Assembly (NCBI GenBank): GCA_946408355.1
Contig: CAMJRX010000005.1
Coordinates: 11,568 to 75,567, forward strand
Length of the DNA: 64,000 bases
DNA from: an uncultured Selenomonadales bacterium
GTDB lineage: Bacteria; Bacillota; Negativicutes; Selenomonadales; Selenomonadaceae
Direction of reading: 5' to 3'
A program made the translations under genes and the position numbers. The notes beneath the pieces were generated by a model. That model was given only the letters and a program-made list of their open reading frames with translations, ran no database searches and was not told the origin of the DNA. Positions 1-64,000 of the stretch are shown in pieces (position 1 is the stretch's first letter; the number at the start of each line of letters is the position of its first letter).

Positions 1-1
1 A

Positions 2-740
2 TTCCTTACCGACGCGGAAATTAATCGTCGATTTCAGTTTTTAGAGCAAAAGGCAACAACGCTAAGACAATATCTTGAACAAACATTCGACGCTGAATAT
101 CATCAAAAAAAAACTTTTTCGTAGCGTGCCGACATTGAGCACGACGAACTTCAAGAACTTTATCCGCTATCTAGTATGTTTTTTGTCTTATTGCGTTACA
201 GAACTTTTGTCAATGCGAACAACAAAAAATTCAAAGATAACATGAACAAAGGCAATAGCACCGTCTATTTGAATGTTCCTGAAATCGGTCGTATTGAACC
301 GCTCGAAACAAAAGACGTACTTGCGCGAATTCACAATGGAATAAATTCCGCCAAAAAAGAAATAGACATGTTGATTCCGTGGATGTACTGGGATAATATC
401 AGAGAAAATTTTCTCGAAGAATTTCGTTCCGCAATCAATCGTAATGTCACGATAAAAATTCATTACGGTTATCAAAAATCCAATTACGATGATACCAATA
501 CGGATAGCGATTTAGCCGCCGAAATGTTGATTAACGAACTTGGGTATCGATAAAATTCGATTCTTTCGCGAAGAAGACTACGGGAATCACGGGAAAATTT
601 TTATTTGCGACGATGAATATTGTGTTATAGGTAGTTTTAATTTCCTTTCAAATCGTGGTAAAACCAACGAAGAAGAGGCAGTGATTATTTATGACGAAAA
701 AACTTTATTGTACTATCGCGCAAAACTTTTCTATTTTTGA
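2..740 (+). pseudogene. PLD-family (HKD motif) nuclease-like gene, disrupted; 5' end lies outside the window
   Basis: Frame 2 is open from nt 2 to 553 except for one in-frame TAG at 122-124. A 1-nt frame change between about 531 and 553 continues into the 540-740 ORF. That ORF carries NHGKIFICDDEYCVIGSFNFLS (HxKx4D...GSxN), the phospholipase-D/Nuc-type HKD motif. Confidence 0.55.
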
Positions 741-749
741 TACGATACA

Positions 750-1520
750 ATGAACAACATATTTTTTAAAGACGAAAATTCTACGCTTTATTTTGCTAAT
801 TCGTTAGAGTTATTAGAAAGTTTTTCAGCCGAATTTGTCGATGTGATTTTTGCCGACCCGCCATATTTCCTGTCAAACGGTGGCATAACTTGCAAAGGCG
901 GTAAAATGACTTCGGTAAACAAAGGCAAATGGGATAAACTTTCTACGCTTGAGGATAAGCACGAATTTAATCGACGCTGGATTAGCCTTTGCAAAAAAAT
1001 TCTCAAGCCGAACGGAACGATTTGGATTAGCGGGACGCTCCACAACATTTATTCGGTTGGCATGGCTCTTGAGCAAGAGGGTTTCAAAATTATTAACAAT
1101 ATCACGTGGCAAAAGACTAATCCGCCGCCAAATTTGTCTTGCAAATATTTTACGCACAGCACCGAGACGATTCTTTGGGCAAAAAAAAATGCTAACGCTA
1201 AGCATTTTTTCAACTACGAGCTTATGAAAGAACTGAACGGCGGCAAGCAAATGAAAGACGTTTGGGAGGGAGCTTTGACGCCCCAACGCGAAAAAATTTT
1301 CGGCAAGCACCCGACGCAAAAGCCGCTTTACTTGTTGAAAAAAATTTTGCTGTCGTCCACTCGTGAGGGCGATTTAGTTTTAGACCCGTTCTGCGGTTCG
1401 GGCACGACGGGCGTCGCTTGCAAATTTTTGGGAAGAAAATTTATCGGGATTGACAACGACCGCGACTTCATTGCACTTGCTAAGGAAAGGTTGATACGCG
1501 CTGATGAGCAGAAACTTTGA
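750..1520 (+). CDS. Beta-class N6-adenine/N4-cytosine DNA methyltransferase (DpnA / M.MboI-like)
   Basis: FADPPYF (motif IV) lies N-terminal to DPFCGSGTTG (motif I), which is the beta-class order. The stop overlaps the next ORF by 17 nt. Confidence 0.85.
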   Translation: MNNIFFKDENSTLYFANSLELLESFSAEFVDVIFADPPYFLSNGGITCKGGKMTSVNKGKWDKLSTLEDKHEFNRRWISLCKKILKPNGTIWISGTLHNIYSVGMALEQEGFKIINNITWQKTNPPPNLSCKYFTHSTETILWAKKNANAKHFFNYELMKELNGGKQMKDVWEGALTPQREKIFGKHPTQKPLYLLKKILLSSTREGDLVLDPFCGSGTTGVACKFLGRKFIGIDNDRDFIALAKERLIRADEQKL

Positions 1521-2343
1521 GGATTGGCTTAAAACTTTTCGCGCCTCGATTAACGATTACGATTATTACACCGACTTTGCAAAGGTTTACGAAAATGCCG
1601 AGCGACTCAAGCCTGAAATTTATCTTTTGAATTCGCTGGTTGGTTCCAAAAATATTGAACGCGACTTTGAAAATCTTTTGGCAAAATACCCCGCGTGCTT
1701 GAAAGCAATTCCGATTCTTTTATCTGTCCGCGCAGAAGAAATTTTTTGTCGCGACGTGAATTATCGTTTCGACAAGCCGGCACAATCTGTTGAGCAATAT
1801 AAATATTTCATGCGGGCGACTGGACTTTTCGACTTGTTGCAGAATCATATTATTGCCAATTTGTATGATTACGTGACGGGCATTGAAGTCGGACTAGATT
1901 CAAACGGCAGGAAAAATCGCGACGGTCATCAAATGGAAAATCTCGTAGAAAAATTTTTGATTGAAGCGGTCGTTACTTATCATAAGGAAATGTATCTTGC
2001 TGACGTGGAAAAGATTTTCGAGCTTGACTTGTCTACAATTTCCGCTGAGGGAACTTCAACCAAGCGTTTTGATTTTGTCGTTAAGAATTCCAACAACGTT
2101 TTTGGTATCGAAACGAATTTTTATGCAAGCGGCGGTTCCAAACTCAACGAAACGGCGCGTAGTTATAAAATGCTTGCAGAGGAGTCCAAAAATATTAGCG
2201 GCTTTAAATTCGTTTGGATAACCGACGGCAACGGTTGGAAATCTGCGCGAAAAAATTTAAAAGAAACTTTTCTCGTTCTCAACACATTGTATAACATTAA
2301 AGACTTAGAGAACGGAATTTTTCGGGAGCTTTTCAATGATTGA
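1504..2343 (+). CDS. Type II restriction endonuclease, DpnII/MboI-like (probable GATC specificity)
   Basis: 279 aa. The N-terminus FEDWLKTF..INDYDYYTDF..LNSLVG and the size and layout match my recollection of the DpnII family. It is translationally coupled to the methylase. Confidence 0.7.
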   Translation: MSRNFEDWLKTFRASINDYDYYTDFAKVYENAERLKPEIYLLNSLVGSKNIERDFENLLAKYPACLKAIPILLSVRAEEIFCRDVNYRFDKPAQSVEQYKYFMRATGLFDLLQNHIIANLYDYVTGIEVGLDSNGRKNRDGHQMENLVEKFLIEAVVTYHKEMYLADVEKIFELDLSTISAEGTSTKRFDFVVKNSNNVFGIETNFYASGGSKLNETARSYKMLAEESKNISGFKFVWITDGNGWKSARKNLKETFLVLNTLYNIKDLENGIFRELFND

Positions 2344-3067
2344 ACGAGTAGAAATTTTAGGCGTGAAGGTTGACGCGGTGACAATGGCTCAAGCTGTCGA
2401 GCGCGTGGTAAATTTAATCGAGGAAAAAAATCCGTCGATAATCGCAACTGCCAATGCCGAAATGCTTTTGAACGCCACGCACGACGCTGAATTAAAAAAA
2501 ATTTTAAACGCGGCAAACTTAGTTGTACCTGACGGCGCAGGAACGGTTTGGGCGGCGCGTCACCTCGGAAAATTTATGCCGGAACGTGTCGCCGGTTTCG
2601 ACTTAGTTCAAGAGCTAATGAAGATTGCGCCTGCGCGGGATATAAAATTTTTCCTGTTCGGAGCCGCGCCCGGTATCGCCGATAAAGCCAAATTAAAAGC
2701 CGAATCACTTTATCCCGGCATAAAAATCATCGGAACGCGCGACGGTTACTTTAAAGCCGCCGATGAGCCGGAAATTATTTCGCAGATAAAAAATTCCCGC
2801 GCAGATATTTTATTGGCGGCATTGGGCGTACCTAAGCAGGAAAAATGGCTATTCAAATACAAAGACGAACTTAAAATTCCCGTGTCAATCGGCGTTGGCG
2901 GAACTTTCGACGTAATGGCGGGTGTCGTCAAGCGTGCGCCGTTATGGATGCAAAAAGCTCGTCTCGAATGGCTTTTCCGCGCAATGTTGCAACCCAGCCG
3001 CGCAGGAAGATTACTCGCCTTGCCGAAATTCGTTTGGAAAGTTCATAAACAAAAAGTCACCAGTTAA
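2336..3067 (+). CDS. WecG/TagA/CpsF-family glycosyltransferase (N-acetylmannosaminyltransferase-like)
   Basis: Family-typical pattern: ILGVKVD..IATANAEML..LVVPDGAGTVWAAR..LGVPKQEKW. The start overlaps the endonuclease stop by 8 nt. Confidence 0.8.
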   Translation: MIERVEILGVKVDAVTMAQAVERVVNLIEEKNPSIIATANAEMLLNATHDAELKKILNAANLVVPDGAGTVWAARHLGKFMPERVAGFDLVQELMKIAPARDIKFFLFGAAPGIADKAKLKAESLYPGIKIIGTRDGYFKAADEPEIISQIKNSRADILLAALGVPKQEKWLFKYKDELKIPVSIGVGGTFDVMAGVVKRAPLWMQKARLEWLFRAMLQPSRAGRLLALPKFVWKVHKQKVTS

Positions 3068-3186
3068 AATTATCGAATCTAGCAATGCGCAGCGTTGCGT
3101 ATGGACGCGGCGACAAAATCTAAATTGTCGACACGGCAAATCGCGACCGCTGTTTGCTACTTTTTAAAAGTAGGAGCGTGAAAAAC

Positions 3187-3816
3187 TTGAGTATAATCAA
3201 AGAAGGCTTTTATTTCGCGGGCGTCGCGCTCCTTATCGCGCTTTTTTTGGGCGTGCTGATAAGTCCCTACGCCGCGATTTTGCCCGCCGTCCTCGCTTGT
3301 TACTGCATTTATTTTTTCCGTAATCCCGAACGAAAAATTCCCGCCGACGAAAATTTAATAGTCTCGCCCGCTGACGGCACTGTCCAAGATGTGGTAGAAC
3401 TCGACGGCGACGACTTTGTTAAATCACCCTGTTGCCGCAAGGTTATAATCTTTTTGTCGGTTTTTGATGTCCACGTCAACCGCAGTCCCATTGCCGGCGA
3501 AATTAAAATTCAAAAATACATTTGCGGCAGATTTCGCCCCGCCTATAAAGATTCAGTCGGTTTTGAAAACGAACGGCATTTAATCGGCATTGAAAACGAC
3601 AAACTCCGCGTGACAGTCACTCAAGTTGCAGGGATTTTGGCGCGGCGAATTGTCAGCTGGGTCACACTCGACGATAAACTTGAGAAGGGCGAACTTTACG
3701 GCTTGATTCGTTTTGGTTCGTGTACGGAAATTGTTGTGCCCGATAACGTCGAAGTTTTGGTTAAGAAGGGCGATAAAGTGCATGGCGGCGAATCAATTAT
3801 CGGAAAAATAAAGTGA
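3187..3816 (+). CDS. psd: Phosphatidylserine decarboxylase proenzyme (short form)
   Basis: FLSVFDVHVNRSP and the C-terminal FGSCTEI (GS self-cleavage site). I chose the TTG start at 3187, 10 nt after AGGAG (3172-3176). The ORF-track start 3154 or GTG 3178 are alternatives. Confidence 0.8.
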   Translation: MSIIKEGFYFAGVALLIALFLGVLISPYAAILPAVLACYCIYFFRNPERKIPADENLIVSPADGTVQDVVELDGDDFVKSPCCRKVIIFLSVFDVHVNRSPIAGEIKIQKYICGRFRPAYKDSVGFENERHLIGIENDKLRVTVTQVAGILARRIVSWVTLDDKLEKGELYGLIRFGSCTEIVVPDNVEVLVKKGDKVHGGESIIGKIK

Positions 3817-3826
3817 GGTGGCGGCA

Positions 3827-4528
3827 ATGAAATGGATACTGCCAAACGCTTGCACGGCGGCAAATTTATTCTTCGGAATGTGTTCGATACTGGCGACGTA
3901 TGAGGGGAATTTTTTCAACGCGTCGATTTTTATTCTGCTCGCGCTGATAGCCGACGGTATGGACGGACGAGTTGCCCGCGCCTTAAATGCCGCTTCGGAA
4001 CTGGGCAAGGAAATGGATTCGCTGTGCGACTTAGGCTCGTTCGGAGTGGCTCCCGCGTTTTTGGCGTATGCTTTCTGTATGCACAATTACGGACTACTCG
4101 GCAAGGCGGCGGCGATAATTTTCGCGTTGTGCGGTATGTGGCGGCTCGCAAGATTCAATGTCAATACAAATGTTGTGCACGGATTTTTTATGGGGCTGGC
4201 AATTCCGGCGGGCGGTTGCATTGTCGCGACGACGACGCTTTTATTTTTGGCAATGGGAATTAAGCCTGAAGAATTCGGGCTTGTCTATCCAATAACAGTT
4301 ATAATCGTTGCTTATTTAATGGTTAGTCACGTGCATTATCCCGACTTCAAAGGTGACGGCGAAAAAATTTTCCTCGTTGCCAAAATTTTCGCGGCGGCAA
4401 TGTTCGCGGGAATAATTTACTTGACAAAAGAATTTCCCGTTCAAGGAGTATTGACGGCAATTTTCTCAACGTATGCAGTTTTTGGTATCGTAAATTCACT
4501 TTTTGCTTTGATGACACGCTCCCGATAA
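3827..4528 (+). CDS. pssA: CDP-diacylglycerol--serine O-phosphatidyltransferase
   Basis: CDP-alcohol phosphatidyltransferase motif DGMDGRVAR..G..MDSLCD and multiple transmembrane segments. ATG 3827 follows GAGGTG. Confidence 0.8.
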   Translation: MKWILPNACTAANLFFGMCSILATYEGNFFNASIFILLALIADGMDGRVARALNAASELGKEMDSLCDLGSFGVAPAFLAYAFCMHNYGLLGKAAAIIFALCGMWRLARFNVNTNVVHGFFMGLAIPAGGCIVATTTLLFLAMGIKPEEFGLVYPITVIIVAYLMVSHVHYPDFKGDGEKIFLVAKIFAAAMFAGIIYLTKEFPVQGVLTAIFSTYAVFGIVNSLFALMTRSR

Positions 4529-4552
4529 ATGAAAAAATTTTTAGAAAATATC

Positions 4553-4580
4553 TTGCAAACTGCGCCCAAAATGATATAAT
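4553..4580 (+). promoter_or_regulatory. Sigma70-like promoter upstream of eno
   Basis: TTGCAA (4553-4558), a 16-nt spacer, then TATAAT (4575-4580). Confidence 0.5.
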
Positions 4581-4599
4581 GCGCTGTAGTTAATTTTAA

Positions 4600-5964
<1,365 letters not shown>

Positions 5965-6000
5965 TCCATCGGCAATAATTTAACAACTGGTAAAATTAAA

Positions 6001-6031
6001 GGCACCTCCTCAATTCGGGGAAGTGCCTTTT
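6001..6031. terminator. Hairpin plus T-run between the convergent eno and diguanylate cyclase genes
   Basis: ggcacctcc..ggaagtgcc stem followed by ttttt, with an A-rich run upstream, so it is possibly bidirectional. Confidence 0.55.
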
Positions 6032-6045
6032 TCGTCGTTTTATGT

Positions 6046-7992
6046 TTATGTCCTCGCGGCTTTCATTGCCAATTTGTTTTCGTACATTTCTTTATCTGCC
6101 CGCTTGAAAACTTCATCAGCATTTTTATCTTTGTCAGGATCGTAAATTGCAACGCCGACCGCCGCTGAAACTTTTTCCCACAAGGCAAGCGATTCATTGG
6201 AAAGTTTGTGCTCCATTTCGGATTTGAATTGCGCCACGAAATATTTGCTCAACGAAACTTTATCGTCCGCCAAAATTACAACGAATTCATCACCGCCAAC
6301 ACGATAAACATTTTCCGCACCGAATACCGCACAAGTTAGACGGCAAGCATTTTTTAGATAAGTGTTGCCGATTTCATGCCCGTAAGTGTCGTTGACGCGC
6401 TTAAGATAGTTCACGTCAACCATAACGATACAAAATTCCGCCTCGCCTGCGGTAATTTTTTTATCCAGCTCGGCAATCTTTTCAACGTAGGAAGTTTTAT
6501 TTTTAACGCCCGTCAACGAATCTCTATGCGCAATCTCGTCCATAGCGAAAACTTTACCAATCATGTCGGCGACTTGAACTTTTGCCCGTTGTAAATGCTC
6601 CAAGTATCTCAAAAAATTTTCTGTCGTCCTAAGCAAGGAGCGATATAAATTTTCTATCTCGTCGCCCGTTTTTATCTGCAAGCTCTTAATACGCTCAATA
6701 TTTTTCTCGCGAGCCGCCACGCTGTCATAAGAAAAATTTCGAGCACAATATGCTATCGTGTTGACCGGTAAAATAATATTGTTTTCTACAAACGCCCGAC
6801 CAATCGCGAAGATAAATATAAAACAGCCCGCGAATAATGCTAGCAATTTAATTATAAAAACGTGCGTGTACTCAAGGAGCATATCCATAGAAAAATCAAT
6901 CGCGACGTAACATTGACACCTGCCCGCGCCGTCGTAAACAGGCTTGTAAAGCGTAAGCAAATAGCCGTATTCATCGTCGGTAATTATCGGCGGAATGGGT
7001 CTGCCCGCAATTAAATCATCTTTATAAGGCAAAAGACTTTTATCCAACTCAACAACTTGTCCGGGTTTATCGCCTTCAAGCATTGCTGTATTTAAATCAA
7101 AGACAACGTGACAGCCGTCCTCTAAAATTCTGTAAACGTAAAGATAACGGGCGTCGGTGGCACTGTTTTTTATCGCGTAAAGTCTTTCTTCTATATCTTT
7201 GTAACCAGCCGCCTCGCGCCCGAATTTTATATAGTTGTCGACTTGATAAGGATTAATTTCGCTGACGGCAACAGTTACCATGCCGTCGACAGTTTTAATC
7301 CGCTCGTCAACTGCGGCGTCCTTAAACAGAAGATAACTTATCAGCGCGATTGAACTCGACGCGAAAAGCGAACTCAACATTAAAATTGCAAGCGTCTTTG
7401 TACGTAGCGACGCCGATAAATAACTTTCCTCGCTGACGACACGTTTCATTTCTTCAGACAGCGGAGCTTGTCTTTGTCCCAACTCGCGAAAACTTTTTTC
7501 AATCTGCGCGGGCGTCAACTTCAACAACAAGAATGCTAACAAGACTGAAAAACTTTTGTCGAATGCCTCTGTAAAAATATTTTCCGTAAAGTCCGTTCCG
7601 AAATCGTTAACTGACTTTAAAAAGTTCGTCGAGTTCAGAAAATCTGCAATTAATAAATCTAGCGTTCCCGCTACAAACGTAAGCGAAGGGACTATTATCA
7701 GCAACTTGCCAACGTTTTTGAAAAAACCTCTTCGCGCAAAAAATGTTGTGAACATCGCGATAAACACGTTGACGGAACAAAAATACATTTGCGACGGTTC
7801 GAAGAAAGCTTTAAGTAAATTTGTAAAAAAACCAACCGCAATACCCGGAGCATAGCCGCCCAACGCCGCGATAAAAATTGTTCCGCTCGTGTCCAGATAA
7901 ATTGACAAATCAAAAGTTTCCGCAATCAAAGAACCAAACAGATTTAAAACTAATCCGCCTATGCAAATTAAAATAAGTTTTCCGTCAGACAC
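6046..7992 (-). CDS. Membrane-bound diguanylate cyclase (GGDEF domain)
   Basis: C-terminal GGDEF domain (RVGGDEFVV, YLKRVNDTYGH). N-terminal multi-transmembrane region plus a second transmembrane-flanked sensor region. GTG start after AAGGAAG. Confidence 0.85.
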   Translation of the reverse strand: MSDGKLILICIGGLVLNLFGSLIAETFDLSIYLDTSGTIFIAALGGYAPGIAVGFFTNLLKAFFEPSQMYFCSVNVFIAMFTTFFARRGFFKNVGKLLIIVPSLTFVAGTLDLLIADFLNSTNFLKSVNDFGTDFTENIFTEAFDKSFSVLLAFLLLKLTPAQIEKSFRELGQRQAPLSEEMKRVVSEESYLSASLRTKTLAILMLSSLFASSSIALISYLLFKDAAVDERIKTVDGMVTVAVSEINPYQVDNYIKFGREAAGYKDIEERLYAIKNSATDARYLYVYRILEDGCHVVFDLNTAMLEGDKPGQVVELDKSLLPYKDDLIAGRPIPPIITDDEYGYLLTLYKPVYDGAGRCQCYVAIDFSMDMLLEYTHVFIIKLLALFAGCFIFIFAIGRAFVENNIILPVNTIAYCARNFSYDSVAAREKNIERIKSLQIKTGDEIENLYRSLLRTTENFLRYLEHLQRAKVQVADMIGKVFAMDEIAHRDSLTGVKNKTSYVEKIAELDKKITAGEAEFCIVMVDVNYLKRVNDTYGHEIGNTYLKNACRLTCAVFGAENVYRVGGDEFVVILADDKVSLSKYFVAQFKSEMEHKLSNESLALWEKVSAAVGVAIYDPDKDKNADEVFKRADKEMYENKLAMKAART

Positions 7993-8037
7993 TTAACGCG
8001 CTTCCTTATCAGAAAATTTTTTCTATTATAGCACTGG

Positions 8038-8334
8038 TTACGGGGTTTTTGAAAGTACTTTGGTTGCCGCGTTGACTTTGTCGGTTGCCTCTTCCATTTG
8101 TTTTTCTACTACGTTCAAATCTTCTACTTCTGGTACTTGTTCCACGTCAATTCCAGCCTTTTTGAGCACGGGGGCGGCGACTTCTTTTGTCTTGGCAAAT
8201 AATTTTTGTTTATAACTGTCAACTGTTCCAGGAACATTGGGAATGTCGGGTGCCGTGCTTGTCATGCTGTAGGCAACCAATGCCGTCGCCATAACGAGGA
8301 TTAACGCGAAGAACTCCAAAAACTTTTTAACCAT
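8038..8334 (-). CDS. Small secreted or membrane-anchored hypothetical protein
   Basis: 98 aa with an N-terminal hydrophobic segment. Strong SD (GGGGGAG) before the ATG. Confidence 0.5.
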   Translation of the reverse strand: MVKKFLEFFALILVMATALVAYSMTSTAPDIPNVPGTVDSYKQKLFAKTKEVAAPVLKKAGIDVEQVPEVEDLNVVEKQMEEATDKVNAATKVLSKTP

Positions 8335-8354
8335 TTAAATCTCCCCCTAAGTTT

Positions 8355-9428
8355 CTAAGACAAAAACTCTTTTGCTGTATCGTCTAAACCTAAAATATTT
8401 CCCGCGTAATCAACTAAAATTGTTCCGACCTTCAACTCGCCGTAAACATAGCGTTCAGCGCGAAGACTTGCACGCGCCGCAATTTTTTTATATACACGCT
8501 CCAAATTGTTCGCCGAAATAATTTGCGCGGCGTCTTCAGTGGTGTTAGCGTCGAGGATTTTTTGAACTTCGCCCGCCGATAAACCTTCCGCCGCCGAATA
8601 AGCCGCTAAAGTTTCCAATCTGCAATCGGCAACGCGATTGTGCGTATGAAAAACTCCCGCCGCAACTTTAGCCAACTTTCCAAGATGTCCACACAAAATT
8701 ATTTGCTTAACTTGTCGCTCAACCGCCGCCTCCAACATAAAGCCTATAAAATTACTCGTCTGAATTATCGCGCCGTCAGCAAAACCAAATTTTTTTGCAA
8801 TCATCTCGCCGATTTTGCCCGGTACAAAAATTAACGTGTCAAAGCCCGCCGCCTTTGCTACGTCAATTTGTGGAACAAGTGAATTTTTAAAAGCCTCCTC
8901 GCTCATGGGGCGCAATACCCCCGTCGTGCCGATTATCGATAAACCGCCCTCGACGCCCAAAATCGGATTTAAAGTTTTCTTTGCAAGTTCGACGCCATCA
9001 GGAATTGAAATTTCCACTTCAAGCCCGCCGATTTTAAATTCTTCCGCGACATTTTTTATAAGTTGACGCGGCGCAGGATTAATCGCAGGTTCACCGACGG
9101 AAAGTTGAAGTCCAGTTTTTGTAATTTTCCCAACTCCTAAACCTGCGCGGAAAATAATTTCATTACCGGAAATGCGGCGCACCGTTGTAAAAATTGATAC
9201 ACCGTTGGTAATGTCAGGGTCGTCGCCAGAAAATTTTATGACTTCTGCGCGGACACCTTCAGATATTTTTTCGACACTTTTAACGGGAATTTTTAAAGGC
9301 GTGTCGTCAAGCGCAATGATTTCCACGTCGTCGACAATTTCGCCAGTCGTCATAAGAATCAACGCCGCCTTAACACCCGCCGCCGCGCAGGCTCCCGTTG
9401 TATAGCCACTACGCAAAAATTTTTTCAC
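8355..9428 (-). CDS. cbiD: Cobalt-precorrin-5B (C1)-methyltransferase
   Basis: N-terminal LRSGYTTGACAAA, with length and pattern typical of CbiD. No other cob/cbi genes are nearby. Confidence 0.85.
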   Translation of the reverse strand: MKKFLRSGYTTGACAAAGVKAALILMTTGEIVDDVEIIALDDTPLKIPVKSVEKISEGVRAEVIKFSGDDPDITNGVSIFTTVRRISGNEIIFRAGLGVGKITKTGLQLSVGEPAINPAPRQLIKNVAEEFKIGGLEVEISIPDGVELAKKTLNPILGVEGGLSIIGTTGVLRPMSEEAFKNSLVPQIDVAKAAGFDTLIFVPGKIGEMIAKKFGFADGAIIQTSNFIGFMLEAAVERQVKQIILCGHLGKLAKVAAGVFHTHNRVADCRLETLAAYSAAEGLSAGEVQKILDANTTEDAAQIISANNLERVYKKIAARASLRAERYVYGELKVGTILVDYAGNILGLDDTAKEFLS

Positions 9429-9778
9429 GCCGCACCTTTCGATGTAGGAAATTTCTCGGCAAGCATTTTCCTATAAGCGTCGGTGTCAGCCTTTATAAGT
9501 ATTACGAATGCGCTAGTAGAAAATTCATCGGGTTCGGCTTTAATTTGGTCAATCGGCGTCGGCTTAACGATTCTGTTGTTCATTGAAAAATCCAACTTCC
9601 CCGATTTGAAATCTTCATAAGTAACCAACATACTCGCAAGCACATCTTCCGCCATTTCTATAGCCTCGTAGAGGGATTTTGCGTCAGTGAAAGCACCTTC
9701 AACATCAGGGAAATTAATATACCAAAGTTCTTTTGTCTCTTTTGCTCTGCTGATAATTGCAGGATAAACGTATTTCAT
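9425..9778 (-). CDS. HicB-like (RNase H-fold antitoxin family) protein, with no adjacent HicA
   Basis: The N-terminus YPAII...WYINFPDVEGAFTDAKSLYEAIEMAEDVLA resembles the HicB antitoxin N-domain. Confidence 0.55.
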   Translation of the reverse strand: MKYVYPAIISRAKETKELWYINFPDVEGAFTDAKSLYEAIEMAEDVLASMLVTYEDFKSGKLDFSMNNRIVKPTPIDQIKAEPDEFSTSAFVILIKADTDAYRKMLAEKFPTSKGAA

Positions 9779-9790
9779 AAAAATTCCTCC

Positions 9791-10810
9791 TCAACGATTG
9801 TCGTACATTTTGGCGTAATAATTTTTATACTCGCCGCTGATAATTTTTTCCCACCAAGCGCGATTGTCCAGATACCACGCGACAGTTTTCTTTATTCCGT
9901 CGTCGAATTTAGTTTGTGGCGTCCAACCCAACTCGTTTGAAATTTTCGTCGGGTCAATGGCGTAGCGTTGGTCGTGCCCTTTCCTGTCAGTTACGAATTC
10001 GATTAAGTCCTCGCTCTTGCCAAGAATTTTAAGGATTGTTTTTACAACGTCCAAATTTGTGCGTTCGTTGTGCCCGCCGATATTGTAGACTTCCCCAACG
10101 GTTCCTTTGCGAATAATTAAATCAATCGCCGCGCAGTGATCCTCAACGTAAAGCCAATCGCGAACATTAATTCCTTTGCCGTAGACGGGCAACTTTTTAT
10201 CGTGGAGTGCATTAATAATCATGAGCGGAATTAATTTTTCGGGGAAGTGATAAGGTCCATAATTGTTGGAACAACGGCTAATCGTCGCTGGGATTTTATA
10301 CGTCCGTTGATAAGCTTGTACGAGCAAATCTGCGGCGGCTTTACTGGCGGAGTAAGGGCTTGACGTGTGCAAATTTGTCGTCTCCGTAAAAAATAAGTCA
10401 GGGCGGTCAAGCGGCAAGTCGCCGTAAACTTCATCGGTTGAAACTTGATGAAAACGTTTAATACCAAATTTTCTGCAGGCGTCAAGTAAAACACTCGTTC
10501 CGATAATGTTCGTGCGCAAGAAAAGTTCGGGATCTTCGATTGAGCGGTCAACGTGACTTTCCGCCGCGAAATTTACTACAACATCGGGTTTTTCTTTCTC
10601 AAAAAGTTTATAAACATCCTCGCGGTCGGCAATGTCTCCACGAACGAATTTAAAATTTTTATTAGTCTGCGCGTCCGCTAAAGTCTCAAGATTGCCGGCG
10701 TAAGTTAATTTATCCAAGCAAATAATTTTGTCGTCAGCATGATTCTTAAGCTCGTAATAAACAAAATTGCTACCGATAAAACCTGCGCCGCCCGTTACAA
10801 TAATAGTCAT
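9791..10810 (-). CDS. rfbB: dTDP-glucose 4,6-dehydratase
   Basis: GGAGFIGSN Rossmann motif, YSASKAA catalytic motif, and RfbB-like sequence throughout. Confidence 0.92.
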   Translation of the reverse strand: MTIIVTGGAGFIGSNFVYYELKNHADDKIICLDKLTYAGNLETLADAQTNKNFKFVRGDIADREDVYKLFEKEKPDVVVNFAAESHVDRSIEDPELFLRTNIIGTSVLLDACRKFGIKRFHQVSTDEVYGDLPLDRPDLFFTETTNLHTSSPYSASKAAADLLVQAYQRTYKIPATISRCSNNYGPYHFPEKLIPLMIINALHDKKLPVYGKGINVRDWLYVEDHCAAIDLIIRKGTVGEVYNIGGHNERTNLDVVKTILKILGKSEDLIEFVTDRKGHDQRYAIDPTKISNELGWTPQTKFDDGIKKTVAWYLDNRAWWEKIISGEYKNYYAKMYDNR

Positions 10811-10960
10811 GAAAATTTCCCTCCAAAATTTTTTCTAATGATAACAAAAAAAATCCTTCGCGACAATGATATTTCCATTGCAAAAGATTAAAATTTGCAA
10901 AAACAAAATCCCCCGGATTGAACCGTAGGGATTATGCTTGATTTCATTTTTATTTACACG

Positions 10961-11314
10961 TCAAATATTTTCCTTAGCAATGGCAACGAGCTTTTCAAAA
11001 GCCGCCGCGTCGTTTACTGCAAGTTCTGCCATCATTTTTCTATCGACGGCAACGCCCGCCTTAGTCAAGCCGCAAATTAATTTACTGTAAGAAATGCCGC
11101 TTAGACGAGCCGCCGCATTGATACGAGCAATCCACAGGCGACGGAATTCGCGCTTTTTAACTCTGCGGTCGCGGTGCGCGTATTGTCCCGCCTTCATGAT
11201 TGATTCGTTAGCTTTTTTAAATTGTTTACTCCTCGCGCCGCGATAACCTTTAGCGAGCTTGAGGATTTTTTTATGGCGTTTATGTGCTGTGACGCCGGTT
11301 TTTACTCTTGGCAA
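10961..11314 (-). CDS. rplT: 50S ribosomal protein L20
   Basis: [26 protein letters not shown]... Confidence 0.97.
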
Positions 11315-11369
11315 GATAATCTCCTCCGTTCTTTAGGTTAAAGCTAATAGCTAACAGCTACCAGCTAAA

Positions 11370-11567
11370 TCATGCGTAGGGAAGCATTTTCCTCACGCGA
11401 GCGCGGTCTGCCGCTGAAGCAAGCGTCGCTTTGCGGAGATTTCTCTTGCGTTTACGAGTTTTCTTTTCCAAAATATGGCTTTTATATGCTTTGTTGCGCT
11501 TGAATTCGCCGCTACCAGTCAAGTGGAAACGTTTAGCTGCTGCGCGATGCGTCTTGATTTTGGGCAC
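11370..11567 (-). CDS. rpmI: 50S ribosomal protein L35
   Basis: [14 protein letters not shown].. 65 aa. Confidence 0.95.
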
Positions 11568-12129
11568 CTGTGTCCCCTCCTTTTGTCGGTGTAGTCTTCT
11601 TTGTCTTTTGCGCCTTTTGTGCCTTAGGAGAGAGAATCATCGTCATATTTTTGCCCTCAAGCTTGGCGGCGCGCTCGACCGTCACGGTGTCTTTCAGAGC
11701 CTCGGCAAGCTTGTTCAAAACTTCGCTACCAAGTTCCGGGTGCGACAGCTCACGCCCGCGAAACATAATTGTCACTTTGACTTTGTTGCCCTCTTCTATG
11801 AAGCGTTGCGCGTTTTTGAGCTTGACTTCAAAGTCGTGTTGCTCGATGTTGGGACGGAGCTTGACTTCCTTAATCGTGATGATTTTCTGCTTTTTGCGGA
11901 CTTCCTTTTCGCGCTTTTGCTGTTCATAACGATATTTGCCGAAATCCATAATGCGGCACACCGGCGGTCTTGCTTTGGGCGCGACTTCCACCAAGTCAAG
12001 ATGTTTTTCTTCGGCAAGTCTAAGCGCGTCCCGCGTCAGCATAACGCCGAGTTGTTCTCCGTTCGCGTCGGTAACTCGAACTTCGCGAATACGAATCTCC
12101 TCATTGATTCTCAAAGTGTCCCTACTAAT
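11533..12129 (-). CDS. infC: Translation initiation factor IF-3 (ATT start)
   Basis: [23 protein letters not shown].. I placed the start at the ATT codon at 12129-12127, 9 nt after AGGAGG (12144-12139). A non-canonical start is typical of infC. The Lys-rich C-terminal tail overlaps the rpmI start. Confidence 0.88.
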
Positions 12130-12130
12130 T

Positions 12131-12304
12131 GAAATACACCTCCTGTGGCGCGTTGAAAAAAAATTAAAGGCGGCTTGTAAGCCACCCGCGATTCCCATAG
12201 AAAAATTCCTTGCGACCGCGCCAACTCATTTAAGGTCGACGGGTGAGAAGCGCAGGCTTCTGCTTAACGCGCAAAAGTTTATCACAGCGGCTAAACTCTG
12301 TCAA
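12131..12304 (-). promoter_or_regulatory. infC promoter plus leader with a terminator-like hairpin (possible L20-responsive attenuator)
   Basis: On the minus strand: TTGACA (12304-12299), a 17-nt spacer, TAAACT (12281-12276). A roughly 140-nt leader ends in GGUGGCUUACAAGCCGCC plus a U-run (12186-12156), just upstream of the SD. Confidence 0.4.
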
Positions 12305-12373
12305 GGCAACAGTCTTGCAACTAAAATAATTTAATGTTAAAATCGCGAAAAGTTTTTAAGCGGAGGCTGGAAA

Positions 12374-13153
12374 ATGACTGACAGTGAAAACGCTTATGCG
12401 GGCGCATTGTTTTTCGCGCTGGTTAGTTTAGGCGCGTTATTGAAGTTGAATGATATTGCTGGCTGTCTTATCGGCGCGGGTAGTGCTCTTTTGGCGGCGA
12501 TAAGTTTAAGGCGTGCACTCGTCAAGTCCGCGCAGGCAACAGAAGAAAATCATCAACGCATGGAAGTTCAATTCCAACAGCTCCGCAGTAAAATTATCGA
12601 AACTTCCGAAGTTAATATTACGGCAATGAATTCCGTAAACGCTGCCGCGCAACTCGTACAAGATAATATGCAAGTGATTCGTGTGTTGCTTGCCGACCTC
12701 GCTCACTTAACGCAATTCGCCGAATTAACCGAAGAATTTCAGTCAACCGTTGCAAGCCTCGACGAAAATTCTGCCGCACTCAATTTGACGTTGGAGAGGG
12801 AATTTGAAAAGCTCCGCACGATTGAAGAGACCAATAAAGAAAGCCTCCAAAATATCGTTGAACTTTTGCCGCTGTTAAATACAATGGACAATTCCGACGC
12901 GCTCAATTTAACACTGGCAAAAGAATTTGAAAAACTTCGTGCGATTGAAGAGACGAACATAGAAAGCCTCCAAAATATCTTGAAACTTTTGCAAGTATTA
13001 CAAAATCCGATTTATACAACAGACATGGAAAAAATTAATTCGTCGATTAATCAGCTCACCGAGCAATTTAAAAATATGCAAGCTGCAATTCAACCTGCCT
13101 TGAATCGTCAAGATTTGAGTATGCTAAAGAAAATCGCCGCGAAAATAAAATAA
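12374..13153 (+). CDS. Hypothetical coiled-coil protein with an N-terminal transmembrane segment and an internal 41-aa tandem duplication
   Basis: Good SD (GGAGG). The repeat is ALNLTLEREFEKLRTIEETNKESLQNIVELL / ALNLTLAKEFEKLRAIEETNIESLQNILKLL. Confidence 0.6.
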   Translation: MTDSENAYAGALFFALVSLGALLKLNDIAGCLIGAGSALLAAISLRRALVKSAQATEENHQRMEVQFQQLRSKIIETSEVNITAMNSVNAAAQLVQDNMQVIRVLLADLAHLTQFAELTEEFQSTVASLDENSAALNLTLEREFEKLRTIEETNKESLQNIVELLPLLNTMDNSDALNLTLAKEFEKLRAIEETNIESLQNILKLLQVLQNPIYTTDMEKINSSINQLTEQFKNMQAAIQPALNRQDLSMLKKIAAKIK

Positions 13154-13194
13154 ACGCGCCAAACTCGACGCGCATGAGTAAAGGAGCGGGAAAA

Positions 13195-13815
13195 ATGATT
13201 CTTACTGTGGAAGTTTTCGGCGTCATTGACGAGAACGCCTATTTTTTTATCGACGACGCTACTAATCACGGATTTTTAATTGACCCGGGCGCAGAGGCTG
13301 ACAGGCTTTTAAAAATCGCCAACGAGCGCAACTTCACTATTGAAAAAATTTTGCTGACGCACGGGCACTTTGATCATATCGGCGCAGTCAACGAAATTCA
13401 ACGCGCCTTGAAAATTCCCGTGTGCATGAGCAAGGGCGGCAATTACTACGCCAAAGATCCCGCGATAAATTGTTCCGCTTTTGTTGGCGATTCGATTATT
13501 CTCGACGATGTGACTTGCTTGCCCGATTACAGCGAAATTGCTTTGGACGCGAATAAAAATTTTAGCGTCAAGCTTATTCCTGCGCCTGGTCACACGCTCG
13601 ACGGAGCAATTTATTACAGTTCTAAAGAGGGCGTCGCGTTCGTCGGTGATACGATTTTTTGCGGCAGTTATGGACGAGTTGACTTGCCCGGCGGCAGTGG
13701 ACGCGATTTAATGACTACGATTAGAGATGTAGTTTTCGCCCTGCCCGATGAAACAATTTTATACACGGGGCACGGTTTAGAGACTACAGTTGCCGCTGAA
13801 AAAACGTGGTATTAA
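13195..13815 (+). CDS. MBL-fold metallo-hydrolase (glyoxalase II-like)
   Basis: THGHFDHIG motif. ATG 13195 lies 8 nt after AAAGGAG. Confidence 0.8.
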   Translation: MILTVEVFGVIDENAYFFIDDATNHGFLIDPGAEADRLLKIANERNFTIEKILLTHGHFDHIGAVNEIQRALKIPVCMSKGGNYYAKDPAINCSAFVGDSIILDDVTCLPDYSEIALDANKNFSVKLIPAPGHTLDGAIYYSSKEGVAFVGDTIFCGSYGRVDLPGGSGRDLMTTIRDVVFALPDETILYTGHGLETTVAAEKTWY

Positions 13816-14054
13816 ATATCAGCCTCGACGCCGTGATTGTCGAAGACGCCTAAAATTTCTCTGAGCTTAGTTTTACCGGGGTTGTAGTCAATAGTCGTTT
13901 CGCCGTCGTGCGCGTGAATGTGAACGTACAACACGCCCGCCAAACCTAGCAAACTTTTTTCGACAGCCTTCGCATTTTCTTGCGTATAACCTTTAGCGGT
14001 GAATTGCAAACGGGTATTGCCGCCAACTTCGCCGCAACCGCATTCTTTGCACAT
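13812..14054 (-). CDS. Small metal-binding protein: N-terminal CxxCGC motif plus an HMA-like fold
   Basis: MCKECGCGE at the N-terminus, followed by a pattern of about 65 aa that looks beta-alpha-beta-beta-alpha-beta. Confidence 0.5.
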   Translation of the reverse strand: MCKECGCGEVGGNTRLQFTAKGYTQENAKAVEKSLLGLAGVLYVHIHAHDGETTIDYNPGKTKLREILGVFDNHGVEADI

Positions 14055-14243
14055 AATTTAAACACCTCGCTGAAAATTTTTACTGCCGAATTATACAGCG
14101 CGAAAATTTCTTTCACAAGCCCCGCGCAGGGTTCAAGGAGGGCAACGTGACGTTGCATCCAGTTGACGCGATTTAGTTGACAAGATTTTTTAACTAATCA
14201 CCGCGCAGTATGAAATTTTTAGTCTAAAATTTTGGAGGATTGT

Positions 14244-14600
14244 ATGACAAAGCTTTTACTGGTATTTATCGGCGGCGGATTGGGAGCAGTATCACGCTTT
14301 TTAGTTACGACGGCATTATCTGGTAAGCTTGGCAACTTTCCATTGGGCACGCTTACGGCAAATTTTTTCGGTAGTTTGCTAATGGGCTTAGTCGTGGGAA
14401 TTTTGGCGGGGCGATTTGAATCTGTGCGTTTATTCGTCGCGGTAGGCTTTTTGGGCGGTTTTACGACGTTTTCGAGTTTTTCGGCTGAAACGCTTGCTTT
14501 GATTCAAGGTGGGCAAATTTTTTCTGCATTAGTTAATATTGTCGTCAACGTATTCGCAGGGTTGCTTGCGTGCGCTGTCGGCTTAAAAATAAGTGGCTAG
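14244..14600 (+). CDS. crcB: Fluoride ion channel CrcB/FluC
   Basis: GGGLGAVSRF and GFLGGFTTFSSF motifs. ATG 14244 follows GGAGG. Confidence 0.85.
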   Translation: MTKLLLVFIGGGLGAVSRFLVTTALSGKLGNFPLGTLTANFFGSLLMGLVVGILAGRFESVRLFVAVGFLGGFTTFSSFSAETLALIQGGQIFSALVNIVVNVFAGLLACAVGLKISG

Positions 14601-14623
14601 CTGTTAGAAAAGGAGATTTTAAA

Positions 14624-15154
14624 ATGGCAAAAGCTTTAATTATCATCGACATGCAAAATGATTTCGTGACGGGTGCGCTCGGCACAAAAGAGGCTCGCGA
14701 AATGGTTCCGCGTCTCGTTAAAAAGTTGGAGGCGATTGTCGAGGAGGGCGCGATTGATTTAATCTTCACGCAGGACACACACGCCGATAATTACTTGGAA
14801 ACGCAGGAAGGCAGAAATTTGCCCGTCAAACACTGCATAAAGAAAACCGACGGCTGGCAGATTATACCCGAATTGCAAAAATTTACGCCGAAAGCAAAGG
14901 CGGTTATCGAGAAAAAAGCGTTCGGATCAACGCGGTTGCCGTCCCTTATCAAGCCTTATGAAGTTATCGAGTTCGCGGGCGTGTGCACCGATATTTGCAT
15001 AGTATCGAACTCGCTTTTAGTTAAGGCGTTTTATCCGGAACAGCGCGTTCAAATCGACGCCGCTTGTTGTGCGGGCAGTTCCCCCGACGCTCATCAAAAA
15101 GCCCTTGACGTTATGAGAAATTGCCAGTGCAAAATTATTAATGAAGGAAAATAA
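14624..15154 (+). CDS. Isochorismatase-family cysteine hydrolase (nicotinamidase-like)
   Basis: ALIIIDMQNDF and a conserved Cys context (GVCTDICI). ATG follows AAGGAG. Confidence 0.8.
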   Translation: MAKALIIIDMQNDFVTGALGTKEAREMVPRLVKKLEAIVEEGAIDLIFTQDTHADNYLETQEGRNLPVKHCIKKTDGWQIIPELQKFTPKAKAVIEKKAFGSTRLPSLIKPYEVIEFAGVCTDICIVSNSLLVKAFYPEQRVQIDAACCAGSSPDAHQKALDVMRNCQCKIINEGK

Positions 15155-15205
15155 ATCTGCGCGGCGAAAATTAGCAAAAACTTTTTGAGAAAGGGAAGAA
15201 AGTTT

Positions 15206-16384
15206 ATGGGGGCTAACGATGCGGCAATTAAGGAGGCGTTAAAAAAACTTCGCCTGAATAGAGAACAACAAAAGGCGGCTGACGATGCGGCGATTAAAAA
15301 AGCCCTCGTCACGATAAAAGTAATCGGCGTGGGCGGCGGCGGTAATAGCGTCCTCAACAGAATTGCTGAAAGTGATTTTCTGGAGATTGAATTAATCGCG
15401 GTAAATACCGACGTGCACGCGCTAAGATATTCTAAAGAAAAAATTAGAACGGTGCAAATTGGCGAAAATATTACTAGAGGACGCGGTACAGGCGGTAAAG
15501 TTGAACTCGGCGAACAGGCTGCTAAAAGTGATTCCGAACGTCTCAAGGAAGTTATGGTCGGCGCGGACATGATTTTTATAACGGCGGGCATGGGCGGCGG
15601 CACGGGAACGGGTGCGGCTCCTGTCGTTGCGCGTTTAGCTAAGGAACTCGGTATGTTAACCGTTGGCGTCGTCACAGTTCCATTTGGCTTTGAAGGCGTT
15701 CGTAAACAGCGCATTGCCAACGAGGGTATCGTCCGCATGCAATCTTATATGGACGCGCTGATTGTCGTTAAGAATGATAACTTGATGAAGCTCCCTGAAA
15801 ACAAAAATATTAAAATGGTAGCGGCTTTTAATGCGGCGGATTCCGTTTTGCGGCAGGCGATTCGTTGCGTTGCTGAACTGATTTTGACAATCGGTGTTAT
15901 TAATGTTGACTTCGCTGACATGACGACGATTTTCCGTCAAAGTGAGTCGAGTGACGCGATACTTGGCATTGGGCGCAGTAATATCAGCGCGGTACAAGCC
16001 GTCAAAGAGGCGATTCATAGTCCTCTGATTGACAAATCGCTAAAAGGTGCACGCGGAATTATTTTGAACATTACCGGCGATGAAACGCTTCCGATTCATG
16101 ACGTTAACGCCGCCGCCAGTTACATTTTCAGCCAGACAGAAGACGACGTTAATATAATTTTGGGCACGGTTATTGATAAGAGTATGAACGGCACGATTCA
16201 AGCGACGATTATAGCGACGGATTTCGCCGATAGCCTCGCGCTTAAATCGCCAACAGTCGCCGTTCCAAAGTCAACAGTTACCGTGTCAAAAGGTTTTAAC
16301 TTTGAAGCACCGAAGCCCCCGTCTCAACCCGAAAATAAATTTCAAATGCCGACGTTCACTTTCCGCCCTCGTAACGACAAATGA
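15206..16384 (+). CDS. ftsZ: Cell division protein FtsZ
   Basis: GVGGGGNSVLNRI, GMGGGTGTGAAPVVA and NVDFADM. The N-terminal extension contains DAAIKEAL/DAAIKKAL. It is not in a dcw cluster. Confidence 0.92.
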   Translation: MGANDAAIKEALKKLRLNREQQKAADDAAIKKALVTIKVIGVGGGGNSVLNRIAESDFLEIELIAVNTDVHALRYSKEKIRTVQIGENITRGRGTGGKVELGEQAAKSDSERLKEVMVGADMIFITAGMGGGTGTGAAPVVARLAKELGMLTVGVVTVPFGFEGVRKQRIANEGIVRMQSYMDALIVVKNDNLMKLPENKNIKMVAAFNAADSVLRQAIRCVAELILTIGVINVDFADMTTIFRQSESSDAILGIGRSNISAVQAVKEAIHSPLIDKSLKGARGIILNITGDETLPIHDVNAAASYIFSQTEDDVNIILGTVIDKSMNGTIQATIIATDFADSLALKSPTVAVPKSTVTVSKGFNFEAPKPPSQPENKFQMPTFTFRPRNDK

Positions 16385-16516
16385 CAACTTTTAAAAAGTT
16401 GACAAACAGCGGTCGCGACGTACCTAACGACGATTTTAACGTTAACGCCGCGCCGGTACGCAACGCATGCGCATTGCTAGTTGAGATATTTTTAATTGGT
16501 AAAAGGACGAAAATTC

Positions 16517-17197
16517 ATGGACGGCAAATTTCAACGACTTAAACTTTTAATCGGCGAGGAAAATTTTTCTAAGCTCAATGCGTCAACGGTTGCAGTGTTC
16601 GGAGTGGGCGGAGTCGGCTCATTTGCGGCTGAAGCTTTAGCGCGTTCGGGCGTCGGGCATTTGGTTTTAATTGATAAAGATAATATTGACACGACAAATA
16701 TTAATCGGCAAATTCACGCGTTGAATTCGACTGTTGGCAAGTCTAAGGTTGAAGTTATGCGCGAACGAATTCACGAAATAAATCCTGCCGCGCAGGTCGA
16801 TGCAATTCAGAAATTTTTATTACTCGGCGAACCCGTCGAGAATTTTTTTATTTGCCAATACGATTATGTAGTTGACGCGATTGACACGTTGACGTCGAAA
16901 ATTTTTCTCGTCGAGGAGTGCAAGCGGCGTGGAATTAAAATTATTTCCAGTATGGGCGCGGGAAATAAATTAGACCCGACACGCTTTAAAGTCGCCGATA
17001 TTTTTCAAACGTCAGTTGACCCCGTAGCTAAAATTATGCGCAAGAAATTACGTGAACGCGGCATTAAAAATCTTAAAGTTGTTTGGTCGGACGAGCCGCC
17101 GCGCCCCGTGAAAGATTTTATCGGCAGTGTAGCGTTCGTGCCGAGTGTAGCAGGTTTGATTATGGCTGGCGAAGTCGTCAAAGATTTAATTGCGTAA
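16517..17197 (+). CDS. tcdA: tRNA threonylcarbamoyladenosine dehydratase (ThiF/HesA family)
   Basis: VFGVGGVGSFAAEALARSGVG.LVLIDKD..D.TNINRQ. Confidence 0.8.
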   Translation: MDGKFQRLKLLIGEENFSKLNASTVAVFGVGGVGSFAAEALARSGVGHLVLIDKDNIDTTNINRQIHALNSTVGKSKVEVMRERIHEINPAAQVDAIQKFLLLGEPVENFFICQYDYVVDAIDTLTSKIFLVEECKRRGIKIISSMGAGNKLDPTRFKVADIFQTSVDPVAKIMRKKLRERGIKNLKVVWSDEPPRPVKDFIGSVAFVPSVAGLIMAGEVVKDLIA

Positions 17198-17235
17198 AAA
17201 GTATAATAGCTGAAAATTTTTTAGGAGGGTGAATC

Positions 17236-17700
17236 ATGAACGAAAAACATACGCGCCCCGATTGGGACGAATATTTTTTAAATATAGCCCGCGAAGTCGG
17301 CAAGAGGGCAACTTGTTTGCGTCGACGCTACGGAGCGATTATCGTTAAGGACAAAATTATAATCAGCACAGGTTACAACGGGGCACCGCGTGGAGAGACT
17401 AATTGCATAGACAGCGGCATTTGCGAGCGCGAACGTCTACATGTACCTAAGGGCGAACGCTACGAATTGTGCGTTGCAGTGCATGCCGAACAAAACGCTA
17501 TCATCAATGCCGACCCAAATAAAATGGAAGGCTCAACAATTTATATTGCTGGCGTGAACTGCGCGGACGGCTCCAATGCTTCGGGCGAACCGTGCAAACT
17601 CTGCCGCCGCATGATTATCAACGCGAGGATTGCTAAAGTTGTCTACCTTGACCGCGACGGAAAAATTATTAGCAAAGCTCCAAGCGAAATTCAAAATTAA
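17236..17700 (+). CDS. dCMP deaminase (ComEB family)
   Basis: HAEQNAI and PCKLC zinc-ligand motifs. Confidence 0.85.
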   Translation: MNEKHTRPDWDEYFLNIAREVGKRATCLRRRYGAIIVKDKIIISTGYNGAPRGETNCIDSGICERERLHVPKGERYELCVAVHAEQNAIINADPNKMEGSTIYIAGVNCADGSNASGEPCKLCRRMIINARIAKVVYLDRDGKIISKAPSEIQN

Positions 17701-17754
17701 AGCAGGTTAATCTGCATTGACGCCGAATATTTTTTCGGCAAGGAGGTGGGCGCA

Positions 17755-18675
17755 ATGCTCTATGCAATGATTGACGTAGGCTCAAATACGATACGCATGG
17801 CAGTTTACGAAATTGACGGCGACCGCGTCGAAATGCTAATGAAAAGAAAACACACCGTCGGGCTTGCGTCATATGTGCGCGACGGCGTGATGCAGCGGCA
17901 AGGCATTGACAAGGTTGTTGAGATTATCGGCGAATACCGGCATTTTCTCGACGACTTTGGAATAACGCAAGTAACCGCTTTTACGACCGCCGCCCTCCGA
18001 AATGCAGTTAACGGTTCGCAAGCTGTCGACGAAATTTCTTTCCGCACTGGGATAAATATTTTGCTTATGAGCGGCGACGACGAGGCAACTTACGACTTTA
18101 TCGGCGCGACTCACGACCTAACTGACGAGAAAGGTTTGCTTATTGACATTGGCGGCGGCTCAACGGAAATTGTTTACTTTAAAGATCGCGAGATAAGAGT
18201 TAAAGCCAGTCTGCCAATCGGTTCGCTAAGTTTTCATACGCGATATACGGGCGTGCACATTTTGCCTAGTGCAGTTGAGATTGCGGAAATGTACGCTGAG
18301 GCGGAAGCTACAGTCAGCGCGGTGCAGGAATTTCAAGCCGTAAGCCACGCGCAAATTTGCGGTATCGGCGGTACGTTTAAGGGCGCAATGGCTCTTTACA
18401 ACGCAATGTACGGTATGACGCGGCAGAATATGCGTATGGAAGTACGACGTATTCAAGACATTTTGCACCGATTCCGCCGCGACCACGAATTAATTGTTCC
18501 TGATAAAATTTTGCTTATGAAAACCGTCCCCGAACGAATACATACGTTTATGCCGGGACTGGTAATTGCCGACGTGCTCGCTAAACGTTTCGGAAGTCTT
18601 CATATAATTTACAGCGATTCGGGCGTTCGAGAAGGTTACATTTACGACAAAATTATTGATAGAGACTACTTTTAA
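17755..18675 (+). CDS. Ppx/GppA-family phosphatase
   Basis: IDVGSNTIRM and DIGGGSTE motifs of the ASKHA fold. ATG 17755 lies 9 nt after AAGGAGG. Confidence 0.8.
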   Translation: MLYAMIDVGSNTIRMAVYEIDGDRVEMLMKRKHTVGLASYVRDGVMQRQGIDKVVEIIGEYRHFLDDFGITQVTAFTTAALRNAVNGSQAVDEISFRTGINILLMSGDDEATYDFIGATHDLTDEKGLLIDIGGGSTEIVYFKDREIRVKASLPIGSLSFHTRYTGVHILPSAVEIAEMYAEAEATVSAVQEFQAVSHAQICGIGGTFKGAMALYNAMYGMTRQNMRMEVRRIQDILHRFRRDHELIVPDKILLMKTVPERIHTFMPGLVIADVLAKRFGSLHIIYSDSGVREGYIYDKIIDRDYF

Positions 18676-18687
18676 GGAGTTGATAAA

Positions 18688-19590
18688 GTGATTTTAGCTG
18701 ATAAGAACACAAAAGTTATCGTGCAGGGTATCACGGGCAAGGCGGCAACCTTCCACACAAAACAAATGCTCGCTTATGGCACAAAGATTGTTGGCGGCGT
18801 TACTCCTGGCAAGGCAGGACAGACTGTAGAGGGAATTCCCGTTTTCAACACGGTAGAGGACGCTGTTAAGGTAACCGGTGCGACGGCGTCGGTTATCTAT
18901 GTACCCGCTCCCTTTGCTTCTGATTCTATTTTGGAGGCGGTTGACGCGGGACTTGACCTCGTTGTCTGCATTACCGAACACATTCCGGTTTTGGATATGG
19001 TAAAAGTTCGTCGCTACATGGAAGGCAAAAAGACACGCCTTATCGGACCGAATTGTCCCGGCATTATGACGACTGACGAAACTAAACTCGGTATTATTCC
19101 CGGCAACGTCCAAAAGAAAGGGCACGTCGGATTAGTTTCTCGCTCCGGAACTTTAACTTACGAGGCGGCTTTCCAGCTTATGAACGCGGGCATAGGCATT
19201 ACGACTTCTGTTGGTATAGGCGGCGATCCCGTCAAAGGTTCGGACTTCATTGACATTTTGCAACTTTTCAAAGAAGACAACGACACTAAGGCGGTACTTT
19301 TAATCGGCGAAATTGGCGGCACTGCTGAAGAGGACGCGGCTCGTTGGATAGCAGAGAATATGCCCGAAAAACCTGTTACGGCATTTATTGCAGGGCGTCA
19401 AGCTCCTCCAGGTAAACGCATGGGGCACGCGGGCGCAATTATCAGCGGTGGCAAGGGTACGGCGGCAGATAAGATTAAGGCTCTTAACGCGGTCGGAATT
19501 GAAGTTGCAGATACCGTTGCGCATATTGGAGATACCGTCGTTGACACGCTTAAACGCGCCGGCATTTACGAAATTTGTCATACGTGCTAA
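18688..19590 (+). CDS. sucD: Succinate--CoA ligase (ADP-forming) alpha subunit
   Basis: VIVQGITGK..., [16 protein letters not shown] (catalytic His). GTG start after AAGGAG. There is no sucC adjacent. Confidence 0.88.
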
Positions 19591-19610
19591 TTAATTTCCG
19601 ATAATAAAAA

Positions 19611-19644
19611 AATCCTCTGCGGTTGAGTTGCAGGGGATTTTTTG
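19611..19644. terminator. Hairpin terminator between the convergent genes
   Basis: aatcctctgc ggttgagtt gcaggggatt, flanked by an A-run and a T-run. Confidence 0.6.
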
Positions 19645-19658
19645 TTGCGAAAAATATT

Positions 19659-19916
19659 TTACTTCATAAGAACGGCAACAACCATTGCGCCGACGCCAAT
19701 TATGACGGTAATGAACATATTGCGCACGTTGCTGTTAAGACTTTGGCGAATTTCTCGCATATCCTCATCTTGCCGCGCCCGACTGCTTTGCATTTCGCTT
19801 ACAACCAAGTCGATTTTGTCCGATAGTGCGTCCACTTTTGTAGCCACGACTGCCACTTGCTTTTCCAAGCTCGTGACACGCTCATCGAGGTTTGCTCCAT
19901 TGTTGGTGGTTGACAT
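19659..19916 (-). CDS. Small coiled-coil protein with a C-terminal transmembrane helix (XhlA-like architecture)
   Basis: ATG 19916 lies 8 nt after AGGAAG. An N-terminal coiled coil is followed by a C-terminal hydrophobic helix, FITVIIGVGAMVVAVLM. Confidence 0.5.
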   Translation of the reverse strand: MSTTNNGANLDERVTSLEKQVAVVATKVDALSDKIDLVVSEMQSSRARQDEDMREIRQSLNSNVRNMFITVIIGVGAMVVAVLMK

Positions 19917-19931
19917 GACAATCACTTCCTG

Positions 19932-20312
19932 CTAGCCAATTTTAGCCGTCCAAAGACCATGCAGGTTACAGAATTCATAAGCGGCAATGGGTTCGTCGCC
20001 GTCGGCAACAATAAATTCAGCTTCGGGCTTATCGGCGGCGGTTAAGTGAACGTATTGCCCGCCCTTTTTAGTTTGGAGATAAATCCATTGAATTAAATGC
20101 GCTTCGGTCATGGGGTGTTCGACGCTACCGACTTTAACGGAAATTTTTTTGCCGTCTACGGTTACTTGCGGGACGTGTTTTTCCTGCGCGGCGTCGGTTG
20201 TGTTAGCCTTAAGAAAATTCATCGGCTTACCGTCGCAAGAAATATCCGCTCCACCGCCGCTAATCAGCATGATAACAGATTTTTTATCGTCCGAAATTAA
20301 AAGCCTGCTCAT
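19932..20312 (-). CDS. Superoxide reductase (desulfoferrodoxin family; N-domain lacks the Cys4 site)
   Basis: EKHVPQV, VEHPMT..H, and C-terminal CNLHGLW (centre II ligands). The N-terminal domain has only one Cys. Confidence 0.8.
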   Translation of the reverse strand: MSRLLISDDKKSVIMLISGGGADISCDGKPMNFLKANTTDAAQEKHVPQVTVDGKKISVKVGSVEHPMTEAHLIQWIYLQTKKGGQYVHLTAADKPEAEFIVADGDEPIAAYEFCNLHGLWTAKIG

Positions 20313-20324
20313 AAATCATTCCTC

Positions 20325-21275
20325 CTAAAATTTATTCGTCAATCCAAGTTCCGAAATCAATTTTAAATCGCTTTTGATATTCGTATTCGACGTAGTGAGC
20401 ATATTTCCTGTAATTGCGGCGGAGGCTCCGTGCAAAAACGCCGACGCTCCGTTATCAGGCAAAAATTTTCTTCCTGCGGCTAATCTGACATTTGCAGTCG
20501 GATTTATGTATCGGAAAATTGCAATCGTGCGAAAAATGTCTTCAGGCGCGAGCAGTGGCAGATTTTCAAGCGGCGTCCCTTTAATCGGATTCAAAACGTT
20601 AATTGGAATGGATTTTATATTAAGCGCGGCAAGTTCAAATGCCAAATCAATTCTATCTTGCCAATTTTCGCCCATACCGATTATCCCGCCGCTACAAACT
20701 TCCAAACCAGCGGCTTGCGCAAGTTTAATCGTCCTGATTCTGTCGTCGAAAGTGTGCGTCGTGCAAATGTGCGGAAAATATCTGCGCGAAGTCTCCAAAT
20801 TGTGATGATAACGCTTAACGCCCGCCGCCCGTAATTTTTTTAGCTGTTCATAAGTCAAAATACCATGCGAGGCGCAAAGTTCAAGCTTAACTTTATCGCG
20901 TAAAACTTTATAAGCCTCAATCGCCCGTTCAAAATTTTTTTCGTCAAGATTGCGACCGCTTGTCACTATAGAAAATCTGTTAACGCCTGCTTGTTCATCA
21001 GCCAATGCAACTTCTAAAATTTTTTCTGTCGGCAAGAAGTTATATTCGTTGACGCCGGTTTTGTGCCGCGCAGATTGAGCGCAATATTTGCAATCCTCGC
21101 CGCAACGACCGCTTTTGCCGTTAATAATCGTGCACAAGTCGATATGCTTGCCGCAAAATTTTTTCTGAATCAATGCCGCGCCTTTTTGCAAATCTTCAAG
21201 CGGCGTCGTCAATAAAAATTTTAAATCGTCGTTGGGTTTAAGGCGTTCGCCGCTAATAATTTTTTCTGCAATCAA
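20325..21275 (-). CDS. bioB: Biotin synthase
   Basis: Radical-SAM motif CGEDCKYCAQS. BioB-like throughout. TTG start. Confidence 0.9.
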   Translation of the reverse strand: MIAEKIISGERLKPNDDLKFLLTTPLEDLQKGAALIQKKFCGKHIDLCTIINGKSGRCGEDCKYCAQSARHKTGVNEYNFLPTEKILEVALADEQAGVNRFSIVTSGRNLDEKNFERAIEAYKVLRDKVKLELCASHGILTYEQLKKLRAAGVKRYHHNLETSRRYFPHICTTHTFDDRIRTIKLAQAAGLEVCSGGIIGMGENWQDRIDLAFELAALNIKSIPINVLNPIKGTPLENLPLLAPEDIFRTIAIFRYINPTANVRLAAGRKFLPDNGASAFLHGASAAITGNMLTTSNTNIKSDLKLISELGLTNKF

Positions 21276-21305
21276 AATTATCGCCTCTCCAAAAATTTTT
21301 AGCTG

Positions 21306-21348
21306 TTGTTAACGCGCCGATTATACATTGACTGATTGTTAACGTCAA
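21306..21348 (-). promoter_or_regulatory. bioB promoter with two TTGTTAACG boxes (candidate BirA operator)
   Basis: On the minus strand: TTGACG (21348-21343), a 17-nt spacer, TATAAT (21325-21320). Identical 9-mers TTGTTAACG sit at 21306-21314 and 21336-21344, each containing the palindromic core GTTAAC. Confidence 0.4.
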
Positions 21349-21373
21349 TGAATTTAATTGTTTACTTTAAGCA

Positions 21374-21414
21374 TAAAAAAATAGAGCGCGTCTCCGCATT
21401 TGGAAACGTGCTCT
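21374..21414 (-). terminator. Rho-independent terminator after the biotin-carrier gene
   Basis: On the minus strand, AGAGCACGU..ACGCGCUCU forms a stem of about 9 bp and is followed by a U-run. Confidence 0.55.
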
Positions 21415-21432
21415 TTAATTTACGAAAAATTT

Positions 21433-21828
21433 TTAGCCGAGAATAACGAGCGACTCGTGGGCTTTGACGCTTTGACCTGCCGCGACGTTGAATTTTTTAA
21501 CGGTGCCGTCGGCGTCAGCAGTGATTTCGTTCTGCATTTTCATAGCTTCGAGGATAAGGAGGACATCGCCCGCTTTGACTGCTGAACCTTCAGCCGCAAC
21601 GAGTTTGATAACTTTGCCGGGCATTGGGGCGTCGATTGAATGTTCGCCTGCGCCCGCCGCAACTTTGGGAGCCGCCGCAGGAGCTGCCGCTTTCGGTGCG
21701 GGAGCAGGAGCCGCCGCTTTGGGAGCAGGAGCCGCTACTTTCGGTGCACCGCCCGCCGCTTTTACTTCCTCGACCTCAACTTCATAAGTCGTGCCGTTTA
21801 CAGTGACGTTGAATTTTTTTGTTGCCAT
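21433..21828 (-). CDS. Biotin carboxyl carrier subunit (1.3S/gamma-type) with an Ala/Pro-rich linker
   Basis: EAMKMQNEI biotinylation motif. (AAPAPK)n linker. Confidence 0.85.
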   Translation of the reverse strand: MATKKFNVTVNGTTYEVEVEEVKAAGGAPKVAAPAPKAAAPAPAPKAAAPAAAPKVAAGAGEHSIDAPMPGKVIKLVAAEGSAVKAGDVLLILEAMKMQNEITADADGTVKKFNVAAGQSVKAHESLVILG

Positions 21829-21846
21829 TGAAATTTTACCTCCGAA

Positions 21847-21984
21847 TTAACGATTAATCTTGGACGCCAACGCCCAGTTGTCATTGCGTTTAATTTTGAC
21901 TGCGACGACTTTACCGCCGCCACATACAGCTTGAACCGCCGCCGTGATTGCCGCGATAATTTCCGGTTTAATTTTTTCAGCCAC
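21847..21984 (-). CDS. Small (45 aa) ORF between the carboxyltransferase and biotin-carrier genes (OadG/Mmd small-subunit-like?)
   Basis: Not in the ORF track in this form. GTG at 21984 lies 8 nt after AAGGAGG. It translates to AEKIKPEIIAAITAAVQAVCGGGKVVAVKIKRNDNWALASKINR. It fits the gap exactly, whereas the 21798-22058 track ORF overlaps both neighbours. Confidence 0.45.
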   Translation of the reverse strand: MAEKIKPEIIAAITAAVQAVCGGGKVVAVKIKRNDNWALASKINR

Positions 21985-21996
21985 AGTAACTCCTCC

Positions 21997-23526
21997 TTAG
22001 AGCGGAATGTTGCCGTGTTTTTTAGCGGGACCGACTTCGCGCTTGCTTGCGAGGGCATTTAACGCCGTGATAATGAGCGGACGAGTTTCTTTTGGCTCAA
22101 TAACCATGTCAGCATAGCCGCGTTCAGCCGCTTTGTAAGGTGTTGCAAACTCTTCGACGTATTCGGCAGTCTTCTTGTCCTTTTCGGGGTCTTTTCGGAA
22201 AATAATGTTCGCCGCGCCTGCAGGTCCCATAACCGCAATTTCTGCTGAAGGCCACGCCATAACTTGATCTGCGCCCAATTCACGACAGCACATCGCGATA
22301 TACGAGCCGCCATAAGCCTTGCGCGTTATAACCGTAACTTTCGGAACTGTTGCTTCGGAATAAGCGTAAAGCATTTTCGCGCCGTGACGGATAATGCCGT
22401 TATATTCTTGGTCGACGCCGGGCAAGAATCCAGGAACGTCAACTAAATTCACGAGCGGCAGATTAAAGGCGTCGCAGAAACGAATAAACCGCGCAGATTT
22501 ATCAGAGGCGTCAACGTCTAAGCAACCCGCCATAACCGCCGGCTGATTCGCGATAATGCCAACACTGCGTCCACCGAAACGCGCAAAGCATGTGATAATA
22601 TTCGTTGCGAAGTGCTGATGAACTTCGTAGAATTCGCCGTTGTCGACAATCATGCGAATAACGTCTTTCATGTCGTAAGGCGCGTTGGGATTGTCGGGAA
22701 TAATCGTGTTGAGTTCCTCGTCTTGACGGTCGGGGTCGTCGTCATTGTAAACAAGAGGCGCGTCCTCTAAGTTGTTGCTGGGCAGGAAACTAAGCAGATA
22801 ACGGATTTGCTCAATGCAATCTTTTTCGTCTTCTGCCGCGAAGTGTGCAACGCCCGAACGAGTGTTATGCGTCATTGCGCCGCCGAGTTCCTCTGCAGTG
22901 ACTTCTTCAGCCGTAACGGATTTAATAACCGCAGGTCCCGTAATAAACATCTGGCTGGTATTTTTAACCATGTAGATAAAATCGGTGATTGCAGGGGAAT
23001 AAACCGCACCGCCCGCGCAAGGTCCCATAATTACGGAAATTTGCGGAATGACGCCTGAAGCCGCCGTATTGCGGAAGAAAATTCCTGCGTAACCGCTAAG
23101 TGCGTCGACAGCCTCTTGAATACGTGCGCCGCCCGAATCGTTAATGCCGATAAGCGGTGCGCCCATTTTCATTGCCAAATCCATGACTTTCCAAATTTTA
23201 TGCGCGTGTTTTTCACCGAGAGAGCCGCCTTCAACTGTGAAGTCTTGAGCGAACGCATAAACCAAACGTCCGTCAACAGTACCGTAACCAGTGACGACGC
23301 CTTCGCCAGGTAATTCTTTTTTCTCTTGTCCAAAATTGGTGCAACGGTGCTTAACAAACATATCGAGTTCAACGAAAGTACCCTCATCGAAAAACATTTC
23401 GATACGTTCGCGAGCAGTCATCTTGCCTTTTTCGTGCTGTTTATCAATTCTTACCTTGCCGCCGCCTTGAAGAATATGTTCCTTCTTGGAGTGCATTAAG
23501 GCAATTTTTTCTTGAACTGTCGCCAT
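21997..23526 (-). CDS. Methylmalonyl-CoA carboxyltransferase / decarboxylase alpha (PccB/12S family)
   Basis: 509 aa. Carboxyl transferase family pattern throughout (GGARIQE, MGPCAGGAVYSPA, ...). Confidence 0.9.
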   Translation of the reverse strand: MATVQEKIALMHSKKEHILQGGGKVRIDKQHEKGKMTARERIEMFFDEGTFVELDMFVKHRCTNFGQEKKELPGEGVVTGYGTVDGRLVYAFAQDFTVEGGSLGEKHAHKIWKVMDLAMKMGAPLIGINDSGGARIQEAVDALSGYAGIFFRNTAASGVIPQISVIMGPCAGGAVYSPAITDFIYMVKNTSQMFITGPAVIKSVTAEEVTAEELGGAMTHNTRSGVAHFAAEDEKDCIEQIRYLLSFLPSNNLEDAPLVYNDDDPDRQDEELNTIIPDNPNAPYDMKDVIRMIVDNGEFYEVHQHFATNIITCFARFGGRSVGIIANQPAVMAGCLDVDASDKSARFIRFCDAFNLPLVNLVDVPGFLPGVDQEYNGIIRHGAKMLYAYSEATVPKVTVITRKAYGGSYIAMCCRELGADQVMAWPSAEIAVMGPAGAANIIFRKDPEKDKKTAEYVEEFATPYKAAERGYADMVIEPKETRPLIITALNALASKREVGPAKKHGNIPL

Positions 23527-23553
23527 TAAATAATCAACACCCTTTCAAACGCC

Positions 23554-23970
23554 TTATTTAATCGGTTGACAAAGCTCCAAAAGGACGCCGTGAGTTGCTT
23601 TCGGGTGAATGAACGCAATCATCTTGTTGCCGGCACCTTTGCGCGGTTTTTCGTCGATAAGCTTAACGCCTTTTTCCTTGAGGTCGGCAAGTGCCGCTTC
23701 CAAATCGTCAACGAGCAATGCGATATGTTGAATGCCGCCGCGTCCGCCTTGTTTTTCCATGAACTTTGCAATCGGGCTGGATTCTTCCGTAGCAACGAGC
23801 AATTCAATTTCGCTGCCATTGGGCGTAGGATAAAAACCCGTCGTAACTTTCTGCTCAGCAACGGTTTCTTCGCCGGTCGACTTCAAGCCGAGCAATTCCC
23901 AGAACGCGCCGACTTCCGCTAAATCTTTTGCCGCAATGCCAATGTGGTCTACGCCAAGAACTTTGAACAT
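23554..23970 (-). CDS. mce: Methylmalonyl-CoA epimerase (VOC family)
   Basis: 138 aa. LGVDHIGIA...IQHIAL...HP VOC pattern, plus its context next to the carboxyltransferase. Confidence 0.8.
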   Translation of the reverse strand: MFKVLGVDHIGIAAKDLAEVGAFWELLGLKSTGEETVAEQKVTTGFYPTPNGSEIELLVATEESSPIAKFMEKQGGRGGIQHIALLVDDLEAALADLKEKGVKLIDEKPRKGAGNKMIAFIHPKATHGVLLELCQPIK

Positions 23971-23999
23971 TTCATTAAAACCTCCTAAAATATTATCTG

Positions 24000-24602
24000 T
24001 TAAATTTCCCTAAAAATTTTTACGCGAGTGCCCGTCGGAACTTTTTCAAGCGGCTCCGGCTCTTCCAACTTTTCGCCGAAAACGAGTTGGGCAACCAAAT
24101 CCCAGCTTTCAGGGAGGTCGAAAATCTGTTTAATCGGCTCGTCAATCAGCGGGTTGTAGTGCTGAAGGTTCGCGCCCAGTCCCAAGTCCTCAAGTGCCGT
24201 CCAAACCGCGAACTGCAACATACCGTTAGCCTGCATTGCCCAGCCGGGGAAATTGTGCTTGTATTCGGGGAATTGATCTTGCATGGCCTTAATCATATTG
24301 CTTGATTCAAAGAAAAGAATCGTGCCGTAAGCCGCCTCGAAACTGTCAAGTTTTGCTTTCGTGTCAGCGAATTTGCTTGCAGGGATAATAGCCTTGAGTA
24401 CGTTATTGGCGCAGTGCCAAACGTTTTCGTGATGCTCAAGCATTGTCACTACGACGCGAGCCGATTGCATATGAAACGCCGACGGAGTGTCTTTAGTCAT
24501 GCGCTCAACCGCCGCGATTATTTCCGACTGAAGAACGGGAATATTTCTGCCGAGCTTGTAAATTGAACGGCGGCTTTTAACTGCTTCTTGAAAAATCTTC
24601 AT
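24000..24602 (-). CDS. Nitroreductase-family protein
   Basis: N-terminal RRSIYKL motif, with size and pattern matching the family. Confidence 0.7.
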   Translation of the reverse strand: MKIFQEAVKSRRSIYKLGRNIPVLQSEIIAAVERMTKDTPSAFHMQSARVVVTMLEHHENVWHCANNVLKAIIPASKFADTKAKLDSFEAAYGTILFFESSNMIKAMQDQFPEYKHNFPGWAMQANGMLQFAVWTALEDLGLGANLQHYNPLIDEPIKQIFDLPESWDLVAQLVFGEKLEEPEPLEKVPTGTRVKIFREI

Positions 24603-24639
24603 TTTAACTTCTCCTTACCCACTAACCCCAAAATTTTTT

Positions 24640-24924
24640 CTATTCGATAAAAGCTTTTCCGTTGGACTTTGCGCCCATAGCGATTGCCGGATTAATCCAA
24701 TTTCCATTTGAATCGTAGCTCATCATTCGGTTTTTTATCGCCTGCGGATTGGTATAAGCAATGCCGTTGCCCGCCGATTGCTCCATAGAAGAAATAACAA
24801 CTTTATAAGCCTTGCTATTGGTGTCTATTTCTGCGTCCTGCAATTTTTTTATTCCGGCTTTGCTTTTAATTGATTCGCCTTGCATTTGCCGAATAAAATC
24901 GCTTACGTCCCTAACCATTAACAT
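24640..24924 (-). CDS. Hypothetical protein (94 aa)
   Basis: An ORF preceded by AAGGAGGAG. I recognise no domain. Confidence 0.45.
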   Translation of the reverse strand: MLMVRDVSDFIRQMQGESIKSKAGIKKLQDAEIDTNSKAYKVVISSMEQSAGNGIAYTNPQAIKNRMMSYDSNGNWINPAIAMGAKSNGKAFIE

Positions 24925-24966
24925 AAAAACTCCTCCTTGAGTAAATTTGCTCCTGACGTATCAGAT

Positions 24967-26472
24967 TTATTTGCGCATATCTCCTGTCTCAAGGAAGCGC
25001 GTATGGAAACTCAATGCCTCGTGCAAAAGGTGCGGCGTGGCTGCTTTCTTCGTCGCGGCAAGTGCGCGTTCGTAATAATCAAGCAACATCGGACGATAAT
25101 CGGGGTGTGCGCATTTGTTAATAACTTCCAAAGCGCGTGTTCTCGGCTCAAGTCCGCGCAGGTCAGCGATACCGTATTCGCTGATGATAATGTCCACGTC
25201 GTGTTCGGTGTGGTCGATATGCGAGCAGAACGGAACGATTGAACTAATCTTGCCGCCCTTAGCTGTCGACGGCGTGTAAAAAATTGTCAAGTAAGCATTG
25301 CGAGCGAAGTCTCCACTGCCGCCGATACCGTTCATCATTTTGGTACCGGTAACGTGCGTTGAATTAATATTGCCGTAAATGTCGACTTCAAGCGCGGTGT
25401 TCATAGCGATAACGCCGAGACGGTGCACGACTTCGGGAGAGTTGGAAATTTCTTCGGGACGAAGTAAAATATATTTGCGATATTTGTCGATTCCCTTATA
25501 GAATCTTTCCATGCCGGCGGGCGACGGGCTAAACGCTGTGCCGCTTGCGAATTTGAGTTTGCCCGCGTCGATAAGGTCAAGCATTGCGTCTTGAATAACT
25601 TCCGTGTAGACAACCAAATCCGTCATGTCGCCTTCGACGAAACCTTCCAAAACCGCATTAGCAACGTTGCCGACGCCCGATTGAAGCGGCAAAAGTCCTT
25701 TAGGCATACGACCGGCTTTAATTTCCGCCCGCAAAAGTTCAAGCGTGAACGCCGCCATTTTCTTAGAGTTTTCGTCAATCGGCGAGAGGTCGCGAGTATG
25801 GTCTTTCACGTCGCAGGGAACGATGTACTTAATTTTGTCGGGCGTGCAAGGGATAAACGTCGTGCCGATTCTGTCATCGGCGTGAACAATCGGTATCGGC
25901 AAGCGATTTGGCGGGTCAAGCGGAATATAAACGTCATGCATACCCTCAAGCTCAAGCGGCTGCGTGGTGTTGATTTCGACGACGACAGTATCCGCATTTT
26001 GAACGTAACTTGCCGCATTGCCCAATGAAGTCGTCGGGATTAAATTTCCTTCCTCAGTAATTGCGCAAGCTTCAACCAACGCGAAATCGGGTTTCTTTTT
26101 GATAAAGCCGGTGCGGGTGAGTTGTGCGCTTTCAGAGAGGTGCAAGTCGAGGTAATCAACAGTGCCGTCGTTAATTTCGGGGCGGAGTTTGCTGTCCGTT
26201 TGATAGGGCAGACGCTGTTTAATGCCTTTGACTTCGGCAAGTGCGCCGTCGAGTTCGGGACCTGTCGACGCGCCTGTCCAAATATTGACTTGAAAGGGGT
26301 CTTTTTTCATGCGCTCGGCAAGGGCAAGTGGAACTGCCTTAGGATAAGCACTCGCCGTAAATCCACTGCAAGCAATCGTCCAGCCTGGCTGAATCCAATT
26401 TGCCACTTCCTCCGCGCTAACTATCTTGCTCAACAAATCTTTGTTGCGCACTCTGTCGGTAATATCAATCAT
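24967..26472 (-). CDS. Acetyl-CoA hydrolase/transferase family (succinate CoA-transferase-like)
   Basis: 501 aa. Family pattern (GIGGSGDF, SE.GIADLRG). Confidence 0.85.
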   Translation of the reverse strand: MIDITDRVRNKDLLSKIVSAEEVANWIQPGWTIACSGFTASAYPKAVPLALAERMKKDPFQVNIWTGASTGPELDGALAEVKGIKQRLPYQTDSKLRPEINDGTVDYLDLHLSESAQLTRTGFIKKKPDFALVEACAITEEGNLIPTTSLGNAASYVQNADTVVVEINTTQPLELEGMHDVYIPLDPPNRLPIPIVHADDRIGTTFIPCTPDKIKYIVPCDVKDHTRDLSPIDENSKKMAAFTLELLRAEIKAGRMPKGLLPLQSGVGNVANAVLEGFVEGDMTDLVVYTEVIQDAMLDLIDAGKLKFASGTAFSPSPAGMERFYKGIDKYRKYILLRPEEISNSPEVVHRLGVIAMNTALEVDIYGNINSTHVTGTKMMNGIGGSGDFARNAYLTIFYTPSTAKGGKISSIVPFCSHIDHTEHDVDIIISEYGIADLRGLEPRTRALEVINKCAHPDYRPMLLDYYERALAATKKAATPHLLHEALSFHTRFLETGDMRK

Positions 26473-26564
26473 CTAAATCCTCCTTTGCATAATCAGCGAT
26501 TATAATTATCTTTGAATCGATTTATTTAAGTTTAACACGTCGATACTTCAAAATCAACTGTTGC

Positions 26565-26593
26565 AAAAAAAAATCCCGCCGAACTTTTCGACG
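26565..26593 (-). terminator. Terminator of the seven-gene operon
   Basis: On the minus strand, CGUCGAA-AAG-UUCGGCG is followed by GGA and then a U-run of nine (plus-strand A-run 26565-26573). Confidence 0.5.
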
Positions 26594-26639
26594 AAATTTT
26601 AATCATTAGAATTCCAATTCGTTTATATAGGCTTTTGGT

Positions 26640-29282
26640 TCATTTAAATTTACCAGTAATACCTAGTACCTCAACACTGCGTTTATCTCCGCGCTCTGCT
26701 GCCGTCTGCCACCATTCTAGCGCACGAGAATAACATTTTAAATTCCAAAAAATTCCTCCGAGTTCGCTGACTGAATCATTATCGCCAAGACAACTTGCAT
26801 CTAGACAGCTTTCAATCGCCGCGTGAATATTTTTCAGCGTGCCTAAACCGTTCTGGTACATGTACGCCAAATATTTAATAGATTCGACATGCCCCATTGC
26901 CGCCGCACGAGAAAAACTATTCAAAGCATTTGCGTATTTCTTTTTGTTAAAAGCCGTCTTGCCTAAAGAGAAATCATCATTTGCAGTTGAATGTTTACGC
27001 GGCTTGCCAATTTTAGGAGGCAAAAATTTTTCCGCTGATAAATTATTTTGGGCATCATTATCCAAAGTTATATCGAGCAACTGATTTTTTCTTTCGAGCA
27101 TATCATCTAAAAAATTATCCGTAGAATTTTCCGAACTAAAAACTTTACTGCTTTGTTTAGGGCAAATTAATCGCCAATTATTATAAAAATTTTTCAATGC
27201 AGAGCTTATTTTTTCCATAACAACAAAATCTTGATTCAAGAAGTCAATTTTATTGTAAATATCCTCTGCATGTTGACGAAAAATATTCAAGCAAGATTCG
27301 CGCTGATTCCGGCAAAGTGTCGATACCTGCGTAAAATATTCAATCGTTGAGGCGAAAAACTTTTGTCGCAAATTTTTTTCTAGCGCGTTGATTTTATCTT
27401 TAAAAATTTCCTCTAAATGCTGTCGTAATTCTCTGCGAAATGTTCCTGCCAAATAAAAATTTTCAAGCAACTGTTTGCGATTCGCTTTGAAGAAATGCCA
27501 ATCTCCCTCTACTTCCTGCGTACAAAGGATTCGCGTACAACGTTTAACGAGTTCCGACAATTTATCGCGTGAAAAACTTTCTGATATTCCCACGTCGAAG
27601 GGCAACATGTTAATTTTTATTTCCGGCAAATTTACACCTAAACGGGACGCACTTGAAAATGTAGAGCAAACACAATCGATAAATTCTTTTGCTTGCGTTT
27701 TATGCTCGTCAATAATTTTTTTTGTCAGATTGATTAATTGTTTTGTCTGCTCGTTGTATTCGCTTTGCAACTGATTTTCCACAGTGGCGACGGAATTTTT
27801 AAGCTCCGTAGAAATTTTCCCTTGATACAAAAGGGGCATTTTTTCTGCAGAAAAGTCCTCGCTAGCAATTAATTCATCAAAAATATTGCTAACGACCGAA
27901 TTAATCGCCTGAATAAAATTATTTATCGCGTTGCTTACGTCATATATGAGAGCTTTAGCAACTGCATTTCCGCTAATAGTTTTTTCTTGCATTGCGATTA
28001 ACAAGATTTTTTCGCGAAAAATTTCAGCTTGATGAGCGTCGACAGAAAGTTTTTTCGTTTGAATCAGTCGCATATTTTTTAAAGTATCGTCATCAATAAA
28101 CGCAACGGCGCGTTCAACTTGTCTTAATAATTTTTCTGTTGTCGACGAATTTTTTTTGAGCGATTGACGAAGATAATTTTCAAGATACGGCACGCCAGTT
28201 TTTTGTAGGAGCGATTTGCTTGACGGATTAGGCAACGCCTCAAAAAATTTTTCAAGGAAATTTGTCGTAAAAAATTCCTCGCGACCGGTTAAGCCAAGAG
28301 CCTCCGTGATTTCAGCGACAGTAAGCCATTCATCGCCGCTTGTATAGACCGTCAAAAAAACTTCGGGCGCGTCGAGGAAAAATATTGGCGCGTCGTTAAA
28401 TCCGTTTGCGTCCAGAATTTTTGCAAAGTCAAAAAAGATTTTCGCGGAATTTATCGCCACTTCTTGTTCACGCACGGCAGGACAAATCAACACAAAAATA
28501 ATTTTATTTTTATCCGGCGCATCGGCAACGGTTGCTAAAAAATTTTCCGTCCGTGCAAAGTCATTGTTCAAAGCATTAACAGCGAAGACGCAAGCATTAC
28601 AATTCGGCAAATTTTTAGCGACTTCAGCGTCAGATAAAATTTCCGTATCAAAATTCAGCCGCTCAAAAATTTTCGCTAAATGCTCGTGTTCGCCTGTAAG
28701 GATTAGTTTTATTGGCTTGTTGAAACTTTGCAAATATTTTTCGAGTTTCTCCGTTGCCGATAAAAATTCTTTAACGTAAGAAATATTTTCCTGCAATTTT
28801 AATTCGTCTGTTTTATCCTGTAAATTTTTCACGCCGTCAAGTTCTTTAAGAAGGTTAGTTGCATTGTCCATTAACTTTTGCTCAACAGCGATTGCTGAAA
28901 ATTCTTCCTCTGAACAAATTTCAAGCGGCACTTGCAGAAATGAACATTGCCGTTTAACCGCGTTCGCCACGTCAATAAAACCTTGCGGCACTACTAAAAA
29001 ATTTTTCCCCGTCGCCATAAAGTTTTCGTCATATGAAATAGCGTCTAACGCGGCGGATAAAGTTTCAACCTCAAATTCCCCCGACGCAGAAATTAATTTC
29101 GCCGCGCAAGGAAATTTAATCTCTTGAGCAACGCGGGCAGAAATTTCCGCGTCAAAATCTGGTAACAGATAAATTTTATTCGGATTGGCGTTAATGTATG
29201 CAAGTATTTCAGCTTTGACTTCGCGCAAAAATTCTTCCGGAACGGCGACGCATTTTTTATTGCTCCAAGCCAAAAGATTCAT
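26640..29282 (-). CDS. Operon gene G: large protein with C-terminal Sel1/TPR-like repeats
   Basis: 880 aa. C-terminal AAAMGHVESIKYLAYMYQNGLGTLKN.. and ..WWQTAAERGD are Sel1-type repeats. The ATG overlaps the stop of gene F (ATGA). Confidence 0.75.
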   Translation of the reverse strand: MNLLAWSNKKCVAVPEEFLREVKAEILAYINANPNKIYLLPDFDAEISARVAQEIKFPCAAKLISASGEFEVETLSAALDAISYDENFMATGKNFLVVPQGFIDVANAVKRQCSFLQVPLEICSEEEFSAIAVEQKLMDNATNLLKELDGVKNLQDKTDELKLQENISYVKEFLSATEKLEKYLQSFNKPIKLILTGEHEHLAKIFERLNFDTEILSDAEVAKNLPNCNACVFAVNALNNDFARTENFLATVADAPDKNKIIFVLICPAVREQEVAINSAKIFFDFAKILDANGFNDAPIFFLDAPEVFLTVYTSGDEWLTVAEITEALGLTGREEFFTTNFLEKFFEALPNPSSKSLLQKTGVPYLENYLRQSLKKNSSTTEKLLRQVERAVAFIDDDTLKNMRLIQTKKLSVDAHQAEIFREKILLIAMQEKTISGNAVAKALIYDVSNAINNFIQAINSVVSNIFDELIASEDFSAEKMPLLYQGKISTELKNSVATVENQLQSEYNEQTKQLINLTKKIIDEHKTQAKEFIDCVCSTFSSASRLGVNLPEIKINMLPFDVGISESFSRDKLSELVKRCTRILCTQEVEGDWHFFKANRKQLLENFYLAGTFRRELRQHLEEIFKDKINALEKNLRQKFFASTIEYFTQVSTLCRNQRESCLNIFRQHAEDIYNKIDFLNQDFVVMEKISSALKNFYNNWRLICPKQSSKVFSSENSTDNFLDDMLERKNQLLDITLDNDAQNNLSAEKFLPPKIGKPRKHSTANDDFSLGKTAFNKKKYANALNSFSRAAAMGHVESIKYLAYMYQNGLGTLKNIHAAIESCLDASCLGDNDSVSELGGIFWNLKCYSRALEWWQTAAERGDKRSVEVLGITGKFK

Positions 29283-31942
29283 GCTACTCTCTCCAGCTTA
29301 TCGACGACTTTACGGACGCTCTCGACGATATTTTTCTTAGTTTGATTTTCAAGATTCCTTTGGTCAAGCCCTCTGAACTCGTCCTCTTTTACCTTGCGAA
29401 TATTATCGGTTATCCACTTGTCGAAAAGTTTTGCGCCGTCGGAAGTTTCCTCGTCCTTGCGAATTATGTTTATATTTTTCGTCATAACGGAAACAAACGC
29501 TTGCTCCAGCCCGATTGCGTAGATAATCGCCTCAAGCGTAAATTGCCGCAAGATTTCAATGTCCTCGTTCAATACACGCAACATATCGTCTTCGTTAGAA
29601 ATTTGCATTTGCCGACTTAACTCGTGCATTTTGCGCAATTTATCCACAGTCACCTTGCCCGAAAAACCGGATTTGTTCTTTGAATAAGTGTCGATTGTAT
29701 CGTTCAAGCGGTTAATGCGTTCATCTTTGCTTAAGTTCGACCAGTCGTTTTTATAAAAAGTCCCTTGAAGTTTACCTCTTAAATCGTTGGGAACTTCGTT
29801 AGCTTTAATGCCGGCGCGCAAAAGCATTTTCGCCCATTTACCCATAGGCAACAATTCAACGGCAAAAGATAGCCCCGCGCATATGGCGTCTTTATTGGCT
29901 TTGAAGAAATTTTCCAGACCGCTTTTAATCTCCGTGCTCGCCGAAACATTATCGTGCAAAAGAATTTTCGCAAAAAAATCTGTGTAACGATCTTCGCCGT
30001 CGCTGTGACTGACAACGGGGGAATTTTCATAGTAAGTCGCCAACGAAAGGAATTCCGGAAAAGATTTTTCACCTGTGACTTGCTGAAAACGTTCCGAAGA
30101 ACCGAACGGTCGCCAAATTAAAACTTCCAACAGCCGCGAAGTAAATCTTTCTACCAGCGAATTGAAGCGGCATTTATCAGCGTTCTTTATCCACAGCGAA
30201 TGGAATAATTCCGTAACGCTTTTGGTGAGTTCCTCTTTGTATTGAGAGTTATCCGGCATGCCCATTACTTCGAGGAATTTTGCAATGATTTTGTCGTAAA
30301 TTTCCTGTTCCTTTTTTTCGGTTGCTTCTGCCGTTCTTTGTACGAGGTTGCGCAAAAATTCCCGTTGCAATTCCTCGCGGAATTTTGCATCTATCGCGGT
30401 AAGCGGTAAAGGTCCACTGCCCTCAAGGTTTCCACTGCGTTTAATTTCCGCAAGCAGTTCAGAGTTCTCATCTTGATTGGGATAAAAAGTCTCGATATTA
30501 TCGCGAATCATTGAGCTAAAAGGTTCCTCTAAAAGGATTTGACTATTATACGATTTAGCAATGTCGTAAGCTTCTACTTTAAATTTTCTAAGATTCCGGA
30601 TTGCCTCTAAATAATATTCGCCGCCCGTCTCGATTGGTTGCCACTGCGCGGACTCATACTTCTTTAAAATGCCGTCCAAAAAATTTCTTGCGTCAGCGAT
30701 TGTGTTTTCTGCGCGGCGTTTCAAAACTTCAAAGCGGTCGTTGTTGTAATACTCCGTCATGCTCTCCCAAAGTTCAACGATACCATAAGCCATTCCCCAT
30801 GCGTCCATTTTGTCACGCGACGCCGTCGAACCTTTAAGTAATTCGTCGCTCGATTCAATGTCGTTACTTTCCAGATAAGCCTTCGCCGCCCCAACGAAAA
30901 TGTGATTGTCCTTTGCAATGCGATTTTCCACAGATTCTTTACGCAAAACGGCGGCATTTCTTTTAGCAATTTCAGAATTAGTTGCGCGGTCAATCTGATT
31001 ACCAAAAATAAATGCCTTGTCGCTCAACGGGATATTTTCTTCATCGCGACCGCTCCTCAATATGCCAAGTTGCGAACGATCCAAATTTGGATTTACGCCG
31101 ACATTAGTCACCAAAATTATCGCGTCCGCCTCGCGCAACATTTCCAAAGTCTGCTTTTCGTGCAATTCGGTTGGCGAATTAAAGCCTGGCACGTCGTAGA
31201 GAACGATATCTTTCATTGAGCCGAGATTCGCCGATTCAATTATGACTTTCTCAACGGCGTAAGGGTGCGCCGAACGTATCGCCGAACCGTCAGCATTTTT
31301 CCCAACTATGCCCGTTATAAATGTTTTGAATTCTTTGCTTTCGAGGTCGTCGCCGAAAAATTCTTGAGCCTTTTGACCGAGCAACCCGCGAATTATATTC
31401 CTGTCTTTCAACATAGTTTTAATATCTTCGGCGGTTTTGGTGTTATGCTTTTCGTACAAGTCGGGATTTTTATCCGCCATAGACTCCCACCACCTGCTGA
31501 AGGTAGACAAATCCAGCGTTTCAAAGTCAGCAGTTTGCGGATATTGAAGAACGTTTTTAAGCGTATCGGCGAAATTATTTTTGAATTGCTCCCTGTTGTA
31601 GAAAAAAATTTTACCGCAATCCTCGTTGCCCGCGCAGATTTTTGTAGTCGTGTAAGTGCAACGTTCCGTATACTCCGGCAAAATATTTCTTTTGAGAAGG
31701 GCATTACCGAGCGTACTTTTGCCCGCCTTCTCCAAACCGACGACAGCCACAGTAAATTCTCGCGTGCGCAACTTATTTAAAACTTTTTGATTGCGTTTTC
31801 TCAAGCGTTCCAATTCGATGCGCTCTTCGCCGAAGGGAATAACCATGCCGTTGGGGTCTTTTTGAATTATCTCATCAAAAATCCCGTCGGTTTCGTCCAA
31901 CTTCGTGATAAATTTTTGTTGCTCTTCGCTCAATGTACTCAA
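29279..31942 (-). CDS. Operon gene F: dynamin-like GTPase
   Basis: G1 VVGLEKAGKST, G3 LYDVPG, G4-like FGNQID, followed by long helical regions. TTG start 8 nt after AGGAGG. Confidence 0.8.
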   Translation of the reverse strand: MSTLSEEQQKFITKLDETDGIFDEIIQKDPNGMVIPFGEERIELERLRKRNQKVLNKLRTREFTVAVVGLEKAGKSTLGNALLKRNILPEYTERCTYTTTKICAGNEDCGKIFFYNREQFKNNFADTLKNVLQYPQTADFETLDLSTFSRWWESMADKNPDLYEKHNTKTAEDIKTMLKDRNIIRGLLGQKAQEFFGDDLESKEFKTFITGIVGKNADGSAIRSAHPYAVEKVIIESANLGSMKDIVLYDVPGFNSPTELHEKQTLEMLREADAIILVTNVGVNPNLDRSQLGILRSGRDEENIPLSDKAFIFGNQIDRATNSEIAKRNAAVLRKESVENRIAKDNHIFVGAAKAYLESNDIESSDELLKGSTASRDKMDAWGMAYGIVELWESMTEYYNNDRFEVLKRRAENTIADARNFLDGILKKYESAQWQPIETGGEYYLEAIRNLRKFKVEAYDIAKSYNSQILLEEPFSSMIRDNIETFYPNQDENSELLAEIKRSGNLEGSGPLPLTAIDAKFREELQREFLRNLVQRTAEATEKKEQEIYDKIIAKFLEVMGMPDNSQYKEELTKSVTELFHSLWIKNADKCRFNSLVERFTSRLLEVLIWRPFGSSERFQQVTGEKSFPEFLSLATYYENSPVVSHSDGEDRYTDFFAKILLHDNVSASTEIKSGLENFFKANKDAICAGLSFAVELLPMGKWAKMLLRAGIKANEVPNDLRGKLQGTFYKNDWSNLSKDERINRLNDTIDTYSKNKSGFSGKVTVDKLRKMHELSRQMQISNEDDMLRVLNEDIEILRQFTLEAIIYAIGLEQAFVSVMTKNINIIRKDEETSDGAKLFDKWITDNIRKVKEDEFRGLDQRNLENQTKKNIVESVRKVVDKLERVA

Positions 31943-31956
31943 GCCGATTACCTCCT

Positions 31957-32562
31957 TTAATTTGTATTATGTTTTTGACTTAATTCACGCCACGCCTCAG
32001 CAATATCTACGGAAGTTGCCGAATTTTTTTTACGGGCGGGCGACGGCGCAAATTTTTCTGGTTTAGGCGATTTAGAATTTAGATTATAATTTATCGGTAG
32101 AATTTTTTGCTTTTCTATTGAAGGATACGGCTTGTCGAGGGTGCCGATTAAAAATCTTTGCCCGCCTTCCGTCTTAACGCGGAGAATAGTGCTGTCGAGT
32201 GGTAATTTCAATTTCGACTGGAGCTGGCGGTCTGTAAACGAAAAAAATTTTTCTATATCCTCGTTCGTCCAAGTCGTCGGTGATACGGTTTGAACGTTGG
32301 CTGATTTCCCTGCGATGAAAAATTTTTCGACGTTAAAACCTTCGCGCCAAATAACACAAATATCTGTTGAATCTTCGGAGGTATGTCCGGTTTCTTGCTC
32401 CCATTGCCGCCAATAGTCTGCGGCGTTTGTGCCGTTTAAGTTATAAGTTTCGCCGCCGTGCAAGCGCAAAACAATAAAATTTTCGCGCTCAAAAGAATAA
32501 GTCTTAACAATTTGTTCGTCGAGACATTCGATTAAGTATTTGTAAATCGTCAAAGCCTTCAC
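31957..32562 (-). CDS. Operon gene E: hypothetical protein (201 aa)
   Basis: The GTG start overlaps the stop of gene D (GTGA). I recognise no domain. Confidence 0.6.
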   Translation of the reverse strand: MKALTIYKYLIECLDEQIVKTYSFERENFIVLRLHGGETYNLNGTNAADYWRQWEQETGHTSEDSTDICVIWREGFNVEKFFIAGKSANVQTVSPTTWTNEDIEKFFSFTDRQLQSKLKLPLDSTILRVKTEGGQRFLIGTLDKPYPSIEKQKILPINYNLNSKSPKPEKFAPSPARKKNSATSVDIAEAWRELSQKHNTN

Positions 32563-32963
32563 CTACCTTTTGTTTTTTTCTGAAGAAATTTTTGGTGCAA
32601 TTCGGCTTTCTTTTTTGCGAACGAGGATTTTCTTTCATAAAGATTTGTTTCAAGTACCATTTGTTCAGCTAAGATTCGCCGTGATTTTTCTTTTTGTTCC
32701 GCGAGGATTTTTTCGCCCTCTTTTGTCAAGCCGTCGGGGAAAGGAATTACGTCTAACTTTGTATCCGTCGGCGTCTTCAATGCTAAAAAGTCACGTTGAA
32801 TATTTTGCCGTTCCTGTTCAACTTCTTGACTGTCACGTTTTATTTTAGTTTCGAGGACGCTTATTTTTTTATCAAATTTTTTGACCGGCTCTTGGGATTC
32901 TCTCTCGAGAAATTGCATTGAGATAACTTTTTGCTGAATTTCTTTAAACTTGCCGCCGTTCAT
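32559..32963 (-). CDS. Operon gene D: highly charged coiled-coil protein (134 aa)
   Basis: The ATG overlaps the stop of gene C (ATGA). Lys/Glu/Gln-rich, heptad-like sequence. Confidence 0.6.
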   Translation of the reverse strand: MNGGKFKEIQQKVISMQFLERESQEPVKKFDKKISVLETKIKRDSQEVEQERQNIQRDFLALKTPTDTKLDVIPFPDGLTKEGEKILAEQKEKSRRILAEQMVLETNLYERKSSFAKKKAELHQKFLQKKTKGR

Positions 32964-33922
32964 GACGTAGCCTCAACTTTTGACGTATCTTTAAAGTCAA
33001 CGTCGTCCAAAATTTTTTCCGCGTCTTCGGGAAGTTCGCCATTCTGTCGTGCCTGCTGAAATTCCGCGCCGTATTCTTTTTGCAAATCATCTTTATAAAC
33101 GGACGCCAAAACTTTATCGTCGCTGTTAGAAACTTTGCGCATTTCGTTTAGCCGCGTAAGTAAATCCAGCTCGCTTTTTTCCGGAAAATAAAACTTCAAC
33201 GAATCCAAAAGCGCGGCGGTTATACGTTCCAATTCACCGGCGGGCAATGTTCCTTTTAAATATTCGCTGATGTTCAAATTTTTATAACCCAGCTCGTCGA
33301 ACGCCCGAATGAACGCTTGCACTTCCTTAACTTCCATTGCAGTGCGACCAATTTCAATCAGCGTCGTTTTCGGAATGCGCAAGCCAAATTTTTCTTCAAG
33401 CGCACTAACTTCCGCCTGCATACCTAAAACAGAATACATGCCAATATTTTTTTGCAGTTGAAGTGTATCGATTTCCTCTGCAGGAATTTGTTCCTTCAAA
33501 TAGGCGTAATACTCTTTAAACGACTTAAAATCATCGCGTTTTTTCCAGTCTTCGTGCTTGTCGGCTTCCTCTAAGCGATAACCGATTTCCTCTGGCTTTT
33601 CGTTTTTCTCGACGACTTCATTTTCCTCAGCGATTTTAGAAATTACTTTAACCACCAACTTAACGAGCAAATCAACGATTATCGGACCCAATATCGGTCC
33701 CAGAGGTCCTGTCATAATTCCGCTTAAACCTTTAAGAAGTCCAAACGCTTTACCCGCAATCGAACCTAAAAAACCAGAAATCGCTTTGCTCGCCAAATTT
33801 CCAATCGTGCTTATCGCTCCGGTTACTGCCGACGCAATGCCGCTTGCAATCCTGCCAATAGCACTTCCAACGCTACTAATAGCACTTCCGATGGCACTTC
33901 CAATAGAACTAAAAAATCCCAT
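32960..33922 (-). CDS. Operon gene C: protein with an N-terminal Gly/Ser/Ala/Ile-rich glycine-zipper membrane region and an acidic C-terminal domain
   Basis: The first roughly 100 aa read GFFSSIGSAIGSAISSVGSAIGRIASGIASAVTGAISTIGNLASKAISGFLGSIAGKAFGLLKGLSGIMTGPLGPILGPIIV. The ATG lies 1 nt after the stop of gene B, and its SD AAAGGAGGG sits inside the end of gene B. Confidence 0.7.
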   Translation of the reverse strand: MGFFSSIGSAIGSAISSVGSAIGRIASGIASAVTGAISTIGNLASKAISGFLGSIAGKAFGLLKGLSGIMTGPLGPILGPIIVDLLVKLVVKVISKIAEENEVVEKNEKPEEIGYRLEEADKHEDWKKRDDFKSFKEYYAYLKEQIPAEEIDTLQLQKNIGMYSVLGMQAEVSALEEKFGLRIPKTTLIEIGRTAMEVKEVQAFIRAFDELGYKNLNISEYLKGTLPAGELERITAALLDSLKFYFPEKSELDLLTRLNEMRKVSNSDDKVLASVYKDDLQKEYGAEFQQARQNGELPEDAEKILDDVDFKDTSKVEATS

Positions 33923-33923
33923 G

Positions 33924-36900
33924 CTAATTCCCTCCTTTTAAACGCAGAACACCCATAATTTCGCGCTGAATTTTTAAGAGTACCGAATCAAAATTATCAT
34001 CATCGGCTGATAAAATTTCTTCGACGACGCCGCAAAACTTTTCAAAAATTTTCTGATCATACGGCTCGTACAGATTGCAGAAAAGCCACGTTTGCCACAC
34101 ATCGCGCCCAACAGTTTTTTCAACGTGATTAACTTCGCGTTGGAAAGTTTTTAGCGCGTTTTCTGTTGTGTCATTGTCGAACAGGCTACGATATTTTTTC
34201 TTAAGCGAATAGCCGCCGCGCATAATCCAAAGATATTGGCGGATAATTTCTTTAGAAATTTCTGCAGGGAAATGTTCAATGCCGCGCAGAACGCCGCTTG
34301 CAATAACTTTCGGCTCGGTGTAATAGTTTTCGGCAATGTCGCGAATTTCTTCCGGCTCAATTTCCCGTTGCTCCGTCGTAGATACTTCCTGTTTAATTTT
34401 GACTTGCATAGCTTTAACTTGTCCTTGCGAAAAAATAATCGCCCTGCCCGTCGGAAGTTTAGACAAAAAAGTTTTCTGTTCGTCGGAAAGGGCAATCGTA
34501 TCGCCTATTGCGTCTTTATCGTCGCGGGCAAATAATTTGTGCACAATTTTTGTATTCGTATTCTTTAAAACTTCGGGCGTCATCTTGTCGGGAATTTGAT
34601 CGACAATAATCAACGACTCGCCATATTTGCGAACCTCCGCTAACATGTCGGAAAAAACTTCGACGCCCTGTTTTTTATTCATGCTATCGCCTGGAACGTA
34701 TCGGCTTAACAATCTGTGCGCCTCTTCTATCAACGTAATGTGTTGGAAGGCGGGATTTTTTCTGTGACGATATTGCACCGCTTGCAAAAGATTTGTAAGT
34801 ATAAATCCCATGAGCAAAGATTTTTCCGAGCCGTTTTTAATCTCTTCGAGTTCGATAACAACTTTGCGCTCAACTAAATCAAAAAAATTTATCGAACGCG
34901 CCGTATCAAACATCATGCCTTTCGCGCCGACTAAAAGGCTTTCTATTCGCGCCTTCAATGAACCCATATATTCATCTTGCAGACGTTCGCCGAAGCCCTC
35001 TTCCTTTGTAACTTTTTTTACTGCCTCCCAAAAATCAGACATTGTCGGGAAAGGATAAACTCCCGCGTCGAAAGGATTTTGCGGTTCGTCGTTGCCGTTA
35101 ATTGTTGGTCGCCATTCGTTTGTGCGAATATCCCAGCCCTTTTCCTCATAAGCGCGATAAACTCCCGTCTCCAAAATTTGCGGGATCGCCGCCTCCATGT
35201 CAAAGGACGCCTCTAACGTCGCCTTAATCATGTCAGCGCGTCCGGTTATCGCCTCGCCAGGAAATAATTCAAATGGATTCAAGAAAAACGGCGCGATATT
35301 TTGTTTGCCCGGCGTAAAGAAAATTAATTCGGGGCAACGTTCTTTCAATATGCGATATTCAGTCTTCGCCGGCTCAATTACCAAAAACGGCAACCCGCTG
35401 TTAATCAAAATGTTTTGGCAAGTCGTAGTTTTGCCGCTCCCAGTCACGCCCGTAATAAAAGTATGTTTGTTGAGGTCGCGCCTGTCCAAAGACACGGGCA
35501 AATTGCGTTCGGTGCCGTCTTGTACTAAATTTCCGAGCGGCAATTTATATTCGTCAGCGACGGGCTTAAAGTTCAAACCAAATTCAACTTCCTCGCGCAA
35601 GGCAAGACCAGGAATTTCTTTTTTGGGCAACGCCGCGATAACGCTCAATTCCTCTACCGAAAACCAATTCCCGCACCAGCCAACGCGATTTCCTGTCCAA
35701 CTCGAAAGTATTGCCGAATATTTTTTTTCGTTAGGCTCAAGGAACGAGGGAATTTGCATATTTTGCAGAGCGTGCAAACAACCAGCCTCCGACTTTGAAA
35801 ACTCGTGGAAACTCAACGGTCGCCGATTGCCTTTCGTGCCACTGTAAAGTGAAATTGCTGTATTGGCGAGGCGGTGGAGCATTGCCGGTTGCGCCGCGAA
35901 AAGATACGCACAACATAAAAAAAGCCCCTTGCCTCTGCCACAATCGAGGCGCGGAAATAAAATTTCGTCGATATATTTAATCCACTGCGCGGCGGTTTTA
36001 GTGTCAACTTCCATTTGCTCAACTTGCGCCGTGTTGCTTGACGTGGATTCTGTGGTCGCGTTCGTTTTATTTTCTATTGTCGTCGACGAAATATTTTCCG
36101 ACGAACTTTGACTTGCGCTTTCGCTGTTCTGCGTACTTTTGCTCGTGTTGTCAGTCGAGGAAACTTGATAGCCGAAAACATACGACGTTTGATTTTGTGC
36201 GGAATAATTTGCGCCTGAAGAAATTCCGCCGCTTTGCTCCTTTGATTTGTTTTCGTCCTCCGACTTCTTGACGACGTTATTATTATCTTTTTCCGTAACA
36301 AGATTTTTATTGTTGGCGTTACGTTCACTGCTATTAGAACTGCTACTTATGCTGTGCTGTCTACCGGAAGTTTGCCCCGCCGTTGCCTGTTGCTGATTGG
36401 AAATATTTTTTTGCTCGCTTTGACTTGTCGTTTCGATTTTGTTGCTTGAAGAATTTTTACTTTCCTGCGTCGATTCGGTTATTTGCGTGCCGTTGCTGGT
36501 GTTTACACTTGAATTATTAGCCGTTCCCGTTGACTTCGTGCGCTGAAAAGAATGACGAGCAATCGGCGACAGCGCGTCGGCAATCTCAATCAGCACATCT
36601 TCCAATTTGTTAACTTCCGCGCCAACCAACGGACGAGCTATAACCATAAATCCGAATTCATCGCCCGCCATAACGTTAATCAATCTGTCCACGCCTTGAA
36701 AATTTTCGTTGTCTTTCTCGGTGCCTGGTACGCCCGTCAAAATCCCCGCGCAGGAAATATTTTTCAAGCGTTTTATAACTTCGCGTTTATCTGCGTTAGT
36801 CAGCTCGCGAATTTGACAGCCGCGAAAATTTCCTTGAATACTCGGTTTAAGCAAGTCGCCGCCGATTGTAGGCGCAGAAAGATTTTCCGCTTTTTCGTGT

Positions 36901-37205
36901 GCAAAATCTTTCGCTATCCCAAAATAAAATTTAACGTCCTGCCCACTGCCCAATATCAAATAAATAAAACTCATGCCCTCAAGGTCGCGAAAAGTGCTCA
37001 AAACATTTTCCATAGCCTCGCGACGCGGTGCCTTCTCCTCAAATGTCAATTCCTCAATCTGAAAGAAACAACATTCGCGCAAAATAATTTCTCGCTCCGT
37101 GCCTAGCCATTCGCGCTCACGAATAAAAAAATTTCCCTTCGCAACGTCAGAAAGCCCGCTAACTACCGCTTGACCATTTTTTATTGCCTCGTCTATCTCC
37201 CGCAT
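33924..37205 (-). CDS. Operon gene B: HerA/FtsK-superfamily P-loop ATPase with a long low-complexity insert
   Basis: Walker A HTFITGVTGSGKTT (about 35425-35455). Walker B-like HITLIEEAHRLL. Ser/Asn/Thr/Gln-rich segment at about 36020-36540. SD AAGGGGA before the ATG. Confidence 0.8.
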   Translation of the reverse strand: MREIDEAIKNGQAVVSGLSDVAKGNFFIREREWLGTEREIILRECCFFQIEELTFEEKAPRREAMENVLSTFRDLEGMSFIYLILGSGQDVKFYFGIAKDFAHEKAENLSAPTIGGDLLKPSIQGNFRGCQIRELTNADKREVIKRLKNISCAGILTGVPGTEKDNENFQGVDRLINVMAGDEFGFMVIARPLVGAEVNKLEDVLIEIADALSPIARHSFQRTKSTGTANNSSVNTSNGTQITESTQESKNSSSNKIETTSQSEQKNISNQQQATAGQTSGRQHSISSSSNSSERNANNKNLVTEKDNNNVVKKSEDENKSKEQSGGISSGANYSAQNQTSYVFGYQVSSTDNTSKSTQNSESASQSSSENISSTTIENKTNATTESTSSNTAQVEQMEVDTKTAAQWIKYIDEILFPRLDCGRGKGLFLCCAYLFAAQPAMLHRLANTAISLYSGTKGNRRPLSFHEFSKSEAGCLHALQNMQIPSFLEPNEKKYSAILSSWTGNRVGWCGNWFSVEELSVIAALPKKEIPGLALREEVEFGLNFKPVADEYKLPLGNLVQDGTERNLPVSLDRRDLNKHTFITGVTGSGKTTTCQNILINSGLPFLVIEPAKTEYRILKERCPELIFFTPGKQNIAPFFLNPFELFPGEAITGRADMIKATLEASFDMEAAIPQILETGVYRAYEEKGWDIRTNEWRPTINGNDEPQNPFDAGVYPFPTMSDFWEAVKKVTKEEGFGERLQDEYMGSLKARIESLLVGAKGMMFDTARSINFFDLVERKVVIELEEIKNGSEKSLLMGFILTNLLQAVQYRHRKNPAFQHITLIEEAHRLLSRYVPGDSMNKKQGVEVFSDMLAEVRKYGESLIIVDQIPDKMTPEVLKNTNTKIVHKLFARDDKDAIGDTIALSDEQKTFLSKLPTGRAIIFSQGQVKAMQVKIKQEVSTTEQREIEPEEIRDIAENYYTEPKVIASGVLRGIEHFPAEISKEIIRQYLWIMRGGYSLKKKYRSLFDNDTTENALKTFQREVNHVEKTVGRDVWQTWLFCNLYEPYDQKIFEKFCGVVEEILSADDDNFDSVLLKIQREIMGVLRLKGGN

Positions 37206-37216
37206 TGTTTTTCCCC

Positions 37217-37380
37217 TTTAAATTCGATTTCATCGGGCGAAATTAAATAAAAACACTCGCGCAAAATAATTTCTCGTTCGCGAACAAAAAATTTTATCTT
37301 TAAATTCGACTTCATAAGGCAAATTAAAGAAATATCACTCGCGCAAAATAATTTCTCGCTCGCGAACAAAAAATTTTATC
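37217..37380. repeat. Two tandem 82-bp repeat units in the gene A - gene B intergenic region
   Basis: Units 37217-37298 and 37299-37380 are roughly 88-90% identical by eye. They contain copies of sequence from both flanking genes; see findings. Confidence 0.85.
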
Positions 37381-37408
37381 TTTATGTCTACTGCATTGTT
37401 TTTAAACT

Positions 37409-40405
37409 TTAATTAGGAAACTTTTTTGTATAAATTTTCCCGTCAAAGTCTTCGCTCTCAAAATCTTCCGCTCTTCCAACCGCATATTCGATTTCATCGG
37501 GCGAAATTTTCCTTATATATACAGAAATATCCCTGTCGCGGCTGACTTCAGCCTTGTCGAGGCTACAACGAACTACGTTTACTTCATTTCTTTTTAAATT
37601 TCCGCTAATCGCTACTGCCTCTTCCGTAAAATAAATCTCAAACTTCCGCGCATTGGCATAAGTAAACCTCGTCCACTGATTATACGGTATGTCAAGCTTA
37701 ATTTTGACTTGAAAACAGTCGTTAGCGTCAATTTGCCCCAAATAAAACTTAAACGGAGCTTCTTCTTCCGCGCCACCGATAATTTCAACATCACTGCCGC
37801 CCTCGCGACTGCGCAAAAGCCCAAATGCTACTCCAGTTTTGCCCGTGCGAAGTCTTTCGTAGTTTTGATTCGTTTCTTGCTCGGTTTCGTCGGCGTCATG
37901 TACTTCTGCGGCTCTTTTTTCTGCCTCGTCGGGATCAAATCCAAGAGGCATGTGCAATACAAAAATATTTGAGACGTTTTTATCCTCTCCGGTGTTGCGC
38001 GAAATGATTTCCTCAAGTTTTTGTTCGTTCTCACGGATTTTTTCCTCAAAAAGATTCCGCACGATTGTAGATTTACAAGAATTGCCCGCTAAAAGAATGT
38101 GAATCGGTAAAACTTCAGGCTTTTTAAACGCGCCAAGCAAAGCCTCAAAGAAATTATCGACGCCACGACGAATTCTTTCTTTTAAACACTCTTCAAGCCG
38201 TTGTCTGTTCAATTTTAACTCGACAGGAATAATTTTGTCTTCCGTTTGAGAATAAAGCTTTAATTTTTGCGGCGTATCAAAAAGTTCGTTGCTCTCTTCG
38301 ATATTTTCTTCCCAAAACGGTCTCAAAAGCTCCGCAATACGTTTTCTATTGACATAAGCCTCTTTTGTCTTGAGAATTATCGTTTGTGCACCGTCGACAG
38401 CAATACATTCATAAGGCAACGCAAAGGGAATTTGTTTTTCGCGCATAGTCGACAGATTATTTTTATAAACTTCGTAAGCGATAAGGTTTAAAAGGTTTTC
38501 GCCGCCTAAATATGGGTCGCCGCGTCCAGTATTTGTATATTGTTCTATCACAAACTTGGAAAATCCGTCTACAGGAACACTTTCGACGCCAAAATCAAAA
38601 TCAGTGGTGCCTCCGCCGAAATCGAACACCGCATAAGCAGTTTTTTCGCCAGCTTTAGGTTGTAATTTCAATTCGCCAAGCGCACAACTCGCATAAGCAG
38701 CCGGTTCACTCGCTCCAGCGTAAATAATAAAGTCTTCCATTAACTCTTCGTCGTTTAAAATCGAGGGAGGTAGCGATTTTTTAATTCCGCGCTCAAAACT
38801 TTGCAGAATTTTTTCGCGAACAGCCTTTTCATACGTCACCGGAAACGAAAACATATACTCAAGGCAAATTCCATTGTGCATATTGTTAATATAAAGCCCT
38901 AAATAATAAGCGTAAAGCTCAATCGGGTCAAAATCATCATCTTCAAGTTGCAAATACGGATTAAGCTCAACTAAATTCTTTTTTCTGTCCTGCAAATACA
39001 TGCGCAAATCTTTATCGTTAGCCCATTGTTTTAATTCGCCGAATACCGAATAAAAAACCGAACTATCTATGCTGGTATCCTTTTCCGCGTCATTTAAAAC
39101 TGCGGCGGCGGTGTGCGAAAACGTTGCATCGTCCCATTGCGTGAAAGGTCGACCGTCACGAGATAAATATGCCGCCTTAAATGATTCATAATCGCGCAAT
39201 TCTATGACTGTCGGGTTCTCATAATCTTTTTTTTCGGGTGCTTTGGCATAATTGCCCTCGCCAATTCGCAAAAGTTTTTCGTCAGTGCCAACTTGACGCA
39301 CTACAACCGTTGCTTTCGTGCCAAAATCAATCGCAACTATGCCGTCGGTAACGTCCATTTGCGGAGGACGTCCAAAAAATGGCTCGTTTTCCGGTAATTC
39401 TATAATTTCTGCGTCTTGTGGCGGTTCCTCGAAAAGTTCCCAATGTCCGATTTTCGGATCTGTCAAAATTTTAACGTCGTAAGGATGAATATTCGCCCGA
39501 ATGTAATCGCATTGACAAAGCTCCTCGCGAACTTGATTAATCGGATTTTGTACGTCATCTTTTTTGGCTTTAACGTTCGGCAAATCATTTTTACTTTTGC
39601 CAAAACCTTTTGCGACAAGATTTTCAAAATCAATTATGCCGCGTTCAGCCTCGCGATTAAATAAATTAAAATCAAGCGTCAACTTCCGCGTAATCATTCG
39701 CACGTAGCGTTGAATATGCGGGAAAATGTTCATCAAAAAAATATAAGCCTTCTTAGCTTGCGGCGATAAACCTTCAGGAACCAATTCATTCGTCAGCCAA
39801 GCATTTACTGTTTTGCCGTATTGCGCGTTTGTAGAATTTACTCCGGTCAATCTGAAAATCGGCACCATTGTAATTTTGTCGGAGTCCGAATAAATATTTA
39901 TTTGCCCGCTGGAGGTTACACAATAAGATTTACTGCCTTTCCAACCCGAAACTAAAATAATTTTCTTGAGGGCCGTAGGAAAATATTTAAAATTGCCGTC
40001 CTCGTCCAAATATGGATTTTCCATACCGACGATAAAACTTTTCAAGCATTCTTCAGGCGTCATGGGCGTAAAAGTAAAGCCTTCAAACGACCAACCCGAA
40101 TAATTGTAAAGCGGACGACCAACCGTCGCAAAACTCGGAAGTTCAACCGCCTCGAAACGCGGAAAAATACCACCTGTCGCTCTGTCGAACCAAACTTTTT
40201 TATTTTCCATCATCACGTAAGGCGCATCTTTGAATTTTTCAAGCTCGTCGATTGCAAACGTAACGTAAGCTTCAAATTCGTCCAGAGAAATGCTTTTTTT
40301 CGCAGAAGTTTTTGGCGTGCTGTCAATATTTTTTAAATTGCCCCGCAAAGCTACTTCATAACAAGGGCACGTGCGGTCTTTTGCTCTAGTGTCTATTATT
40401 CCCAT
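37409..40405 (-). CDS. Operon gene A: giant Hsp70/actin-fold (DnaK-like NBD) ATPase with novel N- and C-terminal regions
   Basis: DGIVAIDFGTKATVV (phosphate-1, about 39318-39347). AVFDFGGGTTDFDF (phosphate-2, about 38603-38632). HILLAGNSCKSTIV (adenosine motif). ATG 40405 follows AAGGAGAG; the track start at 40453 lacks an SD. Confidence 0.8.
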   Translation of the reverse strand: MGIIDTRAKDRTCPCYEVALRGNLKNIDSTPKTSAKKSISLDEFEAYVTFAIDELEKFKDAPYVMMENKKVWFDRATGGIFPRFEAVELPSFATVGRPLYNYSGWSFEGFTFTPMTPEECLKSFIVGMENPYLDEDGNFKYFPTALKKIILVSGWKGSKSYCVTSSGQINIYSDSDKITMVPIFRLTGVNSTNAQYGKTVNAWLTNELVPEGLSPQAKKAYIFLMNIFPHIQRYVRMITRKLTLDFNLFNREAERGIIDFENLVAKGFGKSKNDLPNVKAKKDDVQNPINQVREELCQCDYIRANIHPYDVKILTDPKIGHWELFEEPPQDAEIIELPENEPFFGRPPQMDVTDGIVAIDFGTKATVVVRQVGTDEKLLRIGEGNYAKAPEKKDYENPTVIELRDYESFKAAYLSRDGRPFTQWDDATFSHTAAAVLNDAEKDTSIDSSVFYSVFGELKQWANDKDLRMYLQDRKKNLVELNPYLQLEDDDFDPIELYAYYLGLYINNMHNGICLEYMFSFPVTYEKAVREKILQSFERGIKKSLPPSILNDEELMEDFIIYAGASEPAAYASCALGELKLQPKAGEKTAYAVFDFGGGTTDFDFGVESVPVDGFSKFVIEQYTNTGRGDPYLGGENLLNLIAYEVYKNNLSTMREKQIPFALPYECIAVDGAQTIILKTKEAYVNRKRIAELLRPFWEENIEESNELFDTPQKLKLYSQTEDKIIPVELKLNRQRLEECLKERIRRGVDNFFEALLGAFKKPEVLPIHILLAGNSCKSTIVRNLFEEKIRENEQKLEEIISRNTGEDKNVSNIFVLHMPLGFDPDEAEKRAAEVHDADETEQETNQNYERLRTGKTGVAFGLLRSREGGSDVEIIGGAEEEAPFKFYLGQIDANDCFQVKIKLDIPYNQWTRFTYANARKFEIYFTEEAVAISGNLKRNEVNVVRCSLDKAEVSRDRDISVYIRKISPDEIEYAVGRAEDFESEDFDGKIYTKKFPN

Positions 40406-40442
40406 TAAATTCTCTCCTTTATAATGAATTTTCTCGAAACAA

Positions 40443-40471
40443 AGTATACGCAAATACTATCCATAAGTCAA
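40443..40471 (-). promoter_or_regulatory. Promoter of the seven-gene operon
   Basis: On the minus strand: TTGACT (40471-40466), a 17-nt spacer, TATACT (40448-40443). Confidence 0.5.
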
Positions 40472-40487
40472 TCGAAGAATTTTTGCC

Positions 40488-40516
40488 TTGACGCTGTGCA
40501 AGTCGATTAATATAAT
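40488..40516 (+). promoter_or_regulatory. Divergent promoter of the TPR gene
   Basis: TTGACG (40488-40493), a 17-nt spacer, TATAAT (40511-40516). Confidence 0.55.
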
Positions 40517-40546
40517 TAAACAAGAAATTTTTAGGAGGGCGGGCTT

Positions 40547-42046
40547 ATGAGGTGGAAAAAATTTTTTCAACGCGGCTTAATTATCATTTCAGCCGTATTT
40601 TTTTTGCTCGGTGCTAGTTTTGTCGGCGCAGCTGTCCAAATTTTCGACGGAAGCGGTCAATATATCATGAGCGACGACGGTAATCACGAATTCGGCAAAA
40701 AAAGAGCGCAACAACGCGCCGAACGCGACGCACAAAAGAAAGCTGGCATTTATTTAACAACTTTTTCGCGTTCAGTCAACGCAATTCTAACCGATGACGA
40801 AATTTCTGCCGTCACGAATAATATTATTAAAGTTTCTGACGTAAAAATTGTTCCGGTGCCATTTGAGACGCAGGGCGAAGCCGGTCTCATGTACAAAGCC
40901 ACTTTAAAGGCGACAATCGACACTGACGGGATTTTTTCTTGGATAAATCGCAACGACAACGAAAAAATTACTATCATTAAACAAAATAATAATTTGCAAG
41001 CAGAAATTCAAAAAAATGACGCCCTCGACGAGAATTTAAAGGAAAAATACAAGGGCGCAACCACTCAAGCGGAGAAAAATACCCTTCGCAAGCAAATGGA
41101 AGAATCAGACCGCGATTTTTTAGCTAATCAGAAACTCGAAGAGGGAAATAAACTTTATTACGCCAAAAATTATGACGGCGCGGCAAAATTTTATGGTGAA
41201 GCTCTCGGATTAAAGCCGAATTGGGATTGGGCGTACAATAATCGCGGTGCCGCTTATAACGAAATCGGAAAATATCAGCTGGCAATTCAAGATTTAAATA
41301 AAGCAATCGAATTAAATCCGAATAATTCGGAGGTTTATAATAATCTCGGAAATTCTTATCTCTATTTGCAACAATATCAGCAGGCAATTTCTTACTACAA
41401 CAAGGCAATTCAGCTAAATTCTAACGATTCAAAGCTTTATAATAATCGTGGCGAGGCTTATCGTTACTTAAATCAATTCGATTCGGCAATTTCTGATTAC
41501 AATAATGCGCTTAAAATTAATCCGAATTTTGCAGAGGCGTATAATAATCGCGGAGTTGCTTACATGGACGGTTTTAAACAGTATGATAGGGCAATTTCCG
41601 ATTATAACAAGGCGATTCAACTAAATTCTAATTACGCCGAAGCTTATTACAATCGTGGAAATGCTTATATTAACCAAAATCAATTAGATTCGGCGATTTC
41701 TGATTACAATAATGCGCTTAAACTCAATCCGAATTTTTATCAAGCCTATTATAATCTCGGAATTATTTACTACAACCAGAAAAAATACGAATTAGCGATT
41801 CAAAATTACTCTAAAGCCATTGAATTTAATCCGAATTTTTTCGCGGCGTATCTAAATCGCGGACTTAATTACGCTTTGACTGGAAATTTGCAATATGCGA
41901 TTGCCGACGCGAACAAAGCCATTCAACTTAATCCGAATTCTGGCGAAAGTTATTATTTGCGTGGAGTCTTTTATCAGGAACTCGGCGACATGCAAAAAGC
42001 TCAAGACGATTTCGCAAAAGCTAAACAGCTTGGCTACAACGGTTGA
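40547..42046 (+). CDS. Secreted or lipoprotein-like TPR-repeat protein
   Basis: N-terminal signal-like hydrophobic segment. At least 8 consecutive TPR units (..AYNNRG.AY......AI.DYNKAI.LNPN..). Confidence 0.8.
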   Translation: MRWKKFFQRGLIIISAVFFLLGASFVGAAVQIFDGSGQYIMSDDGNHEFGKKRAQQRAERDAQKKAGIYLTTFSRSVNAILTDDEISAVTNNIIKVSDVKIVPVPFETQGEAGLMYKATLKATIDTDGIFSWINRNDNEKITIIKQNNNLQAEIQKNDALDENLKEKYKGATTQAEKNTLRKQMEESDRDFLANQKLEEGNKLYYAKNYDGAAKFYGEALGLKPNWDWAYNNRGAAYNEIGKYQLAIQDLNKAIELNPNNSEVYNNLGNSYLYLQQYQQAISYYNKAIQLNSNDSKLYNNRGEAYRYLNQFDSAISDYNNALKINPNFAEAYNNRGVAYMDGFKQYDRAISDYNKAIQLNSNYAEAYYNRGNAYINQNQLDSAISDYNNALKLNPNFYQAYYNLGIIYYNQKKYELAIQNYSKAIEFNPNFFAAYLNRGLNYALTGNLQYAIADANKAIQLNPNSGESYYLRGVFYQELGDMQKAQDDFAKAKQLGYNG

Positions 42047-42186
42047 CAGCGAAAATCCAGTATAGCGGATTTTTGCAATCAGAATGTTAAAATTACCCCA
42101 AAAAATAAGGGGTTTTTTTGTACCTCCAACAAACCCGCATAATGACGCCATTTTTTGAAGTGTAAAAATCTCTTTTATGAGATTTT

Positions 42187-42410
42187 CCGTTTTGGACTTC
42201 AAAAACGCCACTCAAACCCCTTTTCAAGCTCCAAAATCACTTTCAAACAAAAATTTTAGCCTTTGCAGTCGATTTCAAGACTTCAAAGCCGTTTCAAATA
42301 AAAATTTCAACCTACGAAGTTGATTTCAAAACTTCAAACACGTTTCAAACAAAAATTTTGCTCGCGTAGTCGATTTCAAGGCTCCAAAACCGTTTCAAGC
42401 AACAAAAAAA
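42187..42410. repeat. Non-coding tandem array: about 4.5 copies of a roughly 50-bp unit rich in TTTCAA
   Basis: Unit starts at about 42218, 42268, 42319 and 42369 (periods 50-51 bp). Consensus is roughly gtcgatttcaag(a/g)cttcaaa(g/a)ccgtttcaaacaaaaatttt plus 9-11 variable nt. Confidence 0.8.
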
Positions 42411-42432
42411 TCCTCCGCACATCGCAGAGGAT
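42403..42432 (-). terminator. Rho-independent terminator after the 42444-43322 gene
   Basis: On the minus strand, AUCCUCUGC-GAUGU-GCGGAGGAU forms a 9-bp stem and is followed by seven U. Confidence 0.7.
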
Positions 42433-42443
42433 TAATTTTTTTA

Positions 42444-43322
42444 TTACAGCAGACGATTTCCATTGTCGAAGTCGTATAAACTTTCCGCCTCGTCGATTAT
42501 TTCTTCTAATTCAGCCCGCGCAGAATATTTTTTCATGTTGCGCCAGAAATTTTCCCTGTGAACCACTACCGAACGTATGAATGCCGCCGCATAATCAGAA
42601 AAAATTCCTTTCGCGTCGAATAATCGCCAAAAATTTGCTACGTTTTCTTCTGTTGCAATGTCATATTCGATTCGGTGTAAAATTCTCGATAATTCTGCGC
42701 GGATTTCGGGTGTGAACATCGATTTTAACAGCGCGAGTTCCGGCATCGACCGTGACGCACGCACTAACCAGAATTCCGTTTGTAAATCGTCGTCAAAATT
42801 GTCGAATCCGCAATTTATCAGTCGCTCAAGCAATTCCGGCGGCGAATTTTTTTTCAACGGCAAAACTTGCACTTCTTTATAAAAAGAGGCGTATAAAAGT
42901 CGCTCAAATTCCGTTCGCGTGTACAATCTCGACACTATTCCGCCAAATGCCCCGCGCATTAGCCGTTCTAATATTTTCCAGTGCCGGATATTTCTAAAAC
43001 TCGTCAGCCAACAGCCCGTTTGCTTTAAAAATGTCGAAAATCCCGCCGCAATGTCTTGAGGATTCGTTACGACTTCCAAAGTTAAATCGCCGATTATTAA
43101 ATCGAAAAATTCTTTCGGAAATGGCAAGCATTCCTCGCGATAATCCAAATAAATTGTGTTCGGATATTTTAAATCTTCGTTTGAAGTTACAAAAAAAATT
43201 TCAGACGCCGGAAATTTCTCGCGCAACGGCTCAATGTACGCAAAACTTTCCACAACCAATATTTTCTCGAAAAAATCTTCTCCTGATATAAATTCTGTTA
43301 AACTAGGCTTAATTTCTTCCAT
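42444..43322 (-). CDS. Hypothetical protein (possible degenerate methyltransferase-like fold)
   Basis: ATG 43322 lies 6 nt after AGGAGA. FDLIIGDLTLEVV is reminiscent of post-motif-II methyltransferase regions, but I saw no GxGxG. Confidence 0.5.
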   Translation of the reverse strand: MEEIKPSLTEFISGEDFFEKILVVESFAYIEPLREKFPASEIFFVTSNEDLKYPNTIYLDYREECLPFPKEFFDLIIGDLTLEVVTNPQDIAAGFSTFLKQTGCWLTSFRNIRHWKILERLMRGAFGGIVSRLYTRTEFERLLYASFYKEVQVLPLKKNSPPELLERLINCGFDNFDDDLQTEFWLVRASRSMPELALLKSMFTPEIRAELSRILHRIEYDIATEENVANFWRLFDAKGIFSDYAAAFIRSVVVHRENFWRNMKKYSARAELEEIIDEAESLYDFDNGNRLL

Positions 43323-43353
43323 AAATTTTTCTCCTATCATTAATTTTTAATTG

Positions 43354-43381
43354 AAAAACCCTTCGACTCGCCGCCGAAGGG
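43354..43381 (-). terminator. Terminator after brnA (copy 1 of the repeated terminator module)
   Basis: On the minus strand, CCCUUCG-GCGGCGAGU-CGAAGGG followed by a U-run. Confidence 0.65.
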
Positions 43382-43387
43382 CTTTTT

Positions 43388-43576
43388 TTAACTTGCTACG
43401 TTCTGTTTTTGTTTACGGAGCCGCGCTGGTCTAAATTTTGATAATTCTTCCTTTGTCATGCGCGGTATATCGCTAAAATCTATGTCGTCGTCGGATTTTG
43501 GCTTATTTTCTTCTAACCTGCGAATTTGTTCTTCTGTCAACGGCGGCATTCCCTTATAAATTCGGATACTGCCCAT
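43388..43576 (-). CDS. brnA: BrnA-family antitoxin
   Basis: DDDIDFSDIPRMTKEEL..F is typical of BrnA. ATG 43576 lies 8 nt after GAGGAGGA. It overlaps the end of brnT. Confidence 0.75.
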   Translation of the reverse strand: MGSIRIYKGMPPLTEEQIRRLEENKPKSDDDIDFSDIPRMTKEELSKFRPARLRKQKQNVAS

Positions 43577-43856
43577 AATATTCGTCCTCCTCTTCTTTAG
43601 TCGCATATCGCGCTGATATTATTCGATACTTTTCAACTCGTTCTGTGTATATTACTGCCAAAATATTTTTAACTTTACCTATTACTTTCCAACGTTCCTC
43701 GTAATCGCTGTGAATTTCATCATAATTTTCTATTCTGTAATCGTCAAGAAAGATATATGCGGCATCTTCAAAATAAATCTTATGTTTTTTCCAATTTAAC
43801 TCGGCTTTGTTGTCGTCCCACTCAACTATATACTCGCCAACTTCTATTTCCCCCAT
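43554..43856 (-). CDS. brnT: BrnT-family toxin (DUF497 ribonuclease)
   Basis: EWDDNKAELNWKKHKIYFEDAAYIFLD...RIISARYATKEE matches the BrnT signature (FEWD..KA..N..KHG..FE.A..VF.D ... IISAR.A...E). Confidence 0.8.
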   Translation of the reverse strand: MGEIEVGEYIVEWDDNKAELNWKKHKIYFEDAAYIFLDDYRIENYDEIHSDYEERWKVIGKVKNILAVIYTERVEKYRIISARYATKEEEDEYYGQYPNL

Positions 43857-43875
43857 AAAATCATCTCCGAACGCG

Positions 43876-43904
43876 ATTTTAGCAAAAAAATTTCATTCAG
43901 TCAA
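43876..43904 (-). promoter_or_regulatory. brnTA promoter (copy 1 of the repeated promoter module)
   Basis: On the minus strand: TTGACT (43904-43899), a 17-nt spacer, TAAAAT (43881-43876), with an extended -10 TGC. Confidence 0.55.
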
Positions 43905-43907
43905 CGA

Positions 43908-43935
43908 AAAAACCCTCCGACGCGCCGCCGAAGGG
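43908..43935 (-). terminator. Terminator after the GG-leader peptide gene (copy 2 of the terminator module)
   Basis: On the minus strand, CCCUUCG-GCGGCGCGU-CGGAGGG followed by a U-run. It is near-identical to the hairpin at 43354-43381. Confidence 0.65.
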
Positions 43936-43965
43936 CTTTTTGGTTGCTTGCGTTGAAATATTTTT

Positions 43966-44145
43966 TTATTTTCCAATCTCGAATTTGAATAATTTATTAG
44001 GATGAAACTCAGTACCTATACCTGATATACTGTCAAAATCCACAAGTTTCCCAGTTTTTCCGCCCGTAACCTTTTCGAGTTCCTCGTCGCTCAATTTTTC
44101 GAGTTCAGCATTGATTTTCTTGATGTTTTCTTCGCGTGTTTCCAT
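43966..44145 (-). CDS. Double-glycine-leader peptide precursor (bacteriocin or signalling-peptide-like), 59 aa
   Basis: METREENIKKINAELEKLSDEELEKVTGG | KTGKLVDFDSISGIGTEFHPNKLFKFEIGK. LSDEELEKVTGG fits the LSxxELxxIxGG leader consensus. ATG 44145 lies 9 nt after GGAG. The longer track ORF starts at a TTG inside the promoter -35 box. Confidence 0.6.
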   Translation of the reverse strand: METREENIKKINAELEKLSDEELEKVTGGKTGKLVDFDSISGIGTEFHPNKLFKFEIGK

Positions 44146-44206
44146 TTCTATCATCTCCAAATTGTTTTCTGTAGATTTATACGCAAGAATTACGATTTCG
44201 TTACAT

Positions 44207-44235
44207 ACTTTAGCAAAAAATTTTTCTTCCGTCAA
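44207..44235 (-). promoter_or_regulatory. Promoter of the GG-leader peptide gene (copy 2 of the promoter module)
   Basis: On the minus strand: TTGACG (44235-44230), a 17-nt spacer, TAAAGT (44212-44207). Confidence 0.5.
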
Positions 44236-44246
44236 CGAATTGCGAT

Positions 44247-44930
44247 TTAAATTTCCGGATTAAGTTCTGCGCCGTATTCTTGCAAGAAAATTTTCTGATA
44301 GCGGCGATATTTTGGGTCAAGCGGCTTTTCTTTCGGGCAATGTATGCACCAAAAATCTTTTTCTTGATTGGGAATCGCAACTTTATAACCTGCGCGGCTC
44401 ATTTCCTTACAAAGCGAAGTATCGTAAAGGTGCCAGCCGTCAAATAAGTCCTCGCGCCAGTGCAAATCGTATTGAGTCGCCAAAAATAATCCGTCAACCG
44501 ACTCAACAACTTGATAATCGCCGTCAGGCTCGTTGCAATGCGAATCAACGACGCTTTCCGGCTCACAAGCGTGCAAAACTCGCCCGTAAGGTCGCATTCC
44601 GTCCCACCAAACGCCCGTCGACGGCAAATTTACGCAACCAATCATTCCTACGACGCCAATAGACTTATCAGCGAAAATTTTAAGCAAATCGGCGATTAAA
44701 TTCTTATTTACAACGAAAGTATCTTGGTGCAAATAAATTTTATACTTTGCGTTGGACGATTTCATTGCGCGATTATAGCCTGAAGTCATAGATTTTGCGT
44801 CGCGAATATCAATAAATTCTGCAGTCATATTTTCGGGGATTTTTAAATGTTTAAGATACAAAATGCATTCTGAATACCAATAATCGCTATTTACGCAGGT
44901 TATAAACGCAATTTTTTTATCATCAAGCAA
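44247..44930 (-). CDS. Glycosyltransferase-like protein (GT2-related family)
   Basis: KIAFITCVN...GYNRAM..S.AKYKIYLHQD resembles the stand-alone GT-A fold family. Confidence 0.6.
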   Translation of the reverse strand: MLDDKKIAFITCVNSDYWYSECILYLKHLKIPENMTAEFIDIRDAKSMTSGYNRAMKSSNAKYKIYLHQDTFVVNKNLIADLLKIFADKSIGVVGMIGCVNLPSTGVWWDGMRPYGRVLHACEPESVVDSHCNEPDGDYQVVESVDGLFLATQYDLHWREDLFDGWHLYDTSLCKEMSRAGYKVAIPNQEKDFWCIHCPKEKPLDPKYRRYQKIFLQEYGAELNPEI

Positions 44931-45429
44931 AATTTTTTCCCTCCAACTTCAATCGCATAACAAATTCCAATTCAGTTTCGCCTAAAACTTCGCCGACGAC
45001 TTCAAAACCAAGCCGCTCATAAAATTTTTTAGTTTTTGGAATAGATTTTTGAACGGAAAGAGAGACTTGCTTAAAATTTTTATTAGCGAGGCGTGTCAAC
45101 ATGGTTTTAATAAGCGTAGAGCCGATACCTTTTCCGCAAAAATCGGGATAAAGGGCGATAACAAGGGAAGGAGTTTCGTCATCAATATGGCTGAAGTCGT
45201 TCATAATGCGAACCCAGCACGCGCCGACGATTTTCCCTTCGATTTCGACGACAAGACAATCATCAGCGGGTTTTGTTCCGAAATTTTTAGTATAAAGTTG
45301 GAGTTCGGGCAGTTTTAGAATATCCCGCGAATGTTTAACGCCTCCTTCTGGCGCGTGAATTGCCTCGTACAAAAAATTTTCGAGTTCGCCGTATTCTTCT
45401 GGTTTCATTTCGCGAATTTTGAATTTCAC
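44923..45429 (-). CDS. GNAT-family N-acetyltransferase
   Basis: LYPDFCGKGIGSTLI (acetyl-CoA motif A). GTG 45429 lies 8 nt after GGGAGG. Confidence 0.8.
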   Translation of the reverse strand: MKFKIREMKPEEYGELENFLYEAIHAPEGGVKHSRDILKLPELQLYTKNFGTKPADDCLVVEIEGKIVGACWVRIMNDFSHIDDETPSLVIALYPDFCGKGIGSTLIKTMLTRLANKNFKQVSLSVQKSIPKTKKFYERLGFEVVGEVLGETELEFVMRLKLEGKNFA

Positions 45430-45457
45430 TAATAAATTCCTCCCAAAAAATAAAATT

Positions 45458-46594
45458 TTAGCCGCTTTTTTCGCCTTGCTTGCCGACATTTACTAAAATT
45501 CCAATCGCCGCCATAGTTATAATTAACGAGGTGCCGCCGTAACTAATAAACGGCAACGGAACGCCGACAACGGGAATTAAACCGCCGACCATAAGCAAAT
45601 TTGCAATAGCTTGCCCGACGATAAGAATCATAATGCCCATTGAAAGAATTTGCCCGTATTCGTCCTTAGATTTGTTAGCAATGCGTGCGGCGTAGACTGC
45701 AAACGCTGAAAATAATAAAAATACGAAAATCGCGCCCAAAAAACCATTTTCTTGACAAAAAATCGCAAAAGCAAAGTCGGTGTGAGCTTCAGGCAAATAA
45801 TCGTACTTAGAAACGCCAACGCCAAGCCCCATGCCGGTTAATTCGCCGGAACCAATAGCCGAAAGCGATTGAACCGTTTGATAACCGTAATTTTGAGCGT
45901 CAGACCAGGGGTCATAAGTAATTTTGAGGCGTTCAAGTCGATAAGGCTCTTTAAGAATCAACGCGGCTATTGCGGCTAAACCTAAACCGCATACAGTCAA
46001 AACTTCGCGTTTTTCAAGCCCCGAAATTATCAACATTAATATAGGAATGCCCAAAATAATTGACGCGGTGCCCATATCTGGTTCCAATTCGGTTAGGAAA
46101 AATAATAAGCCGATAATAACAGCTTGCACGGATAAAAGTTCGAGTTTTCGCTGTAATTTTAATCTGTTGGCGATATAAGCGGCGGCAATCATGATTGAAA
46201 CGAGTTTAGCGAGTTCAGCGGGTTGAAATTGGACAAAAACTAATGGGAGCCAACGTTTTGCGCCGTTAACAACGGGACCGACGATTAAAACTGCTATTAA
46301 AGCGATAACTGTAAAGCCGAGAACGACGACAATCCACCTGCGCCAAACGTGATAATCGAAATGCAAGCACACGCCGAACGCAATTAGCCCAATGAAGACG
46401 TTTAGAATGTGTCGTTTAAGAAAAAAATACGGCGTATCGAATTCAGCCTCCGCGAAGATAAAACTTGAGCTGAAAACATTAATTGTACCGAGAATTAGCA
46501 ACACGAGCGTTATAGCAATAATAGCCTCCATGTCATTTGTCCAAAATTTTTTCTTTTCGCCTTGATTAAGTTCGCGTTTTTGAACTTTAGCCAT
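45458..46594 (-). CDS. SEDS-family peptidoglycan polymerase (FtsW/RodA)
   Basis: About 10 transmembrane segments. FQPAELAKL, PEAHTDFAFA and PLPFISYGGTS motifs. Confidence 0.88.
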   Translation of the reverse strand: MAKVQKRELNQGEKKKFWTNDMEAIIAITLVLLILGTINVFSSSFIFAEAEFDTPYFFLKRHILNVFIGLIAFGVCLHFDYHVWRRWIVVVLGFTVIALIAVLIVGPVVNGAKRWLPLVFVQFQPAELAKLVSIMIAAAYIANRLKLQRKLELLSVQAVIIGLLFFLTELEPDMGTASIILGIPILMLIISGLEKREVLTVCGLGLAAIAALILKEPYRLERLKITYDPWSDAQNYGYQTVQSLSAIGSGELTGMGLGVGVSKYDYLPEAHTDFAFAIFCQENGFLGAIFVFLLFSAFAVYAARIANKSKDEYGQILSMGIMILIVGQAIANLLMVGGLIPVVGVPLPFISYGGTSLIITMAAIGILVNVGKQGEKSG

Positions 46595-46606
46595 AAAATC
46601 ACCTCC

Positions 46607-48154
46607 TTAAATATTATTTCGGAAAATAATTGGCAAAGTTTTAATGCGTAGCCGATTTTTAATCAGCCAAACAGTCATCAAACGTTCGGAAATAAGACCA
46701 ACGACACGTTTTTTCCTTGAATTATTAATTTCGGCGATATTTGTTTTAGCAATAACTTCCTCCGTAACGTCAACAATAAAAGAAAATAGCCATTCGCAAT
46801 AAGAATCAAAAATTTTATGGCGCGTAATGAACATTTCGTACATAAATTCGGCGTAACTGCTAGAAACGTAGTCAAAAGCGTCGAGATAATCGGGTTGCTT
46901 GCGACTAATATGATCACGGAAAATTTTTTCGACAAAATTATTGAGTTCGTCGCCACAAACGGCAGATTTCAAAGCGTGTTGCGTAAAAGGAAAAAATTTA
47001 CCCTTAACAACAATCACGTCACAGCCGCGCAGAATTTCCCGCGCTTTAGTTTCGGTTAAAATATTTTTGCCGTCGGTGGTAAAAAATCGTCTGTAGTGGC
47101 AAAGCCCAATAATTTCGTGCGAAGTATTTTTCCAAATCCAATAAAGCGCGGTTATTTCGTTCAAATAAAGGTTGAGGCGGCTAATATTATCGCCCGAATC
47201 GTCGCCAAGATAGCCAAAATCTTTTTTAGCGAGCGCGTGCCCTGCGTGAATAATTTCGTAGCCGTCTGGGAGCGTCGGGAGTTTAACTTCTTTGTGTGTT
47301 ACGACGTAAATTTTAAAATCTGCGCGGACAAATTTTTTAATAAGAATCCAGTTGCCGTTGACGGCTTGGAAACGCGAAATTTTTTCAAAAGCATTTTCGT
47401 TAGCGGCTAAAAAACTTTCAATCGCGGAATTTTTCCTCACGAACGCAAAAATTTTCTCTGATAAGGCGTCAGTATCAATCATCGCGTCGATAAATTCAGC
47501 GGGCGAGCGTTCAGCAGTCAATAAAATGGCGTCATAATTTTTAAAACGGCATTCATCGAGGGACGAATAAATATTTTTATAAAGATTTTCGGCGACGGGG
47601 AATTTTTTAGCGAAAAAATTTTTATCTACGGCGTCAGCGTCAATATTGAACACATCATAAAAGAAATCATTCTTAGCGAGGAAATTATCAACGTCAAGCA
47701 GACTAAAAATTTTCTGTTCGCGAAGGAGATTAATTAAGTTTGAATTATTTTTTAGCGAGTAGAAATTATCAGCCGCGTATTTCATCAAAGTTTCCTGCGT
47801 AATAAATCTATCAAACAAACCGAGCTGATAAAGTTCGTTGAAACGGCAAGTAATTTCTTCGTCGGTTTCAAAAACGATATAATCTACTGCATTTTCCATA
47901 ATTTTTTTTAGCGCGGTGCAAGAAATTTCTTTATCGTCCAAAAAAATATGGAAATCAGCATCGTTGAAAGGCAATCTATCCAAATCACTAACACATTTAA
48001 ATATACGAAATTCTCCGCGTTCCGCCGCGCCATTGAAAGCAATTTTTCCTAAAATATTAATGGTTCGTCCATGCGTCGCCGCTAAAAATTTTTTCAAGTC
48101 GCCGCATAAAAGTATTCGTGGAATATACAAATTTATCACCACCTCAGACATCAT
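46607..48154 (-). CDS. DUF4422-type glycosyltransferase-like protein (paralog 1)
   Basis: The C-terminal half, FKIYVVTHK..., LNEITALYWIWKN and HYRRFF, matches the DUF4422 pattern as I recall it. The N-terminal half is shared with its neighbour. Confidence 0.7.
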   Translation of the reverse strand: MMSEVVINLYIPRILLCGDLKKFLAATHGRTINILGKIAFNGAAERGEFRIFKCVSDLDRLPFNDADFHIFLDDKEISCTALKKIMENAVDYIVFETDEEITCRFNELYQLGLFDRFITQETLMKYAADNFYSLKNNSNLINLLREQKIFSLLDVDNFLAKNDFFYDVFNIDADAVDKNFFAKKFPVAENLYKNIYSSLDECRFKNYDAILLTAERSPAEFIDAMIDTDALSEKIFAFVRKNSAIESFLAANENAFEKISRFQAVNGNWILIKKFVRADFKIYVVTHKEVKLPTLPDGYEIIHAGHALAKKDFGYLGDDSGDNISRLNLYLNEITALYWIWKNTSHEIIGLCHYRRFFTTDGKNILTETKAREILRGCDVIVVKGKFFPFTQHALKSAVCGDELNNFVEKIFRDHISRKQPDYLDAFDYVSSSYAEFMYEMFITRHKIFDSYCEWLFSFIVDVTEEVIAKTNIAEINNSRKKRVVGLISERLMTVWLIKNRLRIKTLPIIFRNNI

Positions 48155-49625
48155 TTCGGAAAATAATTGGCAAAGTTTTAATGCGCAAACGGTTTTTAAT
48201 CAGCCAAACTGTCATTAAATGTTCAGCGACAAAGCTAATTGCCCGATAAATGAGCGGGTCGTCGGAATTTGCAATATCAGTTATCGCTAAAATTTCTTCC
48301 GTAGCGTCGATTATAAACGAAAAGAGCCATTCGCAATAGGAATTAAAAATTTCGCGGCGCGTGATAAAAATTTCGTAGCAGAAGACACCAAAACTATTAT
48401 TAACTCTGTCGTAAGCGGCAAGATAATCTGGTTGACGGAGCGCGATATATTTTTTTATCGTATTGATGACGTATTCGGCGAGATTTCTTGTACTTAAAAC
48501 GGCTTTCCAGTCGCGCAGAGGAATATAACCGTATTCGCAACCATTAACAATTATATCAGATTCGCGCAAAATTTTTTTAGCGGCGTCCGTAGAGAGAAAA
48601 TTTTTGCCGTCGGTGGTAAAAAATCGCCTGTAGTGCACGAAACCAATAAAATTATAGTTTGTATTCTTCCAAATCCAATAAAGCGCGGTTATTTCGTTCA
48701 AATAAAGATTGAGTCGACTGATATTATCGCCCAAATCGTCGCCTAAATAGCCAAAATCTTTTTTAGCGAGCGCGTGCCCTGCGTGAATAATTTCGTAGCC
48801 GTCTGGGAGCGTGGAAAGTTTAGCGTCTTTGTGAGTTACGACATAAATTTTAAAATCTGCGCGGACAAATTTTTTTATATGGAGCCAGTTGCCATTAACG
48901 GCAGGAAAGCGCGAAATTTTTTCAAAAGCAAATTCGTTAGCGGCCAAAAAATTTTCAAGCGCGGAATTTTTTCTTACAAACGCCCAAATATTTTCCGTTA
49001 AAGCGTCAGTATCAATTAAAATGTCGATAAATTCAGCGGGCGAGCGTTCATTAGTAAGTAAAAGCGCGTCAAAAAATTTAAAACGGGCGTCATCAAGCGT
49101 AGAATAAGTTTCTTTGTAGAAATGATAATCTACGTCGATAATGCCCGCGATTTTGTGATTCAAATCGGGGAACATGTAATAATCGTTCTTGATAAAATAG
49201 CCGTCAACGTCAAGAATTCGTTGCGCGTGAATTAATTTAAAAATTTGTATGGCATTATTTAGCGAAAAAAAATTATCCGCCGCGTAATTTAACAACGTCG
49301 GAACGGTAATAACTCTATCAATTAATTTTAGCGCGTATAATTCTCTGAAACGGGCAAGATATTCGTCGTGATTTTCAAAAACAATATAGTCAGCGGAATT
49401 TTCCAGCAGTCCGCGCAGATTTTCGATAGAAATTTCCACACCGTTGATAAAAATTTTAAAATCCTCCGCGTTGAGTTTAAAATTATTTGCTACTGCCGCA
49501 TTATTTGGTACGATAAATTCTCCACGTTCCGCCGCGCCTTTAAATTTTATCAAGCCAACGATTTTAACATTTAAGTTTAGAAAATTTTTCACGTTGCCGC
49601 ATAAAAATATTCGCGGGATATACAA
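48144..49625 (-). CDS. DUF4422-type glycosyltransferase-like protein (paralog 2)
   Basis: Homologous to 46607-48154 over its full length. Several stretches are near-identical at the nucleotide level. Confidence 0.7.
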   Translation of the reverse strand: MYIPRIFLCGNVKNFLNLNVKIVGLIKFKGAAERGEFIVPNNAAVANNFKLNAEDFKIFINGVEISIENLRGLLENSADYIVFENHDEYLARFRELYALKLIDRVITVPTLLNYAADNFFSLNNAIQIFKLIHAQRILDVDGYFIKNDYYMFPDLNHKIAGIIDVDYHFYKETYSTLDDARFKFFDALLLTNERSPAEFIDILIDTDALTENIWAFVRKNSALENFLAANEFAFEKISRFPAVNGNWLHIKKFVRADFKIYVVTHKDAKLSTLPDGYEIIHAGHALAKKDFGYLGDDLGDNISRLNLYLNEITALYWIWKNTNYNFIGFVHYRRFFTTDGKNFLSTDAAKKILRESDIIVNGCEYGYIPLRDWKAVLSTRNLAEYVINTIKKYIALRQPDYLAAYDRVNNSFGVFCYEIFITRREIFNSYCEWLFSFIIDATEEILAITDIANSDDPLIYRAISFVAEHLMTVWLIKNRLRIKTLPIIFRNDV

Positions 49626-49635
49626 ATTTTTCGCC

Positions 49636-52600
49636 TCACTTCAAGTATTTATTCAACGTCTCAAGTAATTTCGGAATATCAAGCGGCTTTGCAAGGTGAT
49701 CATTCATGCCGCATTTAAGCGCGTTTTCTTTATCTTCCTCGAAAGCGTTTGCCGTCATCGCGACAATCGGAACGGTATGTGCGTCCATGCGATTTAGGGC
49801 GCGGATATTTTTTGTTGCGTCGTAGCCGTTCATAACCGGCATTTGCACATCCATTAAAATTATATCGTAGTGATTCGGCGGCGAATCATTGAACATTTTA
49901 ACCGCGTCGGAGCCGTCGCTCGCGTCCTCAACGTCAAGTCCAATCTCTGTCAAAATCGCCTTTGCAATTTCGCGATTAACTTCAATATCCTCAACCAATA
50001 AAACGCGCTTGCCGTTAAAATTCGTTGATGATAAATCGTCGTGTTGATTATTTTCCTCGCGACCGCTTATCGCTCGTGAAAGTGCGTTTTTCAAGTCCGA
50101 CATGAACAGCGGCTTAGTACAAAAAGTCGTAACGCCAGCCGCTTTAGCTTCCTGCTCAATATCGGAGTAATCATAAGCCGTCAAAATAATTACCGGCGCA
50201 GTATGTCCAACGACGCGGCGAATTTGGCGTACAGTTTCAATACCGTTTTGGTCAGGCATAAGCCAATCGACGATATACGCGCTGAATGGGTCGTCGTCGA
50301 GTGCACGCCCTGCGCGAAAAACAGCCTCACGCGGCGAAGTCGTCCACTCTGAACGCATGCCCATTTGCTTAAGCATAGTTGTAACGGATTCGCAAGTATT
50401 AAAGTCGTCGTCGACAATCAAAGCGCGTAAATTTTTCAGCTCTTGAATCGGAATTTGTTTAACTTTCTGCTGGAGTTTCAAATCCAAAGTTACGGTGAAC
50501 TCACTGCCTTTATCTTTCTCGCTTTCAACGGAAATATCGCCGCCCATAAGCTCAACCATTTTTTTAGTTATCGACATGCCCAGCCCCGTGCCTTGAATAC
50601 CGCTTTTAGTCGACGTTTCCTCGCGTTCAAAGGCGTCAAACACGTGCTTTAAAAATTCTTTGCTCATGCCCAGCCCGTTATCTTTAATTCGGAACTCGTA
50701 TTTAGCACAGCCGGGAATTTGTGATTCGTATTGGGAAATGCGGAAGAAAATCGAGCCTGTCGACGGCGTATATTTAACGGCATTGCTCAAAATATTTATC
50801 AACACCTGATTAATCTTGAGTTGGTCGGCGAAAACGTCCTCATTTTTAACTTTAAATGCGTCAATGTGAAATTTTTGTTGCTTAGCGGTGACTTGCGGCT
50901 GAATAATATGTATCAAGTTGTGGATAAGGTCGGAAAGGTTGCATTCTTGTTCGGCGACTTCAACGCGCCCGCTCTCAATGCGGCTCATGTCGAGAATATC
51001 ATTAATCAAGCCGAGCAAATGATTACTTGACGACAAAACTTTTTCCAACGAGTCCTTAACTTGCGTGCGATTTTCAAAGTGGCGCAGAGCCATTGACGTA
51101 AAACCGATAATGGCGTTCATGGGCGTGCGTATGTCGTGGCTCATATTGGAAAGGAAAGTAGTTTTAGAGGCGTTAGCGTGTTGAGCTTGGGCAAGAGCCT
51201 CCGCCAATTCCTGATTCCGAGCTAAAGTTTCTCGCGTCTCCTCGTCAACGTTAGCAAAGCCAATGCAAACTTCTTTAAGCCCCTCGTCAATACGCGCAAT
51301 GCGCAACATCATAAAATGTTCCTCGCTAAATCTAAACATAACGTAGCGATGCGAAATAATTTCCTCGTTGGCAAGGCGGGCACGAATATTTTCCGGCTTG
51401 ATAAAGTTCAAAAGTTCCTCGCGGTCATTTGGCGCAACGTATTCGCGCACATAATTTTTCATTGCCGCTTGGAATTTCACAACGTCACCTTGCTTGCGAT
51501 TTAACAGAGCAGTTATTTCCGGCTCAACGCGATAACAAACTGCCTCGTCCAAATCCAAATTCAAATGATAGACAAGCCGATAATCTACCGTCAACGCCTG
51601 AATCATTCCGCTTTGACGCAACCGCCGCCGTTCCTCGTCAAGTAATTGCGTCTGCAAACGGAGTTTTTCTTCCATAGTTTCCTGTTTGATTCGGCTTTCG
51701 GTTTCGGCTAAATTTTTCTGGTGCAGGAGCTGTGTATTTTTGCGCGTCTGTGAAATTATCAGCGCGAACAATATGAGCAATGCCGCAACGGTTAAAAATG
51801 TTTGCAACGTTGAGCGGTCGCGAATTCTCGTTGTTACGGTTGAAATTTCTTCCTGCAATTTTTCTTCGCGAATCAGATACGACAGCATCCAGCTCGTCCC
51901 CTTAACCGGCTGATAAAATAAAGATTCTTTGTCGCCGTGATAATTAAACGAAACTAAACCTTGCCGCAAATTTCTAAAATCGTTAATGACTTGCTCCTTA
52001 GAAGAGCCGACATCGAAAGTTGCATTGTTGAGCGCGGTAAAAAGATTCGTTCCGCTGTTTTTATCGGCAAGCACCCAATTAGTCAGCGTTTCGCCGTTGG
52101 TTTTATACAGATTAAAAAAAGTCCTCTCAACGGGCGTCGTCTCAATTAAAATTCCGTCCAGCAAAGTTACAACGCCAACCTGCGCAAAACAACTTTTAAT
52201 CGGCACGCCCTGAAAAGTCACGCCCTCGACAGGCACGATAATTGAAACGATTTCCTCGCCGGTAAAAATTTTCGACTCGCTAATATTTTCCTTAGCAAAA
52301 GAATATTTTTCTGCGTCGACGACACCATCGGGCGTAAAAATTGTTCCGTTAACATTGACAAAAGCAATTTGGTCGACATTGTTGGCTAACTTAACTTTAC
52401 CGAGAAATTCGCTTAAAGCCTCGACGCTTTGCAAATCTGTAGCAACCAAAAGCCTGGGCGCGGAATTTATTTTATCGACGGTTCGTCTAAGCCAAGCTTG
52501 AATGACTTGTTCGCGGCGGTCAGTCAGCTCGCGCAGATAAATTTCGCTCACGGAATGAACGGTTGCTTTCGTGTCGCTCTGCGTGCGTTGATTTATCCAT

Positions 52601-52704
52601 AGCGTCGACAAAGTTAACAGCACGGCAATTATCGCGCCACCGACAATCGCCAACGAAATTGTTCGTCTACCTTTTTTATCTGCCGTTGAATTTTTTTCTT
52701 CCAT
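49636..52704 (-). CDS. Hybrid sensor histidine kinase with two receiver domains
   Basis: N-terminal transmembrane segment, periplasmic region, second transmembrane segment. H-box SHDIRTPMNAIIG. HATPase (GTGLGMSI). Two REC domains (DWLMPDQNG; LMDVQMPVMNG). Confidence 0.9.
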   Translation of the reverse strand: MEEKNSTADKKGRRTISLAIVGGAIIAVLLTLSTLWINQRTQSDTKATVHSVSEIYLRELTDRREQVIQAWLRRTVDKINSAPRLLVATDLQSVEALSEFLGKVKLANNVDQIAFVNVNGTIFTPDGVVDAEKYSFAKENISESKIFTGEEIVSIIVPVEGVTFQGVPIKSCFAQVGVVTLLDGILIETTPVERTFFNLYKTNGETLTNWVLADKNSGTNLFTALNNATFDVGSSKEQVINDFRNLRQGLVSFNYHGDKESLFYQPVKGTSWMLSYLIREEKLQEEISTVTTRIRDRSTLQTFLTVAALLILFALIISQTRKNTQLLHQKNLAETESRIKQETMEEKLRLQTQLLDEERRRLRQSGMIQALTVDYRLVYHLNLDLDEAVCYRVEPEITALLNRKQGDVVKFQAAMKNYVREYVAPNDREELLNFIKPENIRARLANEEIISHRYVMFRFSEEHFMMLRIARIDEGLKEVCIGFANVDEETRETLARNQELAEALAQAQHANASKTTFLSNMSHDIRTPMNAIIGFTSMALRHFENRTQVKDSLEKVLSSSNHLLGLINDILDMSRIESGRVEVAEQECNLSDLIHNLIHIIQPQVTAKQQKFHIDAFKVKNEDVFADQLKINQVLINILSNAVKYTPSTGSIFFRISQYESQIPGCAKYEFRIKDNGLGMSKEFLKHVFDAFEREETSTKSGIQGTGLGMSITKKMVELMGGDISVESEKDKGSEFTVTLDLKLQQKVKQIPIQELKNLRALIVDDDFNTCESVTTMLKQMGMRSEWTTSPREAVFRAGRALDDDPFSAYIVDWLMPDQNGIETVRQIRRVVGHTAPVIILTAYDYSDIEQEAKAAGVTTFCTKPLFMSDLKNALSRAISGREENNQHDDLSSTNFNGKRVLLVEDIEVNREIAKAILTEIGLDVEDASDGSDAVKMFNDSPPNHYDIILMDVQMPVMNGYDATKNIRALNRMDAHTVPIVAMTANAFEEDKENALKCGMNDHLAKPLDIPKLLETLNKYLK

Positions 52705-52850
52705 GTTAGAACCTCACGCTTTTTGCTAATTAAATCCCTGCGCAGATTTTATTAGAATTGATAGAAGATAGCAAGCGTTATTTTGAACGTCGATACTGGT
52801 GCCTTGAATAGTTGAAAATTTCCACAAGTTAATCTGCTTATAGTTTTTTA

Positions 52851-52879
52851 TTGCACGCAGAAAATTTCTGTGCTAAAAT
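52851..52879 (+). promoter_or_regulatory. Promoter with an extended -10
   Basis: TTGCAC, a 17-nt spacer, TAAAAT, preceded by TGC. The same layout occurs at 55191-55219. Confidence 0.5.
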
Positions 52880-52910
52880 CTGCGCGAAAAAATTTAATGG
52901 AGGTTTGCTT

Positions 52911-54107
52911 ATGGACGATAAGCTTTTTGTTAAACTTCGCGATTGTTTCACAGCAGGTTACACACTCCCGCAATATTGCATTGACAATGAGATAAAGAAA
53001 CCACTTTTTGTTTCCGAGAAAAAATTTTTAAATTTTGTTTGGGAAATTTATGCACAATTCCGCTACGATAAAAGAATGTTAGCTCAATTCAGTTTCTTGG
53101 ATATGCCGTCCGGAGAAATAAATCTTTCAATATACGGTACACTTACAAGTTTAATTTTCTATAATATTTCTGAGGTAAATGTAAATAATTTCGACAAAAT
53201 TTTTTTATTGACGAGCGAAAAATTAACATCACATATGGAAAAATCTATTTATCTTAGTGAATTAACGGATAGTTTTGCGCGTAAAATCTACGCTGAAATT
53301 CCTTTAATCCATTTTTTACAACGCAATCCTAAAGTTAAATTATTTATGACAAAACTTCCAAACCATATCGAAAAATATGAGGGCGGCAACGAATTTGGCA
53401 ATACTCTTATTGCAACACACCTGCTTAGCAAAAAAATTATAAAAAACGTTGGTAAACCTCTCGAAACTCCTTTAGACAAATTTGGTTACACGAATCAAGA
53501 GGTTAATAAAATGATACATGTAGCAATAAACGGAATAAAAACCGATGCCAACGGCTTAACGACAATGAATGATTGTAGCGATTCTTTGATACAAATTAAA
53601 AACGGCAAACGAGTAACCGCTTATCAGCCTGAAAAATTTTTGAACAAAATTTATTTCGTCGGACCATGTTATTATATGGGTTCCTATGCGCCCTTTCACA
53701 AAACAATCGAAAGCTACTTGCAAAAAATGCTGAACGAAAGCAATTTGCCTTACCGCGTAGAAAATGAAGCTCAAACTTATTGGGGACGTTATCAGGATAT
53801 GCTTTATAATCTCAATGCACTTCAACTTCAACCCAATGACATTATTTTTATTTACGTTGATAATTTATCTGTGGACGTTCTGCCGCTTTTTGATTTAAGT
53901 GCTGCTTTTGATTCGCCAAATGACTACAGGGAAATTTTTGTCGACAGATCGCATATAAATGAAATCGGCTATAAAATTTTAGCGGAAAAATATTTTAAGT
54001 TTCTTACGGAGAATAATTTTTTCCGCAAGGTAGAATTTAATTATCCAATACCCCCCCCATTTATCATAGATATGGTATACCTCCTTGGGTCGAGCAGGGC
54101 GGCGTAA
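52911..54107 (+). CDS. Hypothetical protein; probable N-terminal part of a gene split at a poly-C tract
   Basis: ATG 52911 follows GGAGG. The reading frame ends 49 nt after the C8 tract (54051-54058). The +1 frame continues openly into the next ORF. Confidence 0.6.
   Translation: MDDKLFVKLRDCFTAGYTLPQYCIDNEIKKPLFVSEKKFLNFVWEIYAQFRYDKRMLAQFSFLDMPSGEINLSIYGTLTSLIFYNISEVNVNNFDKIFLLTSEKLTSHMEKSIYLSELTDSFARKIYAEIPLIHFLQRNPKVKLFMTKLPNHIEKYEGGNEFGNTLIATHLLSKKIIKNVGKPLETPLDKFGYTNQEVNKMIHVAINGIKTDANGLTTMNDCSDSLIQIKNGKRVTAYQPEKFLNKIYFVGPCYYMGSYAPFHKTIESYLQKMLNESNLPYRVENEAQTYWGRYQDMLYNLNALQLQPNDIIFIYVDNLSVDVLPLFDLSAAFDSPNDYREIFVDRSHINEIGYKILAEKYFKFLTENNFFRKVEFNYPIPPPFIIDMVYLLGSSRAA
54051..54058 (+). 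repeat. Homopolymeric C8 tract at the junction of two overlapping open frames
   Basis: A run of cccccccc. Frame 0 stops at 54105-54107. Frame 2 is open from 54041 through 55150. Confidence 0.9.
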
Positions 54108-54178
54108 ATACTCCAGTCAACGAAGAGCTGGAAACTTACAAACGAACTTTACGCCCGAAAAAACTTCCTGTCGGCGCG

Positions 54179-55150
54179 TTGGTTATGAATTGCAATCCGT
54201 TCACGCTAGGACATTTACACTTAGTTGAGTATGCGGCGGCTAAAGTCGTTAAGCTTTATATTTTCGTTGTAGAAGAAGACAAAAGCGAATTCCCCTTTGC
54301 AGACAGGATAGAACTCGTGCGGCAAGGCGTGAAGAATTTTTCTAACGTCGAAGTTTTGCCGAGCGGGAAATTTATAATTTCTCAACAAACATTTTCCGGT
54401 TACTTTAACAAGGCGTCGTTACAAGACGTAGCTGTTGATTCGAGCGAGGATGTTGAGATTTTCGCTAAAGAAATTGCGCCGACGTTGGGAATTACAATCC
54501 GTTTTGCGGGCGAAGAACCTAAAGATAACGTCACACGACAATACAACGAAAACATGAAAAAAATTCTTCCGCGCTATGGCATTGAGTTTTGCGAAATTCC
54601 GCGTAAAGAATTGGATGACGAGCCGATAAGCGCAAGCACAGTTCGTGCGGCTCTTAAGAATGGCGACTTTGACAAAGTTAAAAGATTCGTGCCGGATACG
54701 ACTTTTAATTATCTTCTTAAACATCATGCGGAACTTAAACTTCATTCTACTGCCAGAGTAGATATTAAATTAGCGACAACGACAGGTGACTTTCTATTAC
54801 TGTCCATATCAGACGAAAATGCGGAAATGTGGAAGCCTACCGCGTGGCAACAAAAAGGCGATATTGGTTATCAGATTGAGTCTTACGCTGGGAAATTGGA
54901 ATTCATAACTAAATCGACAGTGGAAGGTCAAGTTATTTTATCGCTTTTGGGATTAGATGTTCGTACACCAGAGGATTACTCTAAACGAATTCCTTACTGG
55001 ATTGACTACACGAAACTGATAGTGAACGGGCAGAAAATATTTAATACCGTCACTCCTGCTTGGCACGATAAGCCTTACCGTTATAACATTAACGCAAAAG
55101 CCGACGAGGAAATTAAAATACAAATTGAATGGTTACCACATAACAAATAA
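54179..55150 (+). CDS. Citrate lyase ligase (CitC)-like cytidylyltransferase-fold domain protein; probable C-terminal part of the split gene
   Basis: NCNPFTLGHLHLVEYAA (HxGH nucleotidyltransferase motif) and ISASTVR. There is no SD before the 54179 TTG. Confidence 0.7.
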   Translation: MVMNCNPFTLGHLHLVEYAAAKVVKLYIFVVEEDKSEFPFADRIELVRQGVKNFSNVEVLPSGKFIISQQTFSGYFNKASLQDVAVDSSEDVEIFAKEIAPTLGITIRFAGEEPKDNVTRQYNENMKKILPRYGIEFCEIPRKELDDEPISASTVRAALKNGDFDKVKRFVPDTTFNYLLKHHAELKLHSTARVDIKLATTTGDFLLLSISDENAEMWKPTAWQQKGDIGYQIESYAGKLEFITKSTVEGQVILSLLGLDVRTPEDYSKRIPYWIDYTKLIVNGQKIFNTVTPAWHDKPYRYNINAKADEEIKIQIEWLPHNK

Positions 55151-55164
55151 GCGGAAATAATTGG

Positions 55165-55189
55165 CGGGGTCTTCGGGCTCCGTTTTTTT
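55165..55189 (+). terminator. Rho-independent terminator
   Basis: cggggtc-ttcg-ggctccg followed by ttttttt. Confidence 0.6.
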
Positions 55190-55190
55190 A

Positions 55191-55219
55191 TTGCGCACAG
55201 AAAAATTCTTTGCTAAAAT
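55191..55219 (+). promoter_or_regulatory. Promoter with an extended -10
   Basis: TTGCGC, a 17-nt spacer, TAAAAT, preceded by TGC. Confidence 0.5.
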
Positions 55220-55243
55220 CATAAAAATTTTGGAGGTGTTAAA

Positions 55244-56344
55244 ATGGCTGATTCATCGGTTAGTTATAAATGTCCGAATTGCGGTGCGCCGCTTAGCTTT
55301 TTACCCGGCAAAAAAACTGTTACCTGCGAATACTGCGGCACGGAATTTGAAGTCAGCGCGATTGAGGAGTTATTCCGCGCTAAACAAGAAATGGCGGTTC
55401 AAGCGGCAGAGGCTCAAGAATCTAAATGGGAGATTGAAGACGCCGGCTCGGAATGGTCAAGCGACGAGGCTAAAGCTCTTCATGCGTTTACCTGCTCAAG
55501 TTGTGGCGCAGAACTCGTTTGCGACGAAAATACTATGGCGACTGAATGCGTTTATTGCGGCAACCCAACAATGATTCCAAAACGTTTCGACGGCATGTTA
55601 AAGCCCGATTTCGTTATTCCGTTTAAAAAAACCAAACAAGACGCCGTTAACGCACTTAAGGAATTTTACAAGGGTCATATGCTCTTGCCCAGCAATTTTA
55701 CTGCTAACAATCGCGTAGAGGCTATTCAACCTATGTACGTGCCATTTTGGCTATTCGATTCTAAAATCACCGCGCAGGCTGAATTCCGCGCCGAAAAACA
55801 CCATATCATTAGTACGTCTGATGAAGTTATCACCGAGATAAGCGTTTACAACTGCCGCCGCAAAGGCGTTATGAGTTTTGAACGAATTCCCGTTGACGGC
55901 TCCAAGAAAATGGACGATGCCTATATGGAGAGCATTGAGCCTTTCGACTACAGCGACCTTGTTGAGTTCAGTGCGGCTTATTTTACAGGCTATCTTGCCG
56001 ACAAATACGACGTGACTGCTGAGACCTCTTCAGCTCGCGCAAATAGACGAGTTGAGAATAGCGCGATTGAAGTCTTGAAAAGTTCCGTAGAAAATTTTGA
56101 CGACGTGCAACTCGAAAGTGCCGCCGTTAAAAAAGATGTCGGCAAGGTAAGCTATGCTATGGTGCCAGTGTGGATTTTGACTACGCGCTACAACGACAGA
56201 CCCTATACTTTTATGATGAACGGACAAACCGGTAAAGTTGTCGGCTCGTTGCCCTATGACAAGACGAAAGCTTTTATTTATCCCGCGCTGTGCTCGCTGG
56301 TGCTTGCGCCAATTCTGTATTTTATAATCAGTGCTTTGCTTTAA
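55244..56344 (+). CDS. Zinc-ribbon protein with a C-terminal transmembrane helix (hypothetical)
   Basis: Two CxxC...CxxC ribbons (CPNCG..CEYCG; CSSCG..CVYCG). Hydrophobic C-terminus. Confidence 0.6.
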   Translation: MADSSVSYKCPNCGAPLSFLPGKKTVTCEYCGTEFEVSAIEELFRAKQEMAVQAAEAQESKWEIEDAGSEWSSDEAKALHAFTCSSCGAELVCDENTMATECVYCGNPTMIPKRFDGMLKPDFVIPFKKTKQDAVNALKEFYKGHMLLPSNFTANNRVEAIQPMYVPFWLFDSKITAQAEFRAEKHHIISTSDEVITEISVYNCRRKGVMSFERIPVDGSKKMDDAYMESIEPFDYSDLVEFSAAYFTGYLADKYDVTAETSSARANRRVENSAIEVLKSSVENFDDVQLESAAVKKDVGKVSYAMVPVWILTTRYNDRPYTFMMNGQTGKVVGSLPYDKTKAFIYPALCSLVLAPILYFIISALL

Positions 56345-56359
56345 TAAGGAGGTGGCGTC

Positions 56360-57112
56360 ATGTTAAAAAAATTTTTAAGTTTGATTGCGATGATTCTGCT
56401 GATAAGTTTTTTTTCTATGGCAAGTGCCGCGCAGTCCGTCACTGATAAGGCGGGAGTTCTTAAAGGTACCGAGATTGAATTGCTTAATCAAAAAATTCAC
56501 GAGATTGAACGGGCGCATAAAATAAAAATCGGCGTCTCCTTTGTCAAATCTTTAGACGGGCGCGATATAGTTCAGGCGTCTGATGATATTTTATACCAAA
56601 ATTTTTCCAACGGCAAAAACGGCGGGATTGTCCTTTTAGTCGATATGAATGACCGTAAATATGAAATGGCTACGGATACGCGCATGCTTGAGCAAATTAC
56701 GGACAGTGACGGCATACCGTTTTTGAAAGATAAATTTACTTCCGACTTGAGCGCGGGCAATTACTACGGCGCAGTTAATAATTTTGCTGACGGCGTTGAT
56801 GAGCTTATGACTTATTACGAAACGAACGGCGTTGCTTACGGGCAGAGGATGCCTGGCGAAATTGATCCTATGGCGGCAGGTTTAGCCGTCATTATTGCAA
56901 TTTTTCTCGGCGTGATGATTCGTTCGATACTTATTGGTTTGATGAGCAATGTTCATCACGCTACGGCGGCGAGTGATTATCTCAAGAAAAATACCGTCAA
57001 GATTTTTGACAATCACGACACCTTCCTATTTATGACTGTTAAACGTCGTCCGAAAAGTAGCAGTAGTCGAAGTGGCGGTCACAGCGGCGGCGGAGGCGGC
57101 GGCAGTTTCTAA
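56360..57112 (+). CDS. TPM-domain protein (YgcG-like) with a Gly-rich tail
   Basis: Signal peptide, TPM-like domain (V.D.AGVL...E...L), transmembrane helix, C-terminal GGHSGGGGGGSF. Confidence 0.7.
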   Translation: MLKKFLSLIAMILLISFFSMASAAQSVTDKAGVLKGTEIELLNQKIHEIERAHKIKIGVSFVKSLDGRDIVQASDDILYQNFSNGKNGGIVLLVDMNDRKYEMATDTRMLEQITDSDGIPFLKDKFTSDLSAGNYYGAVNNFADGVDELMTYYETNGVAYGQRMPGEIDPMAAGLAVIIAIFLGVMIRSILIGLMSNVHHATAASDYLKKNTVKIFDNHDTFLFMTVKRRPKSSSSRSGGHSGGGGGGSF

Positions 57113-57131
57113 ATTATTTGTTTTAACGAAA

Positions 57132-57166
57132 AATCTTCTGCGCATTTTAACGTGGAGGATTTTTTG
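57132..57166 (+). terminator. Putative terminator after the TPM gene
   Basis: aatcttc...gaggatt followed by ttttt. The loop is large, so confidence is moderate. Confidence 0.4.
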
Positions 57167-57217
57167 TTGCATGAATGATTCGCTATCTGCTAAAATAATT
57201 TAAGAGGAGGTTTTAAC

Positions 57218-58129
57218 ATGGGATTTTTTGACAGACTAAAAGCGGGCTTGACTAAAACCCGCGAGAAATTTATTGACAAGATTGACGAAATCCTCCACAG
57301 CTCGACGAAAATTGACGAAGACCTTTTAGACGAGTTGGAGGAAACTTTGATAACTTCTGATGTTGGCATGGCGACGACGGAAAAATTAATCGCTGGACTT
57401 CGCAAGGGCGTGCGCAAAGCTGAAATAAAATCGCCCGCCGACGTGAAAAATTTTTTGTCGAATCAAATTCGCGATATACTTACAGAGGAAGAAGGCACAT
57501 TAATCAATGTCGAACCGCCGCGAGTAATTTTGATGATAGGCGTAAACGGCGCGGGAAAAACTACGACTATTGGCAAGCTCGGCGCGTATTACAAGTCGCA
57601 AGGCAAAAAAGTTATGATGGCGGCGGCTGATACTTTCCGCGCAGGAGCGATTGACCAACTTGAGATTTGGGCGCAACGAACGGGTGCGGCGTTTATCAAA
57701 CACTCCGAAGGCTCCAATCCGTCAAGCGTGGCTCTCGATGCCGCAAGAAGTGCCGTTGCTCAAAAAATGGACGTGCTGTTAGTCGACACGGCTGGACGCT
57801 TGCAAAATAAGTATAATTTAATGGAAGAGCTTAAGAAAATTAATCGTATACTCGGCAAGGGAATTCACGGTGCGCCGCATGAAGTTTTACTCGTCCTCGA
57901 CGCGACGACTGGTCAAAATGCTTTGCGGCAAGCGGAATTATTTTCGCAGACGGCGGGCATAACAGGCATTGTCTTAACCAAACTCGACGGCACGGCTAAG
58001 GGCGGAATGATTATCGGCATAAAAGAACATCTCAAAATTCCAGTCAAATGGGTTGGCGTTGGTGAACGGCTTGACGATTTGAGACCATTTAACGCTAAAG
58101 AATTTGCAGATGCGTTGTTTGGACTTTAA
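57218..58129 (+). CDS. ftsY: Signal recognition particle receptor FtsY
   Basis: GVNGAGKTTTIGKL, DTAGR, TKLDGTAKGG. Confidence 0.95.
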   Translation: MGFFDRLKAGLTKTREKFIDKIDEILHSSTKIDEDLLDELEETLITSDVGMATTEKLIAGLRKGVRKAEIKSPADVKNFLSNQIRDILTEEEGTLINVEPPRVILMIGVNGAGKTTTIGKLGAYYKSQGKKVMMAAADTFRAGAIDQLEIWAQRTGAAFIKHSEGSNPSSVALDAARSAVAQKMDVLLVDTAGRLQNKYNLMEELKKINRILGKGIHGAPHEVLLVLDATTGQNALRQAELFSQTAGITGIVLTKLDGTAKGGMIIGIKEHLKIPVKWVGVGERLDDLRPFNAKEFADALFGL

Positions 58130-58701
58130 AAGCTGTGAGTGTAGCCTATTGAAAATCCAAGCGTGTTATAGCCGGGGTTGTGCCTGTGTAGACCGTTGGA
58201 AAAATGACTGAAATAATAGCCCAGACTGATTGAATCGTCTTCGCGGAATTGCCACGTGAGGCGCGGACCTAATCGCCATAAAAAACCATAGGCGCGACCG
58301 TCATAGGGGTGAGCTTTATTGTATAGCATAAACGAGCCGGAAAAATCTAACGAGCCGTGAAGTTTACCCGAAACTTTTTTATCCCAACGCACCATGAACG
58401 CAGGACCTAATCCGACGCCTTGACTGTCGTGGTGAACGCCGCCGTCCTTGCGCGGATTTGTATAGCCGAGTGCTCGCGTAAAAGTTAAGCCGCGCCAATA
58501 ACTCATGACGCCGTTATCTGTGACTTTCTCGAAAAAATGGGCGTTATAATTGTTGACGTGGCGTTGACTGAACGTTTTGCCTTCAAGATATTCCAGTTGA
58601 ATTTCGTTGGCGTCCTCGAAAATTTTTTCTCCGACGTCTTCGGCACTCGCAACAGAACCGCTTATCAAACAAATTGTAAGTAGTGACAAAAATTTTTTCA
58701 T
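58126..58701 (-). CDS. PagL-like / acyloxyacyl hydrolase-family outer-membrane beta-barrel protein
   Basis: Signal peptide MKKFLSLLTICLISGSVASA and a C-terminal ...GYTHSF (terminal Phe). ATG 58701 follows GGAGG. Confidence 0.6.
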   Translation of the reverse strand: MKKFLSLLTICLISGSVASAEDVGEKIFEDANEIQLEYLEGKTFSQRHVNNYNAHFFEKVTDNGVMSYWRGLTFTRALGYTNPRKDGGVHHDSQGVGLGPAFMVRWDKKVSGKLHGSLDFSGSFMLYNKAHPYDGRAYGFLWRLGPRLTWQFREDDSISLGYYFSHFSNGLHRHNPGYNTLGFSIGYTHSF

Positions 58702-58782
58702 GCATCGCCGCCTCCTAATTTTTTTTACAAGTTTATCGCAACGAAAATTTTTTGGCAACGTGAATTTTACTGAGGTGATACT

Positions 58783-59535
58783 TTGAATATATTATTGACG
58801 AATGACGACGGGATTAAAGGCGCGGGGCTTTGGGCGTTGGCTAATGCGCTGAAAATTCGCGGACATGAGGCTACAATCGCCGCGCCGCTCAATCAGCAAA
58901 GCGGAATGTCTCATGCGTTGGGGCTTATGCGCGAAATTGAATATAAACGTTTCAACAATCCCGACTTTGAGGCGTGGACTTTTGACGGTACGCCAACTGA
59001 TTGCGTAAAAATTTATTTGGAAGGCATGAGCAATAAAAAATTCGACGCGCTGATTTCCGGCATAAATGACGGCGCGAATCTTGCGACTGATGTTTTATAT
59101 TCGGGGACGGTTGGTGCGGCGATTGAGGGCTTTCTTCATGCGATACCGTCGCTTGCCGTGTCCTTGAATAAAAATTCGGCGATAACTTTCGACACGTCGG
59201 CAGAGGCGACAATTAACTATCTGGAAAAAATTTTAGCCGTTAAGCACGAACCATTCTTGCACAATTTAAATTTCCCAAAAAGATTCCGCGCAGATAAGCC
59301 CGAATTCATCAGCACGCGACTTGGACAACGCGATTATATCAACGCCTTCACAAGCCACACCGACGACACGGGACGCGCTTATTTTAAAATCGGCGGAACA
59401 ATCGTTGACTTAGACGCGGGCGAGGGCACTGACATTTATGCGACTGAACACGGCTTTGTTTCGATTACGCCGCTCCATTGCGACACCGCCGATTACGAGG
59501 CGATTGTTGAGCTACGTAAAATTTTCAGAGGTTAA
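58783..59535 (+). CDS. surE: 5'/3'-nucleotidase SurE
   Basis: ILLTNDDGI, GINDGANL, YSGTVGAA. Confidence 0.92.
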   Translation: MNILLTNDDGIKGAGLWALANALKIRGHEATIAAPLNQQSGMSHALGLMREIEYKRFNNPDFEAWTFDGTPTDCVKIYLEGMSNKKFDALISGINDGANLATDVLYSGTVGAAIEGFLHAIPSLAVSLNKNSAITFDTSAEATINYLEKILAVKHEPFLHNLNFPKRFRADKPEFISTRLGQRDYINAFTSHTDDTGRAYFKIGGTIVDLDAGEGTDIYATEHGFVSITPLHCDTADYEAIVELRKIFRG

Positions 59536-59537
59536 AG

Positions 59538-60713
59538 ATGGACGATTATACTTGGCGAAAACGACTTGAGGCGCGGCGCAGGCGTCGACAGCAGGAAAGA
59601 TTATTCGCATTGGCATTGCTGGTTATGATTTTGACTGCCGCGTTCTTGTACTTTTCTGTCTACACTAAAACGCCCGAATACGCAATGCGCGAAATGGTTG
59701 AGGCTTATCGTTCGGGCGACGCTGAAACTTTCCGTCGTCACGTCGATTTGAATTCAATCACGCTTACCGCTTATGACGATTTGACGAGCGACTTGTTTAA
59801 ATACGACACGCAACTTTCTGACCGTGAGCGCAGTTTGTTTGAAAATTTTTACGTGCTGATTCGGCGGCAAATGTGCAACGGCGCGGTTAAAGTTATCAAC
59901 GATTACATTGACACGCGAGAATGGACATTGCCGGGCGGAATTTTAAAGGGGCGGCAATTGGGCATTGACTACGATTTATTGCTTGACCGTTCGTTGATTC
60001 GGCACACGTCGTTTATTGATTTAGAGGGCGTAGAACATCACGGCGACGAGGCGACAGCAAGTTTTAGCATTGTCGAGGATTATTCGCAGGTGCCGTTCGT
60101 ATTGAAAGTTACGCTTAAAGATTTGGCAAACGAGAGCTTTAACATTGGCGGCAACGAGTTTGAAATTTTTGGCAAGAAGTTAAAATTTCCAGGTTTCACG
60201 TTCAATTTGAGCGGTAGCGATTGGAAGATTGTCAGCGTTGATAATTATCGCGGTTATCTTGATGCGGCGTCGCCGATTCTGCGGAAAAATTTGGCGGATT
60301 ATATCGACGCGACGGAAGAAATTATTTATCGCTACAATCGGGCGTTCGAGGCGGAGCAGAATAATTTTATTTCCTTGCAGAGGTCGCCGTATGGAATTAT
60401 GTTGGCGAATCAGCGCACGGAAACTTCAAACTACATAACGAACACGATAATTCCCTCGCTAGAAAGTAGACAGGCGGAACTTGATGAAATTCCCGTGCCA
60501 GAGGGCGCACAATTTTTAGCGAACTTGCGCAAAGAGTCGACGCGGGTGACAATTTTGGCATGGCAGTCGTATATTAAAGGAATTACAGAGAACAGCGCGG
60601 CAGATTTAGACACGGCAGAAAGTTTGCATAAACAAGAACTCGTACTTGATCAGCGCATAGAAGAAATTGTTCACAACTCGGCGATTGCAAGGAATTTGCC
60701 CGAATTACCATAG
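59538..60713 (+). CDS. Membrane-anchored hypothetical protein
   Basis: Arg-rich N-terminus followed by one transmembrane helix. I recognise no domain. Confidence 0.55.
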   Translation: MDDYTWRKRLEARRRRRQQERLFALALLVMILTAAFLYFSVYTKTPEYAMREMVEAYRSGDAETFRRHVDLNSITLTAYDDLTSDLFKYDTQLSDRERSLFENFYVLIRRQMCNGAVKVINDYIDTREWTLPGGILKGRQLGIDYDLLLDRSLIRHTSFIDLEGVEHHGDEATASFSIVEDYSQVPFVLKVTLKDLANESFNIGGNEFEIFGKKLKFPGFTFNLSGSDWKIVSVDNYRGYLDAASPILRKNLADYIDATEEIIYRYNRAFEAEQNNFISLQRSPYGIMLANQRTETSNYITNTIIPSLESRQAELDEIPVPEGAQFLANLRKESTRVTILAWQSYIKGITENSAADLDTAESLHKQELVLDQRIEEIVHNSAIARNLPELP

Positions 60714-60773
60714 ACGACAATAAAAAATGACAGCCGCGAATTTTCTCGTGACTGTCAAATTTTTTTGCCGTTA

Positions 60774-62192
60774 TTAAAGAATAAACTGGGACAAATCTCG
60801 ATTTTTGGCAATTTCCTTTAGTCGCTCATCGACATATGCCGCGTCGATAACGACTTCCGTTTTGCCGTCCTTAACCATATCGGGAGCCTCAAATGAAATT
60901 TCCTCAAGCAATTTTTCAAGCAACGTGTGCAAGCGACGTGCGCCAATATCTTCCGATTGCTCGTTGACGTTTTCGGCAAGCTCGGCAATGCGTTCGATTG
61001 CCTCCGGTTGAAAATCTAATGCAAGACCTTCCGTCTGCAAAAGCGATTTATATTGTTTAAGTAATGCGTTTTGCGGTTCCGTCAAAATTTTCTCAAAGTC
61101 AGCTTTAAGCAATGATTTAAGCTCGACGCGAATCGGGAAACGTCCTTGCAATTCTGGGATAAGGTCGGAAGGCTTAGCCGTATGGAACGCGCCCGCCGCG
61201 ATAAACAAAATGTAATCTGTCTTGACGGGACCGTATTTAGTCATGACGGTGGAGCCTTCGACAATGGGCAGAATATCACGTTGCACGCCCTCGCGGCTTA
61301 CGTCCGGACCGGAGCTTGAGCCTTTGACGGCAACTTTATCAATCTCGTCAAGAAAGACAATTCCACTGCGTTCAGCAAGCTCGACGGCGGCTTCAGAGAC
61401 TTCCTCCATGTCGATAAGTTTTTCTGCTTCTTCCTGCTCAAGAATTTTTCGGGCGACGGCGACGGTAACTTTACGTTTACGCATACGCTTAGGCATGAGA
61501 CTTGACACCATGTCTTGAAGATTATCGCCCATGCCCTCCAAGCTTGAACCTGAAAACATTCCGACCATTGGTTTTGCGTGGTCAGCAACTTCAAGCTCGA
61601 TAACTTGATCCTCCAATTTGCCCGCCAACAATCTTTTACGAATAAATTCGCGTCCGGGCTTTTTAGAAGTGTCCTCTTCGACGGGTTGCGGTTCAGAATC
61701 AGCATTGCCGAAAAGTTTACCCAACGGATTTTGAGAACGTTTAGGTTCGGGGACAAGCACGTCTAAAAGCCGCTCCAAAGCATTGGCGGCGGCTTTTTCT
61801 TTAACTTCTTCGGTTTTCTGCTTGCGAACCATGCGCACGGCAGTTTGAACGAGGTCGCGAATCATTGAATCAACATCGCGCCCGACGTAGCCGACTTCCG
61901 TAAATTTGGTTGCCTCGACTTTAACAAACGGTGCTTTGACGAGCTTAGCAAGGCGACGCGCAATTTCAGTTTTGCCGACGCCGGTTGAGCCAATCATCAA
62001 AATATTTTTCGGGATAACGTCGTCTTTCATGTCTTCGGGCAGATTGTGACTGCGCCAACGATTTCTAAGGGCTATAGCGACAGATTTTTTTGCCTCGTTT
62101 TGACCGACGATAAATTTATCAAGTTCGGCGACAATCTCGCGTGGCGTCTGATCGTTCAGCCCAAGTTGAGTAGTAGATTTTTTTACGTCCAA
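60774..62192 (-). CDS. hslU: ATP-dependent protease ATPase subunit HslU
   Basis: [42 protein letters not shown] start 8 nt after GGAGG. No hslV is adjacent. Confidence 0.93.
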
Positions 62193-62262
62193 AAAAAAGA
62201 CCTCCGTCTAGTTTTTTTTAGAATTTATGAAATTATACAGCAAGCGGCGTGCACTGTAAAGA

Positions 62263-63015
62263 TTAATCATCGACGCTTATATTTCTGTCAGCAAGTAGAT
62301 TCATAGAAGCGATAACTTCTGCGCGTTCGTTCAAATTAATTTCCGCAGTTAAAATTTCCTCGCCGCGTCCGCTCTCGACGACGACTTCACCACGCGGATT
62401 GACGACCTCCGACTTGCCGGAACTATTCGCGAAGACTATAAAAATTTGATTCTCAATCGCCCGTGCCTTAGTCAAAATTTGTCGTGGCGTTAAACGTTTC
62501 AAACTCCATGTGGCAGGAATAAAAATAATTTCCGCGCCCGCCAAAGCAATCTTCCTAAAAAATTCGGGGAAACGCAAATCGTAACAAATTGCCAATCCGC
62601 ACCTCACGCCGTCCAATTCGACAATGGAAATTTTATTGCCCGCGCTGAAAACTTTATCTTCTTGCGCAAAGCTGAACAAATGCGTTTTGTCGTAAGTCGC
62701 TACAATTTCCCCTTGACGATTGATGACGATACAGCGATTAAAAATCTTGCCACCGCTGTCGACAATAACTGAACCGCCGATTATATTTACGGAAAATTTT
62801 TTAGCCGCCGCGCAGAGAAATTGTTTTGTGCGTTCGCCGTCAACGTCAGCGAAATTTTCAACAGGCGTAGGATAATAACCCGTCGACCAAAGCTCCGGTA
62901 AAAGTATCACGTCTGAATTTTGCGCCGCCTCGATTAATCTTGCCGCCGTTGAAAAATTTTCTGTAATCTTTCCAAGCTCTGATTTAAATTGTGCGATTGA
63001 AATTTTCATTTTCAA
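62263..63015 (-). CDS. Carbon-nitrogen hydrolase (nitrilase superfamily)
   Basis: LPELW, the catalytic Cys context GLAICYDLRFPE, and a Glu-Lys-Cys triad pattern. Confidence 0.85.
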   Translation of the reverse strand: MKMKISIAQFKSELGKITENFSTAARLIEAAQNSDVILLPELWSTGYYPTPVENFADVDGERTKQFLCAAAKKFSVNIIGGSVIVDSGGKIFNRCIVINRQGEIVATYDKTHLFSFAQEDKVFSAGNKISIVELDGVRCGLAICYDLRFPEFFRKIALAGAEIIFIPATWSLKRLTPRQILTKARAIENQIFIVFANSSGKSEVVNPRGEVVVESGRGEEILTAEINLNERAEVIASMNLLADRNISVDD

Positions 63016-63422
63016 AACACCGGAATTTGAGCCGCGCCTCTGTCTGTCGTAAGCCGAATGTCAAACGTGACACCGCGTCTCACGAAACGCCGAAAAGCTT
63101 TTTGATACCGCGAAAGAGCTTCGGGAATCCACTTGTCGGTAAAAAGGACAACTTTCCGTTGCGGAAAAAGCCGGTCAGTATCGTTGAGCCATTTATAAAT
63201 GTGTGCAAGAATTTTTTCAAAAGTGTGTGGGTCTTCGCAAATCGTGAACAAGACGGGATAAAGTTTATTCGAGGGCGTGCCCATAGGATAAGTGTTGATT
63301 TCTTCTTCGCCGCCGCCTTCGCCAAAAATTTCATCAAAAGCTTCAATCGGCGACAAACCTTCGGCAATTATATCGGCAACTCTGTCGACAGCGCCATCAA
63401 AATCACTGTAATAGTTTCTCAT
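63012..63422 (-). CDS. Hypothetical protein (136 aa)
   Basis: An ORF with SD GAGGAGG upstream. Its stop overlaps the next start. Confidence 0.5.
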   Translation of the reverse strand: MRNYYSDFDGAVDRVADIIAEGLSPIEAFDEIFGEGGGEEEINTYPMGTPSNKLYPVLFTICEDPHTFEKILAHIYKWLNDTDRLFPQRKVVLFTDKWIPEALSRYQKAFRRFVRRGVTFDIRLTTDRGAAQIPVF

Positions 63423-63461
63423 GAAAATGCCTCCTCAAAAAATAATTCGCCGAAAAAAATC

Positions 63462-64000
63462 CTATAAATGAGCCTTCATCTTTAAAATCCTGCGAACTGA
63501 TTCGTTAATGCGTTCTTCTGAAATTTCGCCGCGTTTAACTGCCGCCAAAATGCTGTTGTAAACAATTTGCTGGCTTTCGTAGTTGTGGCAGACGAGCGCA
63601 ATATCGCCGCCCGCCAAAATCATTTTCACGCCTAACGACGGCAAATCGGTATTATTTTTTATCGCGCCCATTTCCAAATCGTCGGTTATAACAACGCCTT
63701 TAAAACCAAGTTCGTTGCGCAAAAGTCCAGTCATGACAGCGGGCGACAAGCTTGCAGAGTTCACGGGGTCAAGGGCGTCGTATTTTAAATGCCCAACCAT
63801 AATCATAAACTTTGAATTGTCATGCCAACGAATAATTTTTTTGAACGGCAAAATGTCTTCAGCGTCTAAAACTTCTTTGCTGACTTCGACGCTAGAAACT
63901 TCTTTGTGCGGGTCAATTTTGCTTCTGCCAATGCCGGGGAAATGTTTCAACGTGTAAAGGAAATTTTCTGCCTCGTAGCCCTGCGCGGCGGCGTCGACGA
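63462..64000 (-). CDS. nagZ: Beta-N-acetylhexosaminidase (GH3, NagZ-like), 5'-truncated by the window edge
   Basis: TLKHFPGIGRS..DPH motif and VITDDLEMGA. The frame stays open to nt 64000. Confidence 0.8.
   Translation of the reverse strand, partial: VDAAAQGYEAENFLYTLKHFPGIGRSKIDPHKEVSSVEVSKEVLDAEDILPFKKIIRWHDNSKFMIMVGHLKYDALDPVNSASLSPAVMTGLLRNELGFKGVVITDDLEMGAIKNNTDLPSLGVKMILAGGDIALVCHNYESQQIVYNSILAAVKRGEISEERINESVRRILKMKAHL

Follow-up and report, generated by a model that had tools for sequence, protein, structure and literature searches.

A double-glycine peptide gene in a Quinella-like rumen bacterium, read as a cargo cassette for an NHLM-type exporter

A small gene whose product carries a double-glycine leader raises a question when no exporter lies beside it: is it a real gene for an exported peptide, and if so, which machine would export the product and what would the product do? 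We address this question for such a gene in a 64,000-nucleotide stretch of DNA (the window) on contig C5 of a Quinella-like Selenomonadaceae metagenome-assembled genome (2.45 Mb in 85 contigs, 84% complete). Quinella is abundant in the rumen and has never been cultured; to our knowledge, nothing is known of its competition or communication, and a literature search for double-glycine peptides or bacteriocins from Selenomonas or Quinella brought up no specific report. An earlier reading, made from the letters of the window only (hereafter the sequence-only reading), had proposed a double-glycine-leader precursor and had pointed out that neither a transporter nor an immunity gene was in view. Both of these absences hold up: a C39 transporter is missing from the whole of the window's contig, and the neighbours of the gene encode a glycosyltransferase-like protein (GT2_5) and the BrnT/BrnA pair.

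Translation of the minus strand from 43966 to 44145 gives METREENIKKINAELEKLSDEELEKVTGG followed by KTGKLVDFDSISGIGTEFHPNKLFKFEIGK, that is 59 amino acids and a stop codon. We assign the following elements to the gene:

43966..44145, minus strand: coding sequence (with stop codon) for the 59-aa precursor; frame intact in four other alleles despite in-frame indels
44059..44145, minus strand: 29-aa double-glycine leader, hydrophobic at -4, -7, -12 and -15, with E at -8
43969..44058, minus strand: 30-aa core; predicted mature mass 3353.8 Da, pI 8.4, GRAVY -0.33, no Cys
44155..44158, minus strand: Shine-Dalgarno sequence GGAG, 9 nt before the ATG at 44143-44145, kept in the paralog alignment
44177..44205, minus strand: bipartite motif TGTAAC-N16-CGTATAA, which we read as the -35/-10 pair of an ECF-sigma-type promoter; 31 nt separate its 3' end from the ATG
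44207..44235, minus strand: sigma-70-like promoter TTGACG-17-TGcTAAAGT, which contains the TTG of a longer, 89-aa ORF and is kept in most MATREEN-family cassettes
43903..43941, minus strand: intrinsic terminator hairpin CCCTTCGG...CGGAGGG with U run (-26.9 kcal/mol, z = -4.9)

The leader ends in KVTGG (residues 25-29), which places L15, L18, E22, L23 and V26 at positions -15, -12, -8, -7 and -4. Leu-12, Glu-8, Leu-7 and a hydrophobic residue at -4 are the recognition residues named for ComA and LahT (PMC6363468), and all of them are found here, with Val at -4. In line with the precursor identity that these positions and the GG had suggested, the NCBIfam model for bacteriocin-type signals (TIGR01847) scores the precursor at 16.8 bits, just above its cut-off of 15.7. 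Two other models stayed below their cut-offs: Nif11/NHLP (TIGR03798) reached 15.4 bits against 32.3, in an alignment that covers only the last 25 positions, and ComC (PF03047) reached 12.7 bits against 20.4. An AF2 model of the precursor predicts leader helices at residues 4-17 and 20-26 (pLDDT 76-80). Conservation of the GG, the loss of which had been named as a refutation, proved complete, with the pair invariant in 44 of 44 database relatives.

Our census covered one representative genome for each species. It finds the same leader in 45 of the 75 species of the genus, in up to 20 copies per genome; outside the genus, only five genomes of the family have it. Because of this recurrence the gene lies far beyond chance, and we take 43966-44145 to be a genuine small gene for a peptide that its leader marks as exported-type. 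A word-index search of 5.8 billion protein clusters returned only five relatives with the same core (P0002-P0006, 72-93% identity) and 38 more proteins that have the leader in common only, each with a different core. The window's genome has ten GG-leader genes of four leader types: besides the gene in the window, five further copies of its leader lie on contig C27, four with cargo of ~95 aa and one with a 29-aa hydrophilic core, and four genes of three other leader types lie on C3, C9, C16 and C18. By this census the leader family is specific to Quinella-like rumen Selenomonadaceae, with hypervariable predicted cargo. An AF2 model of the ~95-aa C27 cargo (pLDDT 70) has no PDB fold match at E <1, and for this reason gives no hint of a toxin; in a PDB sequence search, a 95-aa paralog cargo matched only designed toroid repeat proteins, which we dismissed.

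Which exporter could serve such a leader? The sequence-only reading had recommended a search of the genome for C39-peptidase transporters, and this search found a catalytically intact PCAT on contig C21:

C21:27183-29417: PCAT, 744 aa, with a C39 domain (112 bits) that has the motifs ECG (Cys), NHF (His) and NDP (Asp)

The protein scores 977 bits against the equivalog model TIGR03796 (cut-off 853) and is followed by a second ABC subunit, ABC2 (904 aa; TIGR03797, 729 bits), and then by a TolC-like OEP. A HlyD pair lies on C12 (TIGR03794, 222 bits). All three NHLM export families (TIGR03794/96/97) are above cut-off in the genome, which by these assignments has a complete NHLM-type exporter, spread over C21 and C12. 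Because the precursor on C5, the PCAT on C21 and the HlyD pair on C12 occupy three contigs, with no linkage in this genome, we infer the pairing of peptide and exporter. A second NHLM system, partly assembled, lies at the start of a contig (C3:1-3500) together with three genuine Nif11-leader peptides (C3:1224-2374), and it could instead be the true exporter. C4 encodes two more ABC proteins with C39-like domains, which we discarded as exporter candidates because they have no catalytic Cys and sit beside HlyD in an RTX-type T1SS locus.

In related genomes, members of the leader family lie in or near the exporter operon itself. The operon of genome G146 reads HlyD-HlyD-PCAT, a 63-aa MATREEN peptide, and then ABC2-ECF sigma-TolC. 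In G134 a family member adjoins PCAT-ABC2-sigma and in G144 several lie 3.4-4.5 kb from the exporter operon; over these two genomes the distances are roughly 0.1-4 kb. Orthologs of the C21 PCAT (>60% identity) occur in ~60 of the 76 genomes of the genus. Leader genes for which no close PCAT ortholog was detected occur in five genomes, which are mostly incomplete, one being 98% complete.

The gene had also been credited with a promoter of its own, and this claim is correct but incomplete. The sigma-70-like box pair is present (a promoter scan reported TTGACG-17-TAAAGT, TG-extended, at 44235-44207), but the element common to the GG genes of the genome is a different motif just downstream, TGTAAC-N16-CGTATAA. 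In the window this motif matches exactly once, where 0.07 matches are expected; genome-wide, base composition predicts 0.12 strict copies and 11 occur, all of them at GG-leader or associated genes. Among 16 loose matches, 14 precede the ten GG-leader genes (four leader types), two Sec-signal proteins of C27 or two 63-aa genes; the latter directly flank an ECF sigma gene at the C21 exporter locus, and both have the motif. Every GG-leader gene of the genome, across all four leader types, carries it, Sec-signal proteins under it occur in the C27 array only, and at most motif-bearing genes 29-31 nt lie between the end of the motif and the start codon. Bacillus sigma-W and sigma-X promoters (TGAAAC/TGTAAC-N16-17-CGTA) have a similar two-block layout with fixed spacing.

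Related genomes have either this motif (type A) or TGTCAT-N16-CATATA (type B), with one type throughout each genome. Each of the four type A genomes examined has a 72-80% ortholog of the C21 sigma, whereas in five genomes with type B or other motifs the homologs reach at most 52%, bar one partial match at 63%. Because ten genomes are few and related, we take this co-variation of motif type and sigma as support, not proof. Given its architecture, its distribution and its co-variation with sigma in these 10 related, non-independent genomes, the bipartite motif is most simply read as an ECF-sigma promoter, and the window's gene apparently belongs to an ECF-sigma regulon that is centred on the exporter locus and has about a dozen other members. 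The motif could also be an operator 3' of the sigma-70-like promoter, and that promoter may serve basal transcription or act as an upstream element. A riboswitch or attenuator reading of the 5' region was dropped for the promoter reading because an Rfam scan of 43300-44400 gave sub-threshold noise only and no significant fold was predicted for the 5' UTR (z = -0.3). The gene reveals a sizeable, species-variable set of predicted exported peptides in the Quinella group, with an NHLM-type exporter and apparently one dedicated sigma.

ECF sigma factors also control RiPP clusters of actinomycetes, as in microbisporicin (MibX/MibW) and planosporicin (PspX/PspW). As we read the present system, it resembles them in that an ECF sigma encoded with export or biosynthesis genes would drive precursors from a dedicated promoter. 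Unlike in the actinomycete clusters, the targets would be about a dozen unlinked single-gene cassettes, and no classical anti-sigma is visible; instead, the two 63-aa leader-like peptides lie beside the sigma, with a leader-like cleavage tag, …SLDELDQVAAA/G…. A speculative and rather unlikely extension is an export-coupled circuit in which the 63-aa proteins hold the ECF sigma until the exporter cuts or expels them, much like a FlgM checkpoint. The freed sigma would then fire the dozen or so TGTAAC-N16-CGTATAA cassettes, cargo would be made only while the pump works, and between Quinella species the specificity of the sigma would evolve in step with that of its promoters (type A versus type B).

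The ribosome-binding site and terminator that had been proposed for the gene both stand up to inspection: GGAG lies 9 nt 5' of the ATG, and the hairpin at 43907-43941 is followed by its U run. No shuffled sequence folded as well as this hairpin, which a simple terminator pattern scan had missed. It has 9 copies genome-wide, always at GG-peptide cassettes or at a brnTA insert. When the six MATREEN paralogs of the genome were aligned, the hairpin, the sigma-70-like boxes, the short 5' region, the leader and the terminator were constant and the cargo alone varied. As this alignment portrays it, the gene is a stand-alone modular cargo cassette.

We consider it likely that this cassette yields an unmodified peptide exported by the PCAT. 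In the mechanism that we propose, the ECF sigma beside the C21 PCAT would transcribe the gene mainly from TGTAAC-N16-CGTATAA, in a single regulon that also comprises the genes of about a dozen further exported peptides and small proteins. The C39 domain of the PCAT (TIGR03796) would then bind the helical leader and remove it by a cut after Gly29, and the linear, unmodified peptide of 30 residues (~3354 Da) would leave via PCAT/ABC2, HlyD and TolC, crossing both membranes of this diderm Firmicute. As the product has no Cys and comes with no tailoring enzymes, it is probably unmodified. For heterologous work, this proposal supplies a concrete parts list, namely the leader, the C39 domain, the promoter and the sigma.

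Several known systems share parts of this arrangement. Class II microcins (surveyed in PMC12219008 and PMC9746304; for example microcin V with CvaAB/TolC) and bacteroidetocins are, like the product predicted here, small, unmodified ribosomal peptides with an N-terminal double-glycine signal. They depend, as our peptide would, on a PCAT that cleaves them and works together with a membrane-fusion protein and a TolC-type channel of a diderm cell, the genes for which are scattered in our case. In both systems one signal serves many sequence-diverse cargos, and our core of 3.35 kDa lies below 10 kDa. By contrast, the leader is 29 aa long here and 15-19 aa there, and the present exporter is of the NHLM type, with a PCAT and a second ABC subunit, and lies on other contigs. 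The present peptide further differs in having no adjacent immunity gene, a hydrophilic and near-neutral core, and a Negativicute as host. A term search of the 2025 microcin survey (PMC12219008) did not find Negativicutes named, and the gene described here would extend microcin-like systems to diderm Firmicutes.

The Nif11/NHLP long-leader precursors and their NHLM export cassette (TIGR03798/TIGR03793; Haft et al. 2010, cited in PMC6363468) have the same exporter family (TIGR03794/96/97), and in them, too, numerous precursor genes that combine a conserved leader with hypervariable cores lie dispersed, apart from the transporter. The leader here, however, is not Nif11/NHLP, and neither Cys nor tailoring enzymes accompany it. 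Gram-positive GG pheromones (ComC/ComAB and BlpC/BlpAB; PMC7595303) share the leader logic, the PCAT processing and the short, unmodified, hydrophilic mature peptide that we predict, but they differ in their adjacent pair of histidine kinase and LytTR regulator, for which we see no counterpart, and in our apparent ECF-type promoter. Because the cell is diderm, the peptide must moreover cross an outer membrane, unlike these pheromones. We file it as a double-glycine PCAT substrate outside the narrower microcin, Nif11/NHLP and ComC/BlpC families.

What might the mature peptide do once outside? Our tentative answer, held with a little less than even confidence, is that it acts on other bacteria in the manner of a class II microcin, through a receptor and not by forming pores. 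The core contains 2 Ser, 2 Thr, 5 Lys and no Cys; the sequence-only reading had correctly described it as Cys-free, with several Ser and Thr. Its hydrophilic, near-neutral character sets it apart from most class II bacteriocins that act on membranes. Other short cores of the leader family are equally hydrophilic, near neutral and Cys-free (GRAVY -0.2 to -1.1), and a membrane-pore mechanism is unlikely for this reason. A competitive role is suggested by three observations: cores replace one another at the strain level at a single site, the genes occur in multi-copy arrays, and two Sec-exported proteins share the promoter type. It is possible that these two C27 proteins are periplasmic immunity proteins.

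Alternatively, the mature 30-mer could be a secreted signal and no weapon at all: as a pheromone, it would inform the producer population of cell density or exporter activity. We regard this possibility as serious yet unlikely. The hydrophilic, near-neutral, Cys-free short cores of the family look more like pheromones than like pore formers. Next to the peptide there is no immunity-type gene, no small membrane or periplasmic protein gene being found among the neighbours, and this absence, together with the placement of the gene in a sigma-factor regulon, suggests a signalling role. But no sensor kinase or receptor lies beside the window's gene or the other short-core genes, the only LytTR regulator of the genome (C9:35813) is far from any GG gene, and the ComC model (PF03047) stayed below its cut-off. 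In addition, a core that is restricted to a strain and whose place is taken by unrelated cores in sister species fits polymorphic antagonism better than a conserved signal.

The preferred reading of a selected, exported peptide must also be weighed against that of an evolutionary by-product, in which the leader-promoter module was recombined onto arbitrary sequence that is perhaps transcribed but whose product has no selected function. We judge this to be improbable. It gains from the isolation of the core, which has no credible relatives beyond one chromosomal site in a few rumen metagenomes and which, among the species representatives of the genus, is found in the window's own genome only and is absent from all others. 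A PDB sequence search with the precursor found no match, and the AF2 model leaves the core disordered (pLDDT <50). A search of 1.84 billion representatives with the core alone returned five matches (E = 9e-10 to 5e-5) to eukaryotic LisH/CTLH and beta-propeller (DUF5122, Rax2, NHL) repeat units, which we judged non-homologous because repetition inflates such scores.

The alleles of the gene bear on the by-product reading from both sides. Allele P0006 has the C-terminal half of its core remodelled by indels, P0004 has a leader that lacks 8 residues including L-12, and the leader is a mosaic: between close alleles it diverges by 10-16%, the highest value in the locus, against 1% in the core and 0-7% in the flanks, a pattern that looks like gene conversion from paralogous leaders. 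Against a by-product, the frame is open in all five alleles and every indel is in frame, from the 24-nt leader deletion of L011 to the +3, +6 and -15 nt indels in the core of L147. The cores of close alleles are one substitution apart, and that of the distant allele has indels. The motif TGKLxDF(G)DSxSGIxTE in the N-terminal part of the core is retained, as is a C-terminal GK, at 72% overall identity. The expression signals, too, are complete and intact.

The genes on either side of the peptide gene raise the question of whether the product is modified before export. These neighbouring features are:

44247..44930, minus strand: GT2_5 glycosyltransferase-like gene (PF13712 Glyco_tranf_2_5, E = 2e-82), placed outside the peptide system
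43388..43856, minus strand: brnT (43554-43856) and a brnA-like antitoxin gene (43388-43576) (PF04365, E = 6e-24)
43876..43904, minus strand: second sigma-70-like promoter module, predicted to drive brnT, without the TGTAAC/CGTATAA motif
43354..43386, minus strand: duplicate terminator hairpin after brnA (-21 kcal/mol, z = -4.7)

The sequence-only reading had speculated that GT2_5 and a nearby GNAT gene, whose identity we confirmed, are peptide-modifying enzymes. The precursor would then be that of a RiPP, and before its export the two adjacent enzymes would glycosylate or acetylate its Ser/Thr or Lys residues; the adjacency and common orientation of the genes, together with the 2 Ser, 2 Thr and 5 Lys of the core, are what such a reading would lead one to expect. 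It is nevertheless very improbable. GT2_5 behaves as a core gene: it is found in 70 of the 76 genomes of the genus and in all 19 of 19 high-quality ones, and cultured Selenomonas species without the window's peptide have it at 62-72% identity. A GG peptide within 1.5 kb 3' of GT2_5 occurs in only about 3-4 of 29 sister species (about 25 of the 29 have none), each with a different, unrelated core and in part a different leader. Moreover, the peptide gene has its own promoter and is set apart from GT2_5 by the stop codon of the latter and ~100 nt, and the paralogous C27 cassettes have no such enzymes nearby. Because GT2_5 is near-universal, the peptide at this site is rare and the cores differ, we conclude that GT2_5 and GNAT are no tailoring enzymes and that the site is a hotspot for cassettes; the two are core or housekeeping genes unrelated to the peptide.

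That the site receives cassettes is also apparent from the close relatives. All four peptide relatives with recoverable DNA have the gene at the same site, directly 3' of the same glycosyltransferase-like gene, whose own relatives come from Selenomonadaceae or Quinella sp. metagenome-assembled genomes from sheep, goat, deer and buffalo rumen. In the window, the brnTA cassette is inserted between the terminator of the peptide gene and the next gene, and allele L011 is without it. We propose that peptide cassettes and the BrnTA module alike would be swapped in 3' of GT2_5 by recombination at their common promoter and terminator modules.

Finally, it is hardly credible that the real product is an 89-aa protein begun at TTG 44235, with the GG motif incidental: the longer frame is open, and some relatives, too, have an open in-frame stretch 5' of the ATG, but this TTG (44233-44235) forms the first three bases of the TTGACG box at 44230-44235, transcripts from either candidate promoter would begin 3' of it, the extra upstream 'residues' are conserved promoter DNA in translation, the ribosome-binding site serves the ATG at 44145, and at least 40 homologs begin M-A/E-T-R-E-E-N. 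The position of the TTG inside the -35 box had been noticed before, along with the warning that automated callers are likely to mis-start the gene, and we agree on both counts. ORF callers miss or mis-start cassettes of this kind, and the combination of promoter motif, leader and terminator finds them reliably.

Across the genus, the genes for double-glycine (GG) precursors carry a single promoter version per species, either TGTAAC-N16-CGTATAA or TGTCAT-N16-CATATA. Contrasting loci L061, L062 and L064 (genomes G146, G144 and G126) with L017, L021 and L065 (G093, G119 and G096), we found that the version follows the identity of the genome's ECF sigma ortholog. In G000, the genome containing the window, the exporter (PCAT) locus on contig C21 holds further genes beside its ECF sigma gene:

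C21:33649-34202 (L005:15650-16203), minus strand, two tandem genes for 63-aa proteins, directly downstream of the ECF sigma gene

Each of the two has its own copy of TGTAAC-N16-CGTATAA, and a homolog also adjoins the sigma gene in G146. The two proteins read MTIEDRFEQTDFSQFSKIKDSLLFRLKLRRR...SLDELDQVAAA|GNPNIKTDVNKYPPR and may be exporter-cleaved partners of the ECF sigma factor.

Two other contigs of G000 carry further loci:

C27:8493-11982 (L004), array of five genes with the peptide gene's leader type (MATREEN) and two genes for proteins with Sec signals
C3:1-2374, second NHLM-type locus, incomplete, interrupted by the contig end

Four of the five MATREEN genes on C27 encode a cargo of ~95 aa and the fifth a 29-aa core (FYARYNGG...IIHWTA). 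The ~95-aa cargo, with the pattern TxxQTAxDSxFL...GWxKxGI...NxYYLxGxxISR, is specific to rumen Selenomonadaceae. The AF2 model (m2b2905e70e97) depicts it, at moderate confidence, as an alpha/beta domain, for which a fold search of the PDB returned no match. The two Sec-signal proteins (~145 aa), which have no match in Pfam or NCBIfam, share the promoter and terminator modules of the MATREEN genes and are candidate periplasmic immunity proteins. Of the ABC2 gene in the C3 locus only the tail is present; the locus also has an ECF sigma gene and three Nif11-leader precursors, all with Cys-rich cores, and TGTAAC-N16-CGTATAA is absent from its genes.

In the window, two features lie downstream of the peptide gene:

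43354-43904, minus strand, BrnT/BrnA toxin-antitoxin cassette, placed as an insertion between the peptide gene's terminator and the next gene
42444-43340, minus strand, gene for a 298-aa protein, the ancestral downstream neighbor of the peptide gene

The cassette has its own sigma-70-like promoter module, a copy that lacks the TGTAAC motif, and is closed by a second terminator hairpin that duplicates the first. The 298-aa protein is kept at the same site among relatives; its sole match is methyltransferase-like and faint (E = 0.04). The cassette is missing from L011, an allele of the same site in which the peptide gene directly adjoins a 292-aa gene. There, the peptide gene (L011:3221-3376) has lost eight leader residues (LSDEELEK) between direct repeats. 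Because this deletion removes L-12 from the recognition pattern, the variant may be export-defective. Two metagenome proteins of the family, P0007 and P0008, bear two tandem leaders, both GG-ended, ahead of one core, an arrangement that suggests two cleavage products.
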